From IMG/VR virus record IMGVR_UViG_3300020055_000021, positions 1 through 59,135 of that record: DNA of 59,135 nt; one strand, given 5' to 3'. The translations under genes were made by a program, and so were the position numbers. The notes beneath the pieces are model-generated. The model was not told the origin of the DNA and made no database searches. It was given only the letters and a program-made list of their open reading frames with translations. Below, in pieces: positions 1-59,135 of this stretch (position 1 is its first letter; every line of letters starts with the position of its first letter). The stretch comes from a virus (taxonomy: Duplodnaviria > Caudoviricetes).

Positions 1-160
1 AGTCCATCGAGTTGATGGTTTCGTTAATAGTTTGTGTGGTCTCTGTCCTGGTTGTCATTGTTCCCTGTGTGAAGTTAGGGACTACAGGGACAGCTTGTGC
101 TGCCCCGTGTGCCATACCAAGAATCAATCCGAGACCGATTGCTTCTTGTAGTCTAGTCAT
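1..160 (-). CDS. partial hypothetical protein with signal-peptide-like N-terminus (MTRLQEAIGLGLILGMAHGAAQAVPVVPNF...), runs off window edge
   Basis: ATG at 160-158 overlaps the TGA of the upstream minus-strand ORF; frame open to position 1. Confidence 0.75.
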   Translation of the reverse strand, partial: MTRLQEAIGLGLILGMAHGAAQAVPVVPNFTQGTMTTRTETTQTINETINSMD

Positions 161-660
161 CAGTCGAAGATGGAGATTTCAGAAACAAACTGTCCTACAG
201 CACTCGAACCTGCTCCACCAGCAGTCACGCTAATGGCACCAGCAGTGTCGATAGTACCTGCTAGAGAACCAGCAGTACCAGCTGTGGTGGATGTTAGGTC
301 GCTGTAGTTAGCAACAGCACCCACAGTAGGAGCGGAACCACTGAGAGCATCGCCTTCTAAGTACGACTGATTGAAGGAGAAGGAGTTGCCGCTGGTTGCC
401 TGTGTAGCGGTGATGTTGGCAGGGGAACCTATACCAGAAGAAATGGCACCCAGACCACCAACAGCACCAGCATTGGTTCCATCAGTGGTTGATACTCCAT
501 TTCCCGATACAGAATATGAAGAACCAACTCTTAATGCTCTAGTGGCAGCAGCATCAACAGTCAGTTGAACACTAGATGATAGTTTATGTGTAAGGGCACC
601 AGCATTAGCGGCAGGTGCTGTCATCAGTAACATTCCAAAAGCTAAGATTGCTTTTTTCAT
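160..660 (-). CDS. secreted-type Gly/Ser/Thr/Ala-rich cyanophage hypothetical protein
   Basis: 166-aa ORF with MKK-hydrophobic-ANA signal peptide; part of a tightly packed minus-strand operon. Confidence 0.8.
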   Translation of the reverse strand: MKKAILAFGMLLMTAPAANAGALTHKLSSSVQLTVDAAATRALRVGSSYSVSGNGVSTTDGTNAGAVGGLGAISSGIGSPANITATQATSGNSFSFNQSYLEGDALSGSAPTVGAVANYSDLTSTTAGTAGSLAGTIDTAGAISVTAGGAGSSAVGQFVSEISIFD

Positions 661-680
661 TTGATGCAGGACGTAGTTGC

Positions 681-884
681 TTATTTATTTAGTTCCAAAT
701 ATTTTTGAAACTCTTCTTCTATATTGTCAAGAGTTTTATTGCCCTGACTTACCCAGTGATGGCAGAACTCATACAAATGTCTGCCCTCTTTGAGAGTAAA
801 ATGTTTCTTAAGTTTTACGAAAGCGTCAGCTCTTAACGCCATCCTGTCATCACTATATCTCCAATCATTCTGTGAGTGTTCCAT
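681..884 (-). CDS. hypothetical protein
   Basis: likely start MEHSQ at 884; operon context. Confidence 0.7.
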   Translation of the reverse strand: MEHSQNDWRYSDDRMALRADAFVKLKKHFTLKEGRHLYEFCHHWVSQGNKTLDNIEEEFQKYLELNK

Positions 885-1326
885 GTGCTCTTCTAATTTC
901 ACGAAGTTCTTCAAAGTTCTTTTGTTTAGTACCTCCATCATACGCCCAAGCGTATCCTTCAGTAATCATTTGTTCGTTGAGTGAGAGTTCTGCGTCTCCA
1001 ATGTATAACCACCCGAGGAGTCTGCCATATTTACCCATACCCCCAACAAGCTCAGTCCTAATAATGAGATCATCATCACCAGCAATCGCACCGTTGAGTT
1101 TCTCTTCGAGCCAATGGGTTGCGTCATATCCGAGTGCTTTTTCTTCAAGGTCTCTTGTTCTTTTTTCTGGGGTGTCAACACCAGCAACTCTAACTCTTTC
1201 TTTTTTATAAAGGTCAAAACCGAGATCAATCGTGACATCTATCGTGTCTCCATCGACTACTCTATCTATGCTGATGACCCTAAAGTTGTAACAACTCTTA
1301 CGGGATGGTGGTGTCATTGCGCCCAT
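865..1326 (-). CDS. thermonuclease (SNase-like) family nuclease
   Basis: RVVDGDTID, RVRVAGVDTPE and GKYGRLLG motifs. Confidence 0.9.
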   Translation of the reverse strand: MGAMTPPSRKSCYNFRVISIDRVVDGDTIDVTIDLGFDLYKKERVRVAGVDTPEKRTRDLEEKALGYDATHWLEEKLNGAIAGDDDLIIRTELVGGMGKYGRLLGWLYIGDAELSLNEQMITEGYAWAYDGGTKQKNFEELREIRRAHGTLTE

Positions 1327-1483
1327 GGATTTCGCACTCCAATAAATTTTGTTCTGAATAGTTATTTAATTTTCCAATCAAGGTATCATATTGTTCCCAC
1401 ATCCATTCGCTACCTGTATGCTCTTGATAGAGTTTGCAGGCATTCACAAGTCTGTTGATGTCCGTACAAGAAAGGTGATACAT
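1298..1483 (-). CDS. hypothetical protein
   Basis: 61-aa ORF downstream of a minus-strand late promoter (CTAAATA, 1504-1510). Confidence 0.65.
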   Translation of the reverse strand: MYHLSCTDINRLVNACKLYQEHTGSEWMWEQYDTLIGKLNNYSEQNLLECEIHGRNDTTIP

Positions 1484-1503
1484 AATGAGAGTTCAAGTAA
1501 TTT

Positions 1504-1543
1504 TATTTAGGGGCTTGACAGGGGTCCCGTGGTGTGCTACTAT
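1504..1543. promoter_or_regulatory. divergent promoters: sigma70-like (+) and T4-type late (-)
   Basis: TTGACA 1515-1520, 17 bp, TACTAT 1538-1543; reverse-strand CTAAATA 1504-1510. Confidence 0.75.
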
Positions 1544-1554
1544 AAGGACGACCT

Positions 1555-2148
1555 ATGAAACGAAACCATATGTTTAAAGCACTCGCTGCTGCCGGTGTCA
1601 TCGCCGGGTCATTTATGCTCCCGGAACCACCACCGCCTGTAACGGTTGCTCCTACTCCGGTTCAGATTCCTGTGGAACCATATAGGACATCTTGGAAGTG
1701 TCCTGACTGCTCTCCTAATGAACAATATGTCCTTGCCCAACTCCAAGAACACACTCGTATCACAGATCGTAATGCTCTTGCGACAATCATGGGTAACATT
1801 AAACAGGAAAGCAAGTTCATTCCCAACATATGCGAGGGAGGGGCTAGAGTTTCTTACAGCAATTGTTATAGCGGGGGTTATGGTCTTATTCAGTGGACCA
1901 GCATAAATCGTTATAATAATCTTGGAAAGTTCTGTACTAAATATGAGTGTGACCCGAGCAGTCTCGAAGGACAGACTCGTTATATGATTAACGAAAATAT
2001 CTTCCAACGCTATTTGCCTGAGTTTGAGGGACCTGGACGAACAGTATCTCAATACATGGTCCCAGCATACTATTGGTTGGGATGGGGCATCAAAGGTAAT
2101 CGTGAAATTTACGCATGGGACTACACAAAGAAAATGATTCTGGTGTGA
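1555..2148 (+). CDS. phage tail lysozyme-like (Phage_lysozyme2-type) cell wall hydrolase with N-terminal signal/anchor
   Basis: ALATIMGNIKQES and GGYGLIQWT motifs; start may be 1570. Confidence 0.75.
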   Translation: MKRNHMFKALAAAGVIAGSFMLPEPPPPVTVAPTPVQIPVEPYRTSWKCPDCSPNEQYVLAQLQEHTRITDRNALATIMGNIKQESKFIPNICEGGARVSYSNCYSGGYGLIQWTSINRYNNLGKFCTKYECDPSSLEGQTRYMINENIFQRYLPEFEGPGRTVSQYMVPAYYWLGWGIKGNREIYAWDYTKKMILV

Positions 2149-2336
2149 GCAAGTATTCATTTGGGGGACTTGACAAGTCCCCGGTCAACGTGTTAAGATT
2201 GCTAAGTGAACTTGAGGGGTCATACCAACTCCTCAAGTACATGGGGTTCCAAGAAGACATGGAAACCCTTGACAAAATGAAGAAGAAGTACTATACTATA
2301 TACTTCAAACTCAAGAAAGAAAGCAAGTCTCAATAG
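2145..2336 (+). CDS. hypothetical protein
   Basis: GTG overlaps the upstream stop; its TAG lies inside tRNA-Arg. Confidence 0.65.
   Translation: MSKYSFGGLDKSPVNVLRLLSELEGSYQLLKYMGFQEDMETLDKMKKKYYTIYFKLKKESKSQ
2269..2297 (+). promoter_or_regulatory. sigma70-like promoter for tRNA-Arg/Val, inside a CDS
   Basis: TTGACA-17-TATACT about 30 nt upstream of tRNA-Arg. Confidence 0.7.
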
Positions 2337-2403
2337 CTCAGCTGGATAGAGCAACTGCCTTCTAAGCAGTCGGTCGTAGGTTCGAATCCTACTTGAGACG
2401 CCA
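2327..2403 (+). tRNA. tRNA-Arg(UCU), CCA encoded
   Basis: cloverleaf: GTCTCAA/TTGAGAC acceptor, ACTGC-CTTCTAA-GCAGT anticodon arm, TTCGAAT T-loop. Confidence 0.97.
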
Positions 2404-2475
2404 GGGTGATTGGCGCAGCGGTAGCGCAGCTGCTTTACACGCAGTTGGTCACTGGTTCGAATCCAGTATTACCCA
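2404..2475 (+). tRNA. tRNA-Val(UAC)
   Basis: cloverleaf with anticodon arm GCTGC-TTTACAC-GCAGT. Confidence 0.96.
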
Positions 2476-2491
2476 TTGTCTAATACATATT

Positions 2492-2746
2492 ATGAAGACA
2501 GAAAAAATTAAAGAACATCTAAAAGAAATCGAAAAAGAGTTGGCATACATCAGAGGCATGTTGCAAAATGTTAGTAATCAGATGCAAGAACTGCGGGATG
2601 ACATTAGAGGAACACCCCACCAAACTGAAGAGTTGCGGGTGCGAGAACTATACGAGCATCCGTGGTACAAATATAAGCGGCAAGAACTTGTCACTAGTGG
2701 AAATTATTACGGGAATTCAAAAAGAAACCAAGACGTATCTATCTAA
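2492..2746 (+). CDS. hypothetical coiled-coil protein
   Basis: ATG just after tRNA-Val; heptad-like N-terminus; overlaps the next ORF by 179 nt. Confidence 0.5.
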   Translation: MKTEKIKEHLKEIEKELAYIRGMLQNVSNQMQELRDDIRGTPHQTEELRVRELYEHPWYKYKRQELVTSGNYYGNSKRNQDVSI

Positions 2747-2816
2747 TAGTGATCTTGCTTACCAGGAAGAACGTAAGAAACGCAAGGTAAAAAAACTTGA
2801 CTTTGAAGTCAAGTAA
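2568..2816 (+). CDS. small Zn-ribbon-like cyanophage protein
   Basis: CKNC...CGC; basic C-terminus RKKRKVKKLDFEVK. Confidence 0.75.
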   Translation: MLVIRCKNCGMTLEEHPTKLKSCGCENYTSIRGTNISGKNLSLVEIITGIQKETKTYLSNSDLAYQEERKKRKVKKLDFEVK

Positions 2817-2819
2817 CAT

Positions 2820-2893
2820 CGGGATGTAGCTCAGTTTGGTAGAGCACTCGCTTTGGGAGCGAGTGGCCGTAGGTTCGAATCCTATCATCCCGA
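2820..2893 (+). tRNA. tRNA-Pro(UGG)
   Basis: cloverleaf: CGGGATG/CATCCCG, CTCGC-TTTGGGA-GCGAG. Confidence 0.97.
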
Positions 2894-2906
2894 CTTCTTA
2901 CTTATC

Positions 2907-3380
2907 ATGACATTTATAAATTATCTAAAAATTAATAGTAGTGCTATTATAGAGTGGTCTAAGTGCTTGCACGAAGAAGAGACAGATATGTTTCAGACAG
3001 GTGCTACAATAAAACCACTACTAAATCCCATATTCAAAAGAGAAGATCTATTGAATAAAGAACTATTATGTCTTGATAACGTAAGACAAATAACATACAT
3101 CAATTTGTTTCCTGGTTGTGAAGTATGTGAGCATACACATGAGTATGCATCTTATTTTGTAATGGAAAATAAACAACCAATTTATTTTCCCGCAGAAACC
3201 AATTATAAAACAACACACTTTGTGTTGGAATCAAATCCAAATGCATACTTTGTTTTTGATGATAAAATATATACCTGGGAACGGGGAAAGTTTGATGAGT
3301 TGGAAGTAATTTATACTCCCCACTATGCTGTGAATCCCGGTCCTACAAACGTCCGTTTACTATACTTTGACTACTACTAA
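2907..3380 (+). CDS. cupin / aspartyl beta-hydroxylase-like dioxygenase
   Basis: PG...EHTH and distal PHYAVN...RLLYFD motifs; ATG 2907 chosen to avoid tRNA overlap. Confidence 0.6.
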   Translation: MTFINYLKINSSAIIEWSKCLHEEETDMFQTGATIKPLLNPIFKREDLLNKELLCLDNVRQITYINLFPGCEVCEHTHEYASYFVMENKQPIYFPAETNYKTTHFVLESNPNAYFVFDDKIYTWERGKFDELEVIYTPHYAVNPGPTNVRLLYFDYY

Positions 3381-3381
3381 A

Positions 3382-4116
3382 ATGGCAACATTTACTATTG
3401 ACTTTGAATGTTCAAAATTTAATATATTTTTGGACACAGCAGATGTAGAAGAAATTGCATCACGCTATGAAACTGGTATGATTGATGGTGTTACAACTAA
3501 CCCAAGTCTTATTCTTAAGTCTGGCAAAGCACCTCATGCTGTAATTTCGGAACTTTCTAATTTATATCCCGAAATGCTTTCTATTTCTGCAGAACCAGTC
3601 CAGGATAATTTTGAAGATATAGTGCGAGAAGGATTAGATTATTATACTTATGGTAATAACGTAACTATCAAAGTACCTTGCACTGTGGAAGGACTGAAAG
3701 CATGTAAATATTTGTCACAACTTAGTAAAGAAGATGGCAGAACAATTCAAACCAATGTTACACTTGTATTCTCTGTAGCGCAGGCAATCATGGCGGCAAA
3801 AGCAGGTGCCACTTATGTGTCTCCCTTTGTTGGTCGTTGTAACGACAATTCGTTTAGTGGCGTAGAACTTATTCGTGCCATCTCTAATACATATAGGGTA
3901 CATGGAGTTGAAACAAAAATTCTGGCAGCATCATTGAGAGATGTCCATCACGTTTCTAGATGCTTTGCTGCTGGTGCTGATGTTGTAACTCTACCACCAA
4001 AAGTGTTTGATAAGATGTATGATCATGTCCTTACCCGTGAGGGTCTAGACATTTTCCAACGTGATTATGATGCAGCACTTCACCAACAACGACTAGCACA
4101 ACAACAGGACCTATGA
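3382..4116 (+). CDS. talC: transaldolase (TalC/Fsa family)
   Basis: IFLDTAD, GVTTNPSL, TIKVP, YVSPFVGR, ILAASLR motifs. Confidence 0.96.
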   Translation: MATFTIDFECSKFNIFLDTADVEEIASRYETGMIDGVTTNPSLILKSGKAPHAVISELSNLYPEMLSISAEPVQDNFEDIVREGLDYYTYGNNVTIKVPCTVEGLKACKYLSQLSKEDGRTIQTNVTLVFSVAQAIMAAKAGATYVSPFVGRCNDNSFSGVELIRAISNTYRVHGVETKILAASLRDVHHVSRCFAAGADVVTLPPKVFDKMYDHVLTREGLDIFQRDYDAALHQQRLAQQQDL

Positions 4117-4358
4117 CCCTAACTGTTTATACCAAAAAAGGATGTAAGCATTGCCAGACATTTATTAGTGTGGCGCAATTTTCAGAACTACAACATGTGG
4201 TATATGAATTAGGTAGAGATTTTTCGGAAGAAGAATTCTACGCAGAATTTGGGGAGGGTGCTACCTTCCCACAGATAGTACAAGATGCAACTCCCCTTGG
4301 TGGTTGTGTTGAATCTATTAAAGCTCTCAAAGAACAAGAACTTTGTTGTATGATGTAA
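4113..4358 (+). CDS. glutaredoxin-like protein
   Basis: VYTKKGCKHC, TFPQI, GG motifs. Confidence 0.88.
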   Translation: MTLTVYTKKGCKHCQTFISVAQFSELQHVVYELGRDFSEEEFYAEFGEGATFPQIVQDATPLGGCVESIKALKEQELCCMM

Positions 4359-4528
4359 TGACTGAAGTAACGACCCAAGAATTTGAAACTAACTTCGATG
4401 AATACCTAGACCGCATCGAAGCGGGTGAGGTGTTTAAGATTATCCAACCTGATGGTACTGCTGTAATGGCAGTGCCCGCTGACCCCTCACTTATGGACCT
4501 TTATACTGATCACGACGAAGCATCATGA
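4358..4528 (+). CDS. Phd/YefM antitoxin-like small protein
   Basis: EVTTQEFETNFDEYLDRIEAGE resembles the Phd N-terminal pattern. Confidence 0.55.
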   Translation: MTEVTTQEFETNFDEYLDRIEAGEVFKIIQPDGTAVMAVPADPSLMDLYTDHDEAS

Positions 4529-4758
4529 ATATTCTTTTGACTCGTTTCCCTTATCGTTATGTTGAAAAGGGTGTCCTAGAAAATGGGAAACCCGATTGTA
4601 GAATCCAGAAGGTTGATTCTTACACAGGTAAATACAAAGATATGTATCTGTGTGACAATCAAATGCAACTCATGACTGCGATGGAAGACCACGATTATAC
4701 TTGTTGGTTAGATCCAGACGGAGTTCCTGCCTATCGTAAAGATATGGTGAAAGCATAG
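4525..4758 (+). CDS. hypothetical protein
   Basis: 77-aa ORF coupled by ATGA overlap. Confidence 0.75.
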   Translation: MNILLTRFPYRYVEKGVLENGKPDCRIQKVDSYTGKYKDMYLCDNQMQLMTAMEDHDYTCWLDPDGVPAYRKDMVKA

Positions 4759-4774
4759 GTCTTCGGACCTTTTC
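4757..4774 (+). terminator. cUUCGg hairpin / intrinsic terminator
   Basis: AGGTC-TTCG-GACCT followed by TTT. Confidence 0.6.
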
Positions 4775-4775
4775 T

Positions 4776-4847
4776 GCGGGTGTAGTTCAGTGGTAGAACG
4801 CTATCCTTCCAAGTTAGATGTCGTCGGTTCGAATCCGATCTCCCGCT
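4776..4847 (+). tRNA. tRNA-Gly(UCC)
   Basis: cloverleaf with anticodon loop CTTCCAA; one mismatch each in the acceptor and anticodon stems. Confidence 0.92.
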
Positions 4848-4859
4848 TATATTACTTTA

Positions 4860-4866
4860 ATAAATA
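4860..4866 (+). promoter_or_regulatory. T4-type late promoter
   Basis: ATAAATA about 35 nt before the structural gene. Confidence 0.7.
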
Positions 4867-4899
4867 ACTAGAAGGAACTCTAGTACATGTGGGAAAGTT

Positions 4900-7800
4900 A
4901 TGTCCCTGATTAAAGTAAATCAATTATCGACTCTCGATGCTGCTGCTGAAAGAGAAGTATCTGCAAATACTGGACTCAAAATTCCAGCAACGGAAGAACT
5001 AAAAGTAGAAGGTCCCCTCCGTGATAGATTAGGATTAGTTGGAAACACGGGACAGTACCTAGTCTCATACAATAACGGTGATGGTGTTGAATGGAAATCG
5101 TTACCACAAAATATCAATACCACTTCTGATGTAGAATTTGCTAGTATTACAGTAGGAAACCTTACCGTATCTGGAGATTTTAGTTTTGAACTTAGTAATT
5201 TTACTACCTCTGACCTGATTGAAGGTGGTAATTTATACTACACAGATGCTAGAGCAAGACAAGCATTTAGTGCTACCATCTCTGGTTCTGGTGATGGTTC
5301 CATTTCATACAATAGTGGAACTGGAGTATTTACATACAGTGGACCTAACTCAGTAGATTATCGTGCAGCTTTTTCTGCAGAGAAATTCGAAGATGGAGTA
5401 GAAACGTATCTTGGTGACCTTTCTTATGATATTATTCAGGGAAAATTTAATTATTTTGGTCCTAAAGTAAGCGAAATTAGAACAGAGTTCTCAGCAGAAT
5501 CTAATGATGGTGCTCCCACAGCATTAGGTAGTCTTGGATACGATCCTTCTTTAGGTCAGTATAGTTATGTTGGTCCTACAATAGAACAAATTCGTCAGTT
5601 GTTTAGCACAACTGGTGATATAACATATGAACCAACTACGGGTGAATTTGAAGTTAACTTAGGTGCAGTTCCTGCTTCGCAAGTATTTGGTCAGATTAAT
5701 ACTTCTTCTACCACGGACATATCTGCATACGATAGTAGTATTCAAAATCTACATGTAAACAATGCTGCTTATCAACTTGCATCAGTTACGCAAATTGCCG
5801 TTGCTAGTAATGTTGCAACAATTGATGCATCACATACATTTCTTGCTGGCGATAGAATAAAGTTATCAAACACAGGTGATGCACATCTAGATGGTATCTA
5901 TGTAGTTGCATCTTCGGATGCATTAGGTATTACACAAACCCCAGGTACTCAATTTACTATTGCCACCGCCAATGTTGCTGACCAAACAATAACTCCTGTA
6001 GGTTGTGAGGTAAGAAGAGTATCTGTATTTACTGGAGACCTAGTTGTCGATGGTTCAATCAATGTTAATGGTTCCAAGATTGGATTGTCTGACTTGTTCG
6101 TTGGAACAAGTTTAATTAGACTAAACTCTGACTTACCTGACGATCAGAACCCAGCATTTGATGGTACTGATGATGCAATTATTGAAGTTAATCGTGGTGC
6201 TCAACCGGATACAGCACTGAGATGGAATGAACTTGCTAGAAGATGGCAGTTCTCTAATGATGGTATTAACTATAATAATATTCTACTCCCATCCGAAACA
6301 GACTTTGGTGGAGCAGAGGAATTTGGTGCTTCAGGAGACCCTAATAGATATGACGTATTAAGCGTAACTGATAATTCTGTTGGTGCTAACACATTTAAAG
6401 TGTTGGAAGTTCCTGATATTACAAAGTTCAAACAAAACCACAGAGTAAAAGTATTTGGTTTAAGTAAGACCCAGTTCTTAAATTCTGATAATCCACAACC
6501 AGTTAGTGGTGATATTGTAGTTCAACCTCCCGCTGTTGAAACTGCAGGATTTTCAACAGCGGATAAAAATTTCTATGCTTATGCTATAGCGCAGATTGAT
6601 TTAAATACTGGAGATATTAGTGCCGCTACAGTTCAAGCAGCTTCTCCAGTTTTAAATAGAAATGTGGATGATTTGAATGAAGCAAATTATAACATTATTC
6701 AGGTTACTAGAGATGGTGGTGGGGATAAAGGTATATTAATTTATAGAGGAATCTTTGCTGATGATGTAACTGGTAATATAGCACAAAACGCGGTAGATAA
6801 TTTTGCAGCTAACAGCACATCATTTAAATTAATTGCTGCTGTTGGACCAAAGTATTTTGAGAACGATACAACGTATGTATACAATGACTATGGTTCATAC
6901 GATGTAACTGTTAACAGCGATAGAGATGGCGATGGTTCTTTTGGACCTAATGAAATTCATGTTCCACATACAGCACCATTACTACCAAAGCAGGGATGGA
7001 TTACTGCTGGCATCAGACCCAATGGTATTGATGAAACGACTAGTACAATCGAGATTGATGTACCGAACCTGTATGAAGATGGAAATCTAAACAATATTTA
7101 TCTTTATCATGATGATACAATTCCTCTACAAAATGCCATTAATGATGCAAAGAATGCTGGTAGAAATTTCCTAGTTATTCCTGGCGGCACATATCTAGTC
7201 ACTCAATTAGAAATGCCCGATAAGTTTACTCTTAGAGGTCTTGCTGATGCTACTGTATTACATAGACAATACTGGTCCACTGAATACATTACAGGAAACG
7301 ATTATCTAAATGGTAATAATCCAGTTCCTGAACGTAATGGTATTCGTTCTAGTATGATTGTGTCAGAAAAATATGATGGAACTTTATCATCTCCTGCGGG
7401 TATGATTGATGTATTCCTAGGTGATATTATTCTTGATGGATCTGTCAAATATCAAATTTTAAATGCCGCTAGTTCATTCAATCTTGACGCAAATGACACT
7501 GTAGTGAATGGTGTGAATAGTAAGTTCTTCCGTCTATCTAATGTGAAAATTAGGAAGTCTGCTGGTCCTGCTTTGTTTGCTGCTGGTGCTGAAAACTTAA
7601 CGATTGACAGCTGCACATTCTTTGATGGTGCTGATGTTGAAAGATTCCAGACACCAGTTCTTATTGCTGATGAGGGAGATACAACCATCGTAACTGGTTG
7701 TGTATTCAGAGATTTCCCTGGAGCACTTGACTTTACAACTACTAATGTTCTTGCTGTTAATGCTTGTACTATTAGAAATTGTGGTAGTGGTTTGAGAATT

Positions 7801-8655
7801 TATGGTTCATCTAAAACTGATGTCCTGAACAACCTAATCCTAGGACCTGCTGATGAATATATTCCAGTTCCTGATTTCTATGATAGTGATTTCAATAGTG
7901 TCAACTTCCCAATCACTATTGGAACTGATAACAAAATGCCAGTTCTTCAGTATGTACTTTCGGGTGTTAAGTATGACTTCAGAGCAAACAATACTACTAG
8001 AAGAGTAGAGGTGTTCCGTGCATCCCGTGCTCCTGGAACTGGAGAAGAGGTAGTTGATCTATCAGCACCTATTACTAATGGTGGTTTAGATTGGTTCCAA
8101 GTTGTTGATGATGTTCCCGAAGGTCAGCAACCAACTGGTACTCAAGTTGACCCAGCATTGGGACAAACTAAGTTTGCTATTAGTGCTGCTGCATCTAGCA
8201 CACTTAATAATACATACCCAACAAGTTTTGATAACTATAACATTTATAGAGCAGTTGGTATTGATTATGTTAACATTGGCGATGACTTAAATCCTAACTT
8301 AGGCACTGGAACTCTTGATGGTTCTACTTATGTTGTTAATTGTAATGAATTTGCATATAACTCTGTAATTGTTGATTACTATATCAAATTAGTCGCGCAT
8401 AGTTATGCACCAGAACCAGCACCATCTTTTGGTACTAGAATTTGGAGAGTAGTTGGTAAGACAGACCTTGGAGCTGGTAACTATCAACTAAGATTAGAGT
8501 CCTGGGAAGAGAATGGTAGTGGAGATATTAAATCTTCTGTTGAGGCTGGTAGTGCTCTTTCTGGAGTTGGAACAGAACCAACTGCGGGTGGTGGATACTT
8601 CCAAATCAGGAACAAGTTTGTCATTGCTAGAGGCATCCTAACGGTCAGCGCATAA
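4900..8655 (+). CDS. large virion protein: fibre-like N-terminal repeats plus right-handed beta-helix (pectate-lyase-like/tailspike) domain
   Basis: repeated GxxSYxxxxGxFxYxGP units; DDTIPLQNAINDA...VIPGGTYLV beta-helix cap followed by parallel beta repeats. Confidence 0.75.
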   Translation: MSLIKVNQLSTLDAAAEREVSANTGLKIPATEELKVEGPLRDRLGLVGNTGQYLVSYNNGDGVEWKSLPQNINTTSDVEFASITVGNLTVSGDFSFELSNFTTSDLIEGGNLYYTDARARQAFSATISGSGDGSISYNSGTGVFTYSGPNSVDYRAAFSAEKFEDGVETYLGDLSYDIIQGKFNYFGPKVSEIRTEFSAESNDGAPTALGSLGYDPSLGQYSYVGPTIEQIRQLFSTTGDITYEPTTGEFEVNLGAVPASQVFGQINTSSTTDISAYDSSIQNLHVNNAAYQLASVTQIAVASNVATIDASHTFLAGDRIKLSNTGDAHLDGIYVVASSDALGITQTPGTQFTIATANVADQTITPVGCEVRRVSVFTGDLVVDGSINVNGSKIGLSDLFVGTSLIRLNSDLPDDQNPAFDGTDDAIIEVNRGAQPDTALRWNELARRWQFSNDGINYNNILLPSETDFGGAEEFGASGDPNRYDVLSVTDNSVGANTFKVLEVPDITKFKQNHRVKVFGLSKTQFLNSDNPQPVSGDIVVQPPAVETAGFSTADKNFYAYAIAQIDLNTGDISAATVQAASPVLNRNVDDLNEANYNIIQVTRDGGGDKGILIYRGIFADDVTGNIAQNAVDNFAANSTSFKLIAAVGPKYFENDTTYVYNDYGSYDVTVNSDRDGDGSFGPNEIHVPHTAPLLPKQGWITAGIRPNGIDETTSTIEIDVPNLYEDGNLNNIYLYHDDTIPLQNAINDAKNAGRNFLVIPGGTYLVTQLEMPDKFTLRGLADATVLHRQYWSTEYITGNDYLNGNNPVPERNGIRSSMIVSEKYDGTLSSPAGMIDVFLGDIILDGSVKYQILNAASSFNLDANDTVVNGVNSKFFRLSNVKIRKSAGPALFAAGAENLTIDSCTFFDGADVERFQTPVLIADEGDTTIVTGCVFRDFPGALDFTTTNVLAVNACTIRNCGSGLRIYGSSKTDVLNNLILGPADEYIPVPDFYDSDFNSVNFPITIGTDNKMPVLQYVLSGVKYDFRANNTTRRVEVFRASRAPGTGEEVVDLSAPITNGGLDWFQVVDDVPEGQQPTGTQVDPALGQTKFAISAAASSTLNNTYPTSFDNYNIYRAVGIDYVNIGDDLNPNLGTGTLDGSTYVVNCNEFAYNSVIVDYYIKLVAHSYAPEPAPSFGTRIWRVVGKTDLGAGNYQLRLESWEENGSGDIKSSVEAGSALSGVGTEPTAGGGYFQIRNKFVIARGILTVSA

Positions 8656-8656
8656 T

Positions 8657-8664
8657 TATAAATA
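8657..8664 (+). promoter_or_regulatory. T4 late promoter
   Basis: perfect TATAAATA upstream of a GAGGAG RBS. Confidence 0.85.
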
Positions 8665-8701
8665 ACAACAGAGAAGTAGTAATTACCATAGAGGAGTAAA
8701 C

Positions 8702-11700
8702 ATGGCTACAGGTGTAAATAATAGTACCGCTGTGGTTGTAGTCGGAAGGACTGCGCCAGTCCCTCCTGGTCAACAGACATCCGCAAATTCTGTACCAGTT
8801 GTTATCGCTTCAGACCAGTCTGCTATCCCTGTTGAAGAACAGAATAAGCAGCAATCTGAGGTCGCCCTTTCACTTCTAGGTATTCCTAGATCTGAAGTTG
8901 CTCTTGGTATCTTTGCTGACGTTAACACATACGATGTTAACCCAACAGAATGGTCTCAGTTTCCTGAGCAGTTTACTACTGCTGACATCTACAATGACAA
9001 TGGAGATCTAACAGAACAATACACCGGACTACTTAACAAACTTGACTGGGGTCTCACTCATATCCCTGAAGAAGCAGGTGCTATGATTGAAGCACCATTC
9101 AATGAAGTATCTATTCTCACCTCTAAGCGTTTCTTCCGTTATCAACCTGGTCGTGTCTCTGCTGCTACTTTTGGTGTCAAATTAAATAGAGCACCTTATA
9201 CAGTTCAAGATAATGCTACAAGTGGTGATTCTGTAAGAAACCCAGCACTTAAGAAGTATGGTATTTTTGATAAGTTTGATGGGTACTACTTCGAATCTAA
9301 GAACGATGGTTATGGTGATAACTTTACCTGCGTAAGAAGAACACAATCTATTATTCGTGATAACCCAATTTACTTTTCTGATCTTCAACCACAAGACTAT
9401 GCTTGGGTTGGTGTTCCTTTAGTTGAATCTAGTCGTCCTCGTTATCTAAATGCTTACGACCTCCTGAAAGCAAACAAGAGATTTCTACAGGAAGTTGCTG
9501 CACAATCACTAGATGATGCTGGTGAAGCAGATAAGTGTCGTAGAGATGCTGGTCTAGTTATTGAGGGTGTCTTGGATGACCTGAGATATGGTGGTAATGC
9601 TTCTACAGTTTACAACACACTAAGATTTTTCAATAAAAACAATCTTCCATCCGGTGTATATCTAGACAATGTTCAGACGGAAATTGCTAGATACGCCGTT
9701 ATTTCTCAAGTATGTCAGAACCTATGTAATGGTCAGGTTCCTAGTGCTAATGGCAGTGGTTCTAATGATTCATATACTTTTGAAGGTAATACATATAACT
9801 ATGTTCCTGCTAGCGCCCTACCATCAGTAACTGTTGAGGGAGGTGCTGCTTCTGCTGTCAATGGTCTCTTTGATATTCTAGAGGTTGCTTTAGGTAGAGA
9901 TACACTTAACGTACCTAATTATAATTCAATTCCTGAACCAGTTGGTGCTGCTGCTGGTGAGATGGCAATCCTTAGAGATGGATTGGTGATGATTCATGCT
10001 GCTGCTAATGACCCATCACTTCTTAAGCGTAGAGTTAACTATTCAATTACAGATTTAATTGCTGACCCAGGTGGTGCAGCATACCAGTGGATTGAGATCA
10101 CTATTCCTGATAGAGAAGCAACACTTCAACTAGGACAAAGTGTTAGCTTCCAGAAGAATGAGGGTACTGGAAGATTTCTTAATGCTGCACAAGAAGAAAT
10201 ACCTGATGGTAAAATTCTATTTGTTGAGGAAGTTCTTGATGTTGTGGAAGATGGTGGGGTTATTAAGCAATATGTAAGACTATGTGCAAACCCATCTAAT
10301 GAGGAAATTTACACGGGTGTTGGTGGAACAAACGCAACCAATCCATTTGGTGCTGATGGCGACCTAGCATATCCAGATAAGCAATCTTTTAATATCATTT
10401 CTTCTAACCAATCTGTATCTGCTGGTGGTGGTACTGTTGCTGCTTCTGCTCAGGGATTCACACTAAGAACACCAACACCATTCCTACTACCAAATGATTC
10501 CAGAGCATACAGAGGCACACAATATACTGATGAGTCTCGCCCCGGTCAAGAGGGTGTTCCTGCTGGTACTGTAGACGGATGCTTCCCATATATCTATCCT
10601 CCTGCTGGTGGCGCTTCTGCCGGAACTCAGGGATATATTGATTCTGTATTTTCAAACACTGGTGACTTAAGAGCACAGATGAATTATGTGAACAAGAGAT
10701 TGTTCAAAAACTGGGTGTGGTTCAATGTGGATCCAAAATACTACAAGGTGTATGAGTATAGAGTTCCTCGTTCCAGAATGAGTGGGGAAAAACTCAATGG
10801 TATTATAACTGATGTTATTTACAGTGATAATGTACTAACAAATAAAGCTGGTGCTCCAGTTATAGAGCCAACCACAGGAGAACAACTTACATTCACCAGT
10901 CTTTGGGACCTTGACCCAACTAAGGTTACCATGTATAAGATTGAGTTCTCATGGTATGGTGCTGTTGGTGCTACCTTCCTTGCTTATGTTCCTATCGAAA
11001 ATAATGAAGCAAGATGGGTGAGAGTACATCACCTCAGAGCATCTAACCAATTGAAGGTTGCTTCTCTTGGTAATGCTACACTACCTATTACTTACCTAAC
11101 ATATGGTGGTGGTAGTGAAAATGCTTACGGATATCTTAATGCTGACAGACCTCTCAACACTGAGTCTGGATATGGTTCATGCTCAGAGCAATTAACTAAG
11201 TATGGTGCTTCATACTACATTGATGGTGGAGACAGAGGAACTGTTAGACTATTCTCCTACGCTTCTGACTCACTTAAAGAGATTGGTGGTTCCAGATATA
11301 CATTTACTGAAGCTGAACATACAGGTTTATATACTAGTTCAGCTATTGCTGAAGAATCAGCTGACAATGCTGGATATGTGAATGCACCTAGATTACAATT
11401 CACGGGTACTGCAAGTTCATTTATATCGCAGGGTGGTGATATACCAGACATTTCTGATTACTATATGAATGCAAAGGTTCAAACATCGAATAGTTCAGAT
11501 CAAGATATAAGAGTGGTATATGTCGATGAGGCAAATCGTTATCTATATCTTTCTAGAGTTCTTTCTGCTACTAGCGGTGACATTAGATTGATTGTTGATA
11601 GACCACAACCTCTAGTAGGTATTAAGTGTAGAACTGAAATCAATGGTGTAAGAAATAGAGTTCAGATTTATCCAACACGTCTTGCGACAGGTGTTACTTC

Positions 11701-12421
11701 TCAGTCTGAATCAATGGTGGTTGAACTTAGAAAGACACCAGTGTTCCAAACATTAACACAAACATCAGGTACACTTTCTGTTAACTTTGGTGGTATTGAT
11801 ATTGGTAGAAGAGGTAAGAGAACTTTACTACCTATTGGTGCTGGTTCTGGAGAAATTTCTGTTTCTGATGTTGGCGGTAATTACATACAACCAGGTGAAG
11901 AAATCTGGGGATACTTTAGATATACTATTAAAGGAGATACCTCAGGACTTGCCTTTACTTCCCTAGGAAAACTCGATAGAGATTTTGATAGCGGTAAGTA
12001 TTACTTCTCTGCTTACGAGGTAACTCTAGAGGATATTCTAATCAGAGGAACATTTAATCCTTGTGGTCAGTGGAGTGGTCCTGGTCCTCTAAACCCAGAC
12101 TTAGACAATCCAACTCCTTTACTTAACCCATATCCAACCTCAACTCTTGCAAGACTATCTGCCGTAGAGACAGATTCAGAGCAACGTTCACCTATACCTG
12201 GAACAGGAACAACTATTACTACACTCTTCTCACCAAACTCTGGTGAAGAATATGAACTATCTCCATACTTTGATTACAACAAGGACTATCTATCCTTCCC
12301 ACTTACAGATATTCAAGAGACACTATACATTTGTGCTTCTTCTAAGTCTGATTATCTTGAGTCTGGAAACTATGTAAATAGAGGTGAGATACTAGCGAGC
12401 ATTACCTGGGAGGAGCAGTGA
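8702..12421 (+). CDS. large virion structural protein (paralog of 12425-17131)
   Basis: 1239-aa ORF after a late promoter; RYQPGR, MYKIEFSWYGA and YIDGGD blocks shared with the next gene. Confidence 0.8.
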   Translation: MATGVNNSTAVVVVGRTAPVPPGQQTSANSVPVVIASDQSAIPVEEQNKQQSEVALSLLGIPRSEVALGIFADVNTYDVNPTEWSQFPEQFTTADIYNDNGDLTEQYTGLLNKLDWGLTHIPEEAGAMIEAPFNEVSILTSKRFFRYQPGRVSAATFGVKLNRAPYTVQDNATSGDSVRNPALKKYGIFDKFDGYYFESKNDGYGDNFTCVRRTQSIIRDNPIYFSDLQPQDYAWVGVPLVESSRPRYLNAYDLLKANKRFLQEVAAQSLDDAGEADKCRRDAGLVIEGVLDDLRYGGNASTVYNTLRFFNKNNLPSGVYLDNVQTEIARYAVISQVCQNLCNGQVPSANGSGSNDSYTFEGNTYNYVPASALPSVTVEGGAASAVNGLFDILEVALGRDTLNVPNYNSIPEPVGAAAGEMAILRDGLVMIHAAANDPSLLKRRVNYSITDLIADPGGAAYQWIEITIPDREATLQLGQSVSFQKNEGTGRFLNAAQEEIPDGKILFVEEVLDVVEDGGVIKQYVRLCANPSNEEIYTGVGGTNATNPFGADGDLAYPDKQSFNIISSNQSVSAGGGTVAASAQGFTLRTPTPFLLPNDSRAYRGTQYTDESRPGQEGVPAGTVDGCFPYIYPPAGGASAGTQGYIDSVFSNTGDLRAQMNYVNKRLFKNWVWFNVDPKYYKVYEYRVPRSRMSGEKLNGIITDVIYSDNVLTNKAGAPVIEPTTGEQLTFTSLWDLDPTKVTMYKIEFSWYGAVGATFLAYVPIENNEARWVRVHHLRASNQLKVASLGNATLPITYLTYGGGSENAYGYLNADRPLNTESGYGSCSEQLTKYGASYYIDGGDRGTVRLFSYASDSLKEIGGSRYTFTEAEHTGLYTSSAIAEESADNAGYVNAPRLQFTGTASSFISQGGDIPDISDYYMNAKVQTSNSSDQDIRVVYVDEANRYLYLSRVLSATSGDIRLIVDRPQPLVGIKCRTEINGVRNRVQIYPTRLATGVTSQSESMVVELRKTPVFQTLTQTSGTLSVNFGGIDIGRRGKRTLLPIGAGSGEISVSDVGGNYIQPGEEIWGYFRYTIKGDTSGLAFTSLGKLDRDFDSGKYYFSAYEVTLEDILIRGTFNPCGQWSGPGPLNPDLDNPTPLLNPYPTSTLARLSAVETDSEQRSPIPGTGTTITTLFSPNSGEEYELSPYFDYNKDYLSFPLTDIQETLYICASSKSDYLESGNYVNRGEILASITWEEQ

Positions 12422-12424
12422 TAA

Positions 12425-15400
12425 ATGAGTGGACTAGACATACGAATCGGGCATGATAAGCAACCAGCGCCTATCATTCCTACGAACGCACCGCTTTATA
12501 ATTTATTAACTGGTGAAGTATTAACTGACGAAGGAGGTACTCCACTAGTTTCTGAGCAAGACATAGCTTTAACGTCTTTTAATTCCGCATCCAAGTCCAC
12601 TTCTATTTGTTTTACTGAAGAAGGAAAGACTACAGTAAATGAAGATGCTAATATTAGAGGAACTAATTTTGAAGCTAGAAATGATGCTATATTTGAAATT
12701 CAATTATTACTAACGGGTGGCGGATACACTACACCATTAAATTTTTCCGTTGGTAATGCTACTCTTTCATTTACAATTGATGAGGTAACTGGTTCAGTTA
12801 ACTCTATCTCGGTTGTAGACCCCGGAAGTGGATTTGCTGAAGGATTTGAATTTGATATACCTGGTGGAGATACTAGTACACCAAACCTTGCGAGAGCAAG
12901 AATTAGTCGCGTATCTACATTATTAACTGGTGACCAAACTAGATTCAGAGATGATCTTGTCGATGGAGATAGAGTAATTCTACCAACAGGTCGTGATGCA
13001 TTAAATGCTAGAGTTTATGAGGAGAGAAAAGTATTTGAAGTTAGGAATCAATCTCAAGCATGGTTGACACTAGCAGTAACTGACCAGCAACTAAAAGATT
13101 CTAATGGTACTGGATTTGGTACAGTAACAAGAAAGGGATTTATTTTAGTTAATCCTATTCTTCCCATTGCTGAAGAGTTTCCGCTGTTTAGTGAAGTTAG
13201 CTCTACAATTCTTGGTATTCCTAAGGCAGAAACTCAGTTGGGATTGTTCTCTAATGTTTCTAGTTATGGATTAGATGAAGATGCATTCTTATTCTATCAA
13301 AATAATAGTGCCACTAATGACCCAAGTCAATGGGCTCGTAGAAAGAATCCAATTTACGGGAGACATCAAAATAGTACCTCATACATCGAACAAAAAGATG
13401 AGTCTGCTATTGTTCTGAGTGCATTTAGAGTACCTTATGGATATCCATATGGTCCTAACCCAAATGGTACTGCTTATCCTTTTGATTCGCATGTAATCTT
13501 CTGTAACTTCCTGAAGATGGGTTGTTTGTTATATGACTGGTTTAAACCTGGTGGTCCCGGTTTTGATTCAGAAAATGATAACGGAGCATTTGCCTCAAAG
13601 TTTGTTCCATATGTTAGGAACCATGTCACCGCACCTAACTTTGTATTAGATCCTACTGTTGCTGCTACACAACCCGCTCCATACTATGATAATAATGGCG
13701 TTTTGATTACACCATACATTACCGGAGAAGAAATCTATAAACTTACTGACTGGGATATTAATACTAATACTCCACAACCAGGAGCAACTCCTCTGGGAAC
13801 TGTAAGGGCATATCAATTCTTAGCGGGAGTCTTACATTTCAATGAAGAAGTTGGACTACCTTTCAAAGATAATGATAGTCCGGAGAATGGACTTCCAATT
13901 ATTGCCGCCCAGAGTTTAACTACATCTGCAATTACTGGTGACATGACATTCATCACTCCAGAAAATTTCCTCTGGGGTATGCAGAGTCCATTAAATCCTC
14001 AGTATCCCAATCGTCAATCTTTCTATGACCAGTTGGCGGTATGGACAGAGACATGGAGAGATATTAGGGCTGGAACTTTTACATTACCCAATGGAGCTCC
14101 ATATGGAGCACAAGAGGTGGATGGTAACCCATACATTCAGGAGTTTATTGTTGATGCCCTAGCATTAGTAGGTGCTGATAGAAATATCTTCAATCGTTCT
14201 AAACCTGGATACGGTTCAAATAGACCTGTTCGTTCTTATCTAGTGTCGAAAAAAGCATTTAGATATCAACCGGGCAGAATTAGTGGATATACATTTGGTG
14301 TTCGTGCTTCAGGTGACGCTGTAACTAACGAGGTTAATATTGAATGGGGTATTGGTAATGAAACTGACCAGTTGTTATTCAGAAATAGAGGCGGCAATAT
14401 TTCTATCGTAAGAAGAAGTGTTGTTCCTTTACCTGATGAATTACTTGAAAAACAGAGTATTGATCCTAGTGACCAATTTTTAACACAACTGAATTCCAAT
14501 CCTCAGGACACTGAAGCTTTTACTGGTATTCCTAGACGAGATGTTTATGAATTAGAGATTCCTAGAGACTCTTGGAATGGCGATCCTCTAAATGGTAATG
14601 GTCCTTCGGGATGGAACTGGAGAGCAGAAGATGTGACCATGTATAAGATTGAGTTTGGATGGTATGGTGCTATTGGAATTCAGTTTTATGCTTATGTTCC
14701 AATCCTTAATAATGAAGCAAGGTGGGTTAAACTACACAGAATTATTATTGAGAACCAACTTGGGCAACCATGTATGGGAGACCCATACTACAAGTTCCAA
14801 TATACATTAGAAGTAAACGACCATGACCAAGTGAGGTCTCCTCAGTTTATCTATAAGTATGGTACTTCCTGCTACATTGATGGTGGTGACGAAGGAACTA
14901 TTAGAGTTGGTTCTGCTACCAGTGATTTCAAAACTGCACCTGTTGAGTTAGTAGGTGGAGTACCACAATCAACCACTGTTGTTGGGTTGATTCCAAAGAC
15001 TGTCATTTATAATCGTTCTGGTCAGGCAGTTAAAAATAAGCAACAAATTTTCCCAAGAGAATTGTCATTAATAGCTGATGGATTAACTGAAATTTCATTG
15101 GTTAAATGTAAAGCATGTCCTGGATTTGGGCACACATATCAGACAAATGTTAATTCATTTGTAAGTGGAGACCTTAGATATATTATCCATCCTCAGACTG
15201 GTATTGTAAATAATACTCCTGTTTTTGATAGAGGAACACTTGAGCTTCCTCTGTTACTTAGAAGAGGTAATGCTACTACCGGTAGTGACATCATTACACT
15301 TACTGCTGTTGATCCTGCGGACCCATCACAAGAAGCATCTCCATCTATCACGCAGTTCCTTAGGGTGGGTGACATAGTAAATCCACAGGAAGGAAATTCT

Positions 15401-17131
15401 CCTCTATTTGATGGTGGCGATCCTCCATATATTACTGCTATCAATGGTAATGATATTACTGTGAGTAAAGTTTTAGGAACTCAAGGTGGTAATCCAATTG
15501 CTCTTAATGATTTTACTTTTGAAATCCAACCATTATTCATTGGTAGGAAAGATGAGTACGCAAAAATAATTGCTAGTAGAGTTTGGTTGAGATATATTGG
15601 ATCTAGATTACAATTTAGTGGTTCTATCTTCAATACTGTTGTCGATGGATTTAATGTTCAGGGATATACTTCAGCACCCATAGTTGGAATTGATACGGCC
15701 GCTGCGGGAGTGTTCCCACAACAAGCAGAGGCGTTTAGATATTTTGAAGACCAACCATTACAGGCATTCAGGAGAATTAATGCAGGAACCAACGTTGAGC
15801 AAATTATTCCTACTGATACTAGATTCCCAATTAGATTAGCACAATATGATGCTGTTGCTGGGTCTGCTTTACCTGTTGTTGGTAAGAAAAACCAACTTTT
15901 GATGTTATTACCTAACAATGGTAGTCGAGCTGACAACGGAATATATTCAAATGGACAATTCTCTGATTGGAGAGTTGGTATTACTACACTTAGACCAACT
16001 CAACCAGGTGGACCAGGAACAGATTTAGTATGGGAACGACCTAATGGTGCCGGTCCAGTAGCAGAGTTTACTAACAATTATAAATTATTTGCTGAGAGAT
16101 TTAATATTGGTGTCTTTACTGATACAGAAGGATTTGAGTTAAGTGAAACATATAATGGACGTATCCCTCCATTTACTGTGGACTATAGAATTCCTGAACC
16201 ACCAGGAACTAATACTGGTAGATGTGCATACATTGAAATCACTGTAGGTGATCCAATTTTTGCATCATGTTCTCAAGTTGCTGGAAGTGCATTGCCTAAT
16301 CTAACTCAAGCGTTTATAGATGCTGGATATACTTTTGGTAATACATCGAACGATTGGTACTTAAGATTTTCTGGTGCTCCTCCATTTACCTATGACCCAT
16401 CTGGTGCTGAGGTTGGATTTAATCCAGCAGATCCTAATCCAATAGACCCACTAGATGAAGACTCTATTCCCATTAATGGTTCGGGAGTTAGATTTGCTAG
16501 TGGTTTTGTAACCTATGAGGAAAATGATGTTACCTATAATATTGCCCGAATTGACGGCAAACTACTTCAAAGTGCTAGCACAGCACCAGCACAGGTAACT
16601 ATCTATCTGATTCCTGTCAGTCTGGAAACATATAGAAAGTTTTCTACTAAGTCTTTTGATTACAATCCATTCCCACTCTACTTCTTTATTGAGATGAGAG
16701 ATGCTGGAAGAATTAATGGCGCTGTAATCAAAGAAGAGACGGCAGTAACTAATGTATATAATCCAAGGTGGTTGGGTTCATCTTCTATTACTTTATCAAA
16801 TGAAAATAATGAAATTGGTCCTATAGGAGACACAGCATTTACAACTGGAGACCAGGTTAGTTTCCCACCAAACTTTACTTCACCCGATAGACTATCATCA
16901 GCCTTCATCGACACTCAGAGTACATCTCAGTTGAGACCATATGAGGTGATAGATAAAGTATATGTTGGTAATGAAACTAAGACCATAGATTTAAGGGCTG
17001 TATTTGATTTCCAGAAGGAGACGATTACACCAGACCTCCTAAATACTACAGCATACTTCTTTATCGCCACTTCTAAAGAGGCAACGTCTACGGAGATTGC
17101 GGGAACATTAAATTACATCGAGCAGCAGTAA
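12425..17131 (+). CDS. large virion structural protein
   Basis: 1568-aa ORF in the same late operon; shares motifs with 8702-12421. Confidence 0.8.
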   Translation: MSGLDIRIGHDKQPAPIIPTNAPLYNLLTGEVLTDEGGTPLVSEQDIALTSFNSASKSTSICFTEEGKTTVNEDANIRGTNFEARNDAIFEIQLLLTGGGYTTPLNFSVGNATLSFTIDEVTGSVNSISVVDPGSGFAEGFEFDIPGGDTSTPNLARARISRVSTLLTGDQTRFRDDLVDGDRVILPTGRDALNARVYEERKVFEVRNQSQAWLTLAVTDQQLKDSNGTGFGTVTRKGFILVNPILPIAEEFPLFSEVSSTILGIPKAETQLGLFSNVSSYGLDEDAFLFYQNNSATNDPSQWARRKNPIYGRHQNSTSYIEQKDESAIVLSAFRVPYGYPYGPNPNGTAYPFDSHVIFCNFLKMGCLLYDWFKPGGPGFDSENDNGAFASKFVPYVRNHVTAPNFVLDPTVAATQPAPYYDNNGVLITPYITGEEIYKLTDWDINTNTPQPGATPLGTVRAYQFLAGVLHFNEEVGLPFKDNDSPENGLPIIAAQSLTTSAITGDMTFITPENFLWGMQSPLNPQYPNRQSFYDQLAVWTETWRDIRAGTFTLPNGAPYGAQEVDGNPYIQEFIVDALALVGADRNIFNRSKPGYGSNRPVRSYLVSKKAFRYQPGRISGYTFGVRASGDAVTNEVNIEWGIGNETDQLLFRNRGGNISIVRRSVVPLPDELLEKQSIDPSDQFLTQLNSNPQDTEAFTGIPRRDVYELEIPRDSWNGDPLNGNGPSGWNWRAEDVTMYKIEFGWYGAIGIQFYAYVPILNNEARWVKLHRIIIENQLGQPCMGDPYYKFQYTLEVNDHDQVRSPQFIYKYGTSCYIDGGDEGTIRVGSATSDFKTAPVELVGGVPQSTTVVGLIPKTVIYNRSGQAVKNKQQIFPRELSLIADGLTEISLVKCKACPGFGHTYQTNVNSFVSGDLRYIIHPQTGIVNNTPVFDRGTLELPLLLRRGNATTGSDIITLTAVDPADPSQEASPSITQFLRVGDIVNPQEGNSPLFDGGDPPYITAINGNDITVSKVLGTQGGNPIALNDFTFEIQPLFIGRKDEYAKIIASRVWLRYIGSRLQFSGSIFNTVVDGFNVQGYTSAPIVGIDTAAAGVFPQQAEAFRYFEDQPLQAFRRINAGTNVEQIIPTDTRFPIRLAQYDAVAGSALPVVGKKNQLLMLLPNNGSRADNGIYSNGQFSDWRVGITTLRPTQPGGPGTDLVWERPNGAGPVAEFTNNYKLFAERFNIGVFTDTEGFELSETYNGRIPPFTVDYRIPEPPGTNTGRCAYIEITVGDPIFASCSQVAGSALPNLTQAFIDAGYTFGNTSNDWYLRFSGAPPFTYDPSGAEVGFNPADPNPIDPLDEDSIPINGSGVRFASGFVTYEENDVTYNIARIDGKLLQSASTAPAQVTIYLIPVSLETYRKFSTKSFDYNPFPLYFFIEMRDAGRINGAVIKEETAVTNVYNPRWLGSSSITLSNENNEIGPIGDTAFTTGDQVSFPPNFTSPDRLSSAFIDTQSTSQLRPYEVIDKVYVGNETKTIDLRAVFDFQKETITPDLLNTTAYFFIATSKEATSTEIAGTLNYIEQQ

Positions 17132-17137
17132 GAGAGA

Positions 17138-20100
17138 ATGGCAATTACAAATCCTAGAATCTTTGGACTAGCAGTTCCAAGAAACCTTACTGATGTAAGG
17201 GATAGGGATGAAACTCTGTTAAATCTGGGTTTAGATATCAGAGACTTAGAAGTTATTCGTGGTATTGCTGCTGCTGGTTTTGATTCTAATAATTTACAAA
17301 CTATATCTGGATTAAATGTTCCAATTTGGAAAACATTTGATAGATATAGAACAGATGTCAGTACATACAATGGTCAGTTGAATGACTCTGCTGGTACTGA
17401 TATTAGAACTAAAGGTAATTTAGAGGTTCATGGACCAGTTTCCTCTAATGCTTTTAGATATACTTTATTTGATAATACAATTGGTACTCCTTCTCTTAGG
17501 TGGGGAGACATCTCTACTTCTCGTGTAAGTTCTTGGAGTTCTTTTACTGCCTCTATTGCTTATGGTTCTGATGTAAAAATTAGTGGGACACTTTTTGCAG
17601 GTTCATTAAAAACACAACAGGTTCCCACAGAAAGAACGTTTGATTCTGAAGTACCAACACACAAAATTAAGTTAAGACTTAATGGTACTGACCAGTACTT
17701 CTATGTAATGAAAGGAATTCCTATTAGATTTAAGGGATTCTTTAGAGATTTTGATTTTACATTAGATTTCCAAACACAAACGGTTAGGAACAGTTGGAGA
17801 GTTTATAGAACTAATGGATTAGAATTACAGGACTTTGAAAACATTGGTTCGTTTTCTTCATCCACATTAAATTATAGATCTCCTTTCTCTGCTGAAAGAT
17901 TTATTGAGGCATACATTAATCCTGAAGTGGTTGATAGAATTGTATTATCTAACTGCAACATTCAAGAACTACCAAAGTCTAGACTTCCCAATTTAGAAAC
18001 GTTAATCTTTGCTAATAATGGACTAACGACATTTCCAAACTTAAATTTCTTTTCTCCAAACTTGGAATCTCTTGTTATAGATAACAACCCGTTTTATAAT
18101 GGACCTACAATAGATGAGCAGAAATTTACTAAGCCAATTATGGCGAGAATACCAACCACATTAACTAACTTAGATGCATCTGGATGTTTTAAGGGAGGAA
18201 TCGAACAAAATATCTTTAATAGATTGCGTTTATTATCTAGGATTGATATTGATAGAGTTGGTGATATATTTTTCTTCCCTGATTCCGTTAATCCTACAGG
18301 TGCGCTCCCTAATTTTTATGGGATTATTGGACAACCACTTACTCATACAATGGGAGGGGTTAGTTTAGTTGACCACGACTTTAGAACTATTGAACCTGGT
18401 GTTCAGGGTGGTGTAGATCAAGTTACTTTATCTGGTTCTGGTTCTGGTGGTAGTGGTTATAATGGTGGCGCTAGTGGCGTATTTAATGATGTACCATTGA
18501 TAAACGGAAATGGTAGTAATGCTACTGCAGATATTACAATAGATAGTGGAATTGTAGTTGGTGTTGTGATTAAAAATGTTGGTTCTGGATACAACGTTGG
18601 TGATTTATTATCCGCTAATAATGCTAATCTAGGTGGTTCCGGATCAGGTCTTGCTATTGAGATAACAAGTCTGATTAATGTCCTTAGTATTAAGCAACTA
18701 GAGAATTTAACCAGCATAAATGTAAATGACAATAACGGATTAAATGATCCAAACTTTTCTTTAAATTGTCCATCAACACTAACTAATTTAAGTATTCAAA
18801 GAACTCAAATTGCACTTCCAAATGTAAGTAACTTTACTGAGCTTACTGATGTCACTATCTATGGTGGTTCTGGTAGGGGTTCATTTCATACCGGGTGGGA
18901 TGGTACATTTGGTGGAGTAGGTTATCCAAGAACAGACCAGGATAATTTTAAGTTCAATAACTGCCCCGTATTAACTGGCATCACAACAAGTTATTCTGAT
19001 ATCAGTGGATACTTACCAAAGTTTTCTCTTTGCCCAGCATTGACATCATATGGATTTTTTAGCACAAATAGTATAATTGCAGGTCGTCCTGGTAAGAGAA
19101 AAGTATTAAAACTATTACAGGGTGGTGGTATCACACAACTAGGTGCTTTCAATGAACCGGCCGGTAGACCTTACACAGGAAATAGTACTACTGAAGTAAC
19201 GGACACATTAGAAAATGCTGGTGCAACAGAAGGTGCGATTGTTAGTATTACAACTGATGCTAATGGTGATGTCACACAAGTCAATATTGTTCAAGCTGGT
19301 TCTGGATACACCACATCAGATTTGATAACTATTCCAGCGGGTGCTTTAGGTTCAAACAAAGGAGGAACCATTGCAATTGCGGCGGTTGCAACTGGAACTA
19401 TTGGTAGTAATGATTATAATGATGGCACATATAATTTTGAGTCAGATGATAGTACTAATACTGCTGTCGGTATCAATGCTGCAGTATCATTTACTATCAG
19501 TGGAGGAGTGGTATCTCAGTATGCTCTAGTTCAACCTGGACAAGACTATCAAACTGGTGAGTCTATTACTATTCCAACCTCTGTTGTTGGTGGAACTCAA
19601 CCATTACAATTTATTATTGAAGAGGCAGAAGCACCTAAGATTTTATACAACGATCAATTTGAATTCAATCCTAATATTACTAATGTTGATATCAGTATTA
19701 ATAATCCATTATTTGCTGGTGAGGTAGAGTCTGGTGCATTTACTCCATTAAGAACTAAGTTACGTTTCTTAAGATTACAAGCTAATGGAAGAATTACTGG
19801 TAACTTCCCCAACCTAGAAGACCAGGCAGCATTAAGAGAAGTAAGATCCCAAAGTCAAGGATGGACAGGTGCTCTTCCATTGTTCTCTTCTGCTCTAGGA
19901 TTAGAAGAACTATATCTTAGTGGTAATAATTTTACAGGAAAATTTGAATACCAAGCAAAAAATAATTTAAGAATTATAAGTTTATCAAATAATAATATTG
20001 ATGAGATTAGTAACCTCAGTCTATTACCAGCTTGTGAATCCTTCCAGTTATCTAATAATAATTTGTCGGGAACTATTCCTGCTTTAGGTGCTATCATGCC

Positions 20101-21385
20101 CAACATTGAAAGTATAGGACTGGCAGACAATGATTACAATGGGTATGTAGATGGTACAGTTAATCAATTACTTTTGTTAAGAACGTTTGATATTTCTAAT
20201 AACAGACTTGGCGTATCTGAAATAGATAATATTCTATTTGATTTTGTTGATAATTATCGAGCAGCAAATAGAGGTAATGTGACAGTTAATCTTACTGGTC
20301 CTAATATGGCACCACCAACACCATATCCTGTGACTGGTGGTATCATTGAGACAATAACTTTTACTGACCAACCAACAATAGGTAATGGTATTTTAACTGA
20401 TATTGGTAGTGCATTAAATGCTCCAGTTGGATCAGTTCCTGTTGCTGGCACCTATGAATCTGCATTGAACTATGATGGAGCAGGTTCTGGTGCTAGAGTA
20501 ACTATTGAAGTTGTTAATGATTTCTTAGAGGATGTTCCCATTGCTATTAATACTACACCTACATTCACAGGAACAGTTGGAGAAATTACGGGTGCGTTAA
20601 CACTAATACCTAATGGTGAAAGTGGTGTTGTAGTGGGTCCTACTGATGTAACTTCTTTCACAGTGACTGATGGTGGAACATCAGCACAGAATAGTGGAGA
20701 CTCAGAATTTACTGCTGCTACTGTACAACTTGATTATGATGGTACTGTAAGTCAAACTTTCCCAGTAAGTGCTACCCTAGTAACTGGTGGTTCTGGATAT
20801 AGTTTACAAGGCACACCAGATAAAATTGTTATACCATCTAGTTCAGTAAATGTTAATCAGTTATTACCTATTGAACTCACCATTAGTAGTGTTCAAGAGT
20901 TTACAAATGGCACTGCAGCATATACAGATACTGGTGCTAACACTGCTGCTGGTAGTGGTGCCGCTGTTAGTGTCACAGTTGCTAGAGGTGGTCTGGATAT
21001 TACATCCGCTTTAGTTGACCCAGATGCCACACCAGGAACCGGATACTTAGATACAGAACAAATTACTATCAACTTACCTGGTAGTATGCCTAATAGTGGT
21101 GAACTAACATATGATATTACCACCGTACAGAATGAATACTATACAGATACAAGCTATAGTGTCCTCCTCCTAAATAGTGGTGGGGAAGAATATTCTGCAC
21201 TTGATGTTTTAAGTACAAATGATGTAATTCCATTCAGGGATCCAGTTACAGACGTGGTACAGAATGGTGGATTAGAATTACAAGTTCAGTCAATTAGATC
21301 GCAGATAAACAAAGCAGTCTTCACTGGATTTGGTGCTGTTGAATTCCTCAGAGGAAAAGGTTGGACCATTAGAGTAGAGAGTTAA
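17138..21385 (+). CDS. large virion protein with leucine-rich repeats and Gly-rich beta modules
   Basis: LxxLxLxxN repeats (LETLIFANNGL, LEELYLSGNNFTG, FQLSNNNLSGTIP); GSGY modules. Confidence 0.8.
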   Translation: MAITNPRIFGLAVPRNLTDVRDRDETLLNLGLDIRDLEVIRGIAAAGFDSNNLQTISGLNVPIWKTFDRYRTDVSTYNGQLNDSAGTDIRTKGNLEVHGPVSSNAFRYTLFDNTIGTPSLRWGDISTSRVSSWSSFTASIAYGSDVKISGTLFAGSLKTQQVPTERTFDSEVPTHKIKLRLNGTDQYFYVMKGIPIRFKGFFRDFDFTLDFQTQTVRNSWRVYRTNGLELQDFENIGSFSSSTLNYRSPFSAERFIEAYINPEVVDRIVLSNCNIQELPKSRLPNLETLIFANNGLTTFPNLNFFSPNLESLVIDNNPFYNGPTIDEQKFTKPIMARIPTTLTNLDASGCFKGGIEQNIFNRLRLLSRIDIDRVGDIFFFPDSVNPTGALPNFYGIIGQPLTHTMGGVSLVDHDFRTIEPGVQGGVDQVTLSGSGSGGSGYNGGASGVFNDVPLINGNGSNATADITIDSGIVVGVVIKNVGSGYNVGDLLSANNANLGGSGSGLAIEITSLINVLSIKQLENLTSINVNDNNGLNDPNFSLNCPSTLTNLSIQRTQIALPNVSNFTELTDVTIYGGSGRGSFHTGWDGTFGGVGYPRTDQDNFKFNNCPVLTGITTSYSDISGYLPKFSLCPALTSYGFFSTNSIIAGRPGKRKVLKLLQGGGITQLGAFNEPAGRPYTGNSTTEVTDTLENAGATEGAIVSITTDANGDVTQVNIVQAGSGYTTSDLITIPAGALGSNKGGTIAIAAVATGTIGSNDYNDGTYNFESDDSTNTAVGINAAVSFTISGGVVSQYALVQPGQDYQTGESITIPTSVVGGTQPLQFIIEEAEAPKILYNDQFEFNPNITNVDISINNPLFAGEVESGAFTPLRTKLRFLRLQANGRITGNFPNLEDQAALREVRSQSQGWTGALPLFSSALGLEELYLSGNNFTGKFEYQAKNNLRIISLSNNNIDEISNLSLLPACESFQLSNNNLSGTIPALGAIMPNIESIGLADNDYNGYVDGTVNQLLLLRTFDISNNRLGVSEIDNILFDFVDNYRAANRGNVTVNLTGPNMAPPTPYPVTGGIIETITFTDQPTIGNGILTDIGSALNAPVGSVPVAGTYESALNYDGAGSGARVTIEVVNDFLEDVPIAINTTPTFTGTVGEITGALTLIPNGESGVVVGPTDVTSFTVTDGGTSAQNSGDSEFTAATVQLDYDGTVSQTFPVSATLVTGGSGYSLQGTPDKIVIPSSSVNVNQLLPIELTISSVQEFTNGTAAYTDTGANTAAGSGAAVSVTVARGGLDITSALVDPDATPGTGYLDTEQITINLPGSMPNSGELTYDITTVQNEYYTDTSYSVLLLNSGGEEYSALDVLSTNDVIPFRDPVTDVVQNGGLELQVQSIRSQINKAVFTGFGAVEFLRGKGWTIRVES

Positions 21386-22951
21386 ATGGCATTACTTAAT
21401 CAAGGATTTGTAAGATCACTAAACTTAGATGATGTTGAAGATTCCATACTCAGCATCAATAACTTAGCTGGTGGTACTATCACTAACGATCTTATTGTTT
21501 TCGCTAATAATGAAAACAATGTGACCAAACTTTTATTTAAACGACCTGGTATAGACACAAATAATAGTGTTGTAACTGAAGGTGACGGCAGTGTCTTCAG
21601 GCAGGTGGATAAGATTGGAACCTTTGGTAATGGAGACCAAGTTCGTATCAGGTCAATCATTAACATCACCAATATTGAGAGGGATGGACTACCTATTGCG
21701 GCTAATGACCAACTCCGTGTGACTCTAGAGAAACCTTTGCCTGCTGATTTCTTTGACCCTGCAAATGGTGTCATTAAAGTAATATTAAATGAAACTAGAT
21801 TTGAGATTGCTACAGACCAGTTAAATGGTAAGGAATATGTAGCAACTGGTATTTTTGGTAGTCCACAGATTCAATTCTTTTTAAATGATGTTGGATACCC
21901 TGAAGATTTAGATGATGAAGGTGTTGACCAAAATGCTATTGGTGCTTTCGATCCTGATGGTCCCAATAATAATCTGGATAACTATCCATACATCACATCC
22001 TCTTCTTTAGCGGGCCCAGCGGTGGTTTCTGGAGACGCTATTGATTACAATAGAATATACTTTATAGCAAATTCTAATGCTGTTAATCAATTTAGAATTG
22101 GTAGAAACTATAGTAGAAGAGAACTGATTGACCAAATTGATTTTGGAACATCTTTTGCTGGTGATGTACCAGTTGCAGGTTATAATGGTACATCAGGTGC
22201 CAGCGTAATATTTGAAAGGGTAAATAAATGCGTCAAAGAAAACTTAATCAACCTTTCACTCCCTGTTTTTGAAGATAGAAATGACTTTACTTATACTAGT
22301 GACGCTTTGAGTTTTGGAATTAATGGAAACTTTTCTAGACTAGAATCATCTCTAGACTCAGCAACATTCTACACACTTCAAAAGTATTTGTCCAGAGAGT
22401 ATAATTACTATGATGTAGATGAATTAGAATTTGCTGGAAATTTATATAGTTCTGATCCTGATGGATTTAATCAAATACAATCAGACTTAGTAGAAACTGA
22501 TAGAAGTCCTGGTGTTTATATTATTAATAAGGATGCATCCCCAGCGTTTGATAATATTGTTTTAACTAGGGCGTATTCTGATAACACTCAACCATGGGAA
22601 CTCAATGTAAATACGCTAGAGTTCCAAGCACTAAGAGATTTCGATGGTAATTCTACTACATTTAATGATAATAATCAGGAGATGACAATTGGTAATTTAA
22701 TTTTACAAGATAAAACTGATGCTATTGAAATTGGTAGTGCCTCAGAACCATTACAAAATGTTGATGTACTTACACTAGGGGAAGCTAGTGTTATTGATAG
22801 CGGTCAACCAGTGCTTGCCGCTGATCCAAATCAATTTAGATTTACACATAAATTAAACGTACTAATAGATACTACTGGTGAAGGACCAGAGTTCTATAGT
22901 ATTTGTTTATCTACAGTAGCAGATGCAGGAACTGCACCTGGTTCTTCTTAA
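21386..22951 (+). CDS. virion structural protein
   Basis: 521-aa acidic ORF abutting the previous stop; N-terminal motif shared with neighbours. Confidence 0.75.
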   Translation: MALLNQGFVRSLNLDDVEDSILSINNLAGGTITNDLIVFANNENNVTKLLFKRPGIDTNNSVVTEGDGSVFRQVDKIGTFGNGDQVRIRSIINITNIERDGLPIAANDQLRVTLEKPLPADFFDPANGVIKVILNETRFEIATDQLNGKEYVATGIFGSPQIQFFLNDVGYPEDLDDEGVDQNAIGAFDPDGPNNNLDNYPYITSSSLAGPAVVSGDAIDYNRIYFIANSNAVNQFRIGRNYSRRELIDQIDFGTSFAGDVPVAGYNGTSGASVIFERVNKCVKENLINLSLPVFEDRNDFTYTSDALSFGINGNFSRLESSLDSATFYTLQKYLSREYNYYDVDELEFAGNLYSSDPDGFNQIQSDLVETDRSPGVYIINKDASPAFDNIVLTRAYSDNTQPWELNVNTLEFQALRDFDGNSTTFNDNNQEMTIGNLILQDKTDAIEIGSASEPLQNVDVLTLGEASVIDSGQPVLAADPNQFRFTHKLNVLIDTTGEGPEFYSICLSTVADAGTAPGSS

Positions 22952-25900
22952 ACGTTATCTCTCCAGAGTAACAGATAGTAAGTGTCTCCGTTTCCATCTG
23001 TAATGGGAACGTAACCACCCATAATATCATTTGCGTCTGTTGCTACTTCATTAGACCCATCAGTAACCATCTCTAACTTGTCGTAGGAGACTTTACTATT
23101 CGTATTGAATACTCCTGCTCTACCACCACCCGTGCTGGTAAAGTCTAGTACCATTTTCACATCATTGATTGTTGCTAGTCCTCTAGAGGTAGCAGCAAAT
23201 GGTGGTGAAGTATCAGTAGGTCTGAAACATACTTCTTTATTAACTGTATCCCCAACAGGTGTGAATGTAATTCTAGTTACTACACTATCAACAAAACTGA
23301 TTGGATTATTTTGTACTGCTCCAGAACCAACTGTTAGTGTAACTAAAGCTGCTGTATCCTGAGCACCGCCACCAGCATTTGATGCTGATTGTGTGATATC
23401 AGATACGATATTTGAAATTGTAGCAACACCACCTAAGTTATTAACATCTGGTCCTGTGAATTGAAGTGATGGGAATAGGTGTGCTACCATTCCATTAGTT
23501 AAATCTTTAGCATCTGGAACTCTAAATGTTACACTGCTACTAGCAACATCAGGATAGTCTAATCTAAATGTAGCATTAGCACCACCAGTATTGATAGTTA
23601 TTATATTGCCGGGTTCGTATCCTTCACCCGCATTGTCTGGGTCTACCCAAGCATATGTAACGGCACCAGCACCATCAGTTACATAATATACTTGCAGATT
23701 GCTCCCTGTTCCACCAGTGGTGCCTACAGAACTACCAGATGGTAATGCTTCACTTACATATCCACTACCACTACTATCGAGTTCTAGTTTGGGTAGAATT
23801 CTCTTATCAAATACTCCCTGACAATAGGAGGCAAGACCATCGTTGTTAAGTCCAAAGGTTTGATAAACAAACCATCTCTTACCAAATCCAAATATACTTT
23901 GTGATTGATCTGCAAATACAAAAGAGTTTTCTGCTTGATTAAATCCAGATTCAACTCCTGTTTGGAATCTATCAATCAATGCGGTTTCACTACTTTGCTT
24001 TAGCACACCAACTTCTTCTTGTCCGGGTATAGTTTTGTCATTGTAGAAGAATTGACCTGTCCAGTCTTCTTGCTTGAAGATTTGATTCTTTTGGAAAATT
24101 AGTCTAGGTTTTCCTGTTAAAAATGTGTCAGTAAGTGTAGCGCAATCAAATACTAAATTGATACCTGGTTGGTCTAATAAATTACCATCAATTTCAAATA
24201 GTTCAAAGTTAGAATACCCTGTACCTGGTGTCAATGTAGTGATTACGAATGAACCACTGTTATTTCTACTAATGTTAAAGGTAGCTCCAGTTCCATCTGT
24301 ATTAGAAGTAATATTTACTCCTTGTTCGAATGTTCCGTAGTCTTTGTTGGTGAAGTCAAGGTCTACAGTATCTCCGGAAATAATTCTTGAGACATCGAAT
24401 CCTCTTTCTCCTAAAGCAAACCCATTTTCTGATAGTCCTGTTGCCGGTACGATGTCTGTACTGTATTCTCCGTTTGTACCAAAGGCAACTAACCCTTTAT
24501 GATCTATAATTTCTATATCTGATGTGCCGCTTGAAGTACACGTTCTGTCGAGAATAATTGATTGATTATTATTAATACTAGAAATTCTGGAACCAACTGG
24601 AATGCCAGCACCTATTACATAATTTCCTACTTCAACAAATTCAGTTCTATTAGGCAGTCCTACATTTATACCTGTGTCAGGTAGTACAACAATTCTAGAA
24701 TTGTTAGTTGTTGTTGCTTCTCTAGACTGAATTATATCTGTTACTGGACCTAAGTTACCAACGTAATAAGATACAATTGGATTGAAGTTTGATAGTCCAA
24801 CGTAGTTATCACCAGCAGCACCTCCTTCTAGTGGTGTAGTTTGTACACCAACTGGCAATCTGTCATTAATTCTGGTTCCAGCAAAACTAATTGATTCATC
24901 AATAAATTTTTTGAAGTTACCTATCTGATAGAAATCAAAGTAGTCTTCTGGATACAAATATTTGTAGTCAAAGTCATCATCTTGTCCACCAAGAGGTGGA
25001 TTTCTTTCAAAGATAATTCTTCTGTCAAGTGACCCAGTAATTTGCGACTCAGATTTATCTATTGCGTCATCATCATAGAAGAAACTAATTCTAATTTTGT
25101 ATGGATCGTATGCTTTTAACTCACCTAAGTTTACTTGGAAAGTTCTACTGGTTCCTAATGCTATTCCTGTATTACTAGCAGCAAGTTCATCATAGAAGTA
25201 CCATCCTCTTGTGCTATCGATAGTAATTGTGATGTCTGCACCACCAACAGATGCTCCTGGAATAGTAATAGTCTCACTAGAAAGATATCCATCACCAGGA
25301 TTGTTGATAAGAACAATAGGATTACCACCCAAATCTCTACTGACATTAAAAGATGCTCCAACACCAGCACCTGTATATGTAAATGCTGATATAGTACCAT
25401 AGTTTTGATTAAATTCTGCTGGCACAGCAGCTCCAGCAGTACTAATTTCATCAATAATACCAGCAGTAACTAATCTAGTTTGATCTAAAATAGTTTGTAA
25501 ACCACTGCCATTATTAAAATCTAAATCATTTAGTCTAAAAGTTCCTGTGCTTGGGTCGAAGGTAAAATCTTTACTTGGTGCTTCCTTTGTATCAAATTCA
25601 ACTCTTATGAATCCAGTTGTGGTAATTCTGATACTCCATGTCCCATTTTGTGTGGGTTTAAAGAATCCTGTCCACTCAACACCACCATAAAAATTTGCTA
25701 GGTTAGGTGATAGTTTCTGATTGTAAACAAACTCACCTTCCTCCCAAAAATTATTCTTATCGTCAGCTCTTTCTGTACCTTTTGCTGGGTCTATTGTTGC
25801 TCTACCTGTAGGGTCTGTGGGGTCAACATAGTTATCGAACCCTAGGAATGGTGTTGAAGCATCTTCTGGTGTGCTTCTCAAGATGCCATCAGAATTAAAG

Positions 25901-26238
25901 TATCTTGCTGTCAGTCCATCTCCACCAAAGAAGAAGGGTTCTGATGTAGTAAAGTATGCTCTATCAAATCTATTTGATAGTGTAATTAGGGGTTCATAGG
26001 TTATGTTTGTACCAGTTGGTCCAGTAAATTGTACTGTAGTGTTAGCAGCACGAGAAAATACATTAGAATCAACATCACTGGAAAATATTCCTTTGATTAA
26101 TTGTAGGTCTTCACCAGTAAATGATTCTGCACTACCCTTAATCCTATCCAGCAAAGTGTTTAATGCAGTAACTGTGCTAGACAAATCACGAAGATTTTCT
26201 GACCTCTTAGCACCAAATTTCGAAAAAATCTTTGCCAT
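22948..26238 (-). CDS. large virion protein with PA14-like domain
   Basis: GLTARYF...GVEWTGFFKPTQNGTWSIRITTTG PA14-like pattern; reverse late promoter CTAAATA near 26266-26272. Confidence 0.75.
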   Translation of the reverse strand: MAKIFSKFGAKRSENLRDLSSTVTALNTLLDRIKGSAESFTGEDLQLIKGIFSSDVDSNVFSRAANTTVQFTGPTGTNITYEPLITLSNRFDRAYFTTSEPFFFGGDGLTARYFNSDGILRSTPEDASTPFLGFDNYVDPTDPTGRATIDPAKGTERADDKNNFWEEGEFVYNQKLSPNLANFYGGVEWTGFFKPTQNGTWSIRITTTGFIRVEFDTKEAPSKDFTFDPSTGTFRLNDLDFNNGSGLQTILDQTRLVTAGIIDEISTAGAAVPAEFNQNYGTISAFTYTGAGVGASFNVSRDLGGNPIVLINNPGDGYLSSETITIPGASVGGADITITIDSTRGWYFYDELAASNTGIALGTSRTFQVNLGELKAYDPYKIRISFFYDDDAIDKSESQITGSLDRRIIFERNPPLGGQDDDFDYKYLYPEDYFDFYQIGNFKKFIDESISFAGTRINDRLPVGVQTTPLEGGAAGDNYVGLSNFNPIVSYYVGNLGPVTDIIQSREATTTNNSRIVVLPDTGINVGLPNRTEFVEVGNYVIGAGIPVGSRISSINNNQSIILDRTCTSSGTSDIEIIDHKGLVAFGTNGEYSTDIVPATGLSENGFALGERGFDVSRIISGDTVDLDFTNKDYGTFEQGVNITSNTDGTGATFNISRNNSGSFVITTLTPGTGYSNFELFEIDGNLLDQPGINLVFDCATLTDTFLTGKPRLIFQKNQIFKQEDWTGQFFYNDKTIPGQEEVGVLKQSSETALIDRFQTGVESGFNQAENSFVFADQSQSIFGFGKRWFVYQTFGLNNDGLASYCQGVFDKRILPKLELDSSGSGYVSEALPSGSSVGTTGGTGSNLQVYYVTDGAGAVTYAWVDPDNAGEGYEPGNIITINTGGANATFRLDYPDVASSSVTFRVPDAKDLTNGMVAHLFPSLQFTGPDVNNLGGVATISNIVSDITQSASNAGGGAQDTAALVTLTVGSGAVQNNPISFVDSVVTRITFTPVGDTVNKEVCFRPTDTSPPFAATSRGLATINDVKMVLDFTSTGGGRAGVFNTNSKVSYDKLEMVTDGSNEVATDANDIMGGYVPITDGNGDTYYLLLWRDNV

Positions 26239-26277
26239 CTTTTACTAACACTATTTCCCTAGTTGTATTTAGGTTCT

Positions 26278-26336
26278 TGTGCCAGCAACAAACTGGCACA
26301 ACCCCCCTTGCTTTTCTAGGTAAACTAGCCTATATT
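26278..26336 (+). promoter_or_regulatory. sigma70-like promoter with upstream inverted repeat TGTGCCAG-N7-CTGGCACA
   Basis: TTGCTT 26308, 17 bp, TATATT 26331. Confidence 0.7.
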
Positions 26337-26412
26337 ATATTCAGCGGTGGTTAATCGGACCACCCATCATCTGCGGGTATTCACTCCGCAAGTAAACTAA
26401 GAGGTAAAACAA

Positions 26413-26784
26413 ATGCTTAAATCTACTTTCGCAGCCCTTGCTGCTGCTCCCCTGTTCGCTGGCGCTGCTGTCGCTGGTCCCTATGTTAATGTCGAAACCA
26501 ATGCTGGTTGGACCGGTTCGGACTACAATGGTGCCGCGACTGATCTCCACATCGGTTACGAAGGTGCTCTTGGTGAGCGTACTTCCTACTACGTCCAAGG
26601 TGGTGCTACTGTCGTGACTCCTGATGGTGGTGACACTGACACCGTTCCTTCCGGTAAGGCAGGTGTTGGTTTCGCTGCGACTGATGCACTCGGTTTCTAT
26701 GGTGAAGTCTCGTTCGTTGGTTCCGGCGATAGCGACATCGACCGTGGTTATGGTGCTAAGGCAGGTGTGAAGTACAGCTTCTGA
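26413..26784 (+). CDS. small outer-membrane beta-barrel / porin-like protein
   Basis: signal peptide (AVA), amphipathic beta strands, C-terminal GVKYSF beta-signal, GAGG RBS. Confidence 0.7.
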   Translation: MLKSTFAALAAAPLFAGAAVAGPYVNVETNAGWTGSDYNGAATDLHIGYEGALGERTSYYVQGGATVVTPDGGDTDTVPSGKAGVGFAATDALGFYGEVSFVGSGDSDIDRGYGAKAGVKYSF

Positions 26785-26792
26785 TCCTTCCT

Positions 26793-26810
26793 AGGGGACT
26801 TCGGTCCCCT
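26793..26810 (+). terminator. cUUCGg hairpin after the beta-barrel gene
   Basis: AGGGGAC-TTCG-GTCCCCT; weak U-tail. Confidence 0.5.
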
Positions 26811-26816
26811 TAAACC

Positions 26817-27005
26817 ATGAAATACTTAAAGGTATTCTTCCATCCAGTAACACAGATTAACTTGTTACTGGTTGGATTTTTTATTATAGTAGGGTTGGTA
26901 CATAACCACGCCCATCATACTATGGAGCGAGACACTGACTCCTATGTCCGTAACTTCTGTAAGAAGAACAAAGATATATGTGCCAGTTATGTAAGTGATT
27001 ACTGA
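26817..27005 (+). CDS. small membrane hypothetical protein
   Basis: one hydrophobic helix followed by HNHAHH. Confidence 0.7.
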   Translation: MKYLKVFFHPVTQINLLLVGFFIIVGLVHNHAHHTMERDTDSYVRNFCKKNKDICASYVSDY

Positions 27006-27024
27006 TAATAATGAGACAGGGGGC

Positions 27025-27054
27025 TTGACAAGGGTCCCCTTCTTGCTATATAAT
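27025..27054 (+). promoter_or_regulatory. sigma70-like promoter for the hli-petF-prx operon
   Basis: GGGGCTTGACA followed by TATAAT at 27049. Confidence 0.75.
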
Positions 27055-27081
27055 ATGTAAAGATTCATTACAAAACGTATC

Positions 27082-27285
27082 ATGACTGTTACAACTAACG
27101 AGCACGGTCAACAAAACATGTGGGCTGTCGAACCCCAAATGGTAGTTGAGGACTACAATAAGAAGGGTCTTTTCTCTCCCTGGCAACAAAAGGAGATGTA
27201 TAATGGTCGCTGGGCTATGATGGGTCTCATCATGGGCTTCGTTACCTACGCCGTCAATGGCAAATTTTTCTTTGGAATTTTCTGA
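27082..27285 (+). CDS. hli: high-light inducible protein
   Basis: EMYNGRWAMMG chlorophyll-binding motif. Confidence 0.93.
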   Translation: MTVTTNEHGQQNMWAVEPQMVVEDYNKKGLFSPWQQKEMYNGRWAMMGLIMGFVTYAVNGKFFFGIF

Positions 27286-27291
27286 TAATAA

Positions 27292-27588
27292 ATGACTGAA
27301 TTTAACATTACTCTCAAGTCTCCTACGGGAGAAGAAACTACTATCACATGTCCTGATGATACCTACATCCTCGATGCTGCTGATGAAGCAGGGATTGACC
27401 TTAACTACTCTTGCCGTGCTGGCGCTTGCTCTAGCTGTGCTGGGCGTCTGGAGTCGGGTTCTGTAGACCAGAGCGACCAATCGTTCCTTGATGATGACCA
27501 GATTGAATCTGGATTTGTTCTCACATGTGTGAGTTACCCCACAAGTGACTGTGTAATTTTGACAGAACAAGAAGATGCGTTATACTGA
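27292..27588 (+). CDS. petF: plant-type [2Fe-2S] ferredoxin
   Basis: [11 protein letters not shown]...LTC. Confidence 0.97.
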
Positions 27589-27814
27589 AGATGTCCTTGT
27601 TGAAGCAGTTGCTGCTCTTGGATGGGATGTCAGAAATGATGACATTCATGTAGAGATTGGCGGCACTTCTGTCTATGGCATTGATGGTGCTGGTACTAAG
27701 TGGGCACCCACACTTGGTACTCGTAAGTATAATAAAGATGCCTTCATCGTAATTAAAAATAGATCCCGTACACCTTTTGAACCAAGTAAATCTAACAATG
27801 ACCAGAGTTCCTGA
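27575..27814 (+). CDS. hypothetical protein
   Basis: 79-aa ORF overlapping both neighbours in the operon. Confidence 0.7.
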
Positions 27815-28322
27815 AGTTACTTTCCATACTAGAGTTCGTGATGAATCTATTGATGGACCCAACCCATATCGCTGGCAAGATGTAACCACTGCTGACTTGT
27901 TCGCAGGTAAGCGTGTAGTTGTATTCTCTTTGCCTGGTGCCTTCACTCCTACCTGCTCCACATACCAGCTTCCTGGTTATGATGAAGCATACTTTGAGTT
28001 TAAAAAGAATGGTATCGATGAGGTCTATTGTCTCTCTGTGAATGACTCTTTCGTTATGAATGCTTGGTTCAAGCAACAAGGAGTTGAGAATGTTAAACCT
28101 ATTCCTGATGGTAGTGGTGAGTTCACCTACGCTATGGGAATGTCAGTTAACAAAGCAAACCTAGGATTTGGTTTCCGTTCCTGGCGTTATGCTATGGTCG
28201 TGAATGATGGTGAGATTGAGATTATGTTTGAGGAACCTGGCAAGGTAGGTAACTGCCCTGTTGATCCTTATGAAGTAAGCGATCAGGATACTGTACTTAC
28301 TTGGTTAAAAGAACATGCCTAA
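27798..28322 (+). CDS. type II (Prx5-like) peroxiredoxin
   Basis: SLPGAFTPTCS, SVNDSFVMNAW, RSWRYAM motifs. Confidence 0.93.
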   Translation: MTRVPEVTFHTRVRDESIDGPNPYRWQDVTTADLFAGKRVVVFSLPGAFTPTCSTYQLPGYDEAYFEFKKNGIDEVYCLSVNDSFVMNAWFKQQGVENVKPIPDGSGEFTYAMGMSVNKANLGFGFRSWRYAMVVNDGEIEIMFEEPGKVGNCPVDPYEVSDQDTVLTWLKEHA

Positions 28323-28464
28323 TCCCAATCAACTTTATCAGGATATGCAGAAACTCGATGATTTGTATAACGAGTTACTATGGCATCCTGACGACGTGCT
28401 ACAATTTACCCACGATGGTGAGAAAATCATCATCACTAACAAAACTTTGGAGGAAAACAAATGA
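28315..28464 (+). CDS. small hypothetical protein (MPNPNQLYQD..., 49 aa; not in ORF track)
   Basis: translated by hand; overlaps the prx stop and hli start. Confidence 0.7.
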   Translation: MPNPNQLYQDMQKLDDLYNELLWHPDDVLQFTHDGEKIIITNKTLEENK

Positions 28465-28580
28465 AATTCGGATTCACCCCTGAGGCAGAGATTCTCAACG
28501 CTCGCCTGGCAATGCTTGGTTTCGTCATCGCAGTCGGAACTTACATGACTACAGGACAAATCATCCCAGGAGTCTGGTGA
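28461..28580 (+). CDS. hli: high-light inducible protein (39 aa; not in ORF track)
   Basis: AEILNARLAMLG and TGQIIPGVW motifs; GGAGG RBS. Confidence 0.93.
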   Translation: MKFGFTPEAEILNARLAMLGFVIAVGTYMTTGQIIPGVW

Positions 28581-28702
28581 TGTTATTGTTAGCAAGTATT
28601 CTAGTTGGAGCGTTCATATTTGGATCACTCCTTACTGATGATGCTGATGATGACGATGACCACCAGGGAGGTATGATGGTTCCTGTATCTATTCCCACAT
28701 AA
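28580..28702 (+). CDS. small membrane protein with acidic tail (40 aa)
   Basis: TGATG coupling; MLLLASILVGAFIFG...DDADDDDDHQGGMM. Confidence 0.6.
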   Translation: MLLLASILVGAFIFGSLLTDDADDDDDHQGGMMVPVSIPT

Positions 28703-28728
28703 ATAAAACTGAATATCGTCGGCCGCTT

Positions 28729-28766
28729 AAAGACTCCCCTGCCAAATAACAGGGGGGTCTTTTTTA
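28729..28766. terminator. intrinsic terminator between convergent units
   Basis: AAAGACTCCCCTG...CAGGGGGGTCTTT followed by a T-run. Confidence 0.75.
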
Positions 28767-29888
28767 TTAGAATGTCGTAGTTACTGTTGCAAATACCCAA
28801 GTATTTTCAGAGACGCAAAGGTATAGGTTAGTACCATCAAGAATAATTTCTCCTGGTCTTCCTGTATCTGAAGAAGATGCGGGAGCAGTACCAACTCTAA
28901 TGTATCCTACAGCACCAGTTACTCCGTCTTCATCAGTAATATTCCAAGAGCTATTATTACCAGCACCAGTAGAAGAATCATAGAATAAATCTGATACTGT
29001 ACCAGGATCTTGGACGAACGCTCTGATTGTAGAGTTCTGTCTTGTGATACCAACTCCATCTCTTAACTGTAGAATTGCAGCGGAAGACCCACCAATTGTA
29101 CTGTTACCTGTTGATCTAAGAGTTGGTGCGGTAAAGTTTAATGTTGTTTGTAAATCTGTAGCACTCTCAGTTAGTGATGTATTTACTAATTGATTGTTAG
29201 TATTGTCCCACTTGAGAATAGTTTCGTCAGTAAAAGTTGCTGAATTTTTTAGTAGGAATGATGTACCTGATGTACTCAGACCACCATCTCCAGAGACTGA
29301 GTAAGTTGTATTTGTATCTACAAATGTGGAGGTGATAGTAATAGTTTTTGATGGACTATCATATCCAAGAGTTAAATCTCCTGCTACTTGTAGTCTTACA
29401 GATGTATCTCCATTAGGTGTTGGGTTTGATACGGGATTGTTCTGTAGATTATAAACATCCAGTTGTAAATCTACAGCGTTTCCACCAGCACCAGCACCAG
29501 TAATTTCATATCTTGAGTCGGTATCAATAGCAGGAACAGTGTCACCTAAGAATACCGTTTGAGTTCCAAACACAATAAAATCATTTACTAGTGATGTGTT
29601 TGGTATGTCTACGAGTGTGTTTAGTGACCCACTGATAGTTTTATTTGTTAGTGTTTGAGTCTCAGTTTCTCTTACAACACCAGCAAATCCACCTAGACTA
29701 CCAACAAAACTGTCTCCAGAAATCCATTCTAATTCTGTGCCATTATATTGAATGATATCATTTAGTGAAGACGGTAATCCATTGGATAATTCTAGATTAC
29801 TCTGTGATAAATTGAGATCATCTACACCTTTCAACTCTTCAATCCTAGGGATTGCTGTGTTAACAACTAATGGATAGCGACTTGCCAT
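28767..29888 (-). CDS. tail fibre-like virion protein
   Basis: TQTLTNKTI repeat; C-terminal PASSSDTGRPGEI...LYLCV...W motif; reverse ATAAATA upstream. Confidence 0.7.
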   Translation of the reverse strand: MASRYPLVVNTAIPRIEELKGVDDLNLSQSNLELSNGLPSSLNDIIQYNGTELEWISGDSFVGSLGGFAGVVRETETQTLTNKTISGSLNTLVDIPNTSLVNDFIVFGTQTVFLGDTVPAIDTDSRYEITGAGAGGNAVDLQLDVYNLQNNPVSNPTPNGDTSVRLQVAGDLTLGYDSPSKTITITSTFVDTNTTYSVSGDGGLSTSGTSFLLKNSATFTDETILKWDNTNNQLVNTSLTESATDLQTTLNFTAPTLRSTGNSTIGGSSAAILQLRDGVGITRQNSTIRAFVQDPGTVSDLFYDSSTGAGNNSSWNITDEDGVTGAVGYIRVGTAPASSSDTGRPGEIILDGTNLYLCVSENTWVFATVTTTF

Positions 29889-29930
29889 TATGATACCTAT
29901 TGTTCCTGATAAAACTATTTATTTATCTGG

Positions 29931-30080
29931 TGTGCCGGTCAGACAGGTGTCCCTGACCCCTTGCGCTGCCCTGCGAAATCGTGTATCTTATATGAGTGGT
30001 CGGGAGTCCACCCCAAAGATGAGTACAAATACTCAAATATTGGGGCTTGACAGGAAACCCGTACCATGTTATGCTAAATA
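29931..30080 (+). promoter_or_regulatory. stacked psbA promoters (box-type, consensus sigma70, late)
   Basis: TTGCGC-17-TATCTT (29961); TTGACA-17-TATGCT (30047); CTAAATA (30074). Confidence 0.7.
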
Positions 30081-30120
30081 CATCAAACGGTTAAGAAACG
30101 TAAAGTTTCTTAATGCTTTT

Positions 30121-30240
30121 GTTACAACCTGCCGCTTGACCGGGACTAGGCAGTTCAATCCGTCCCTCATATCCCAAGGCGAGGGGTCTTGGGAAATAGT
30201 AACTCCACCATGTCCCTGATGGTCTTACTTTTTTGCTTAA
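30121..30240 (+). ncRNA. structured psbA leader, probably the PhotoRC-II RNA motif
   Basis: stems CTGCC/GGCAG, TCCCAAG/CTTGGGA, ACCAT/ATGGT and a possible GGGAC/GTCCC pseudoknot directly 5' of phage psbA. Confidence 0.7.
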
Positions 30241-30244
30241 TAAA

Positions 30245-31324
30245 ATGACTACTCTTTCACGTCAAAAATCACAATCGAATACTTGGGAACAGTTTTGTAG
30301 TTGGGTCACTAGCACCAACAACCGTCTTTATGTTGGTTGGTTTGGGGTCTTGATGATTCCTTGCTTGCTCGCCGCTACAACCTGCTTCATCGTTGCTTTC
30401 ATCGCTGCTCCCCCTGTGGACATCGATGGTATCCGTGAACCAGTCGCTGGTTCTCTACTCTATGGAAACAACATCATCTCAGGCGCAGTCGTACCATCGT
30501 CTAACGCCATCGGTCTACACTTCTATCCCATCTGGGAAGCAGCATCACTGGATGAATGGCTCTACAACGGAGGTCCTTTCCAGTTGGTCATCTTCCACTT
30601 CCTCATCGGTATCTATGCTTACATGGGACGCGAATGGGAACTTTCTTATCGTCTAGGTATGCGTCCTTGGATCATGGTTGCTTACTCTGCACCTGTTGCA
30701 GCAGCATCCGCTGTGTTCCTGGTCTATCCTTTCGGTCAAGGTTCTTTCTCTGACGCAATGCCTCTTGGCATCTCCGGTACGTTCAACTACATGCTTGTCT
30801 TCCAAGCAGAGCACAACATTCTGATGCACCCCTTCCACATGCTTGGAGTTGCTGGTGTCTTTGGTGGTTCACTTTTCTCTGCTATGCATGGTTCACTGGT
30901 TACTTCCTCCTTGGTTCGTGAAACCACTGAGTCTGAGTCCCAAAACTATGGTTACAAGTTTGGTCAAGAAGAAGAGACCTACAACATCGTTGCTGCTCAT
31001 GGATATTTTGGTCGTCTGATCTTCCAATACGCATCCTTCAACAACTCTCGTTCACTTCACTTCTTCCTGGCAGCATGGCCTGTCGTTGGTATCTGGTTCA
31101 CTGCACTTGGTGTTAGCACCATGGCATTCAACCTCAACGGTTTCAACTTCAACCAGTCCATCATGGATGGTCAAGGTAAAGTCCTGAACACCTGGGCAGA
31201 TGTCCTCAACCGCGCTGGTCTTGGCATGGAAGTAATGCACGAGCGTAATGCTCACAACTTCCCTCTCGACCTTGCTGCTGCTGAGTCCACTCCTGTGGCA
31301 CTCACCGCTCCTAGCATCGGTTGA
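30245..31324 (+). CDS. psbA: photosystem II D1 protein
   Basis: full D1 sequence (NRLYVGWFG...HNFPLDLA); no intron. Confidence 0.99.
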
Positions 31325-31326
31325 TT

Positions 31327-31395
31327 CAAAATTGAATAGTTAAATTAAAGATCCTGGAAAAAATTTTTCCAGGATTTTTTTATCCAAAAAGTCGA
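31327..31395 (+). repeat. 69-bp palindromic A-tract element, copy 1 (may double as terminator)
   Basis: gapless match to 39707-39775 and 43319-43387. Confidence 0.8.
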
Positions 31396-31535
31396 TGATG
31401 GATAAAGATACCCCAGATAAATTGAGAGAGATTATCATGGACACATGGCCTCAATTATACTGGTTAAAAAATTCAAAGGATAATAAAAATGGTCGCAAGC
31501 ACACTAACACAAACAAAGACAAGGGGGTGGTTTGA
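31395..31535 (+). CDS. small hypothetical protein between psbA and psbD ([22 protein letters not shown]...)
   Basis: 46 codons translated by hand; overlaps the psbD start. Confidence 0.45.
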
Positions 31536-32547
31536 TGTACTCGATGACTGGCTTAAGCGTGATAGGTTCGTTTTTGTTGGTTGGTCAGGTCTTCTTCTGT
31601 TCCCTACTGCTTACATGGCACTGGGCGGTTGGCTCACAGGTACAACGTTCGTTACCTCCTGGTACACACATGGGTTGGCCTCGTCGTATCTGGAGGGGGC
31701 TAATTTCCTTACTGCTGCTGTATCAACTCCTGCTGACGCTCTCGGACATTCCCTACTTCTACTCTGGGGTCCTGAAGCTCAGGGAGACATCATCCGTTGG
31801 TTCCAACTTGGGGGACTCTGGAATTTTGTGGCGCTCCACGGTGCCTTCGCTCTCATAGGATTTATGCTTCGGCAGTTTGAAATTGCTCGTCTCGTAGGGA
31901 TTAGACCGTACAATGCTATCGCCTTTTCTGGTCCGATTGCTGTCTTTGTGTCTGTTTTTCTCATGTATCCTCTCGGACAGTCCAGTTGGTTCTTTGCGCC
32001 GTCGTTTGGCGTTGCAGCGATTTTCCGCTTCCTATTATTCCTACAGGGCTTCCACAACTGGACGCTCAACCCGTTCCATATGATGGGTGTAGCAGGTATC
32101 CTGGGTGGTGCTCTTCTCTGTGCTATTCATGGTGCTACTGTAGAAAATACTTTGTTCGAAGATGGTGAACAATCAAATACTTTCAAGGCATTCGAGCCTA
32201 CTCAAGAAGAAGAAACTTATTCAATGGTTACGGCTAATCGTTTTTGGTCACAAATTTTCGGTATTGCGTTTAGCAATAAGCGTTGGTTGCATTTTTTCAT
32301 GCTGTTTGTTCCTGTTATGGGTCTCTGGACATCTTCAATCGGGATCATCGGTCTTGCACTCAACCTTCGTGCATATGATTTTGTGAGTCAGGAGATTCGT
32401 GCTGCTGAAGACCCGGAATTTGAGACCTTCTATACAAAAAATATCTTGCTCAACGAAGGACTTCGTGCTTGGATGGCACCAGTTGACCAACCACATGAGA
32501 ACTTCGTGTTCCCAGAAGAAGTTCTTCCTAGAGGCAACGCACTCTAA
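31489..32547 (+). CDS. psbD: photosystem II D2 protein
   Basis: full D2 sequence ([14 protein letters not shown]...[10 protein letters not shown]). Confidence 0.99.
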
Positions 32548-32560
32548 ACCACTTCCACAA

Positions 32561-32604
32561 CCGTCACACCACTCCTTTACAGGGGTGGTTTTTTATTGTA
32601 TAAT
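32561..32604 (+). promoter_or_regulatory. box-type promoter overlapping the psbD terminator hairpin
   Basis: CCGTCACA, TTTACA-17-TATAAT; ACCACTCCT/AGGGGTGGT plus T-run. Confidence 0.65.
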
Positions 32605-32628
32605 ACATATTATAGTCATTAAACTACT

Positions 32629-32877
32629 ATGGAAATAGAACTCTATTCGACACCGGGATGTAAATGGTGTGAAAAATCACATAAACTTTTTGATTTAGCT
32701 GAGGTAGAATACAAAGAGTATGTGGTAGGAACAGATATTTCTGCAGAAGATGTCAAGATTAAGTATCCTTTTTCTTCCGGTTATCCAATCATTGTTATCG
32801 ATGGTAAAAATGTTGGTGGATTGGTTGGAGCAGCAAAAGAATTTGTCAAACGTGGTATTATTTCGTCACCAAAATGA
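32629..32877 (+). CDS. glutaredoxin
   Basis: LYSTPGCKWC, YPIIVIDG, GG. Confidence 0.9.
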   Translation: MEIELYSTPGCKWCEKSHKLFDLAEVEYKEYVVGTDISAEDVKIKYPFSSGYPIIVIDGKNVGGLVGAAKEFVKRGIISSPK

Positions 32878-33032
32878 GTGAGAATTTACAGATAAATAAA
32901 GGCGTGGAGCTGATGCTCAGGAGAGGACAGAAGAGACCAAAAACAAGTGGTCTAAAGGTTAAAAACACATTCACCCTCCTGAGAAAAATCTTTTCGTTTC
33001 GACTAGAGTTTACTTGGGAGGACAACAAGTAA
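32874..33032 (+). CDS. small basic hypothetical protein (MSENLQINKGVELMLRR..., 52 aa)
   Basis: translated by hand; ATGA coupling; fills the gap between neighbours. Confidence 0.65.
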   Translation: MSENLQINKGVELMLRRGQKRPKTSGLKVKNTFTLLRKIFSFRLEFTWEDNK

Positions 33033-33046
33033 TCTAGGAGTAAGAA

Positions 33047-33286
33047 ATGGACGCATCTTTAACGGTAGTATTGACATCGTTTATGATCCTTGGATCACTC
33101 GCACTCGGCACAACTATTGGTTGGATTGCCAACGATGTTTTCGGAATCTATCTACAAGCGCAGCAGCCACAGGTCCAGATGCATCCTGAGATGTATGATG
33201 ATGACGGCATAGTCATCAACGAAGAGTTGTATTCAGTTCGTTTCGTTGCTGATGATGGTTACGATGACGATGACTACGACGACTAA
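33047..33286 (+). CDS. membrane-anchored acidic hypothetical protein
   Basis: AGGAG RBS, N-terminal TM helix, HPEMYD motif. Confidence 0.8.
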   Translation: MDASLTVVLTSFMILGSLALGTTIGWIANDVFGIYLQAQQPQVQMHPEMYDDDGIVINEELYSVRFVADDGYDDDDYDD

Positions 33287-33310
33287 ATATCAATATTCAT
33301 ATTTACTGAC

Positions 33311-33745
33311 ATGAAATTATTAATGCATGAGGTGTTACAAAAAGTTAGTAACGCCAAAACAAAAGCGCAAAAGATTAAACTTCTACAAGAGTATAATACT
33401 CCAGCACTTAGACAAATTCTAATTGCAAATTTTGATGAAAGTATTATATCAGAACTTCCAGAAGGTGATGTTCCGTTTAATAAAAACGATGCGCCTGAAG
33501 ACACTGAACATACAAAGTTAGTTCATGAATATAAAAAACTATATCTATTCTTTAAGGGAGGAGCTCCACAACTAAAACAATCTCGTCGTGAAACCCTCTT
33601 CATTCAACTGCTAGAGGGTCTTCATGCTGGTGAAGCAGAGGTTCTGTGCTTAATGAAAGACAAACAAATTGGTAAACGGTGGAAGATTACTCAGCAATGT
33701 GTTGCTGAAGCATTTCCACAAATCAAATGGGGGACTCGTTCTTGA
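33311..33745 (+). CDS. conserved T4-like phage hypothetical protein
   Basis: 144 aa, RRETLFIQLLEGLH; late promoter CTAAATA at 33283. Confidence 0.8.
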   Translation: MKLLMHEVLQKVSNAKTKAQKIKLLQEYNTPALRQILIANFDESIISELPEGDVPFNKNDAPEDTEHTKLVHEYKKLYLFFKGGAPQLKQSRRETLFIQLLEGLHAGEAEVLCLMKDKQIGKRWKITQQCVAEAFPQIKWGTRS

Positions 33746-34050
33746 CATTTAATTCTGAACAAATCAAACGACTTGAGAACTATATGATTAAGATTATAGT
33801 TCAGAACACAACGCCAGAGGCAGCAAAGGACACGTCTCTACCCCGTGACAGTTACCTATTGAGGCTTGACACCGGGGAGGAGCAGTGGTATGATATAGTT
33901 CGTGGGTTGAAAGGAAACATCTTTGATGCCTACTACGATACCTTCGGGCATTGTATTCAATCAATGGAGTGGACTGAAGGCAAGATACCCGCTAAATTGT
34001 GGAGTAACATGCAAGATGCCCCACCGGAGGCCAAGAAAAAAACTAAATAA
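33727..34050 (+). CDS. hypothetical protein (start uncertain)
   Basis: ORF track; operon context. Confidence 0.7.
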   Translation: MGDSFLTFNSEQIKRLENYMIKIIVQNTTPEAAKDTSLPRDSYLLRLDTGEEQWYDIVRGLKGNIFDAYYDTFGHCIQSMEWTEGKIPAKLWSNMQDAPPEAKKKTK

Positions 34051-34054
34051 TTAT

Positions 34055-34293
34055 ATCGTTCATCCAAAGGGACTTTATATCCCTGTGGACGCAAGTAAGT
34101 CGCGGAACGGAGCGTTCATCCCATGTTAGAATTACTTCTATCAACTACACTCACTTGTCAACAATCTGATGCTATCATGCTGAAGATTAAGTTGAATGAG
34201 ACTCTACCTGAATACATTCGGATAGAGTTAGTAGAAACTGTAAAGGATTATACTAAAGAGTGTGAGTGGGACGCAAACGACTGAAGGAACGGG
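34055..34293 (+). ncRNA. tandem/interlocked glutamine riboswitch-like RNA (glnA / Downstream-peptide family)
   Basis: two CGTTCA...GACGCAA...GGAACG units; AGTA/GAA E-loop halves; AGTCG/CGACT stem; upstream of a YRG peptide. Confidence 0.75.
34123..34284 (+). CDS. 53-aa peptide encoded inside the riboswitch (MLELLLSTTLTCQQSDAIM...ECEWDAND)
   Basis: uninterrupted frame; GGAG 10 nt upstream of ATG. Confidence 0.6.
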   Translation: MLELLLSTTLTCQQSDAIMLKIKLNETLPEYIRIELVETVKDYTKECEWDAND

Positions 34294-34327
34294 GAATAAA
34301 CCACCCTAGTATTTCAGGAGACTAACA

Positions 34328-34492
34328 ATGAACACACTTAACATGATCCGTAATCAGATTCAAAAAGCATCTGCATTACATGACGCACAGATTGCTATGA
34401 CATCCTATCGTGGTGTCAAGTACGAGTGCAAGCAAGGTGCAGAAGAAATTCACGGCACCTTCTGCTATCGCGGTCATACTTACAACAAATGA
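34328..34492 (+). CDS. DUF4278-like peptide (54 aa; not in ORF track)
   Basis: AGGAG RBS; two YRG motifs (SYRGVKY, CYRGHTY). Confidence 0.8.
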   Translation: MNTLNMIRNQIQKASALHDAQIAMTSYRGVKYECKQGAEEIHGTFCYRGHTYNK

Positions 34493-34515
34493 TATATTTG
34501 TTATAATATAGAACT

Positions 34516-34540
34516 AGAGGGGATACTCCCCTCTTTTTTT
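34516..34540 (+). terminator. intrinsic terminator
   Basis: AGAGGGGA-TAC-TCCCCTCT followed by T6. Confidence 0.85.
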
Positions 34541-34572
34541 GTATAGATATAGTATTGTTGCGATAGATAATA

Positions 34573-34716
34573 GTGGATAGAAGAAACTTAAAAGAGATAT
34601 TACATAGACTTAAAGAAGTCATTGAAGAACTAGAGGTAGAGATTTATTCTGACACGGATGCTTATCAACCATCTGGTTCCTATATTGGGGATGATGACGA
34701 CGGATACCCTGATTGA
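34573..34716 (+). CDS. small acidic hypothetical protein (47 aa, ...LEVEIYSDTDAY...DDDDGYPD)
   Basis: GTG start; translated by hand. Confidence 0.6.
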   Translation: MDRRNLKEILHRLKEVIEELEVEIYSDTDAYQPSGSYIGDDDDGYPD

Positions 34717-34741
34717 CAAACAGCACACATCGTGCTAAACT
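34713..34741 (+). promoter_or_regulatory. sigma70-like promoter of the thyX-phoH operon
   Basis: TTGACA-17-TAAACT with TG extension. Confidence 0.7.
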
Positions 34742-34765
34742 ATGAACACATTGATTTGAAAACAC

Positions 34766-35047
34766 ATGACTCATGTAGTAGACTTCAAAGGATACATTAA
34801 ACAAATTAAAAAAGCATTGAAACAAGAACATCTTTATAATGATGAAGAGTTACGCAAATTGAAGTCCGACCTTCGCAATCTCGAAAAAACAAATAAACTA
34901 ATACGAGACAGGCAGAACAATGGTTTCGGTCAGTATCTCAACCTGCCTGATCCAGTTAAGATAGAGTCCACTATCGCTTCCCAACCTGAGGAAGATGTGG
35001 TAGAATCTGTTGATGTTGAAGTTGTGGAGGATACCAATGAAGTGTGA
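34766..35047 (+). CDS. hypothetical protein
   Basis: 93-aa ORF after the promoter. Confidence 0.75.
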   Translation: MTHVVDFKGYIKQIKKALKQEHLYNDEELRKLKSDLRNLEKTNKLIRDRQNNGFGQYLNLPDPVKIESTIASQPEEDVVESVDVEVVEDTNEV

Positions 35048-35702
35048 AGTGATTGCTGTTAGTCAAGGTTATGGCAAACTAGAAGGTAAGAGTGGGCAGG
35101 AGATTATCTCTTACACTGCCAGGGTATCTAACCCAGGCAACCAGATGAACTTTGATACTGCTGCTGGTCTGCTCCGGTATTGTATTCGAGAGAAGCACTG
35201 GAGCATCTTCGAGCAAGCAGACATGACGATTGAGATTAACACTACCCGTGCTATTGCTCAGCAAATCCTGCGTCATCGTTCGTTCTGCTATCAAGAATTT
35301 TCACAACGGTATGCTACCACTGATGTTCTTGGTGAGATTAAACTGCCTGAACTTCGTAGGCAGGACACAAAGAATAGACAGAACTCTACTGATGATCTAG
35401 ATGAGTTTGAGAAGCAGTCTTTGGAACTACAGATGCAAACTCTGTTTGATTCTTCTCAGGCATTGTATGAGCAGATGATTGGACGAGGTGTGGCAAAGGA
35501 GTGTGCCCGCAATGTGCTCCCCCTTTGTGTACCAACCCGTATGTATATGAAAGGTAACTGTCGTTCGTGGGTGCATTACATTGACCTTCGTGGTGGCAAT
35601 GGCACACAGAAAGAACACGCTTTGATTGCTCAAGAAGCAAAGAAACTATTCATTGAAGTGTTCCCTGACGTAGCAGAAGCAATGGAATGGAACAATGACT
35701 AG
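35037..35702 (+). CDS. thyX: flavin-dependent thymidylate synthase
   Basis: HWSIFE and RHRSFCYQEFSQRY ThyX motif; GGAGG RBS. Confidence 0.96.
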   Translation: MKCEVIAVSQGYGKLEGKSGQEIISYTARVSNPGNQMNFDTAAGLLRYCIREKHWSIFEQADMTIEINTTRAIAQQILRHRSFCYQEFSQRYATTDVLGEIKLPELRRQDTKNRQNSTDDLDEFEKQSLELQMQTLFDSSQALYEQMIGRGVAKECARNVLPLCVPTRMYMKGNCRSWVHYIDLRGGNGTQKEHALIAQEAKKLFIEVFPDVAEAMEWNND

Positions 35703-36306
35703 TACATCCTATATTTTTCCATGTGATTTTGTATATTGTCATACAGTTGACAACCATGAAGAGATAAAAGAAAAGTATTTACATCATTTCAAATGGGATG
35801 CTGAGTCTTATGGTTCTTTGTATAGAAAAAAATCTAAATGGAATTGTGAAGTAACTAGTAGTTACTTCAGAGATGGTGCAAATCCACTTCCATTTTTGGA
35901 TTCATACTTTTATGACTCTGTTGTATGGGCTCCGGTCGATTCTATGTTAAAAGAGATGGGTGAAAAAATTAACTTGCCAACTCCAAAACAATCCACAATT
36001 AATCAACTGTGGTATAATGAATACTATCCAGGAAATTGGCAAGAGATACATAATCATATCAATACTAATGCACGACAACAATTTTCCGGGATATATATTC
36101 TAGATTTAAATGAAGACAAAAATAAAACCGGGTTCTATTCAACATCAAACAGGGCTGCCTGGGGAGAAAATCCATTCGTTATGCATTTTCCAGATGTAAA
36201 AGAAGGGACGGTATTAATATTTCCAGTAGAACTAAATCATTTCGTTAATCCATGTGATAATAGACGAACTACAATTTCATTTAATATATCATCTGAATAT
36301 GAATAA
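35695..36306 (+). CDS. 2OG-Fe(II) oxygenase-like protein
   Basis: WYNEY...QEIHNH, FSGIY, LIFP..L.H.V, RTTISFN. Confidence 0.85.
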   Translation: MTSTSYIFPCDFVYCHTVDNHEEIKEKYLHHFKWDAESYGSLYRKKSKWNCEVTSSYFRDGANPLPFLDSYFYDSVVWAPVDSMLKEMGEKINLPTPKQSTINQLWYNEYYPGNWQEIHNHINTNARQQFSGIYILDLNEDKNKTGFYSTSNRAAWGENPFVMHFPDVKEGTVLIFPVELNHFVNPCDNRRTTISFNISSEYE

Positions 36307-36323
36307 CAAAAAGGAGCAAGAAG

Positions 36324-36599
36324 ATGGCGACGTACCCAGTAGTTAATAAAGTTACGGGCGAACAAAAAGAAGTAAGCATGAGCGTTCATGATTGGGATCA
36401 GTGGAAAACTGACAATCCAGACTGGGATCGTGATTGGTCTGACCCATCCACTGCACCAATGTCATCAGAAATGGTGGGTGATTGGAGGGATAGAATGTCT
36501 AAGTCTCATCCAGGTTGGACTGACCTCATGAAACACAAAGTTAATCCTCAAGCAAAAGCAATCGGGAACGTTTCTATAACCAACAAATACAACTACTAA
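36324..36599 (+). CDS. conserved cyanophage hypothetical protein
   Basis: AGGAG RBS; MATYPV...WDQW; lies just before phoH. Confidence 0.8.
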   Translation: MATYPVVNKVTGEQKEVSMSVHDWDQWKTDNPDWDRDWSDPSTAPMSSEMVGDWRDRMSKSHPGWTDLMKHKVNPQAKAIGNVSITNKYNY

Positions 36600-36600
36600 T

Positions 36601-37359
36601 ATGCCAAGATCTAGAAAGTCGCGCAGCGCACAACAACCAACGAAACCCAGTCGCAAGATGGTGAAGCGTAATAAAGGACGCAATACAGAACATCTTGAGG
36701 CAATCATGCCAATGACACCAGCACAGGAGAGATTCTTTGGTGCATATGAAAGTGGCAAATGCATCTTTGCTTATGGTTGTGCTGGTACAGGTAAATCATT
36801 CCTCGCTCTCTATCTAGCACTCAAAGAAGTGTTTGATGAATACTCTGCTTACGAGAAAGTTTATATCGTTCGCTCACTTGTTCCTAGTAGAGAGATTGGT
36901 TTCCTACCTGGCACCCACGATGATAAGGCAGAGCTCTATGAAATCCCTTACAAAAATATGGTGAGGAATATGTTTGATCTCTCAACTGACAGAGAGTATC
37001 AGACATTGTATGATGACCTCAAAGCACAGGAAACTATTTCATTCTGGAGCACCAGTTTCATTCGCGGCACGACACTAGACAATGCTATAGTTATTGTGGA
37101 TGAATCACAGAACTTGAACTTCCACGAACTTGATAGTATTATCACTCGCGTGGGTCAAGACACAAAGATTATCTTTGCTGGTGATGTTATGCAGTCTGAC
37201 CTCATTAAAGACAAGGAAAAGAATGGTATCCTCAGGTTCCAACAAATCCTTGACAACATGGAAGAGTTTGAACTGGTTGAGTTTGGTGTCGAAGACATCG
37301 TTCGTTCTGATCTAGTGAAGTCTTACATCCTTAATAAAATGTCCCTTGGAATTACCTAA
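36601..37359 (+). CDS. phoH: PhoH-family ATPase
   Basis: GCAGTGKS, IGFLPG, RGTT, VDESQN, GD..QSD. Confidence 0.96.
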   Translation: MPRSRKSRSAQQPTKPSRKMVKRNKGRNTEHLEAIMPMTPAQERFFGAYESGKCIFAYGCAGTGKSFLALYLALKEVFDEYSAYEKVYIVRSLVPSREIGFLPGTHDDKAELYEIPYKNMVRNMFDLSTDREYQTLYDDLKAQETISFWSTSFIRGTTLDNAIVIVDESQNLNFHELDSIITRVGQDTKIIFAGDVMQSDLIKDKEKNGILRFQQILDNMEEFELVEFGVEDIVRSDLVKSYILNKMSLGIT

Positions 37360-38030
37360 TGTTTAATCATGTAGAACTGGCGGAAGTATTTGAAGTCGAA
37401 GCAGTCACGGAGGATGGTACTCGAACCTATCCCACACCCAAAGGTAACTATCCGTCAGTTACTACTGTGATTGGTAAGAACCCAGAGAAAATGGCAGGTA
37501 TTATGCGCTGGCGTAAGCGTGTAGGTGAAGTGAAAGCAAACAAAGTATCTAAGAGAGCAACCTCTAGGGGCAATGACTTCCACCTGTTTGCAGAGCATTA
37601 TCTGAAGAACAATCATCCCACTGATGAGGACTTGACTGCAGCACCATTACCTGCTATGATGTTCTCAGCGGCGGTGCCTATTCTTAACAACATAAATAAT
37701 ATTTACTTACAAGAGGCAGTTCTTTATTCTGACTTGCTAAAGATTGCAGGTCGTGTTGATTGTATCGCTGAATACAATGGAGTGCTGTCAATCATAGATT
37801 TCAAAACCTCTGCGGAGAGAAAGAGACGCAAGTACATTTACGATTACTTTGTCCAGGAACAAGCATACGCATGTATGTTTTATGAGATGTATGGACTAGC
37901 ACCTAAGCAGCTAGTCACTATTATTGCTTGCGAAGATCTTGACATCCAAGTAGAGATTGAGAAACCTTGTAAAGAATATTATATTAAGTTACAAGAGTAC
38001 ATCGCACACTACTACAAAAACTATGCCTGA
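37359..38030 (+). CDS. PD-(D/E)XK exonuclease
   Basis: YPSVTTV, RG..FH, AGRVDC, IIDFKTS, Q..AY. Confidence 0.9.
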   Translation: MFNHVELAEVFEVEAVTEDGTRTYPTPKGNYPSVTTVIGKNPEKMAGIMRWRKRVGEVKANKVSKRATSRGNDFHLFAEHYLKNNHPTDEDLTAAPLPAMMFSAAVPILNNINNIYLQEAVLYSDLLKIAGRVDCIAEYNGVLSIIDFKTSAERKRRKYIYDYFVQEQAYACMFYEMYGLAPKQLVTIIACEDLDIQVEIEKPCKEYYIKLQEYIAHYYKNYA

Positions 38031-38274
38031 ACAACTGGAGGATAAATTTATGAGCACTGCGAAATTTTCGCAGGATGTTGAGCACATCGTCCTACATAAT
38101 GAGGACATGAATTATATTGATGCTGTTATTCATTACTGTGATATCAATGAGATTGAATTTGAAAGTGTATCTAAGTTACTCTCCAAACCATTGAAGGAGA
38201 AATTAAAACTAGATGCACAACGCCTAAATTATATGAAGAGAACCAGTCGTAGCGCAAAATTAGTACTAACATGA
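38023..38274 (+). CDS. gp33: late promoter transcription co-activator (T4 gp33-like)
   Basis: NYIDAVIHYC...KLLSKPLKEKL..DA..LN; synteny. Confidence 0.85.
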   Translation: MPEQLEDKFMSTAKFSQDVEHIVLHNEDMNYIDAVIHYCDINEIEFESVSKLLSKPLKEKLKLDAQRLNYMKRTSRSAKLVLT

Positions 38275-38666
38275 GTGATTTTTTCCAATCAGAAATGGTG
38301 AGGGGCGACATCCAGGAGATGACCGACCTCCAGATGTATTGTGTGCGGGCATCAACTATGCTGCCTGCACTTTCTCCTATCAAACTGAATGAATATTATG
38401 ATGTTCTCATCCAACTCATTGAGAAGCAGAAGACATTCTATTTCAGAATGAAACTGAGTGAAGATGAAGAAGCAAAGATGATGGTGAAAGTGATGAAAGA
38501 TTTCACCTATCAATTTGCTGGTGTTGATGATGAAGGTAATCCTACAGTTCCTGAAGGCACACCACTCGAAGAAGTGTTTGACACTCTAGTTGAAAGAGTG
38601 AAAGCACAAAAAGAATCCATTGCTCCCTATGTTGAGGAGCAACTACGTCTCCAAGAGGACGACTAA
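38271..38666 (+). CDS. DUF1825-like hypothetical protein
   Basis: FFQSEMV...LIEKQK.FYFRMKLSED.EA pattern. Confidence 0.7.
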   Translation: MSDFFQSEMVRGDIQEMTDLQMYCVRASTMLPALSPIKLNEYYDVLIQLIEKQKTFYFRMKLSEDEEAKMMVKVMKDFTYQFAGVDDEGNPTVPEGTPLEEVFDTLVERVKAQKESIAPYVEEQLRLQEDD

Positions 38667-38668
38667 TC

Positions 38669-38714
38669 AACTGGCACAGACCCCCTTGTCCCAGGACTGT
38701 GCCTGTATTATCAT
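38669..38714 (+). promoter_or_regulatory. box-type promoter of gp32
   Basis: AACTGGCACA, TTGTCC-17-TATCAT. Confidence 0.65.
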
Positions 38715-38765
38715 GTGTAAGTGCGGGACAAACAACGTACAACTAAGTAAAACAACCAAGTAACT

Positions 38766-39701
38766 ATGTCATTTTCAGACCTTAAGCGTAGCTCCACTGC
38801 CACTGACTTCGACTTCCTTCAGAAGGAACTTGAGTCTAAAGATGGTGGAGGTAGCGGTTATCCTGAGTTCAAACCAGCATTGAACAAGGAGAAGACTGGT
38901 GGTGGTGCTATCCTGCGCTTCCTACCTGCTCCCGCTGGAGAGTCAGCACCTGTTGTGAAACTCTTCCAGCATGTTTATCAGAATCAGGAGACTGGACAAT
39001 GGTTCATTGAGAACTGCCCTACCACACTCCAAGGTGTTGGTCCTGGCATCTGTCCCGTCTGTGATTCCAACCGAGACATCTACAAGAACAATCCTAAAGA
39101 AGTAGCACAGAAACTTGCTGCTGGTAAGTCTCGTAAGAAGAAGTACATTGCTAATGTACTGGTGATTAAAGACCCTGCTAATCCTCAGAACGAGGGTCAA
39201 GTTATGCAGTGGCGTTTCGGTCAGCAGATCTTTGATATTATCTCTCGCGCTATGAAACCTGAAGAAGGTATGGGTGATGAACCTATTCCCGTCTTCAACT
39301 TCTGGAAGGGTGCTAACTTCCGCCTTCGTATTACACTGAAGGGTTCTTACTGGAACTATGAGTCTTCTAGTTTCGAAGCACCTACAGCATTGTCTAACGA
39401 TGATGATGAACTGGAGAAGATTTACAACCAACTGTATCCTCTCGCTTCTATCGTTGATGAAGACCAGTTCAAGTCATACGATGACCTTGAACGTCGCTTT
39501 AATGATGTAGAGGGTAAGGGTCGTCCTGCTCCTCGTATTCAAGAGGAAGAGGATGAATTGTTTGGTGGCGGTGGGTTCAATGACCCTGACATCACTCTGT
39601 CAGCACCTGCACCTGAACCTGTCTCTGCTTTCCGTAGTCAGGTAGAGTCCAGCGAACCAACCAAGGATGCAGACTTTTTTGAATCTCTCCTTGCTGATTG
39701 A
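38766..39701 (+). CDS. gp32: single-stranded DNA-binding protein (T4 gp32-like)
   Basis: LRFLPA, ENCPTT, CPVC, NEG.V, GANF, NY..S.F; acidic tail. Confidence 0.95.
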   Translation: MSFSDLKRSSTATDFDFLQKELESKDGGGSGYPEFKPALNKEKTGGGAILRFLPAPAGESAPVVKLFQHVYQNQETGQWFIENCPTTLQGVGPGICPVCDSNRDIYKNNPKEVAQKLAAGKSRKKKYIANVLVIKDPANPQNEGQVMQWRFGQQIFDIISRAMKPEEGMGDEPIPVFNFWKGANFRLRITLKGSYWNYESSSFEAPTALSNDDDELEKIYNQLYPLASIVDEDQFKSYDDLERRFNDVEGKGRPAPRIQEEEDELFGGGGFNDPDITLSAPAPEPVSAFRSQVESSEPTKDADFFESLLAD

Positions 39702-39706
39702 TGAAC

Positions 39707-39775
39707 CAAAATTGAATAACTGATTTCATAATACCGGAAAAATTTTTTCCGGTATTTTTTTGTGTCAAAAGTTGA
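39707..39775 (+). repeat. 69-bp palindromic A-tract element, copy 2
   Basis: AATACCGGAAAAA-T-TTTTTCCGGTATT core; lies between convergent genes. Confidence 0.8.
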
Positions 39776-40441
39776 TCAAATTACAGTAGATTTGAGTCTG
39801 GTGTTTACGAAGTCAGATGAGTTAGTATACTGTGAGTTTCTCCTGAATGCATCAAGGAATGATTGTAGGTATTTCTTTTTCAGAATAAAGATTTGTCTCT
39901 TCTCTTCATTCTTTCTAACTTCCTCTTCCCACACAGTGATAGGTGTTGACACTGTGTTACCAGGCAAAGTAAATTGTGTTGAACCATTGTAGTAGGTAAA
40001 GTTACCATCGTAAAACTCTTTACCTACAATGATACCTTTTTTCTGTGCAAGAACATCAATATCATCTATTTTATATCCTGCCTTAACTTCTAATGTTTCG
40101 TAGTGATGGATGGTCTCGTATGGAGACTCGTATCTACTTTCTACATCTTTTTGTAATGTCTCCTCATCTAAAGGCCATTCATATACACCACGAATCATGT
40201 TGTTCGTCAATAAAATCACCCAATCGTAGAATGCATCTCCGTAGTATCTTTCAGCGAGTATGTCTACTCTATCTGTATCTTTGATAGTGTATTTGTTAAA
40301 AAATACTACGTTAGAAAATACTTTATCGTCTAGATTATATCTCTTAAAGAAATTTTTTGCAATAACAAAATCTCCCTCAGCAAATGGAAACTTGCTTGGT
40401 TTGCTGGCATAATCAATGTTTGGACTTAGATTAAAATACAT
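39776..40441 (-). CDS. gp53: baseplate wedge subunit (gp53-like)
   Basis: R.D.LA..YYGD..YDWVILLTNN, EWP, IHHYET. Confidence 0.9.
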   Translation of the reverse strand: MYFNLSPNIDYASKPSKFPFAEGDFVIAKNFFKRYNLDDKVFSNVVFFNKYTIKDTDRVDILAERYYGDAFYDWVILLTNNMIRGVYEWPLDEETLQKDVESRYESPYETIHHYETLEVKAGYKIDDIDVLAQKKGIIVGKEFYDGNFTYYNGSTQFTLPGNTVSTPITVWEEEVRKNEEKRQIFILKKKYLQSFLDAFRRNSQYTNSSDFVNTRLKSTVI

Positions 40442-41532
40442 TAGAAACTTACTCCTTTGCCCGTGTTAATTTCGTCTCTATAAACAAGTTTTGTTTCTGC
40501 AAATGATAAAGAAAGTAGTATGGAAACAGGAGCTCCATCTTTGTAAGTCATAAAGTTACCTTCACCTGTAAAGTTAACATTCATCGATGTGATAGCACAC
40601 TGTTTAAATTGTGATACATATTCATTTGGATTTCCACCAAGCATAAACGCTGGTTGCACTAAGAATGGAACCTTGATAAATCCACTCGCAACGTCAAATG
40701 TTCCATCATATGCTATGGATGGAAGCATAGCATATTTAAATATACTAATAATTTTTTTTATATCCTTTGCCTCATCTTCACTATGTGCAACTAATTTAAA
40801 ATTCAAATCAAATGATCTAAGATTAAATCCGGTGAATAACAATTCAGTATTAGGATTAATTACAATGCCTCTTGTGGAACCAAGAATGTCATTAATATTT
40901 AATCCATCACCCTGTCCCACTGCAGACAATGCCTGGAGTGCAGCTTTGGTTGCGCCAGTTATTGCTGCATCTTTTACACCTTGAGGAGAAGTTCTAACAT
41001 TATTTGATATTTTGTTTAGAAAATCTGTCAGATTATTACCCCCACTAGATGCAGTTGATAGAGCTCCGGCAGTTACATTTTGAATTGACTTTCCTCCCCA
41101 TTCAACACCATATTGCGATTGGATATCTTGAGGCATGTATAGGAGGACACGTTCTAGTTCTCCACCTCCAGCATCTTGACTATACTTAGCAGGTCTTGTA
41201 AACCCGGTTGTTAAATTACTGTTGTATCCAGCTGTACTGGTTCTACCAGATTTAGCTGCATTTTTTGTCTGAAATGGAGGAACATATTCATAAAATCTGA
41301 AAGACACATACGACTCTTTATCAGATCCTAATGCTAAATTTCTAGGATAAGTATAATATAATTTTTGATTATCTTTTCTTTCTTCGGTATTAACATTTAA
41401 ATTAGTTAAATATGTTTTTCTAACATTCACACCTCTTTCATCAAACTCTGCCGCCGGTAGAGTTTCTGTGTCAGCTGCTGCTGGTTGTGTAAGAGTATTG
41501 TGGCTTCGTCTTTCTGCTGAGGGATATGTCAT
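40441..41532 (-). CDS. gp48: baseplate tail tube cap (gp48-like)
   Basis: LYMP, NPNTELLF.G..LRSF, LSFAET; synteny. Confidence 0.85.
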   Translation of the reverse strand: MTYPSAERRSHNTLTQPAAADTETLPAAEFDERGVNVRKTYLTNLNVNTEERKDNQKLYYTYPRNLALGSDKESYVSFRFYEYVPPFQTKNAAKSGRTSTAGYNSNLTTGFTRPAKYSQDAGGGELERVLLYMPQDIQSQYGVEWGGKSIQNVTAGALSTASSGGNNLTDFLNKISNNVRTSPQGVKDAAITGATKAALQALSAVGQGDGLNINDILGSTRGIVINPNTELLFTGFNLRSFDLNFKLVAHSEDEAKDIKKIISIFKYAMLPSIAYDGTFDVASGFIKVPFLVQPAFMLGGNPNEYVSQFKQCAITSMNVNFTGEGNFMTYKDGAPVSILLSLSFAETKLVYRDEINTGKGVSF

Positions 41533-42212
41533 TACTTCACCATCTCCTTACTCTTCCTGTTGCCGTATCCGTCAATCATTCGTGTGCCTTTGATCTTGTC
41601 GTAGAATTTTTCATTAGTTTCCTGCCAAACATCTTCTTTTTTGTACGGAAACTTGAAACCTCTCACTCTGGTCACGAAATTCTCAACGGGTAAGAGGATG
41701 GCGGTGTCCCACTCATCAATGTGAAGGTCTAACATATAACCTTCGACATGCTTATCTAGATATTTATGGAAGCATATCTTAGGCATGTCTACTTTGCCTT
41801 TCATTAAATTTTGTACTGCCTTGATTCTTTTCTTTGGGTTCATGTAGTGTAAGTTAGCACCCACAAATTCTTTTCCTGGTAGTACCTTTACGACATAAAC
41901 AAGAGGGAATGTGTCATAGTATGGGAGGTACTTTGAGATTGCTTCGTACTCAAACATATACAGGTGACCCTCCACAGGATAGCGCCTAAGGACGTTGCCG
42001 TCCCCGCCTGGTTCTGGGTCACCTGCCTGCTCCCTAAGCACCTTAGAGGGGTCTTTGCGGTACTCTGAGGCGATGCTAGCGACCTTGCCCCTGTACCAGT
42101 CGTATGACTTGCTCTCTCCTTCTGTTGCCTCTGTTATTCGCTCGAATATGGTTCGTGTTCCCTTATTCTTTTTTATATTATTTCTCTGTACTTCTGCGAA
42201 TCCTGTTGCCAT
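41532..42212 (-). CDS. gp2: DNA end protector (gp2-like)
   Basis: MFEY...LPYYDTFPLV, GANLHY, FHKYL. Confidence 0.85.
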   Translation of the reverse strand: MATGFAEVQRNNIKKNKGTRTIFERITEATEGESKSYDWYRGKVASIASEYRKDPSKVLREQAGDPEPGGDGNVLRRYPVEGHLYMFEYEAISKYLPYYDTFPLVYVVKVLPGKEFVGANLHYMNPKKRIKAVQNLMKGKVDMPKICFHKYLDKHVEGYMLDLHIDEWDTAILLPVENFVTRVRGFKFPYKKEDVWQETNEKFYDKIKGTRMIDGYGNRKSKEMVK

Positions 42213-42216
42213 TGTT

Positions 42217-42654
42217 CTATACCTTTAAGTGATCTTCGGTGAGTATTTTGAATTTCATCTGCCTATCCTCACAGAAGTCCTCAGCGGCGTCCCACTTAGC
42301 GCGGTTCTTAATATAGGTTAGAACTTCTCTTTTCCAAGCAGCAGTTTTACGTTTTGGTTTCTCATTCGGTTTTTGAGTTTGTCTTTTGGGTTTAACTTCG
42401 ATGACATACTTCTCATACTTACCAGATTTTGTCAGTATCTTGATGTAGAAATCTGGGTAGTAACGATGAACTCTACCATCGATAGGTGATCTGTATGGAA
42501 TAATAATTTCTTCTGAACCCCACTCCACGATGCTTGAGGTATGGTCACAGAATATCATAAATTTCTTCTCCCACATAGACCTATAAATGATCCTTGTAGG
42601 GTTGCCACGATACTTCTTGGGATTAACTGGTTTGTATAACCCTGAGTATGCCAT
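42217..42654 (-). CDS. gp4: head completion nuclease (gp4-like)
   Basis: P.NP.KY.G, YRSMWE, WGSEE, RYYPDF, IEVKP. Confidence 0.93.
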   Translation of the reverse strand: MAYSGLYKPVNPKKYRGNPTRIIYRSMWEKKFMIFCDHTSSIVEWGSEEIIIPYRSPIDGRVHRYYPDFYIKILTKSGKYEKYVIEVKPKRQTQKPNEKPKRKTAAWKREVLTYIKNRAKWDAAEDFCEDRQMKFKILTEDHLKV

Positions 42655-42685
42655 AAATATAAATATAGTTCACGCTTTTATTTAT
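42653..42685. promoter_or_regulatory. divergent late promoters
   Basis: TATAAATA 42658-42665 (+) and ATAAATA 42679-42685 (-). Confidence 0.75.
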
Positions 42686-42686
42686 C

Positions 42687-43328
42687 GTGTCCAGAAGACT
42701 TAGCGAAGTTATAGAATCTATCGGGAAGCAGGGTGGTATTGCCTTGTCAACTGGATATAAGGTAGAGTTCGACTTCTCAAAAAGATCCACATCCGGTTTA
42801 CAAGCAAATCTTAAAAAATGTTTGCCAGGTAATGCTAAATTTGATGAAGATGGATTTATATCACTGGCATGTAGTGAGGCACAACTACCAAGTATTTCAT
42901 CTCAAACAGGAACTACTCAGGGATACTGGACTGGCGAAGGACAGGTAAACTTTGCCAATGGTAGAATTTTTACAGATACATCTCTAGGTTGGTATTGTGA
43001 CAAAAATATGTCACCTATGAGATTTCTACAAACATGGCACGATTACATTTATATTGATTATGGTAATGATTTTGTTGGACCTTCCGGGACAGTGAATCCT
43101 ACGCGAAGAAATAATACACAGGTACGATATCCAGAGCAATATCAGGCAACAATAAAAGTTACAAAACTAGATTTAGGTGATGAACCATCATTAGTAGTCA
43201 CTATGGTTGATGCCTTCCCATATTCTATTGATGCCACACCTCTTTCATATGGGACAAGTCAACTTGTAAATGTAAGTGCAAACTTTTATTTCTCCAAATA
43301 TTTTGTCGAATATGCTCCCAAAATTTAA
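42687..43328 (+). CDS. tail tube-like protein (gp19/gp54 family)
   Basis: C.EAQLP, F..W.DYI, DAFP.SI...L; position between gp4 and gp26. Confidence 0.75.
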   Translation: MSRRLSEVIESIGKQGGIALSTGYKVEFDFSKRSTSGLQANLKKCLPGNAKFDEDGFISLACSEAQLPSISSQTGTTQGYWTGEGQVNFANGRIFTDTSLGWYCDKNMSPMRFLQTWHDYIYIDYGNDFVGPSGTVNPTRRNNTQVRYPEQYQATIKVTKLDLGDEPSLVVTMVDAFPYSIDATPLSYGTSQLVNVSANFYFSKYFVEYAPKI

Positions 43329-43387
43329 ACTTCAATTCCATAAAACCGGAAAAAAATTTTCCGGTATTTTTTTGTCTAAAAAGTCGA
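43319..43387 (+). repeat. 69-bp palindromic A-tract element, copy 3
   Basis: ACCGGAAAA...TTTTCCGGT core; gapless with the other copies. Confidence 0.8.
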
Positions 43388-43416
43388 ATACATAAATATA
43401 GGACTTGAGCAATATT

Positions 43417-44136
43417 ATGGCATTACCAAAACCAGCAACACCTACTTACGAATTGACTTTACCGTCAACAGGAAAAATTATCAAATTTAGACCATTCCTA
43501 GTAAAAGAAGAGAAATTGCTTCTATTAGCAGATCAATCGGAAGACTTTAAACAAAAAAGACAAGCAATTAAAGATGTCATCAAAGCTTGTATTTTGAGTC
43601 GCATAAAAGTAGAAGAGTTGCCATATTTTGACCTAGAGTATATATTTTTACAACTTCGTGCTAGATCAGCGGAAGAATTTTTAGATTTGGAAATTACTTG
43701 TCGTGATGATGGCGAAACTAAGGTATCTCATCGCATTAACCTTTTAGAGGTTGAAGTTCAAGGAACGGAAGAAGAAAATCCCAACAAAATTATGTTATCT
43801 GAAAGTATGGGGGTTGTGTTAAATTATCCTAGTTTGGATGATTTTATCAATTTTGCTATGCTTGGAGAAACTCTAGATGAGACAAATGTTTACGATTATG
43901 TTGCATCTCGTATAGACCAAATTTTTGATGATGAAGAAGTTGTAGATGGTAATGAAGCCACAAAAAAAGATCTTCTTGAATGGGTAGATAATTTAACTTC
44001 GAAGCAACTTGCGAAAATTTCTTCGTTTTTCGAAAATTTACCAAAATTGCGTTATGAGTTTACAGTCACAAATCCTAGCACTGGTGTAGAATTAAAATAC
44101 GCTTTGGAGGGTTTGAAAGATTTTTTCGTCCTTTGA
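43417..44136 (+). CDS. gp26: baseplate hub subunit (gp26-like)
   Basis: MALPK...LPSTG...FRPFLVKEEK, FDLEYIFLQLRARS; late promoter at 43392. Confidence 0.92.
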   Translation: MALPKPATPTYELTLPSTGKIIKFRPFLVKEEKLLLLADQSEDFKQKRQAIKDVIKACILSRIKVEELPYFDLEYIFLQLRARSAEEFLDLEITCRDDGETKVSHRINLLEVEVQGTEEENPNKIMLSESMGVVLNYPSLDDFINFAMLGETLDETNVYDYVASRIDQIFDDEEVVDGNEATKKDLLEWVDNLTSKQLAKISSFFENLPKLRYEFTVTNPSTGVELKYALEGLKDFFVL

Positions 44137-44321
44137 TGTCCTATAATAATCTAGAAAATTATTTTAGGACAAATTTTATGTTAATGGAGGAACATAAATA
44201 TTCATTGACTGAAATTGAAAATATGATGCCGTTTGAGAGACAAATCTATGTTCTCTTGGTAAACGAATATATTAAGAAAAAAGAAGAAGAAATCAAAGCA
44301 CGGGAACAGCAGCGGAGATGA
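44133..44321 (+). CDS. gp51: baseplate hub assembly catalyst (gp51-like)
   Basis: NF.LM..HKYSLTEIENMMP.ER.IY. Confidence 0.88.
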   Translation: MMSYNNLENYFRTNFMLMEEHKYSLTEIENMMPFERQIYVLLVNEYIKKKEEEIKAREQQRR

Positions 44322-46807
44322 CACTAAAACGCTCGGGTATAAAATTAGTAACCTATAATGGTCGTATTCCGGGCGTCATTTACCTAGGAAAACCACGAAC
44401 TGCTGCCAGCAGAATGGCTGCAGCATTTGATAAAATGCAACAAGAGGCACTTGCCTCTACTGCAGGAGATATATTAAAAGATTTACTGAAAACTGATAAA
44501 ACGGCAAAAGAACTGGTTGCCAAAAATCCAGAATTGCCTCAAGCAATTGACCCAACCAAAATTAAGGTTATTAATAAGTCAACTGCTAGTGGTGATGGGT
44601 TAAAGTCAGTATTATCTAAAATAAACGTCGCATTTGGTGCAGCTGCATCAGCAAGAAGAAACTTTAAAGAGGCAGGTGGAGACCCTAAAAAATTAAGACG
44701 TGCTTATTTTTTCACCAAAACTCTGAAGTCTGAATTTGGTGGAGATTTAATACAACGCACAAAAGGTGCTTTTACTAATGTAAGAGATCCATTAACTGAT
44801 GCCGGTAGTAGTTCAGCAGAACGTTTGACTGCAGCAATCAACAAAAACATTGCTGAACGACCACAAATGGTCAAACAACCTGAAATGTTTAGCACTGGTG
44901 AATATAGCAATGACGGATTTGCAAAAATTAGTGAATTTGCTGATAAGGCAAAAAATGCAATTTTAGGGTTAGAACCCGGATTTGTGGAAATTGGCAAAAA
45001 TCAAGATTCTACAAAAAATTATATCACAAATTTAAACAAGTCATTATCACAAACAGTCAATAATATTGGCAGTTTTATTAAAAATAAAGATGCAACTAAT
45101 GATGTTCAGTTAGATTTATTTAACGAACAAAGAAAAGAAGCTGCAAATGCAAAAAGAGATGCAGAAGAAGCAGCATCCGACTCACAGCAAGATGTAGCAG
45201 ACACTTCAAGAGTTAGAGGAACAGGATTAGAGGTGAGTCCTTTAGGACTACCAAATATATTTGAAACTGCTCTAGATTTCGTGAGTGGTGATGATTTTAT
45301 GCGAGATGGCAATAGACGTGCTGGTAGGGTAGGAAGACGTGGTGCTAGTAGATTTGCGAGGAGAACAGCACTTAAATTAGGTGGTAAAAAAGCAGCAAAT
45401 TTGATAACTGGTAAAACAATAGTCAAATTTTTACGTCCTATCTTTAAGCGTATTCCTATTGTTGGTGGATTGATTGATTTTGTTGTGTCTCTCGCTTTAG
45501 GAGAACCAGTAGGTAGAGCAGCCGCAAAAGCAGTTGGTGCAACACTTGGTGGTGCTCTAGGAACTTTGGTTCCGATTCCTGGAGTTGGTACTGTTTTGGG
45601 TGGTATTGTTGGTGATTTAATTGGCGGTGCAGTTTATGATGCTGTTGCCGGAAAACCAGAAGAAGGAGAAGAAAAACTGTCTCAAGGTGGAGTTGTTGCT
45701 GGAGAGGCAGGTAACGAACTCATAGTACCACTGACATCAAAAAGAGGAAGATCTATAACATCCGGTCTAAAAGATGGTTCACCATTACCATTTGTGGGAC
45801 CATTCCTATCTGCAGCTGCAGGTATTATTCGTAATCCAATGTATTCTGGGTTGATGGGTCCGCTAATCAACCCAATATTACAACCTTTATTATCAGAATA
45901 TAATATTTCACCCAATCCTTCTGCTGGTAAGGAAATACAAGGAAATATGTTCCAAAAAGCTCAGGTAAAGGGCAAGCAGCAGGGTGGTGATATAACAACC
46001 AAGAAAAAGAAAAAGAATGCCTGGGAAAGATTTACTGATTGGTTAGGTGGTGCATGGAGAGGAATTACTAATTTCTTTACTGGTGGTGGAAATGATGATA
46101 GTATGAATACTGATGATACTGATGTAAGAATTACTGACCTGGGACCAAACAATCCGTTTTCTGGGTATAGTCCATTCGCAGCACCGGAACATGGCGAGTT
46201 AGTATTGTACAATATTCGTGAAATGGTAGAGATTTTGAAGAGAAATGGTGCTACTGATGAAGAAGCGATAAAGCTTGCTGCTGTAGGAATACATGAATCT
46301 GGTGGTGATCCAGATAATGATACTGACAAAAGTGGACTAGGTGCCAGGACAGGTGAATATTCAATCGGTTTATTCCAAATTAATTGGAACGTTCACAAAA
46401 CTTGGTTAAAAACTGTAGGTATAGAAGACCCAGATCAACTAAGAGACCCAGACAATAATGCAAGAGCAGCAATTAAAATATTAAGAGACGCTGGTAGTAT
46501 GATACCATGGGGAGCATGGCCAAAAGTTCAAGAGAAGGATTTAGAAGAAGCTAGAAGTGGACTTTCTGGTGGTGGTAACGATGTTATTACGCCACAATCA
46601 TTACCAGTTGAACGTTCTGTTGCTCCAACTGTTCAAACAATGAGTATGGACTTGGACCAGGAGTTAGGTGTTAGTGGAATGACACCATCAATTGTGTTTG
46701 TACCATATGTTGTCCAAGTTCCAGTCCCAGTGGAGAATGATGAACCTACAGTTATAGTAGAAGAAGGATTTACATTAAAAGATTTATATTCCATGAAGTT
46801 GTCATAA
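44318..46807 (+). CDS. gp29-like hub/tape-measure protein with lytic transglycosylase domain
   Basis: helical N-terminus, Gly-rich hydrophobic segment, HESGG...SIGLFQIN...N..AA..I...W. Confidence 0.75.
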   Translation: MTLKRSGIKLVTYNGRIPGVIYLGKPRTAASRMAAAFDKMQQEALASTAGDILKDLLKTDKTAKELVAKNPELPQAIDPTKIKVINKSTASGDGLKSVLSKINVAFGAAASARRNFKEAGGDPKKLRRAYFFTKTLKSEFGGDLIQRTKGAFTNVRDPLTDAGSSSAERLTAAINKNIAERPQMVKQPEMFSTGEYSNDGFAKISEFADKAKNAILGLEPGFVEIGKNQDSTKNYITNLNKSLSQTVNNIGSFIKNKDATNDVQLDLFNEQRKEAANAKRDAEEAASDSQQDVADTSRVRGTGLEVSPLGLPNIFETALDFVSGDDFMRDGNRRAGRVGRRGASRFARRTALKLGGKKAANLITGKTIVKFLRPIFKRIPIVGGLIDFVVSLALGEPVGRAAAKAVGATLGGALGTLVPIPGVGTVLGGIVGDLIGGAVYDAVAGKPEEGEEKLSQGGVVAGEAGNELIVPLTSKRGRSITSGLKDGSPLPFVGPFLSAAAGIIRNPMYSGLMGPLINPILQPLLSEYNISPNPSAGKEIQGNMFQKAQVKGKQQGGDITTKKKKKNAWERFTDWLGGAWRGITNFFTGGGNDDSMNTDDTDVRITDLGPNNPFSGYSPFAAPEHGELVLYNIREMVEILKRNGATDEEAIKLAAVGIHESGGDPDNDTDKSGLGARTGEYSIGLFQINWNVHKTWLKTVGIEDPDQLRDPDNNARAAIKILRDAGSMIPWGAWPKVQEKDLEEARSGLSGGGNDVITPQSLPVERSVAPTVQTMSMDLDQELGVSGMTPSIVFVPYVVQVPVPVENDEPTVIVEEGFTLKDLYSMKLS

Positions 46808-46829
46808 ATATCAAAGGGAGGTATTATCT

Positions 46830-49118
46830 ATGGCAGCATCTACAATTAGTGTAACTCCCGCAGGTATGGGCGGTGGTGGCGGTGGAGATCCATTTAAAAA
46901 AATTGGTGGTCTATTAAAATCGGCACAAAAAAGAGCAATTCAGGGTAGAGATGCTGCTGATAGCGAGATTGATAGACTTAACGCAAAAATTGAATCTGAT
47001 AAAGAATCTGGAGAAGGTGTAGACCAGGCAGATGTAGAGCAACTTAAGTATTTAAAGGGTCGTAGAGAACAAAAAGGATATTTTTTCAAGCAGGCGTTAG
47101 GTTTTTCTGCTACTGATAGGTTAAAAACTACATTAGGTAAGTTTCAACGAGATCCTGCTATAGAAAATGACCCAGCAGCATCTGAAAAGGAGAGATTTTT
47201 TGCAAAAACTGGAATAACTAGACCAGACATGCTACCCGACACTTCAAATAGGGAAGCGGGTGGAGATATGATGTCCTATATTGGTCAGGGATTCCAAGCA
47301 ATTACTGACGCTATTAACAGAGTAGGAAAAAAATTAAAATCTGTATCTGCATCAACTGCTTCTGTTGCTTCTACAGTTAATAAGACTGTAAATTCTACAG
47401 AAACTCTTGGAAAATCTACTGAAGATCTTGCTGATGTAAGTAAAGTAGAAACTGACTTAAAACAAAAAGAATTAGATAACTATAAAGACGCCCAGGAAGA
47501 TGCTCAAGTTGAAGCAGAAGCATCTTCTAGAAGAGGTATTCTTGACGTTGCAAGGAGTATCAATGTAAAGGAAGTAGGATTAGGTGCTGCTAAAGGAATA
47601 GGTGGTAGATTACTTGGTGGACTTGGTTCTATTGGAGGTAAATTCTTAAAGAGGAGGGGAAGAAGAGGAAGAACTGCTTATCCGGGTGAAATTGGTCCAC
47701 TGCCAATGAACTCACGCGAACCATGGGCAAAAGCTGGCCCTGGTGAGATGGGCAATTCTGCTGGATTTGTTCCTAGACTATCTCAAGGTGGCATTATACA
47801 ACCAAAAATGCTAACTAATCCCACAAAGATTAGTTCAAAATCATTTGCTGCAATTCCAACAGAAAGACCGGAAGGAAAAAAACTATTATCTGGTACAAAA
47901 AGAGACTCAGATAACATGGGTAAGATGTTTGCTTTGGGTCCAATTATATCTGGTGGTATGACATTTGCCACAATGGGTATGTTAGCAAATGCAAATCCGT
48001 TGATTGGTGCTGTATTGAACACAGCAAGACCTGTGTTGGAGCCAATTGCTGAGGCATTCGGTTTCCCACCAAGTATCTTGAATGTTTTGCTTGGTAGAAA
48101 ACCTTCTGGTGATGCTAAAGAAAATGAGAGACCACAGAGACCACCACGACCACGACCACCAGGTCCACCACCAGGTCCACCCAGAAATGACCCTACTTCT
48201 GAGGATTTACCTTTCTCGCCATCTCCTGATGCAACTCAAGTAGAAAAAATAAAAGAACAAAAATTAAGTTCTCAGGATATTAAGCAAAATTTTGGAATGA
48301 AAACCAATGATACGTTTAATTTTAGCATTCCTGGTGGTGGAAATTATAAAGCATATAAAACAACAAACGGATTTGAAATATTCAGGTATGGTGGATTGGG
48401 TTCTTTATTTGGAAGAGACCAAAGGATAGATACGAGTGGAGGAAAAAATGCCAGGGTAGTTCAAGCATTGATAGAAGAGGGTAATAGACGTGTTGGTAGA
48501 CAATCTTCCGCCAATCCATTAGTTCCTACTAATTCCGGTATTAAATTAAAACGTAGTCAAGGAAGTCAAGAAACAGGTAGTGGATTTTCACCAGTTGGTT
48601 TACAAGACAGAAATAGAAGACCTCTCGTGTTTAGTCAACCTGCAGGAAATGCATTTGTAAAAATGTATAATGACGCTAATGGTGCTATTAAAGGTAGTGA
48701 TATTACCAGTACAAAAAGATCACAGAGAAAAAATGATACTGTTGGTGGGGCTGCAGGTAGTTTGCATTTAAGAGGCATGGCAATGGATGTTCAGGGTGAT
48801 TCGCAAACTTGGATTAAGCAACATGGTTCTAAATATGGTTGGGTTTATGCTCCTTATCCAGGACAACAACATGAAGGGCACTTCATTTACGATCCTAAGT
48901 TGAGGTCATCCAGCGAAACACAAACTCAAACAAATGCTAGAATTGCTCCCACGCCAACTGGAAAATCACTTCCTGGTTCTATTTCTCCTAGTGAAACGAT
49001 AGCTATGGCACCTCCCATTGCCAAACCGGTAGGAACTCCTACCATAACAGGAGACTCTTCTTCATACCCAGTAAGTTCAAATAAATTAAATATTCTTTTC
49101 AACCCAGCATTTACCTAA
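46830..49118 (+). CDS. gp29-like paralog with M15 (D,D-peptidase-like) domain
   Basis: S.KRS..., SLHLRGMAMDV, KYGW...HEGHF Zn-ligand pattern; late promoter at 46804. Confidence 0.75.
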   Translation: MAASTISVTPAGMGGGGGGDPFKKIGGLLKSAQKRAIQGRDAADSEIDRLNAKIESDKESGEGVDQADVEQLKYLKGRREQKGYFFKQALGFSATDRLKTTLGKFQRDPAIENDPAASEKERFFAKTGITRPDMLPDTSNREAGGDMMSYIGQGFQAITDAINRVGKKLKSVSASTASVASTVNKTVNSTETLGKSTEDLADVSKVETDLKQKELDNYKDAQEDAQVEAEASSRRGILDVARSINVKEVGLGAAKGIGGRLLGGLGSIGGKFLKRRGRRGRTAYPGEIGPLPMNSREPWAKAGPGEMGNSAGFVPRLSQGGIIQPKMLTNPTKISSKSFAAIPTERPEGKKLLSGTKRDSDNMGKMFALGPIISGGMTFATMGMLANANPLIGAVLNTARPVLEPIAEAFGFPPSILNVLLGRKPSGDAKENERPQRPPRPRPPGPPPGPPRNDPTSEDLPFSPSPDATQVEKIKEQKLSSQDIKQNFGMKTNDTFNFSIPGGGNYKAYKTTNGFEIFRYGGLGSLFGRDQRIDTSGGKNARVVQALIEEGNRRVGRQSSANPLVPTNSGIKLKRSQGSQETGSGFSPVGLQDRNRRPLVFSQPAGNAFVKMYNDANGAIKGSDITSTKRSQRKNDTVGGAAGSLHLRGMAMDVQGDSQTWIKQHGSKYGWVYAPYPGQQHEGHFIYDPKLRSSSETQTQTNARIAPTPTGKSLPGSISPSETIAMAPPIAKPVGTPTITGDSSSYPVSSNKLNILFNPAFT

Positions 49119-49121
49119 ATT

Positions 49122-50546
49122 ATGTCAGTAAAGAATTTTACACCAAAATACGTTCAAATTCAACCTGCTAGTGGTGATATTAGAGATGTAACTTCTATTA
49201 CAACTCTTTTCCAATACTACGAAGATATTGATGAACCATTTGTAAAAGCATCATTACAGTTAGTTGATGGTGGCGAAAACGTTATTAGAACTTTACCAAT
49301 ACAAGGTGGTGAAGTTGTACGCATTGGAATGGAATGTAATAATAATAATGGTGACAAAACAGATGTTGAATATATTTTTCGCATATGGAAAATATACGAT
49401 AGATTATTTGATAGAAACACACAAATTTATAGAATTGCTCTCGTTACAGACTCTGCATTTGTTAATGAGTATCAACATGTAAATAAAAGATTATCTGGAA
49501 AGGGAAGTGAAATTGTTGAAGATTTACTTAAAAATTATTTAAAAGTTCCTAGCGGCAGGATATTTATTGAAACAACAGGTAATGGTCACGTTTTATTTCC
49601 AGCAAGGAGAAAACCAACAAACATTATAAAAGACTTACAAAGAAAATCTATTTCGATTAAGGGATATAATAACTCAAAAATTGCAAATAAACAGACAAAA
49701 AATACTACAAAGGCACAAACTGAGGATGATGATAATAGCACCATATTAAAGGGTAGTGCTGGGTATATGTTTTATCAAAATAGAAATGGATTTAATTTCA
49801 AATCGATAGATAATCTTTGTGATGATGGGGGAGCATTTGATGGTAATAAAGTTATTGCTGAATATGTCTCCAGACCCATGAGTGATATAAATGACCCAAA
49901 TAATTTTAATGTTATAGAAGGATATTCATTCAAAACTGAGATAGATCTTCTTGATAAAATGAGGAGAGGTGTATATACGAGTAAGGTTATATTATACAAT
50001 ATTTCTAATGGTAAAACTGAAGAATATATCTATAGATTAGACGAATCTTTTCCTACCATGGCGCAGTTAGGTAGTCAATCAAAACTACCAAAATATGCCA
50101 CATCAGATAATGATTCTGCTATTCTGCCTCCATCTAGAGTTATATCTTTAGTAGTTGACCATGAAACGTGGAATCCAAATCCATCTGTTGCGGATCCTGA
50201 GGAAGGAGGGACACCACAATTTCCAGATTCATCTAAATATACAATTGTTCAAAGCATAGCAAGAAGACATTCATTAGATTTTCAAAAATTAGAAATACGA
50301 ATACCTGGTAATTTTGAGCTTACCGTAGGAGAAAAAATTAAAATAAAATTACCAAACTTAGTCGCTGGAAAAAATAGAGAAAAAGAACCTTGGGATAATG
50401 AAGCCAGTGGTAATTATTTAATTGGCAAATTATCCCATAATTTTTTATATGCTAACGAACAAGGACAGAAATTTGAAACCGTTTTGGAACTTATTCGTGA
50501 TACATATGGTATGAAGGAAGACCCTAGCAGCATCGGCAATGATTGA
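49122..50546 (+). CDS. baseplate hub protein (gp27-like)
   Basis: YYEDI..PF, FYQNRNGFNFKSID, IPGN.EL.VG, SGNYLI; immediately before gp5. Confidence 0.7.
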   Translation: MSVKNFTPKYVQIQPASGDIRDVTSITTLFQYYEDIDEPFVKASLQLVDGGENVIRTLPIQGGEVVRIGMECNNNNGDKTDVEYIFRIWKIYDRLFDRNTQIYRIALVTDSAFVNEYQHVNKRLSGKGSEIVEDLLKNYLKVPSGRIFIETTGNGHVLFPARRKPTNIIKDLQRKSISIKGYNNSKIANKQTKNTTKAQTEDDDNSTILKGSAGYMFYQNRNGFNFKSIDNLCDDGGAFDGNKVIAEYVSRPMSDINDPNNFNVIEGYSFKTEIDLLDKMRRGVYTSKVILYNISNGKTEEYIYRLDESFPTMAQLGSQSKLPKYATSDNDSAILPPSRVISLVVDHETWNPNPSVADPEEGGTPQFPDSSKYTIVQSIARRHSLDFQKLEIRIPGNFELTVGEKIKIKLPNLVAGKNREKEPWDNEASGNYLIGKLSHNFLYANEQGQKFETVLELIRDTYGMKEDPSSIGND

Positions 50547-53500
50547 TCCAATCCTCTCTAATGTAATACCCACATTCAATATTGGTAACGACGGATTCAG
50601 TTGGTGGATAGGTCAAGTAGAAAATGTTACTGATGTAAAGTTAAATGGTGGTAGAGTAAAAGTAAGAATTGTAGGCGTACATAACAAAGAAGGTGATGTG
50701 ACATCTACAGATGACCTTCCATGGTGTCATGTGATGTTGCCGACAAATGTTCCTTACCAAAGTGGTGGTTCTAAAGGTGCTCACAATTTAGAGGTTGGGT
50801 GTTGGGTTGCTGGATTTTACTTAGATCCAGAGTGCCAAAAACCTATCATCATGGGTAGTATTGGTCATGTACCAGGAACTACTTTTATTGAGCCTAATAA
50901 TTTAAAACCTGGATTAACGAGTTTAGGATTTGAACAGGTAAGACCTATTGATATTAAACCAACTACTGATAGACTAAAAGAAACTATAGAGGGTAAAAAT
51001 CCAGATGGTTCTAATGCAGATGCTGGTGGTGCTGCCGCTAAACAACAAGGTGGCGTTTCAGCATTGACAGCTTTGAATGAAGAGAGAACTGAAACTAATC
51101 CAACTGGTTCAAAGCAATGTATTAAGAAAGCGGATGCAAAGTGCGATGCCAAGAGTTTTGGTAGAGAAGTTAGAAAAATTATTGGAGATTTATTAAAAGT
51201 AAATCAACAATCTGGAGGAAAAATCGGCACTTTTTATGTTGGTAAGGCAAATGGTTTATTATATAATGCACAGACACTGCCAAGAAAATACATTTCAAAA
51301 TTAACTCGATTAGTCTCAGCTTTGTCGTTAAGAGTCAAAAAAGAAATTGTATTTGGCATTAGGCAAGGTATTGAGGAACTAGTTAAATTAATTATGGGTG
51401 TTAAGAGTGCTAAGGATGTAAAAGAAAAGGCAACAGATAAAGCCAAAAATCCTAAAGAGTCTTATGTTCCAAATGCACCTCACGGTAATTTTTTAAAGGA
51501 GGTAATTAAAACTTTTAATGAGTTACTAGGAAATCTTGGTTGTTCTTTTACAAAAACACTAGATGACCTAATTAAATATATTATTGATTTAGTTATGGAG
51601 TATCTGCAAGATGCTTTCAGTGCTGCAACATGCTTGATTGATGATGTTACTTCTAAGATTGTTAGATTCCTTGAAAGTTCTTATGAATCTCTTATTAGTA
51701 CAGTTCTTGGTCCGATACAAGATTTATTAGGTGAAGCAGGTAGTTTCCTCGATTTAATTGGTGGAGTTGTTAACAGAGTGCTCACTTTCCTGAACATCAG
51801 TTGTACAGGTCTCGATAATGATTGCAACAAAGATAAAAATATTTGTAGTGATGGGTCGGATGGTGAAGATGATGAAGATGATGAAGAAGAGGAAGATGAT
51901 GAGGGATTTTTCACTAAATTAATTAATGCAATTGTGGAAGCAGAGCAAGCATCAGATGAGTTCCTAGACGATGCTATAGATGAAATTGAAACTGGTAGTT
52001 TAACTGGAAAAAAATTAAATGGAAATTTACCTCGTGGCGTTTGTAACGATGCAAGGAAAAGAAATAAAAGAAAATCTACCAAGGTTAAATTTATTGGTGG
52101 TGTAATTAATCAACCAATAAAAAATAATTTTAAGGCATCAACTACATTTATTCCAGATATTCCCCTAGAGACACCAAATTATCCTCAATTTTCTGACTTA
52201 CCCCAACCAACAATTTCTAATTTTGGACTTAATACAGATAATTACACTGAGTACACCGTTACTGCTCAAGAAGATCTTATTCTAGAGGGCGAAGTTGCAA
52301 GATTTGATGTTGTTGGACCTGTAAGAAATAGTGTTTTAGAAGTTCAAATTGATTCTTCAACTGATATTCCGCAAGAATCTGTTGTAACATTTGAAGAGTG
52401 TGTTATAAATTCAGCAGATGGAACTGCTGTAGGATTAACGGTACAGGTTTCTAGGGATATTGATGGTGTCCCCACTATCAATATTTTAAGTGGTGGAACT
52501 GGATATTTGAAAAATATGAGATTTTCTATTGATGGATCTAAAGCTGGTGGAACTAGTGGTCAAGATGATATTGCATTTACTGTTACTTTAGTTGGTAGAG
52601 AACTAGATTTTAAAATTTTTGGTGATGTTTTTGAAAAAGGTATTATCGATTCAGAAATATACTCTGAATTTGGTAAATTTACATACACAGAGCCAGTAAC
52701 TTTCACTTTCCAAACAATGGAAACAAATGCTTCACAACCATCAAGCATTGGATTTGAACTAGTTCAACAAAGAGCAGCAGATTCTATCATAATCTGGAGA
52801 GATGACCCAAGAAATTTATCAGACACTGATGCAAATGATCCTGTTAATACGGTAACAGTAACTACAGAAAAATCAATTTATACTGAAGGTTCGGTAATAT
52901 TCTTTGATGTTGAAACTAGTGGTTATGCAGATGGTACGAAATTCAGTTTCTCGATATTTGGTAGTGTCACGGAAAATGATTATGACATCTATTTGTTAGG
53001 AGAAGAAAAGAAATTTGAAATTAACGATTCTTCTGGGCAGGTTGTTGTTGTAACAAATATTGATTTTATCAGTGAAGGTCAGGAAAGCATGACATTTTTA
53101 GTTTATGAAGAGGATAATTTAGAGAGACCTTTGGCATCAACGACCGTTTTAATTGTGGACCGCAATGAATCAGAAATTAACGATGAGGAAGAGGAAGAAG
53201 TGTTTAGATTATCTCAAGACACAACAAATGCTCAACTTGAGGCATTTTTAAATTCTCAAAATACAACTGTGTCTAGAGATTTTGCTGATGAAATTATCTC
53301 ATTGCCTGCTGATTTAGGATCGTTACCTCCAGTACCTCTACCTGAAGACGAACCTTTAGAATTTTTACCCCCCGTTGCAGGAACACCAATAGTTGATGAA
53401 GACGGTTCAATCATTAGTATTCCTATTGATTTTCCTGGAAACAGGACTTATCAAGTTGCACCACAGGTTGCAATATCTGGTGATGGATATGGAGCAGCAG

Positions 53501-53901
53501 GTATTGTTTTACTGGATAATGATGGACTCCCAAGTGAAATTAGAGTGACTAGAATTGGAGTTGGATATGTTCCAAATTTACCAGACGATAATAATTTAAA
53601 TTGTATCATAGATTCCTTTACTATTATTAGACCAGGATTTGGATATAGTTCTCCACCTACAATTTTTGTGGATGGCGATCCTAATATTGCTGAGGCAATT
53701 GTTAATGATGACGGATATCTTAGTGGTGTCAGAGTGTTAAATAGGAGTAAGGCTTATAAAACAATACCTGACATTGTAGTTTCTGGTGGTGGAGGAACTT
53801 CTGGATTTGTATTACCAAATCTTGTATGTCTATCGCAACCTGAACTGGAAGAGAAAGGATATGTGAAGATAGGTACAGGTAAATATATTGATTGCCCATG
53901 A
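50539..53901 (+). CDS. gp5: baseplate hub/spike gp5, N-terminal OB-fold part with added domains
   Basis: WWIGQVE, RVKVRIVG.H, LPW, V.GFYLD...Q.PIIMG. Confidence 0.88.
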   Translation: MIDPILSNVIPTFNIGNDGFSWWIGQVENVTDVKLNGGRVKVRIVGVHNKEGDVTSTDDLPWCHVMLPTNVPYQSGGSKGAHNLEVGCWVAGFYLDPECQKPIIMGSIGHVPGTTFIEPNNLKPGLTSLGFEQVRPIDIKPTTDRLKETIEGKNPDGSNADAGGAAAKQQGGVSALTALNEERTETNPTGSKQCIKKADAKCDAKSFGREVRKIIGDLLKVNQQSGGKIGTFYVGKANGLLYNAQTLPRKYISKLTRLVSALSLRVKKEIVFGIRQGIEELVKLIMGVKSAKDVKEKATDKAKNPKESYVPNAPHGNFLKEVIKTFNELLGNLGCSFTKTLDDLIKYIIDLVMEYLQDAFSAATCLIDDVTSKIVRFLESSYESLISTVLGPIQDLLGEAGSFLDLIGGVVNRVLTFLNISCTGLDNDCNKDKNICSDGSDGEDDEDDEEEEDDEGFFTKLINAIVEAEQASDEFLDDAIDEIETGSLTGKKLNGNLPRGVCNDARKRNKRKSTKVKFIGGVINQPIKNNFKASTTFIPDIPLETPNYPQFSDLPQPTISNFGLNTDNYTEYTVTAQEDLILEGEVARFDVVGPVRNSVLEVQIDSSTDIPQESVVTFEECVINSADGTAVGLTVQVSRDIDGVPTINILSGGTGYLKNMRFSIDGSKAGGTSGQDDIAFTVTLVGRELDFKIFGDVFEKGIIDSEIYSEFGKFTYTEPVTFTFQTMETNASQPSSIGFELVQQRAADSIIIWRDDPRNLSDTDANDPVNTVTVTTEKSIYTEGSVIFFDVETSGYADGTKFSFSIFGSVTENDYDIYLLGEEKKFEINDSSGQVVVVTNIDFISEGQESMTFLVYEEDNLERPLASTTVLIVDRNESEINDEEEEEVFRLSQDTTNAQLEAFLNSQNTTVSRDFADEIISLPADLGSLPPVPLPEDEPLEFLPPVAGTPIVDEDGSIISIPIDFPGNRTYQVAPQVAISGDGYGAAGIVLLDNDGLPSEIRVTRIGVGYVPNLPDDNNLNCIIDSFTIIRPGFGYSSPPTIFVDGDPNIAEAIVNDDGYLSGVRVLNRSKAYKTIPDIVVSGGGGTSGFVLPNLVCLSQPELEEKGYVKIGTGKYIDCP

Positions 53902-54974
53902 CATTTTATTCTCATCATAACAGAGCAACATCTGCTAAAGATACAGCACCTATATCAGAACCTACTGATGGTAGGATAGATATTGCCAAGAAATTTTGTA
54001 CCGGTAAAGTAGATATTATGGGTCAGCACCTTGGATATCTAATAGGTGCTTATTCGAATAAAGATGGGTCTGGAGGACTATTCATAACTGATGGTACATC
54101 TGCTTTTCATATCGACTCCTTAAATAATATACACATAAAAACTGGTGCTACCGATGCTGATGGACCTGGTGGTGGTAAATTACAACTTGGTGCTGAGAGA
54201 CTTCTAGCAGAGTTTAGTGAGTATGCTCTAGAAGTTGGACCTGTAGATGATAAAAGTTCTCCCGACAAAACAGGAACAAAGGAGGAAAAGGTATCTGCAT
54301 ACAGTATTCAGGTCTATGGTAATGCTGATATAAATTGCACTGATGGTGATCTCAAACTAGGTGGAAAGAACATTCTACTTGATGCGAAAGATGTTGTCAA
54401 GATAACTGCAGGAACTCAAGTACAAATCGAAGCAGGTGATGGCGGCGGTAGAATTGACATGATTGCTAATGAATTAAATTCTAATACCAGTAGCACTACA
54501 TTTAATCAAACAGGCGCATTTTATATTGAAGGTGCAGAAGAAATTATTTTTAATCAAAAAGTTAAAGTTGATCCAACTCAAGAAAAAATTTCTGTAGTAA
54601 CCCCAGGTTCATCTTTGGTTGCAAATAGTATAGGTGGATCTACTAGTATGTTCCTCGGTAATAATAAAGTAACTAGCGTCGGAAATACTCAAACAGAAGC
54701 ATATAAGTTCTTGACGACTTCAATTGGTGGTGATGCTCAGGTATCTGTTGGACCACTCTCCTCTTCTACTGTTGCACAACTAAGTATGGTTGCCGTTGGA
54801 TCTCCAACACCAACGTCAAGAGATACATTTGCGTTTGGAATTGTTTCTGGTGGTTCTGTCGGAACTTCTTTTGGTGTTACTGGTATGGATGTTAATTTAG
54901 CATCTGCTGGAACAATCACTTCGTATGCTACATCAATTGTCGATAATATTGGTTCAGTAATTCTCTTGAACTAG
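53898..54974 (+). CDS. gp5 C-terminal-like beta-helix spike protein
   Basis: ATGA-coupled to gp5; short beta repeats; ends VILLN. Confidence 0.6.
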   Translation: MTFYSHHNRATSAKDTAPISEPTDGRIDIAKKFCTGKVDIMGQHLGYLIGAYSNKDGSGGLFITDGTSAFHIDSLNNIHIKTGATDADGPGGGKLQLGAERLLAEFSEYALEVGPVDDKSSPDKTGTKEEKVSAYSIQVYGNADINCTDGDLKLGGKNILLDAKDVVKITAGTQVQIEAGDGGGRIDMIANELNSNTSSTTFNQTGAFYIEGAEEIIFNQKVKVDPTQEKISVVTPGSSLVANSIGGSTSMFLGNNKVTSVGNTQTEAYKFLTTSIGGDAQVSVGPLSSSTVAQLSMVAVGSPTPTSRDTFAFGIVSGGSVGTSFGVTGMDVNLASAGTITSYATSIVDNIGSVILLN

Positions 54975-54978
54975 GGGC

Positions 54979-55007
54979 TTGACAGACCTCAGAAAAGGTG
55001 CTACCAT
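54979..55007 (+). promoter_or_regulatory. sigma70-like promoter
   Basis: GGGGCTTGACA-17-TACCAT with TG extension. Confidence 0.7.
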
Positions 55008-55021
55008 AGCTATGTCCGAGA

Positions 55022-55159
55022 ATGAAACACATGAAGCTTAAAGAGACTAAGAGAACATTTGTTGTGAAGTCCGGTGATACTTGGGAATGGGTAGAGACAC
55101 CTGAGTTTGAAGCAGCAATCGCTAAATACTGGCAAACTGTGAAGGAGAATGCGGTATGA
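55022..55159 (+). CDS. small hypothetical protein (45 aa)
   Basis: translated by hand; ATGA-coupled to the next gene. Confidence 0.6.
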   Translation: MKHMKLKETKRTFVVKSGDTWEWVETPEFEAAIAKYWQTVKENAV

Positions 55160-55353
55160 AAGATCAATATGTTATTGATGACGGCGAAAACAAACAAGAC
55201 AAATGGAATCGCGGTCTAGACCTATTCATTGAATCTGTACTTAAACCAGACCCAGCATTACGTCAATGCGCTCATAATCAAAAATGTTATCATGAATTGA
55301 TGGATGTTCGAACACAAGTTTTGGAACACCTAAACAGTATGAGGTGGCACTGA
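55156..55353 (+). CDS. hypothetical protein
   Basis: AGGAG RBS; KWNRGLDLFIESV..PD..LRQCAHNQ.CYHELM. Confidence 0.8.
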   Translation: MKDQYVIDDGENKQDKWNRGLDLFIESVLKPDPALRQCAHNQKCYHELMDVRTQVLEHLNSMRWH

Positions 55354-55402
55354 ATAAACTGGCACACACCCCCTTGCGGTCCTGGTCTGGGGGTGTTATA
55401 GT
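55344..55402 (+). promoter_or_regulatory. box-type promoter
   Basis: GTGGCAC...AACTGGCACA, TTGCGG-17-TATAGT. Confidence 0.65.
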
Positions 55403-55428
55403 ACCTAGGTAATCAACGCATAACACAT

Positions 55429-55677
55429 ATGACTTCTATTTTCGACGCTATGTGCGATATTCCCCTTGCTAAAGAAGGAGAGGAAGAACTTGAGTCTGTT
55501 GTTGTCAATCCGGATGATATGACTATTACCTTGACTAGCGACAAGGGAGATGTCAAGGTAATTCAATGTGATTCGCAAGACGAACTTAATGAGTTTGGTA
55601 TGGCGATGCGCCTTGAGTTGTATCATAAAGGATATGACACCCAGACCACTTCTGAAGCAGTTCGCGTACAAAACTGA
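55429..55677 (+). CDS. hypothetical protein
   Basis: first gene after the promoter. Confidence 0.75.
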   Translation: MTSIFDAMCDIPLAKEGEEELESVVVNPDDMTITLTSDKGDVKVIQCDSQDELNEFGMAMRLELYHKGYDTQTTSEAVRVQN

Positions 55678-56090
55678 TGACTTACGAAGCAGAAGTACAA
55701 TTCAAATTCGATGCTACCTACACTCATGATTATAGTCGTGGGTTTGGTTCTACTATTGGTGATGATGACTTCATTCCCGAAGAGCATTACCTGATTACAG
55801 CGCCAGCAGCAGACCTTAACTGCAAACAGTATTTCAAACTATTTGAGAAGTTCATGCTCTGTGTTGGTATGGCACCCTGTTCTATTCGTTCTGGTGCTAT
55901 GTCATTGGTATTCAATGATATGGTGACTGAAGAAGAACAACGCAAAGTGTGTAAAGAGTATGAACTCACTATGGATGAGGACCTGGAGAAGAAATACCAG
56001 GACTTCAAAGAGCGTGATGCTCAATGGGAAAAATTGAATGCCCATTATGAGAATAACTTTGGTAGTGAACCCAAGATTAAAGATGACTGA
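55677..56090 (+). CDS. hypothetical protein
   Basis: TGATG coupling; 137 aa. Confidence 0.8.
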   Translation: MTYEAEVQFKFDATYTHDYSRGFGSTIGDDDFIPEEHYLITAPAADLNCKQYFKLFEKFMLCVGMAPCSIRSGAMSLVFNDMVTEEEQRKVCKEYELTMDEDLEKKYQDFKERDAQWEKLNAHYENNFGSEPKIKDD

Positions 56091-56235
56091 CGAACAAATC
56101 AAAATGCTCCGTTGTCTCATCCGAGATGAGATTAAACGTGACCAGATTGATGGATTTGAGCACGGACATTGGGGATGGGTAGAGAAGCACCTAAATGAAG
56201 GATGGAAAGAATTTCAGGAGAGTTTTAACAAATGA
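56083..56235 (+). CDS. hypothetical protein
   Basis: likely start MTDEQ; coupled to neighbours. Confidence 0.6.
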   Translation: MTDEQIKMLRCLIRDEIKRDQIDGFEHGHWGWVEKHLNEGWKEFQESFNK

Positions 56236-56627
56236 GTATTCCACATTTCAAATCCCAACATGACTGGGAAGCATTTACCCAAATCTTTGATAGTCAGTGG
56301 CATTGTAAGAAAGCATTGCTGGATCGTGTCAAGGATGATATGCTCCCTGGTTATAACTGGGATCAACTTCAACCACATACAGTGGAAATTATCAATGACA
56401 TCGTAACAAATCTCCTGTATGATGTAGATCGTAAGTTCAAAGAAACACACCAAGACTATAAGACTGAGGATGATGACATCTTCATTCCTTATCGTTCATT
56501 CAAAGAGAATGTAGCAGAAGCACTCAAAGAAGCAATGCCGTGTGCTCTCGAAAAACACAATCAGGAAGTTCTTGCTAAACTAGACAGAAAGAGTAGTGTC
56601 ACAACCCCCCTAGACGGGGACCACTAA
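56232..56627 (+). CDS. hypothetical protein
   Basis: AGGAG RBS; ATGA overlap; 131 aa. Confidence 0.8.
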   Translation: MSIPHFKSQHDWEAFTQIFDSQWHCKKALLDRVKDDMLPGYNWDQLQPHTVEIINDIVTNLLYDVDRKFKETHQDYKTEDDDIFIPYRSFKENVAEALKEAMPCALEKHNQEVLAKLDRKSSVTTPLDGDH

Positions 56628-56639
56628 ATACCTTATATT
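56596..56639 (+). promoter_or_regulatory. box-type promoter plus late promoter upstream of the tRNA array
   Basis: GTGTCACA, TAGACG-17-TATATT; CTAAATA at 56624. Confidence 0.6.
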
Positions 56640-56662
56640 ACTAAGGTAATCGAGACAGACCC

Positions 56663-56791
56663 ATGACGACGCCCAACTGGCAACACCACTCTAAAAAAGA
56701 CCAGAAGCGTCGTCTGAAACCTCAGGCGTTGCGTCAGGCAAAGGCACGACGCCAAGCACTTAAACGCAAGCTTCTGTCGCCTATTGGTTAA
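56663..56791 (+). CDS. small very basic protein (MTTPNWQHHSKKDQKRRLKPQALRQAK..., 42 aa)
   Basis: translated by hand; stop lies in the tRNA-Ile D-loop. Confidence 0.65.
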   Translation: MTTPNWQHHSKKDQKRRLKPQALRQAKARRQALKRKLLSPIG

Positions 56792-56841
56792 GGCCCTCTG
56801 CTTATAACGGAGTGAAAAGGGTTCAATTCCCTTCAGAAGCA
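56770..56841 (+). tRNA. tRNA-Ile(UAU)
   Basis: GCTTCTG/CAGAAGC acceptor; CTCTG-CTTATAA-CGGAG; AAGGG-TTCAATT-CCCTT. Confidence 0.9.
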
Positions 56842-56844
56842 CTC

Positions 56845-56917
56845 GCTCCTTTAGCAATCTGGTGAATGCAGCGAACTCATAATTCGCCTGAGGCGTGTTC
56901 GATCCACGCAAGGAGCA
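56845..56917 (+). tRNA. tRNA with CAU anticodon (elongator Met, or Ile2)
   Basis: GCGAA-CTCATAA-TTCGC; paired 1-72 and no triple G-C, so not an initiator. Confidence 0.9.
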
Positions 56918-56921
56918 CCTA

Positions 56922-57004
56922 GGAGGATTGGCAGAGCGGTTAATGCAGCGGTTTGCTAAACCGTGAGGGTAACACCTCCGTTGGTTCGAATCCAACATCC
57001 TCCG
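56922..57004 (+). tRNA. tRNA-Ser(GCU)
   Basis: GCGGT-TTGCTAA-ACCGT; long variable arm; G73. Confidence 0.95.
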
Positions 57005-57008
57005 CCTC

Positions 57009-57080
57009 GGGTTTGTAACTCAATGGTAGAGTACCGGGCTTTTAACCTGTTAGTTGTGGGTTCGAGTCCCACCAGACCCA
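57009..57080 (+). tRNA. tRNA-Lys(UUU)
   Basis: cloverleaf; loop CTTTTAA. Confidence 0.93.
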
Positions 57081-57083
57081 CTA

Positions 57084-57234
<151 letters not shown>

Positions 57235-57308
57235 GGGAGATTAGCTCAGTTGGTTAGAGCGCACGACTGATAATCGTGAGGTGCCTGGTTCGAGTCCAGG
57301 ATTTCCCA
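57235..57308 (+). tRNA. tRNA-Ile(GAU)
   Basis: CACGA-CTGATAA-TCGTG; cloverleaf. Confidence 0.96.
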
Positions 57309-57349
57309 TTCCTCAACAACGCTAGTTGGGGGAGATTGTTTAATATAAC

Positions 57350-57376
57350 AGAAGTCAGTAGCGAGACTTCTTTTTT
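57350..57376 (+). terminator. intrinsic terminator-like hairpin directly before tRNA-Leu
   Basis: AGAAGTC-N8-GACTTCT plus T-run. Confidence 0.6.
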
Positions 57377-57461
57377 GGGAGTGTGGTGGAATCGGTAGAC
57401 ACACCAGACTTAAAATCTGTTGACCATTACGGTCGTGCGAGTTCAAGTCTCGCCACTCCTA
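57377..57461 (+). tRNA. tRNA-Leu(UAA)
   Basis: loop CTTAAAA; long variable arm; no intron. Confidence 0.95.
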
Positions 57462-57496
57462 TCCCACATAAATAATGATGTGTGGAAATCAAAACA

Positions 57497-57763
57497 ATGA
57501 CGTACCATTTAGAACAACGCTATGTATTTTACATGGGTAATGTTGTGAGGATGTACTTCATTCAGGGTATTCCTTATACATTCGATGAATTACCAACGAT
57601 TGTAGAGGATCACCCAGCAGTTCAAACAGAAGCGTTGGCAAACCGCGACTATGATGATGATGAACTTTACCATTGGTCCTCTTATCTTGTTATGGAAGAA
57701 TGCCATCCACTTATGTTTGATATTGCGGTAGATAACCCAGAACTCTTACCACAAGATGATTGA
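57497..57763 (+). CDS. hypothetical protein
   Basis: late promoter ATAAATA at 57468; RMYFIQGIPYTFDE. Confidence 0.8.
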   Translation: MTYHLEQRYVFYMGNVVRMYFIQGIPYTFDELPTIVEDHPAVQTEALANRDYDDDELYHWSSYLVMEECHPLMFDIAVDNPELLPQDD

Positions 57764-58250
57764 TGAATTTCGTAATCGCTTAATTGGGACATTTGAGAAC
57801 AAGAGACAAGCATATCGTAACCCTTCTAGGTTTGCATATGTTCGTATTGTTCATAGTGATATTGACGGCAATCTAATTTATGGAGAGCAGGCATATAAAC
57901 ACTCACTCAATGCCCCCTATCGCAAGTTTGTTCTGGAACCTGTGATGGGTGATGGTCGTTTGGTCGTCAAGAATTATCGAATTACTGGTGAGGGACCAAT
58001 TTCCAAAGACAGCTTGACATACTGTGATGGTTGTGATATACTGTTTAACATGGTCGATGATGTTTTTGTTGGTTCATCTGAGGGTTGTGATTGTTTAGTC
58101 AATCGACGCGGCAGAGTGAGTTATTTCACTACAAAAGCAAAGGTTGGTATCAATTACTATCATGTAATTGATCGTGGTTTTGACCCTACCACTAAAAAAC
58201 AAATGTGGGGAACAGAATATGGTCCCTTTGAATTTATGAAACAACCCTAA
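57756..58250 (+). CDS. cpeT: CpeT/CpcT-like phycobiliprotein lyase
   Basis: G.FENKRQA...P, YGEQAY....PYR, GCD, DRGFDP....WG...GPFEF. Confidence 0.88.
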   Translation: MIDEFRNRLIGTFENKRQAYRNPSRFAYVRIVHSDIDGNLIYGEQAYKHSLNAPYRKFVLEPVMGDGRLVVKNYRITGEGPISKDSLTYCDGCDILFNMVDDVFVGSSEGCDCLVNRRGRVSYFTTKAKVGINYYHVIDRGFDPTTKKQMWGTEYGPFEFMKQP

Positions 58251-58273
58251 ATAATTGAGTGTGGTACAGAGTT

Positions 58274-58744
58274 ATGGACTACCCAGACCCGCATAAACCA
58301 GTCTTGGTATTGAATGGTTCATATGAACCTATTAACATCACGAATTGGAAACGAGCAACTGTTTTACTTCTCAAAGAGAAAGCAGTGATGTTATCTAAAC
58401 GAGTTATCAAACTTGTTAAATACATCAAACTACCATTCACTCGGATGAGAGTTACCCAACCCACTCGTAATATGATTTACCAGAGGGATGGAAACAAGTG
58501 TCAGTACTGCGGTTCGACCAAAAGATTAACAATCGACCATGTTATTCCTAGGTCTAAAGGTGGCGGGGACACATGGGATAATTTGGTAGTTGCCTGCTCT
58601 AGTTGTAATACCAAAAAGTCTGATAAATTACTTGAACATACGGGTATGAAACTAACTAGAGTTCCAAAGGCACCTATCCATCCTATGTTTATGCAACTTG
58701 AAAAATCACGCGATCCTGAATGGCGTGAATATATGTTTATCTAG
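58274..58744 (+). CDS. HNH endonuclease
   Basis: RD...CQYC, TIDHVIPRSKGG..WDNLV.AC..CN..K. Confidence 0.92.
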   Translation: MDYPDPHKPVLVLNGSYEPINITNWKRATVLLLKEKAVMLSKRVIKLVKYIKLPFTRMRVTQPTRNMIYQRDGNKCQYCGSTKRLTIDHVIPRSKGGGDTWDNLVVACSSCNTKKSDKLLEHTGMKLTRVPKAPIHPMFMQLEKSRDPEWREYMFI

Positions 58745-58788
58745 AGGGAGTACAAAAGGTCTGTAGTAGAAACAGACGCCCTCTACAT

Positions 58789-58870
58789 GTCGATGTGGCG
58801 GAATTGGTAGACGCGCTGGGTTTAGGTTCCAGTGGGGTATCCCGTGGAGGTTCAAGTCCTCTCATCGACA
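58789..58870 (+). tRNA. tRNA-Leu(UAG)
   Basis: CTGGG-TTTAGGT-TCCAG; long variable arm. Confidence 0.95.
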
Positions 58871-58874
58871 CTAT

Positions 58875-58948
58875 GGGGTTGTAGCTCAGTTGGTTAGAGC
58901 GCCTGCCTGTCACGCAGGAAGTCGTGGGTTCGAGTCCCATCAGTCCCG
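58875..58948 (+). tRNA. tRNA-Asp(GUC)
   Basis: CCTGC-CTGTCAC-GCAGG. Confidence 0.96.
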
Positions 58949-59001
58949 TTGCTAATGTGGGCATCAGCAGACGCTGCCTAGTAAGTCCTACATTAGCATT
59001 T

Positions 59002-59078
59002 GCCACTATAGCTCAGCTGGATAGAGCAACGGTTTTGTAAACCGTAGGTCGTCGGTTCAAGTCCGACTTGTGGCTCCA
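59002..59078 (+). tRNA. tRNA-Thr(UGU), CCA encoded
   Basis: ACGGT-TTTGTAA-ACCGT. Confidence 0.95.
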
Positions 59079-59135
59079 GGGGAATTAGCTCAATTGGTAG
59101 AGCACCTGCTTTGCAAGCAGGGGGTTAGCGGTTCG
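59079..59135 (+). tRNA. tRNA-Ala(UGC), truncated by window end
   Basis: GGGGAAT start; CCTGC-TTTGCAA-GCAGG. Confidence 0.9.

What the first reader, a model, noticed from the sequence alone, without database searches (positions are those of the whole stretch)
34055..34293. Protein-coding ORF embedded inside the stem of a glutamine riboswitch-like aptamer
Seen: unit 2 starts CGTTCATCCCAT (34113) and closes with GTGGGACGCAAACGACTGAAGGAACG (34266-34291). Its P2 stem (TCCCAT/GTGGGA) encloses about 140 nt. That loop, together with the stem, is one clean 53-codon ORF (34123-34284). The AUG sits in the 5' stem strand, the last codons W-D-A-N-D-stop are the conserved aptamer nucleotides, and a GGAG RBS lies in the linker between the two units. 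Established: glnA/Downstream-peptide RNAs bind glutamine and normally have a short P2. Inference: ligand-driven folding and translation of the inner peptide would be mutually exclusive. The RNA could then switch between two products (inner peptide versus downstream DUF4278-like peptide), or use ribosome transit to reset the aptamer.
Basis: partly seen in the sequence, partly recalled or inferred. Interest (0 to 1): 0.9.

Follow-up and report, generated by a model that had tools for sequence, protein, structure and literature searches.

The report
Gene wrapped inside nested glutamine riboswitch
A cyanophage carries a real, conserved small protein gene looped out of a hairpin of a glutamine-sensing RNA whose two sensor copies appear to be interlocked rather than side by side, so folding of the sensor and translation of the gene must compete.

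Summary
The 53-codon ORF 34123-34284 is a real gene: phrog_504, intact in 86 of 86 relatives, lengths in multiples of 3, median dN/dS 0.19. Its AUG lies in the 5' strand of a long-range hairpin (P2b) and its last codons are the conserved aptamer nucleotides. P2b covaries across several unrelated embedded ORF families.

The "two tandem aptamers" reading is only partly right. At the one variable position of the CGUUC/GAACG helices, compensatory changes support a nested pairing: first 5' strand with last 3' strand, and middle 3' strand with middle 5' strand. That pairing is Watson-Crick in 73 of 73 sequences for both helices, while the tandem pairing is mismatched in 23-24 of 73. On natural ORF-less relatives the Rfam glnA model passes its threshold only in this nested register (41.0 and 38.4 bits). 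RNAalifold and energy calculations agree.

So an outer canonical glnA three-way junction holds, inside its P3, a permuted aptamer-like element that carries the gene. A covarying helix joins the ORF's stop codon to the Shine-Dalgarno region of the downstream DUF4278 (IF17-like) peptide gene.

Reciprocal glutamine control of the two peptides is inferred, not shown. I rate it a new variant of a known kind, of high interest.

The parts
34057..34061 (+). 5'a: 5' strand (CGUUC) of the outer P1 helix; pairs with 34287-34291
   Evidence: Position 5 covaries with 34287: C:G in 68 and U:A in 5 of 73 distinct sequences, with no mismatch. All 15 informative IMG/VR loci with A at the 3' position have U here. 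The Rfam CM and RNAalifold pair these strands in ORF-less relatives.
34063..34089 (+). P2a: local hairpin of the outer aptamer (UCCA...UGGA with an inner AGGGA/UCCCU extension)
   Evidence: Helix predicted. The equivalent hairpin covaries in relatives: 4 of its 5 RNAalifold pairs have changes on both sides. In S-TIM5, L059 and L075 this hairpin itself encloses a 66-aa ORF.
34090..34097 (+). CGC linking strand plus the 5' half of the E-loop consensus (CGCAAGUA)
   Evidence: Invariant in 66 of 66 aligned sequences. Aligned to the glnA consensus CGGAAGUA by the CM in relatives.
34098..34102 (+). P3 5' strand (AGUCG); pairs with CGACU 34278-34282
   Evidence: Perfect complement in the window. AGU/ACU is taken as P3 by the Rfam CM and AGUC:GACU is predicted by RNAalifold. 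Both strands are invariant, so there is no covariation.
34105..34109 (+). 3'a: GAACG, 5' strand of the inner hairpin H2; pairs with 34113-34117
   Evidence: The pair 34105:34117 is G:C in 44 and C:G in 22 sequences with none unpaired. Covariation score is 0.110 against a shuffled mean of 0.041, with 0 of 500 shuffles as high. It is complementary in 166 of 166 distinct sequences.
34109..34112 (+). GGAG, a possible Shine-Dalgarno for the inner ORF, lying in the stem end and loop of H2
   Evidence: Read. Present in 143 of 166 relatives and absent in 23.
34113..34117 (+). 5'b: CGUUC, 3' strand of H2
   Evidence: As for 34105-34109. If it is instead paired with 34287-34291 (the tandem reading), 23 of 66 sequences are unpaired at the variable position.
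34119..34123 (+). P2b 5' strand (UCCCA); its last base is the A of the inner ORF's AUG
   Evidence: 100% of cells are paired with 34267-34271 across 66 sequences. Compensatory variants UCCUA:NAGGA, UCUAU:AUAGA and UCCUC:GAGGA occur across other embedded ORF families.
34123..34284 (+). Inner ORF, 53 aa (phrog_504), a predicted small helical protein
   Evidence: AlphaFold gives pLDDT 80.7 with helices at 2-6, 12-24 and 30-43 and a low-confidence C-terminal tail.
34267..34271 (+). P2b 3' strand (UGGGA), which is the Trp codon plus the first two bases of the Asp codon
34272..34274 (+). Second CGC linking strand, inside codons GAC-GCA
   Evidence: GAC in 69 of 70 and GCA in 70 of 70 distinct sequences, including an invariant four-fold degenerate site. 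Mean third-position entropy of the last five codons is 0.06 against 1.13 in the ORF body.
34278..34282 (+). P3 3' strand (CGACU), inside codons AAC-GAC-UGA
34283..34286 (+). 3' half of the E-loop consensus (GAAG); its first two bases are the last two of the stop codon UGA (34282-34284)
   Evidence: Aligned to the glnA consensus GAAG by the CM in relatives.
34287..34291 (+). 3'b: GAACG, 3' strand of the outer P1
   Evidence: As for 34057-34061.
34281..34286 (+). 5' strand (CUGAAG) of the stop/SD helix S; overlaps P3 and the E-loop, so it cannot fully coexist with the outer aptamer
   Evidence: Pairs with 34312-34317 and is present in the free MFE. The covarying pair is A:U 70, G:C 76, G.U 46 and A.C 0 across 192 distinct sequences.
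34312..34317 (+). 3' strand (UUUCAG) of helix S; overlaps the first two bases of the SD AGGAG (34316-34320)
34328..34492 (+). Downstream 54-aa peptide gene (phrog_545, related to DUF4278/IF17-like) with two invariant YRG motifs
   Evidence: A 47-aa relative passes the Pfam DUF4278 cut-off at 28 bits against 25.3.
34516..34541 (+). Intrinsic terminator-like hairpin plus T run that closes the cassette

Best explanation
The region is one compact cyanophage cassette built around a nested, strand-exchanged pair of glutamine-aptamer cores.

Anatomy:
- The outer element (alpha) is a canonical glnA-type three-way junction. Its P1 is 34057-61 paired with 34287-91, its P2 is the hairpin 34063-89, its P3 is 34098-102 paired with 34278-82, and the two halves of its E-loop lie at 34090-97 and 34283-86.
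- Inside P3 sits the inner element (beta). It consists of the hairpin H2 (34105-09 paired with 34113-17, carrying the same invariant CGUU/AACG letters as a ligand-binding helix), an A, the long-range hairpin P2b (34119-23 paired with 34267-71), and a second CGC strand.
- The 53-aa gene lies in the loop of P2b. Its AUG is in the 5' strand. Its last six codon positions, stop included, supply the P2b 3' strand, the CGC strand, the P3 3' strand and half of the E-loop.

Inferred working:
- With glutamine bound, alpha (and perhaps beta) is locked. This buries the inner AUG and the 20 nt before it, turning the inner peptide down.
- The same fold withdraws CUGAAG (34281-86) from the alternative helix S that it forms with the SD region of the downstream IF17-like peptide gene, turning that peptide up. 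This is the direction reported for cellular glutamine riboswitches.
- Without glutamine the short helices are labile. Ribosomes can enter the inner ORF and, while reading its last codons, physically prevent alpha from forming.

Shown here: the ORF is real, the nested pairing holds, P2b and S covary, and the coding and RNA constraints overlap. Inferred: ligand binding, the direction of each switch, and whether beta binds glutamine.
For: 1. Real gene. 86 of 86 copies are intact with lengths in multiples of 3. Median dN/dS is 0.187 over 1767 usable of 2415 pairs, all below 1, against 0.73 and 2.71 in shifted frames. It matches phrog_504.

2. RNA constraint on top of coding. Third-position entropy is 0.06 in the last five codons against 1.13 in the body, the lowest of 48 five-codon windows. 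GCA is invariant in 70 of 70. Of 158 embedded ORFs parsed, 150 end DAND or DAHD in one frame, 6 stop inside the P2b 3' strand and 2 end DANG.

3. Nested pairing.
- Across 73 distinct sequences, 5'a:3'b is Watson-Crick in 73 of 73 (68 C:G, 5 U:A) and 3'a:5'b in 73 of 73 (50 G:C, 23 C:G). The tandem pairs are mismatched in 23 and 24.
- 3'a:5'b is complementary in 166 of 166 in a wider sample.
- The pair-counting tool gives a covariation score of 0.110 against 0.041 shuffled, 0 of 500 as high, for H2. The tandem 5'b:3'b has 23 of 66 unpaired and no covariation.
- All 17 IMG/VR hits with a non-G at the 3'b position carry A, and 15 of 15 with upstream sequence have U in 5'a. Five of those lie about 800 nt apart.
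- The matched states persist when a 590-nt gene separates 3'a from 5'b.

4. CM scoring. ORF-less relatives score 41.0 and 38.4 bits with RF01739 (gathering 35) only in the register P1 = 5'a:3'b with the inner part as an insertion in P3. Unit a alone scores 20-26 bits, and class B and C loci give no hit. The E-loop halves AAGUA and GAAG are split between the two connectors.

5. Folding. RNAalifold on 30 ORF-less doublets predicts the nested fold. Energies favour nested over tandem by 2.6-4.6 kcal/mol in class A and 6.7-8.5 kcal/mol in classes B and C, where the nested fold is the free MFE.

6. Precedent. The glutamine-II RNA crystallised as a strand-exchanged dimer with hybrid ligand-binding helices, and a two-piece RNA binds glutamine (Huang 2019, PMC6698751, passages read).

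7. P2b covaries at three positions across ORF families.

8. Helix S: 192 of 192 sequences pair at its covarying position.

9. In 123 of 199 relatives a TTGACN-16..18-TANAAT promoter ends 7-9 nt before 5'a, so the RNA would start at the aptamer.

10. Cellular glutamine riboswitches precede DUF4278/IF17-like genes and act as ON switches (Klahn 2018, PMC6212724, passages read).
Against: - No experiment on binding or expression exists here.
- The window's own CM score is below threshold at 21.7 bits, and the nested form cannot be scored because of the 177-nt insertion.
- Four of the five pairs in each CGUUC/GAACG helix never vary, so the choice between topologies rests on one position per helix.
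- The U:A variant of 5'a:3'b arose once on the tree (1 change).
- The G:C to C:G switch of H2 needs 15 changes on a flank tree (at least 9 forced). Recombination could carry the 15-nt block between backgrounds, so these are not 15 independent compensations.
- The window itself is class A, which fits both topologies, and nested beats tandem there by only 2.6 kcal/mol.
- Unit b alone reaches 34.0 bits with the Gln-II model (gathering 33) in L120, and 30.9-34.3 bits with the glnA model in L129 and L209. CM scoring alone therefore does not exclude the tandem reading.
- P3 is invariant, so it has no covariation support.
- Helix S could be a structural helix like P2 of glutamine-II rather than an OFF-state helix.
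- The free MFE keeps H2 and P2b formed without P1 and P3, so glutamine dependence of the inner AUG is inference.
- GGAG is missing from the linker in 23 of 166 relatives.
- RNA-library contigs cover the region, but contigs cannot prove transcription.
Confidence: 0.6

Rival explanations
1. Plain tandem aptamers. Unit 1 (34057-34109) and unit 2 (34113-34291) fold independently, each closing its own P1, and the ORF sits in unit 2's P2 loop.
For: In class A sequences, the window included, all four strands are identical, so tandem pairing is possible. Unit a alone gives a sub-threshold glnA hit in the window at 21.7 bits. Unit b alone in ORF-less relatives scores 30.9-34.3 bits (glnA model) and up to 34.0 bits (Gln-II model, gathering 33). 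The published view of glutamine doublets is of independent pseudo-cooperative units (Sherlock 2022, PMC9481103, passages read).
Against: About one third of natural sequences would carry C.C, G.G, U.C, C.A or G.A mismatches next to the junction in both units: 23 and 24 of 73, and 23 of 66. Class B and C loci give no Rfam hit for unit a. The E-loop halves lie in different units. RNAalifold and energies prefer the nested fold.
Confidence: 0.12
2. Strand-exchange toggle. The four interchangeable strands are kept identical because the RNA alternates between the tandem and nested pairings as part of switching, for example tandem during transcription and nested after the 3' end is made. Class B and C alleles would bias that equilibrium.
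For: CGUU/AACG is invariant in all four strands across 166 distinct sequences. The two folds are near-isoenergetic in class A, differing by 2.6-4.6 kcal/mol. The 5'a:3'a pair is transcribed about 180 nt before 3'b exists.
Against: The same invariance is expected if both helices are ligand-binding cores (Huang 2019: only the U4:A37 and C5:G36 pairs fall below 97% conservation). In class B and C the tandem state is disfavoured by 6.7-8.5 kcal/mol, yet these alleles make up 24 of the 73 distinct sequences (19 class B plus 5 class C).
Confidence: 0.13
3. Cassette slot without a regulatory link. The hairpin loops of a conserved RNA are simply tolerated landing sites where phage recombination and homing endonucleases deposit genes. 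The inner ORF would be translated constitutively, mainly co-transcriptionally, and the overlap with the aptamer would be a by-product.
For: Several embedded ORF families with no shown homology occupy the same loop (hhalign probability 1.3% between two of them). Homing-endonuclease-like genes sit in the H2 loop and in a third unit's P2 loop in L058 and L085. The A/B state is incongruent with the flank tree. ORF-less versions of the same doublet are common, with 89 distinct sequences.
Against: 150 of the 158 embedded small ORFs parsed read out through the aptamer to the same DAND or DAHD tail in one frame; 6 others end at a stop placed in the P2b 3' strand and 2 end DANG. Their AUG is always in the P2b 5' strand. 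The stop codon covaries with the SD region of the next gene. This degree of integration suggests selection on the coupling. This reading explains origin rather than function and can coexist with the best explanation.
Confidence: 0.12

Closest known systems
glnA / glutamine-I riboswitch (Rfam RF01739), including the tandem doublets counted by Sherlock et al. 2022
   Same: CGUUC-A-hairpin-CG(N)AAGUA-P3-GAAG-GAACG core. Location upstream of a DUF4278/IF17-like small gene. Occurrence in T4-like cyanophages. ORF-less relatives pass the Rfam threshold.
   Different: The 'doublet' is nested: the second unit lies inside P3 of the first and uses the first unit's apparent 3' strand. A protein gene sits in a hairpin loop and its codons are aptamer nucleotides. 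The window's own copy is below the Rfam threshold. None of the passages I read mentions these features, and the 2022 survey required that no ORF intervene.
[quoted passage not shown] 2019, PMC6698751)
   Same: The ligand-binding helix is formed between a 5' module (CGUUC + hairpin + CGC) and a GGAACGG strand supplied from elsewhere. In vitro, glutamine stabilises that association.
   Different: There it is a crystallisation dimer and an engineered split RNA. Here the exchange would be intramolecular, natural and supported by covariation.
Sensing leaders that contain a short translated ORF (the Salmonella mgtA leader with mgtL; classical attenuators; uORFs in atypical B12 riboswitches of M. tuberculosis, PMC11260477)
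   Same: Translation of an ORF inside the regulatory RNA competes with alternative RNA pairings.
   Different: Those ORFs are short leader peptides lying in expression platforms. Here a conserved 49-66 aa protein family lies inside the aptamer fold itself and shares nucleotides with the ligand-binding core. The mgtL details are recalled; I saw only search listings.
Group I introns with homing-endonuclease ORFs looped out of peripheral helices (recalled, no call)
   Same: A structured RNA tolerates whole genes in terminal loops. In L058 and L085, endonuclease-like genes occupy such loops of the aptamer array.
   Different: No splicing is involved. The host RNA is a metabolite sensor, and the small embedded ORFs are not endonucleases.

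Membership tests
Glutamine riboswitch, glnA type (RF01739) | Covariance-model score at or above the gathering score (35 bits) | tested here: not met
   In the window, only 34055-34113 hits, at 21.7 bits, and nothing reaches gathering. The nested form cannot be scored across the 177-nt insertion. ORF-less relatives with identical flanks score 41.0 and 38.4 bits.
Glutamine riboswitch, glnA type (RF01739) | P1 helix CGUUC/GAACG closing the aptamer, kept by compensatory change | tested here: met
   5'a:3'b is Watson-Crick in 73 of 73 with C:G and U:A types, and 15 of 15 A-variants are compensated. This holds only in the nested register.
Glutamine riboswitch, glnA type (RF01739) | P2 hairpin directly after CGUUC-A, with covariation | tested here: met
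   P2a: 4 of 5 pairs have changes on both sides in 30 relatives. P2b: compensatory changes across ORF families.
Glutamine riboswitch, glnA type (RF01739) | E-loop consensus (CGNAAGUA ... GAAG) flanking a P3 helix | tested here: inconclusive
   Both halves are present, at 34090-97 and 34283-86, around AGUCG:CGACU. All of it is invariant, so there is no covariation for P3.
Glutamine riboswitch, glnA type (RF01739) | Selective binding of L-glutamine | not testable with these tools
   Needs in-line probing or ITC.
Glutamine-II / Downstream-peptide riboswitch (RF01704) | CM score at or above 33 bits, with GGAACGG in the loop of P2 forming a pseudoknot | tested here: not met
   The window scores 18.1 bits. 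One ORF-less relative scores 34.0 bits for unit b. Helix S leaves 3'b unpaired in its loop, which resembles the pseudoknot layout, but S overlaps P3 and the E-loop.
DUF4278 / IF17-like small proteins (PF14105), for the downstream gene | Pfam score at or above 25.3 bits | tested here: not met
   The window protein scores 20.9 bits. The 47-aa relative in L010 scores 28 bits. Two YRG motifs are invariant in 28 relatives. So it is related to the family, but this copy is below the cut-off.
phrog_504, for the inner ORF | Profile match over the full length | tested here: met
   E 1.6e-22, residues 1-53 of 53. The family's function is unknown.

The most novel reading that the evidence does not exclude
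A natural intramolecular strand-exchanged pair of glutamine-binding cores, one canonical and one circularly permuted inside P3 of the other, encloses a protein gene. One metabolite would then gate two small proteins in opposite directions: the inner helical peptide down and the IF17-like peptide up. Ribosomes reading the inner gene would reset the sensor. The hairpin loops of this RNA would also serve as conserved landing sites for gene cassettes, including homing endonucleases.
Probability: 0.3. Interest if true: 0.9.

Novelty: new variant of a known kind. Interest (0 to 1): 0.8.

Why it matters
Riboswitch aptamers are treated as non-coding 5' leaders, and tandem glutamine aptamers as independent units. 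This case bears on three questions.

- **Dual use of the same nucleotides.** A widespread phage RNA uses the same nucleotides as ligand-sensor core and as codons. That gives a clean natural system for asking how translation and aptamer folding compete.
- **How glutamine doublets are read.** The evidence here suggests that glutamine 'doublets' of this cyanophage type are one interlocked fold. If so, the way their dose-response is modelled would change. It would also make the strand-exchanged crystal form of the glutamine-II RNA biologically relevant.
- **Phage control of host nitrogen metabolism.** Phage sensing of host glutamine is tied to two small proteins, one related to inactivating factors of glutamine synthetase. 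This makes phage manipulation of nitrogen metabolism testable with simple reporters.

Tried and rejected
- **Rfam on the window.** At gathering thresholds there was no glutamine hit. A local permissive search hit only unit a, below threshold. The ORF-bearing unit cannot be scored because of its insertion, so I used natural ORF-less relatives instead.
- **MAFFT alignments A3 and A4.** Both mis-registered the 5'a strand in 15 of 66 rows. I therefore counted the 5'a pairs with anchor-based scripts and used the pair-counting tool only on the well-aligned columns.
- My first tally of helix S was out of register by 2 nt and was redone. Five apparent exceptions at 5'a were parser artefacts, from a CGTTGA inside P2a or from a unit a that holds an ORF.
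- **ORF-less doublets.** All 89 distinct sequences are class A at 3'a:5'b, so they cannot discriminate the topologies by covariation.
- **Protein function of the inner ORF.**
  - Pfam found nothing and the Atlas found only unnamed clusters.
  - hhalign against the 66-aa embedded family gave probability 1.3%.
  - A complex prediction of the two peptides gave no verdict. It is neither evidence for nor against binding.
- **Endonuclease-like ORFs of L058.** Pfam found nothing, while PHROGs did.
- **RNA-library contigs.** They cover 33921-34484 in one run, including a 374-nt contig with no differences over 34111-34484. Contigs cannot show transcription, ends or strand, so I draw no conclusion from uncovered parts.
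- **Window promoter.** The window has no sigma-70-type promoter directly upstream of the aptamer.
- **Cellular genomes.** The scan found 6 exact matches, among them two contigs of about 190 kb that I take, without checking, to be phage-sized sequence inside assemblies.
- **Literature not seen.** Ames & Breaker 2011 and Ren et al. 2015 were not held or not read. What I say about them is recalled or taken from Huang 2019. Additional File 1 of Weinberg 2010 and Table S7 of the S-CREM1 paper may bear on whether embedded ORFs or nesting were noted before.
- **Searches behind 'not found in print'.**, plus the passages read.
Full report
**Context.** The window is a 59-kb fragment of a T4-like cyanomyovirus. 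It holds 15 tRNA hits and a PhotoRC-II element at 30116-30207. The region matches 415 phage records by blastn, all named Synechococcus, Cyanophage or Prochlorococcus. The whole record is the window.

**Observation.**
- CGTTCATCCCAT starts at 34113.
- GTGGGACGCAAACGACTGAAGGAACG lies at 34266-34291.
- GGAG lies at 34109-34112.
- A 53-codon ORF runs from 34123 to 34284, and a 54-codon ORF from 34328 to 34492.
- A terminator-like hairpin with a T run follows at 34516-34541.

**The inner ORF is a gene.**
- It matches phrog_504 over its full length at E 1.6e-22.
- tblastn finds it in 314 phage records, and six isolates annotate it as a hypothetical protein.
- A scan of IMG/VR confirmed 489 relatives among 598 pattern matches, of which 80 loci were kept.
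- All 86 complete copies are intact, with lengths of 162 nt (76), 168 nt (9) and 165 nt (1). They comprise 70 distinct DNA sequences and 61 distinct proteins.
- Median dN/dS is 0.187 over 1767 usable of 2415 pairs, all below 1. The same alignment read in the shifted frames gives 0.73 and 2.71.
- Invariant residues such as C12, E35, L36, T39 and C47 use synonymous codons freely.
- AlphaFold predicts a small helical protein: pLDDT 80.7, helices at 2-6, 12-24 and 30-43, and a low-confidence C-terminal tail. No function emerged.

**Coding and RNA constraints overlap.** The last five sense codons, UGG GAC GCA AAC GAC, have a mean third-position entropy of 0.06 against 1.13 in the body. That is the lowest of 48 five-codon windows. 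The four-fold degenerate GCA is invariant in 70 of 70.

In the wider sample other ORF families of 49-66 aa occupy the same loop. Of 158 parsed ORFs, 150 read out through the same nucleotides in the same frame and end DAND or DAHD, 6 stop inside the hairpin's 3' strand, and 2 end DANG. The tail is therefore imposed by the RNA.

**The enclosing hairpin, P2b.** UCCCA (34119-23) pairs with UGGGA (34267-71) in 66 of 66 aligned sequences; the only changes are C to U, which keeps a G.U pair. Across ORF families the helix changes on both sides, as UCCUA:NAGGA, UCUAU:AUAGA and UCCUC:GAGGA.

The same design recurs in the first unit of S-TIM5, L059 and L075. There a 66-aa ORF (phrog_6471) has its AUG in the 5' strand and its stop in the 3' strand of a covarying P2a, UCUUAUG/CAUAAGA versus UCCAAUG/CAUAGGA.

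**Which strands close the aptamer.** There are four CGUUC/GAACG-type strands: 5'a (34057-61), 3'a (34105-09), 5'b (34113-17) and 3'b (34287-91). Positions 1-4 never vary. Position 5 does, and it varies only in matched ways.
- Among 73 distinct sequences, 5'a:3'b is C:G in 68 and U:A in 5, and 3'a:5'b is G:C in 50 and C:G in 23, with no mismatch. The tandem pairs 5'a:3'a and 5'b:3'b are mismatched in 23 and 24.
- A pattern scan that left both positions free gave 166 distinct sequences, all complementary for 3'a:5'b: 136 G:C and 30 C:G.
- The pair-counting tool gives a covariation score of 0.110 against 0.041 shuffled, with 0 of 500 shuffles as high. For the tandem alternative it gives 23 of 66 unpaired and no covariation.
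- A scan for any non-G at the 3'b position found 17 loci, all carrying A. All 15 with upstream sequence carry U in 5'a, and five of them have the two strands about 800 nt apart.
- In L031 and L026 a 590-nt gene separates 3'a from 5'b, and the matched states persist.

Two caveats apply. The U:A state arose once on a flank tree. The G:C/C:G state needs 15 changes (at least 9 forced), which recombination of the short block could explain.

**The nested fold is the canonical glnA fold.** Relatives without the ORF are common, with 89 distinct sequences. They carry the same flanks around an ordinary hairpin such as UCCC-UUCG-GGGA. Such ORF-less forms also appear as contigs in metatranscriptomes, where 34120/34121 joins 34269/34270 through 8-10 nt.

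On these relatives the Rfam glnA model passes its threshold, at 41.0 and 38.4 bits against 35. It does so in the register P1 = 5'a:3'b, P2 = P2a, CGCAAGUA, P3 = AGU...ACU with the 39-41 nt in between (the rest of the inner unit) as an insertion, then AAAG-GAACG.
- Unit a alone scores 20-26 bits, and only in class A loci.
- Unit b alone scores 30.9-34.3 bits with the glnA model, and up to 34.0 bits with the glutamine-II model.
- The E-loop halves AAGUA and GAAG therefore sit in different 'units' and can only meet in the nested fold.

RNAalifold on 30 ORF-less doublets predicts the same nesting. Nearest-neighbour energies favour nested over tandem by 2.6 kcal/mol in the window, 4.6 in L004, 8.5 in L038 and 6.7 in L012. 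In the last two the nested fold is the free MFE.

Huang et al. 2019 found the glutamine-II RNA as a strand-exchanged dimer with hybrid ligand-binding helices, and showed that a two-piece RNA binds glutamine. They also report that only the U4:A37 and C5:G36 pairs of that helix fall below 97% conservation (passages read). The inner hairpin H2 shows the same conservation pattern. That is why I consider it a possible second, permuted binding core, but this is inference.

**Expression platform.** CU[G/A]AAG (34281-86) comprises the last base of the final Asp codon, the stop codon and AG. It pairs with [C/U]UU[C/U]AG (34312-17), which overlaps the SD AGGAG (34316-20). At the position of the stop codon's middle base, 192 distinct sequences give A:U 70, G:C 76, G.U 46 and A.C 0.

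This helix, S, is part of the window's free MFE. It shares C34281, U34282 and GAAG with P3 and the E-loop, so it cannot fully coexist with the outer aptamer. By analogy with Klahn et al. 2018, where glutamine binding is proposed to free the ribosome binding site of a DUF4278/IF17 gene as an ON switch (passages read), glutamine should turn the downstream peptide up.

The inner AUG lies in P2b, and the 20 nt before it lie in H2 and P3, so the folded state should turn the inner peptide down. A ribosome finishing the inner ORF covers P2b, CGC, P3, the E-loop and 3'b, and must unfold both the aptamer and S. These regulatory statements are inference.

**Downstream peptide.** The window's copy scores 20.9 bits against Pfam DUF4278 (cut-off 25.3), and a 47-aa relative scores 28 bits. 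Two YRG motifs are invariant in 28 relatives.

**Start of the transcript.** In 123 of 199 distinct relatives a TTGACN-16..18-TANAAT promoter ends 7-9 nt before 5'a. The window lacks it.

**Comparison with what is known.** Glutamine riboswitches, their tandem occurrence and their presence in T4-like cyanophages are known:
- Weinberg 2010.
- Sherlock 2022, which counts 157 doublets and 4 triplets, calls them pseudo-cooperative, and accepted a tandem only with no intervening ORF.
- The S-CREM1 paper, whose Table 4 lists a 99-nt glnA hit at 44 bits. For a 53-position model, that length suggests a match spanning a doublet.

In the passages and listings I saw I found no description of a gene inside the aptamer fold or of nested pairing. 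Ames & Breaker 2011 and all supplements could not be read. The exact doublet linker is nearly absent from 185,579 cellular genomes, with 6 hits.

**Verdict.** The architecture is a nested rather than tandem double aptamer, with confidence about 0.8 in the topology. The reciprocal two-peptide switch is the best-supported mechanism but is untested, at about 0.4-0.5. Overall confidence in the combined explanation is 0.6. I rate it a new variant of a known kind, with interest 0.8.

Noticed in passing
L058 911-1489 and 1721-2269 (also L064, L085): Two endonuclease-like genes sit inside loops of the aptamer array. One lies between 3'a and 5'b (phrog_314, homing endonuclease, E 2.5e-8). The other lies in the P2 loop of a third aptamer-like unit and ends ...SEWDASRA, reading through the aptamer nucleotides (phrog_1035, endonuclease VII/HNH, E 1.9e-17). 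The conserved aptamer DNA may serve as a homing target.
   Followed up: partly
window 34058-34063 with 34328-34333: GUUCAU of the first 5' strand is complementary to AUGAAC at the start of the downstream gene, and the two pair in the free MFE. Codon 2 is AAC in 157 of 175 Asn cases, against 222 of 399 for other Asn codons in the same ORFs (Fisher p 4e-17, sequences not independent). However, 53 of 228 downstream ORFs start differently. This could be a second arm of the OFF state.
   Followed up: partly
IMG/VR loci, ORF-less doublets versus ORF-bearing doublets: The C:G allele of the 3'a:5'b pair occurs in 30 of 166 ORF-bearing sequences and in 0 of 89 ORF-less doublets. No explanation yet.
   Followed up: no
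window 34291-34307: A small hairpin follows the last 3' strand directly (GGGG...CCCU here, GGA...UCC in other phages, which looks compensatory). It includes the last G of the P1 3' strand and the G that would pair with the CGC strand. It could be another competitor of the folded aptamer.
   Followed up: no
window 34042-34048, and relatives upstream of 5'a: In 123 of 199 relatives a TTGACN-16..18-TANAAT promoter ends 7-9 nt before the aptamer. The window has none, but it has CTAAATA 9 nt upstream, a word present in 89 of 199 relatives. That this word resembles a cyanophage late-promoter motif is recalled, not tested.
   Followed up: partly
L318 (194-kb contig) and L321 (188-kb contig): Contigs of about 190 kb, filed under a Synechococcus MAG and a Nonlabens isolate assembly, carry the exact phage doublet. 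Their size is close to the record lengths of the cyanomyoviruses seen, so I infer that they are phage sequence inside these assemblies.
   Followed up: no
window 30116-30207; 2327-2893, 4776-4847, 56770-59135: A PhotoRC-II RNA (49.5 bits) and 15 tRNA hits, most of them in two clusters near the ends of the window.
   Followed up: no
window 33311-33745 and 33727-34050: The upstream genes are a DUF6433 protein (Pfam E 6.6e-54; phrog_461) and a phrog_485 protein of unknown function. The two overlap by 19 nt.
   Followed up: no
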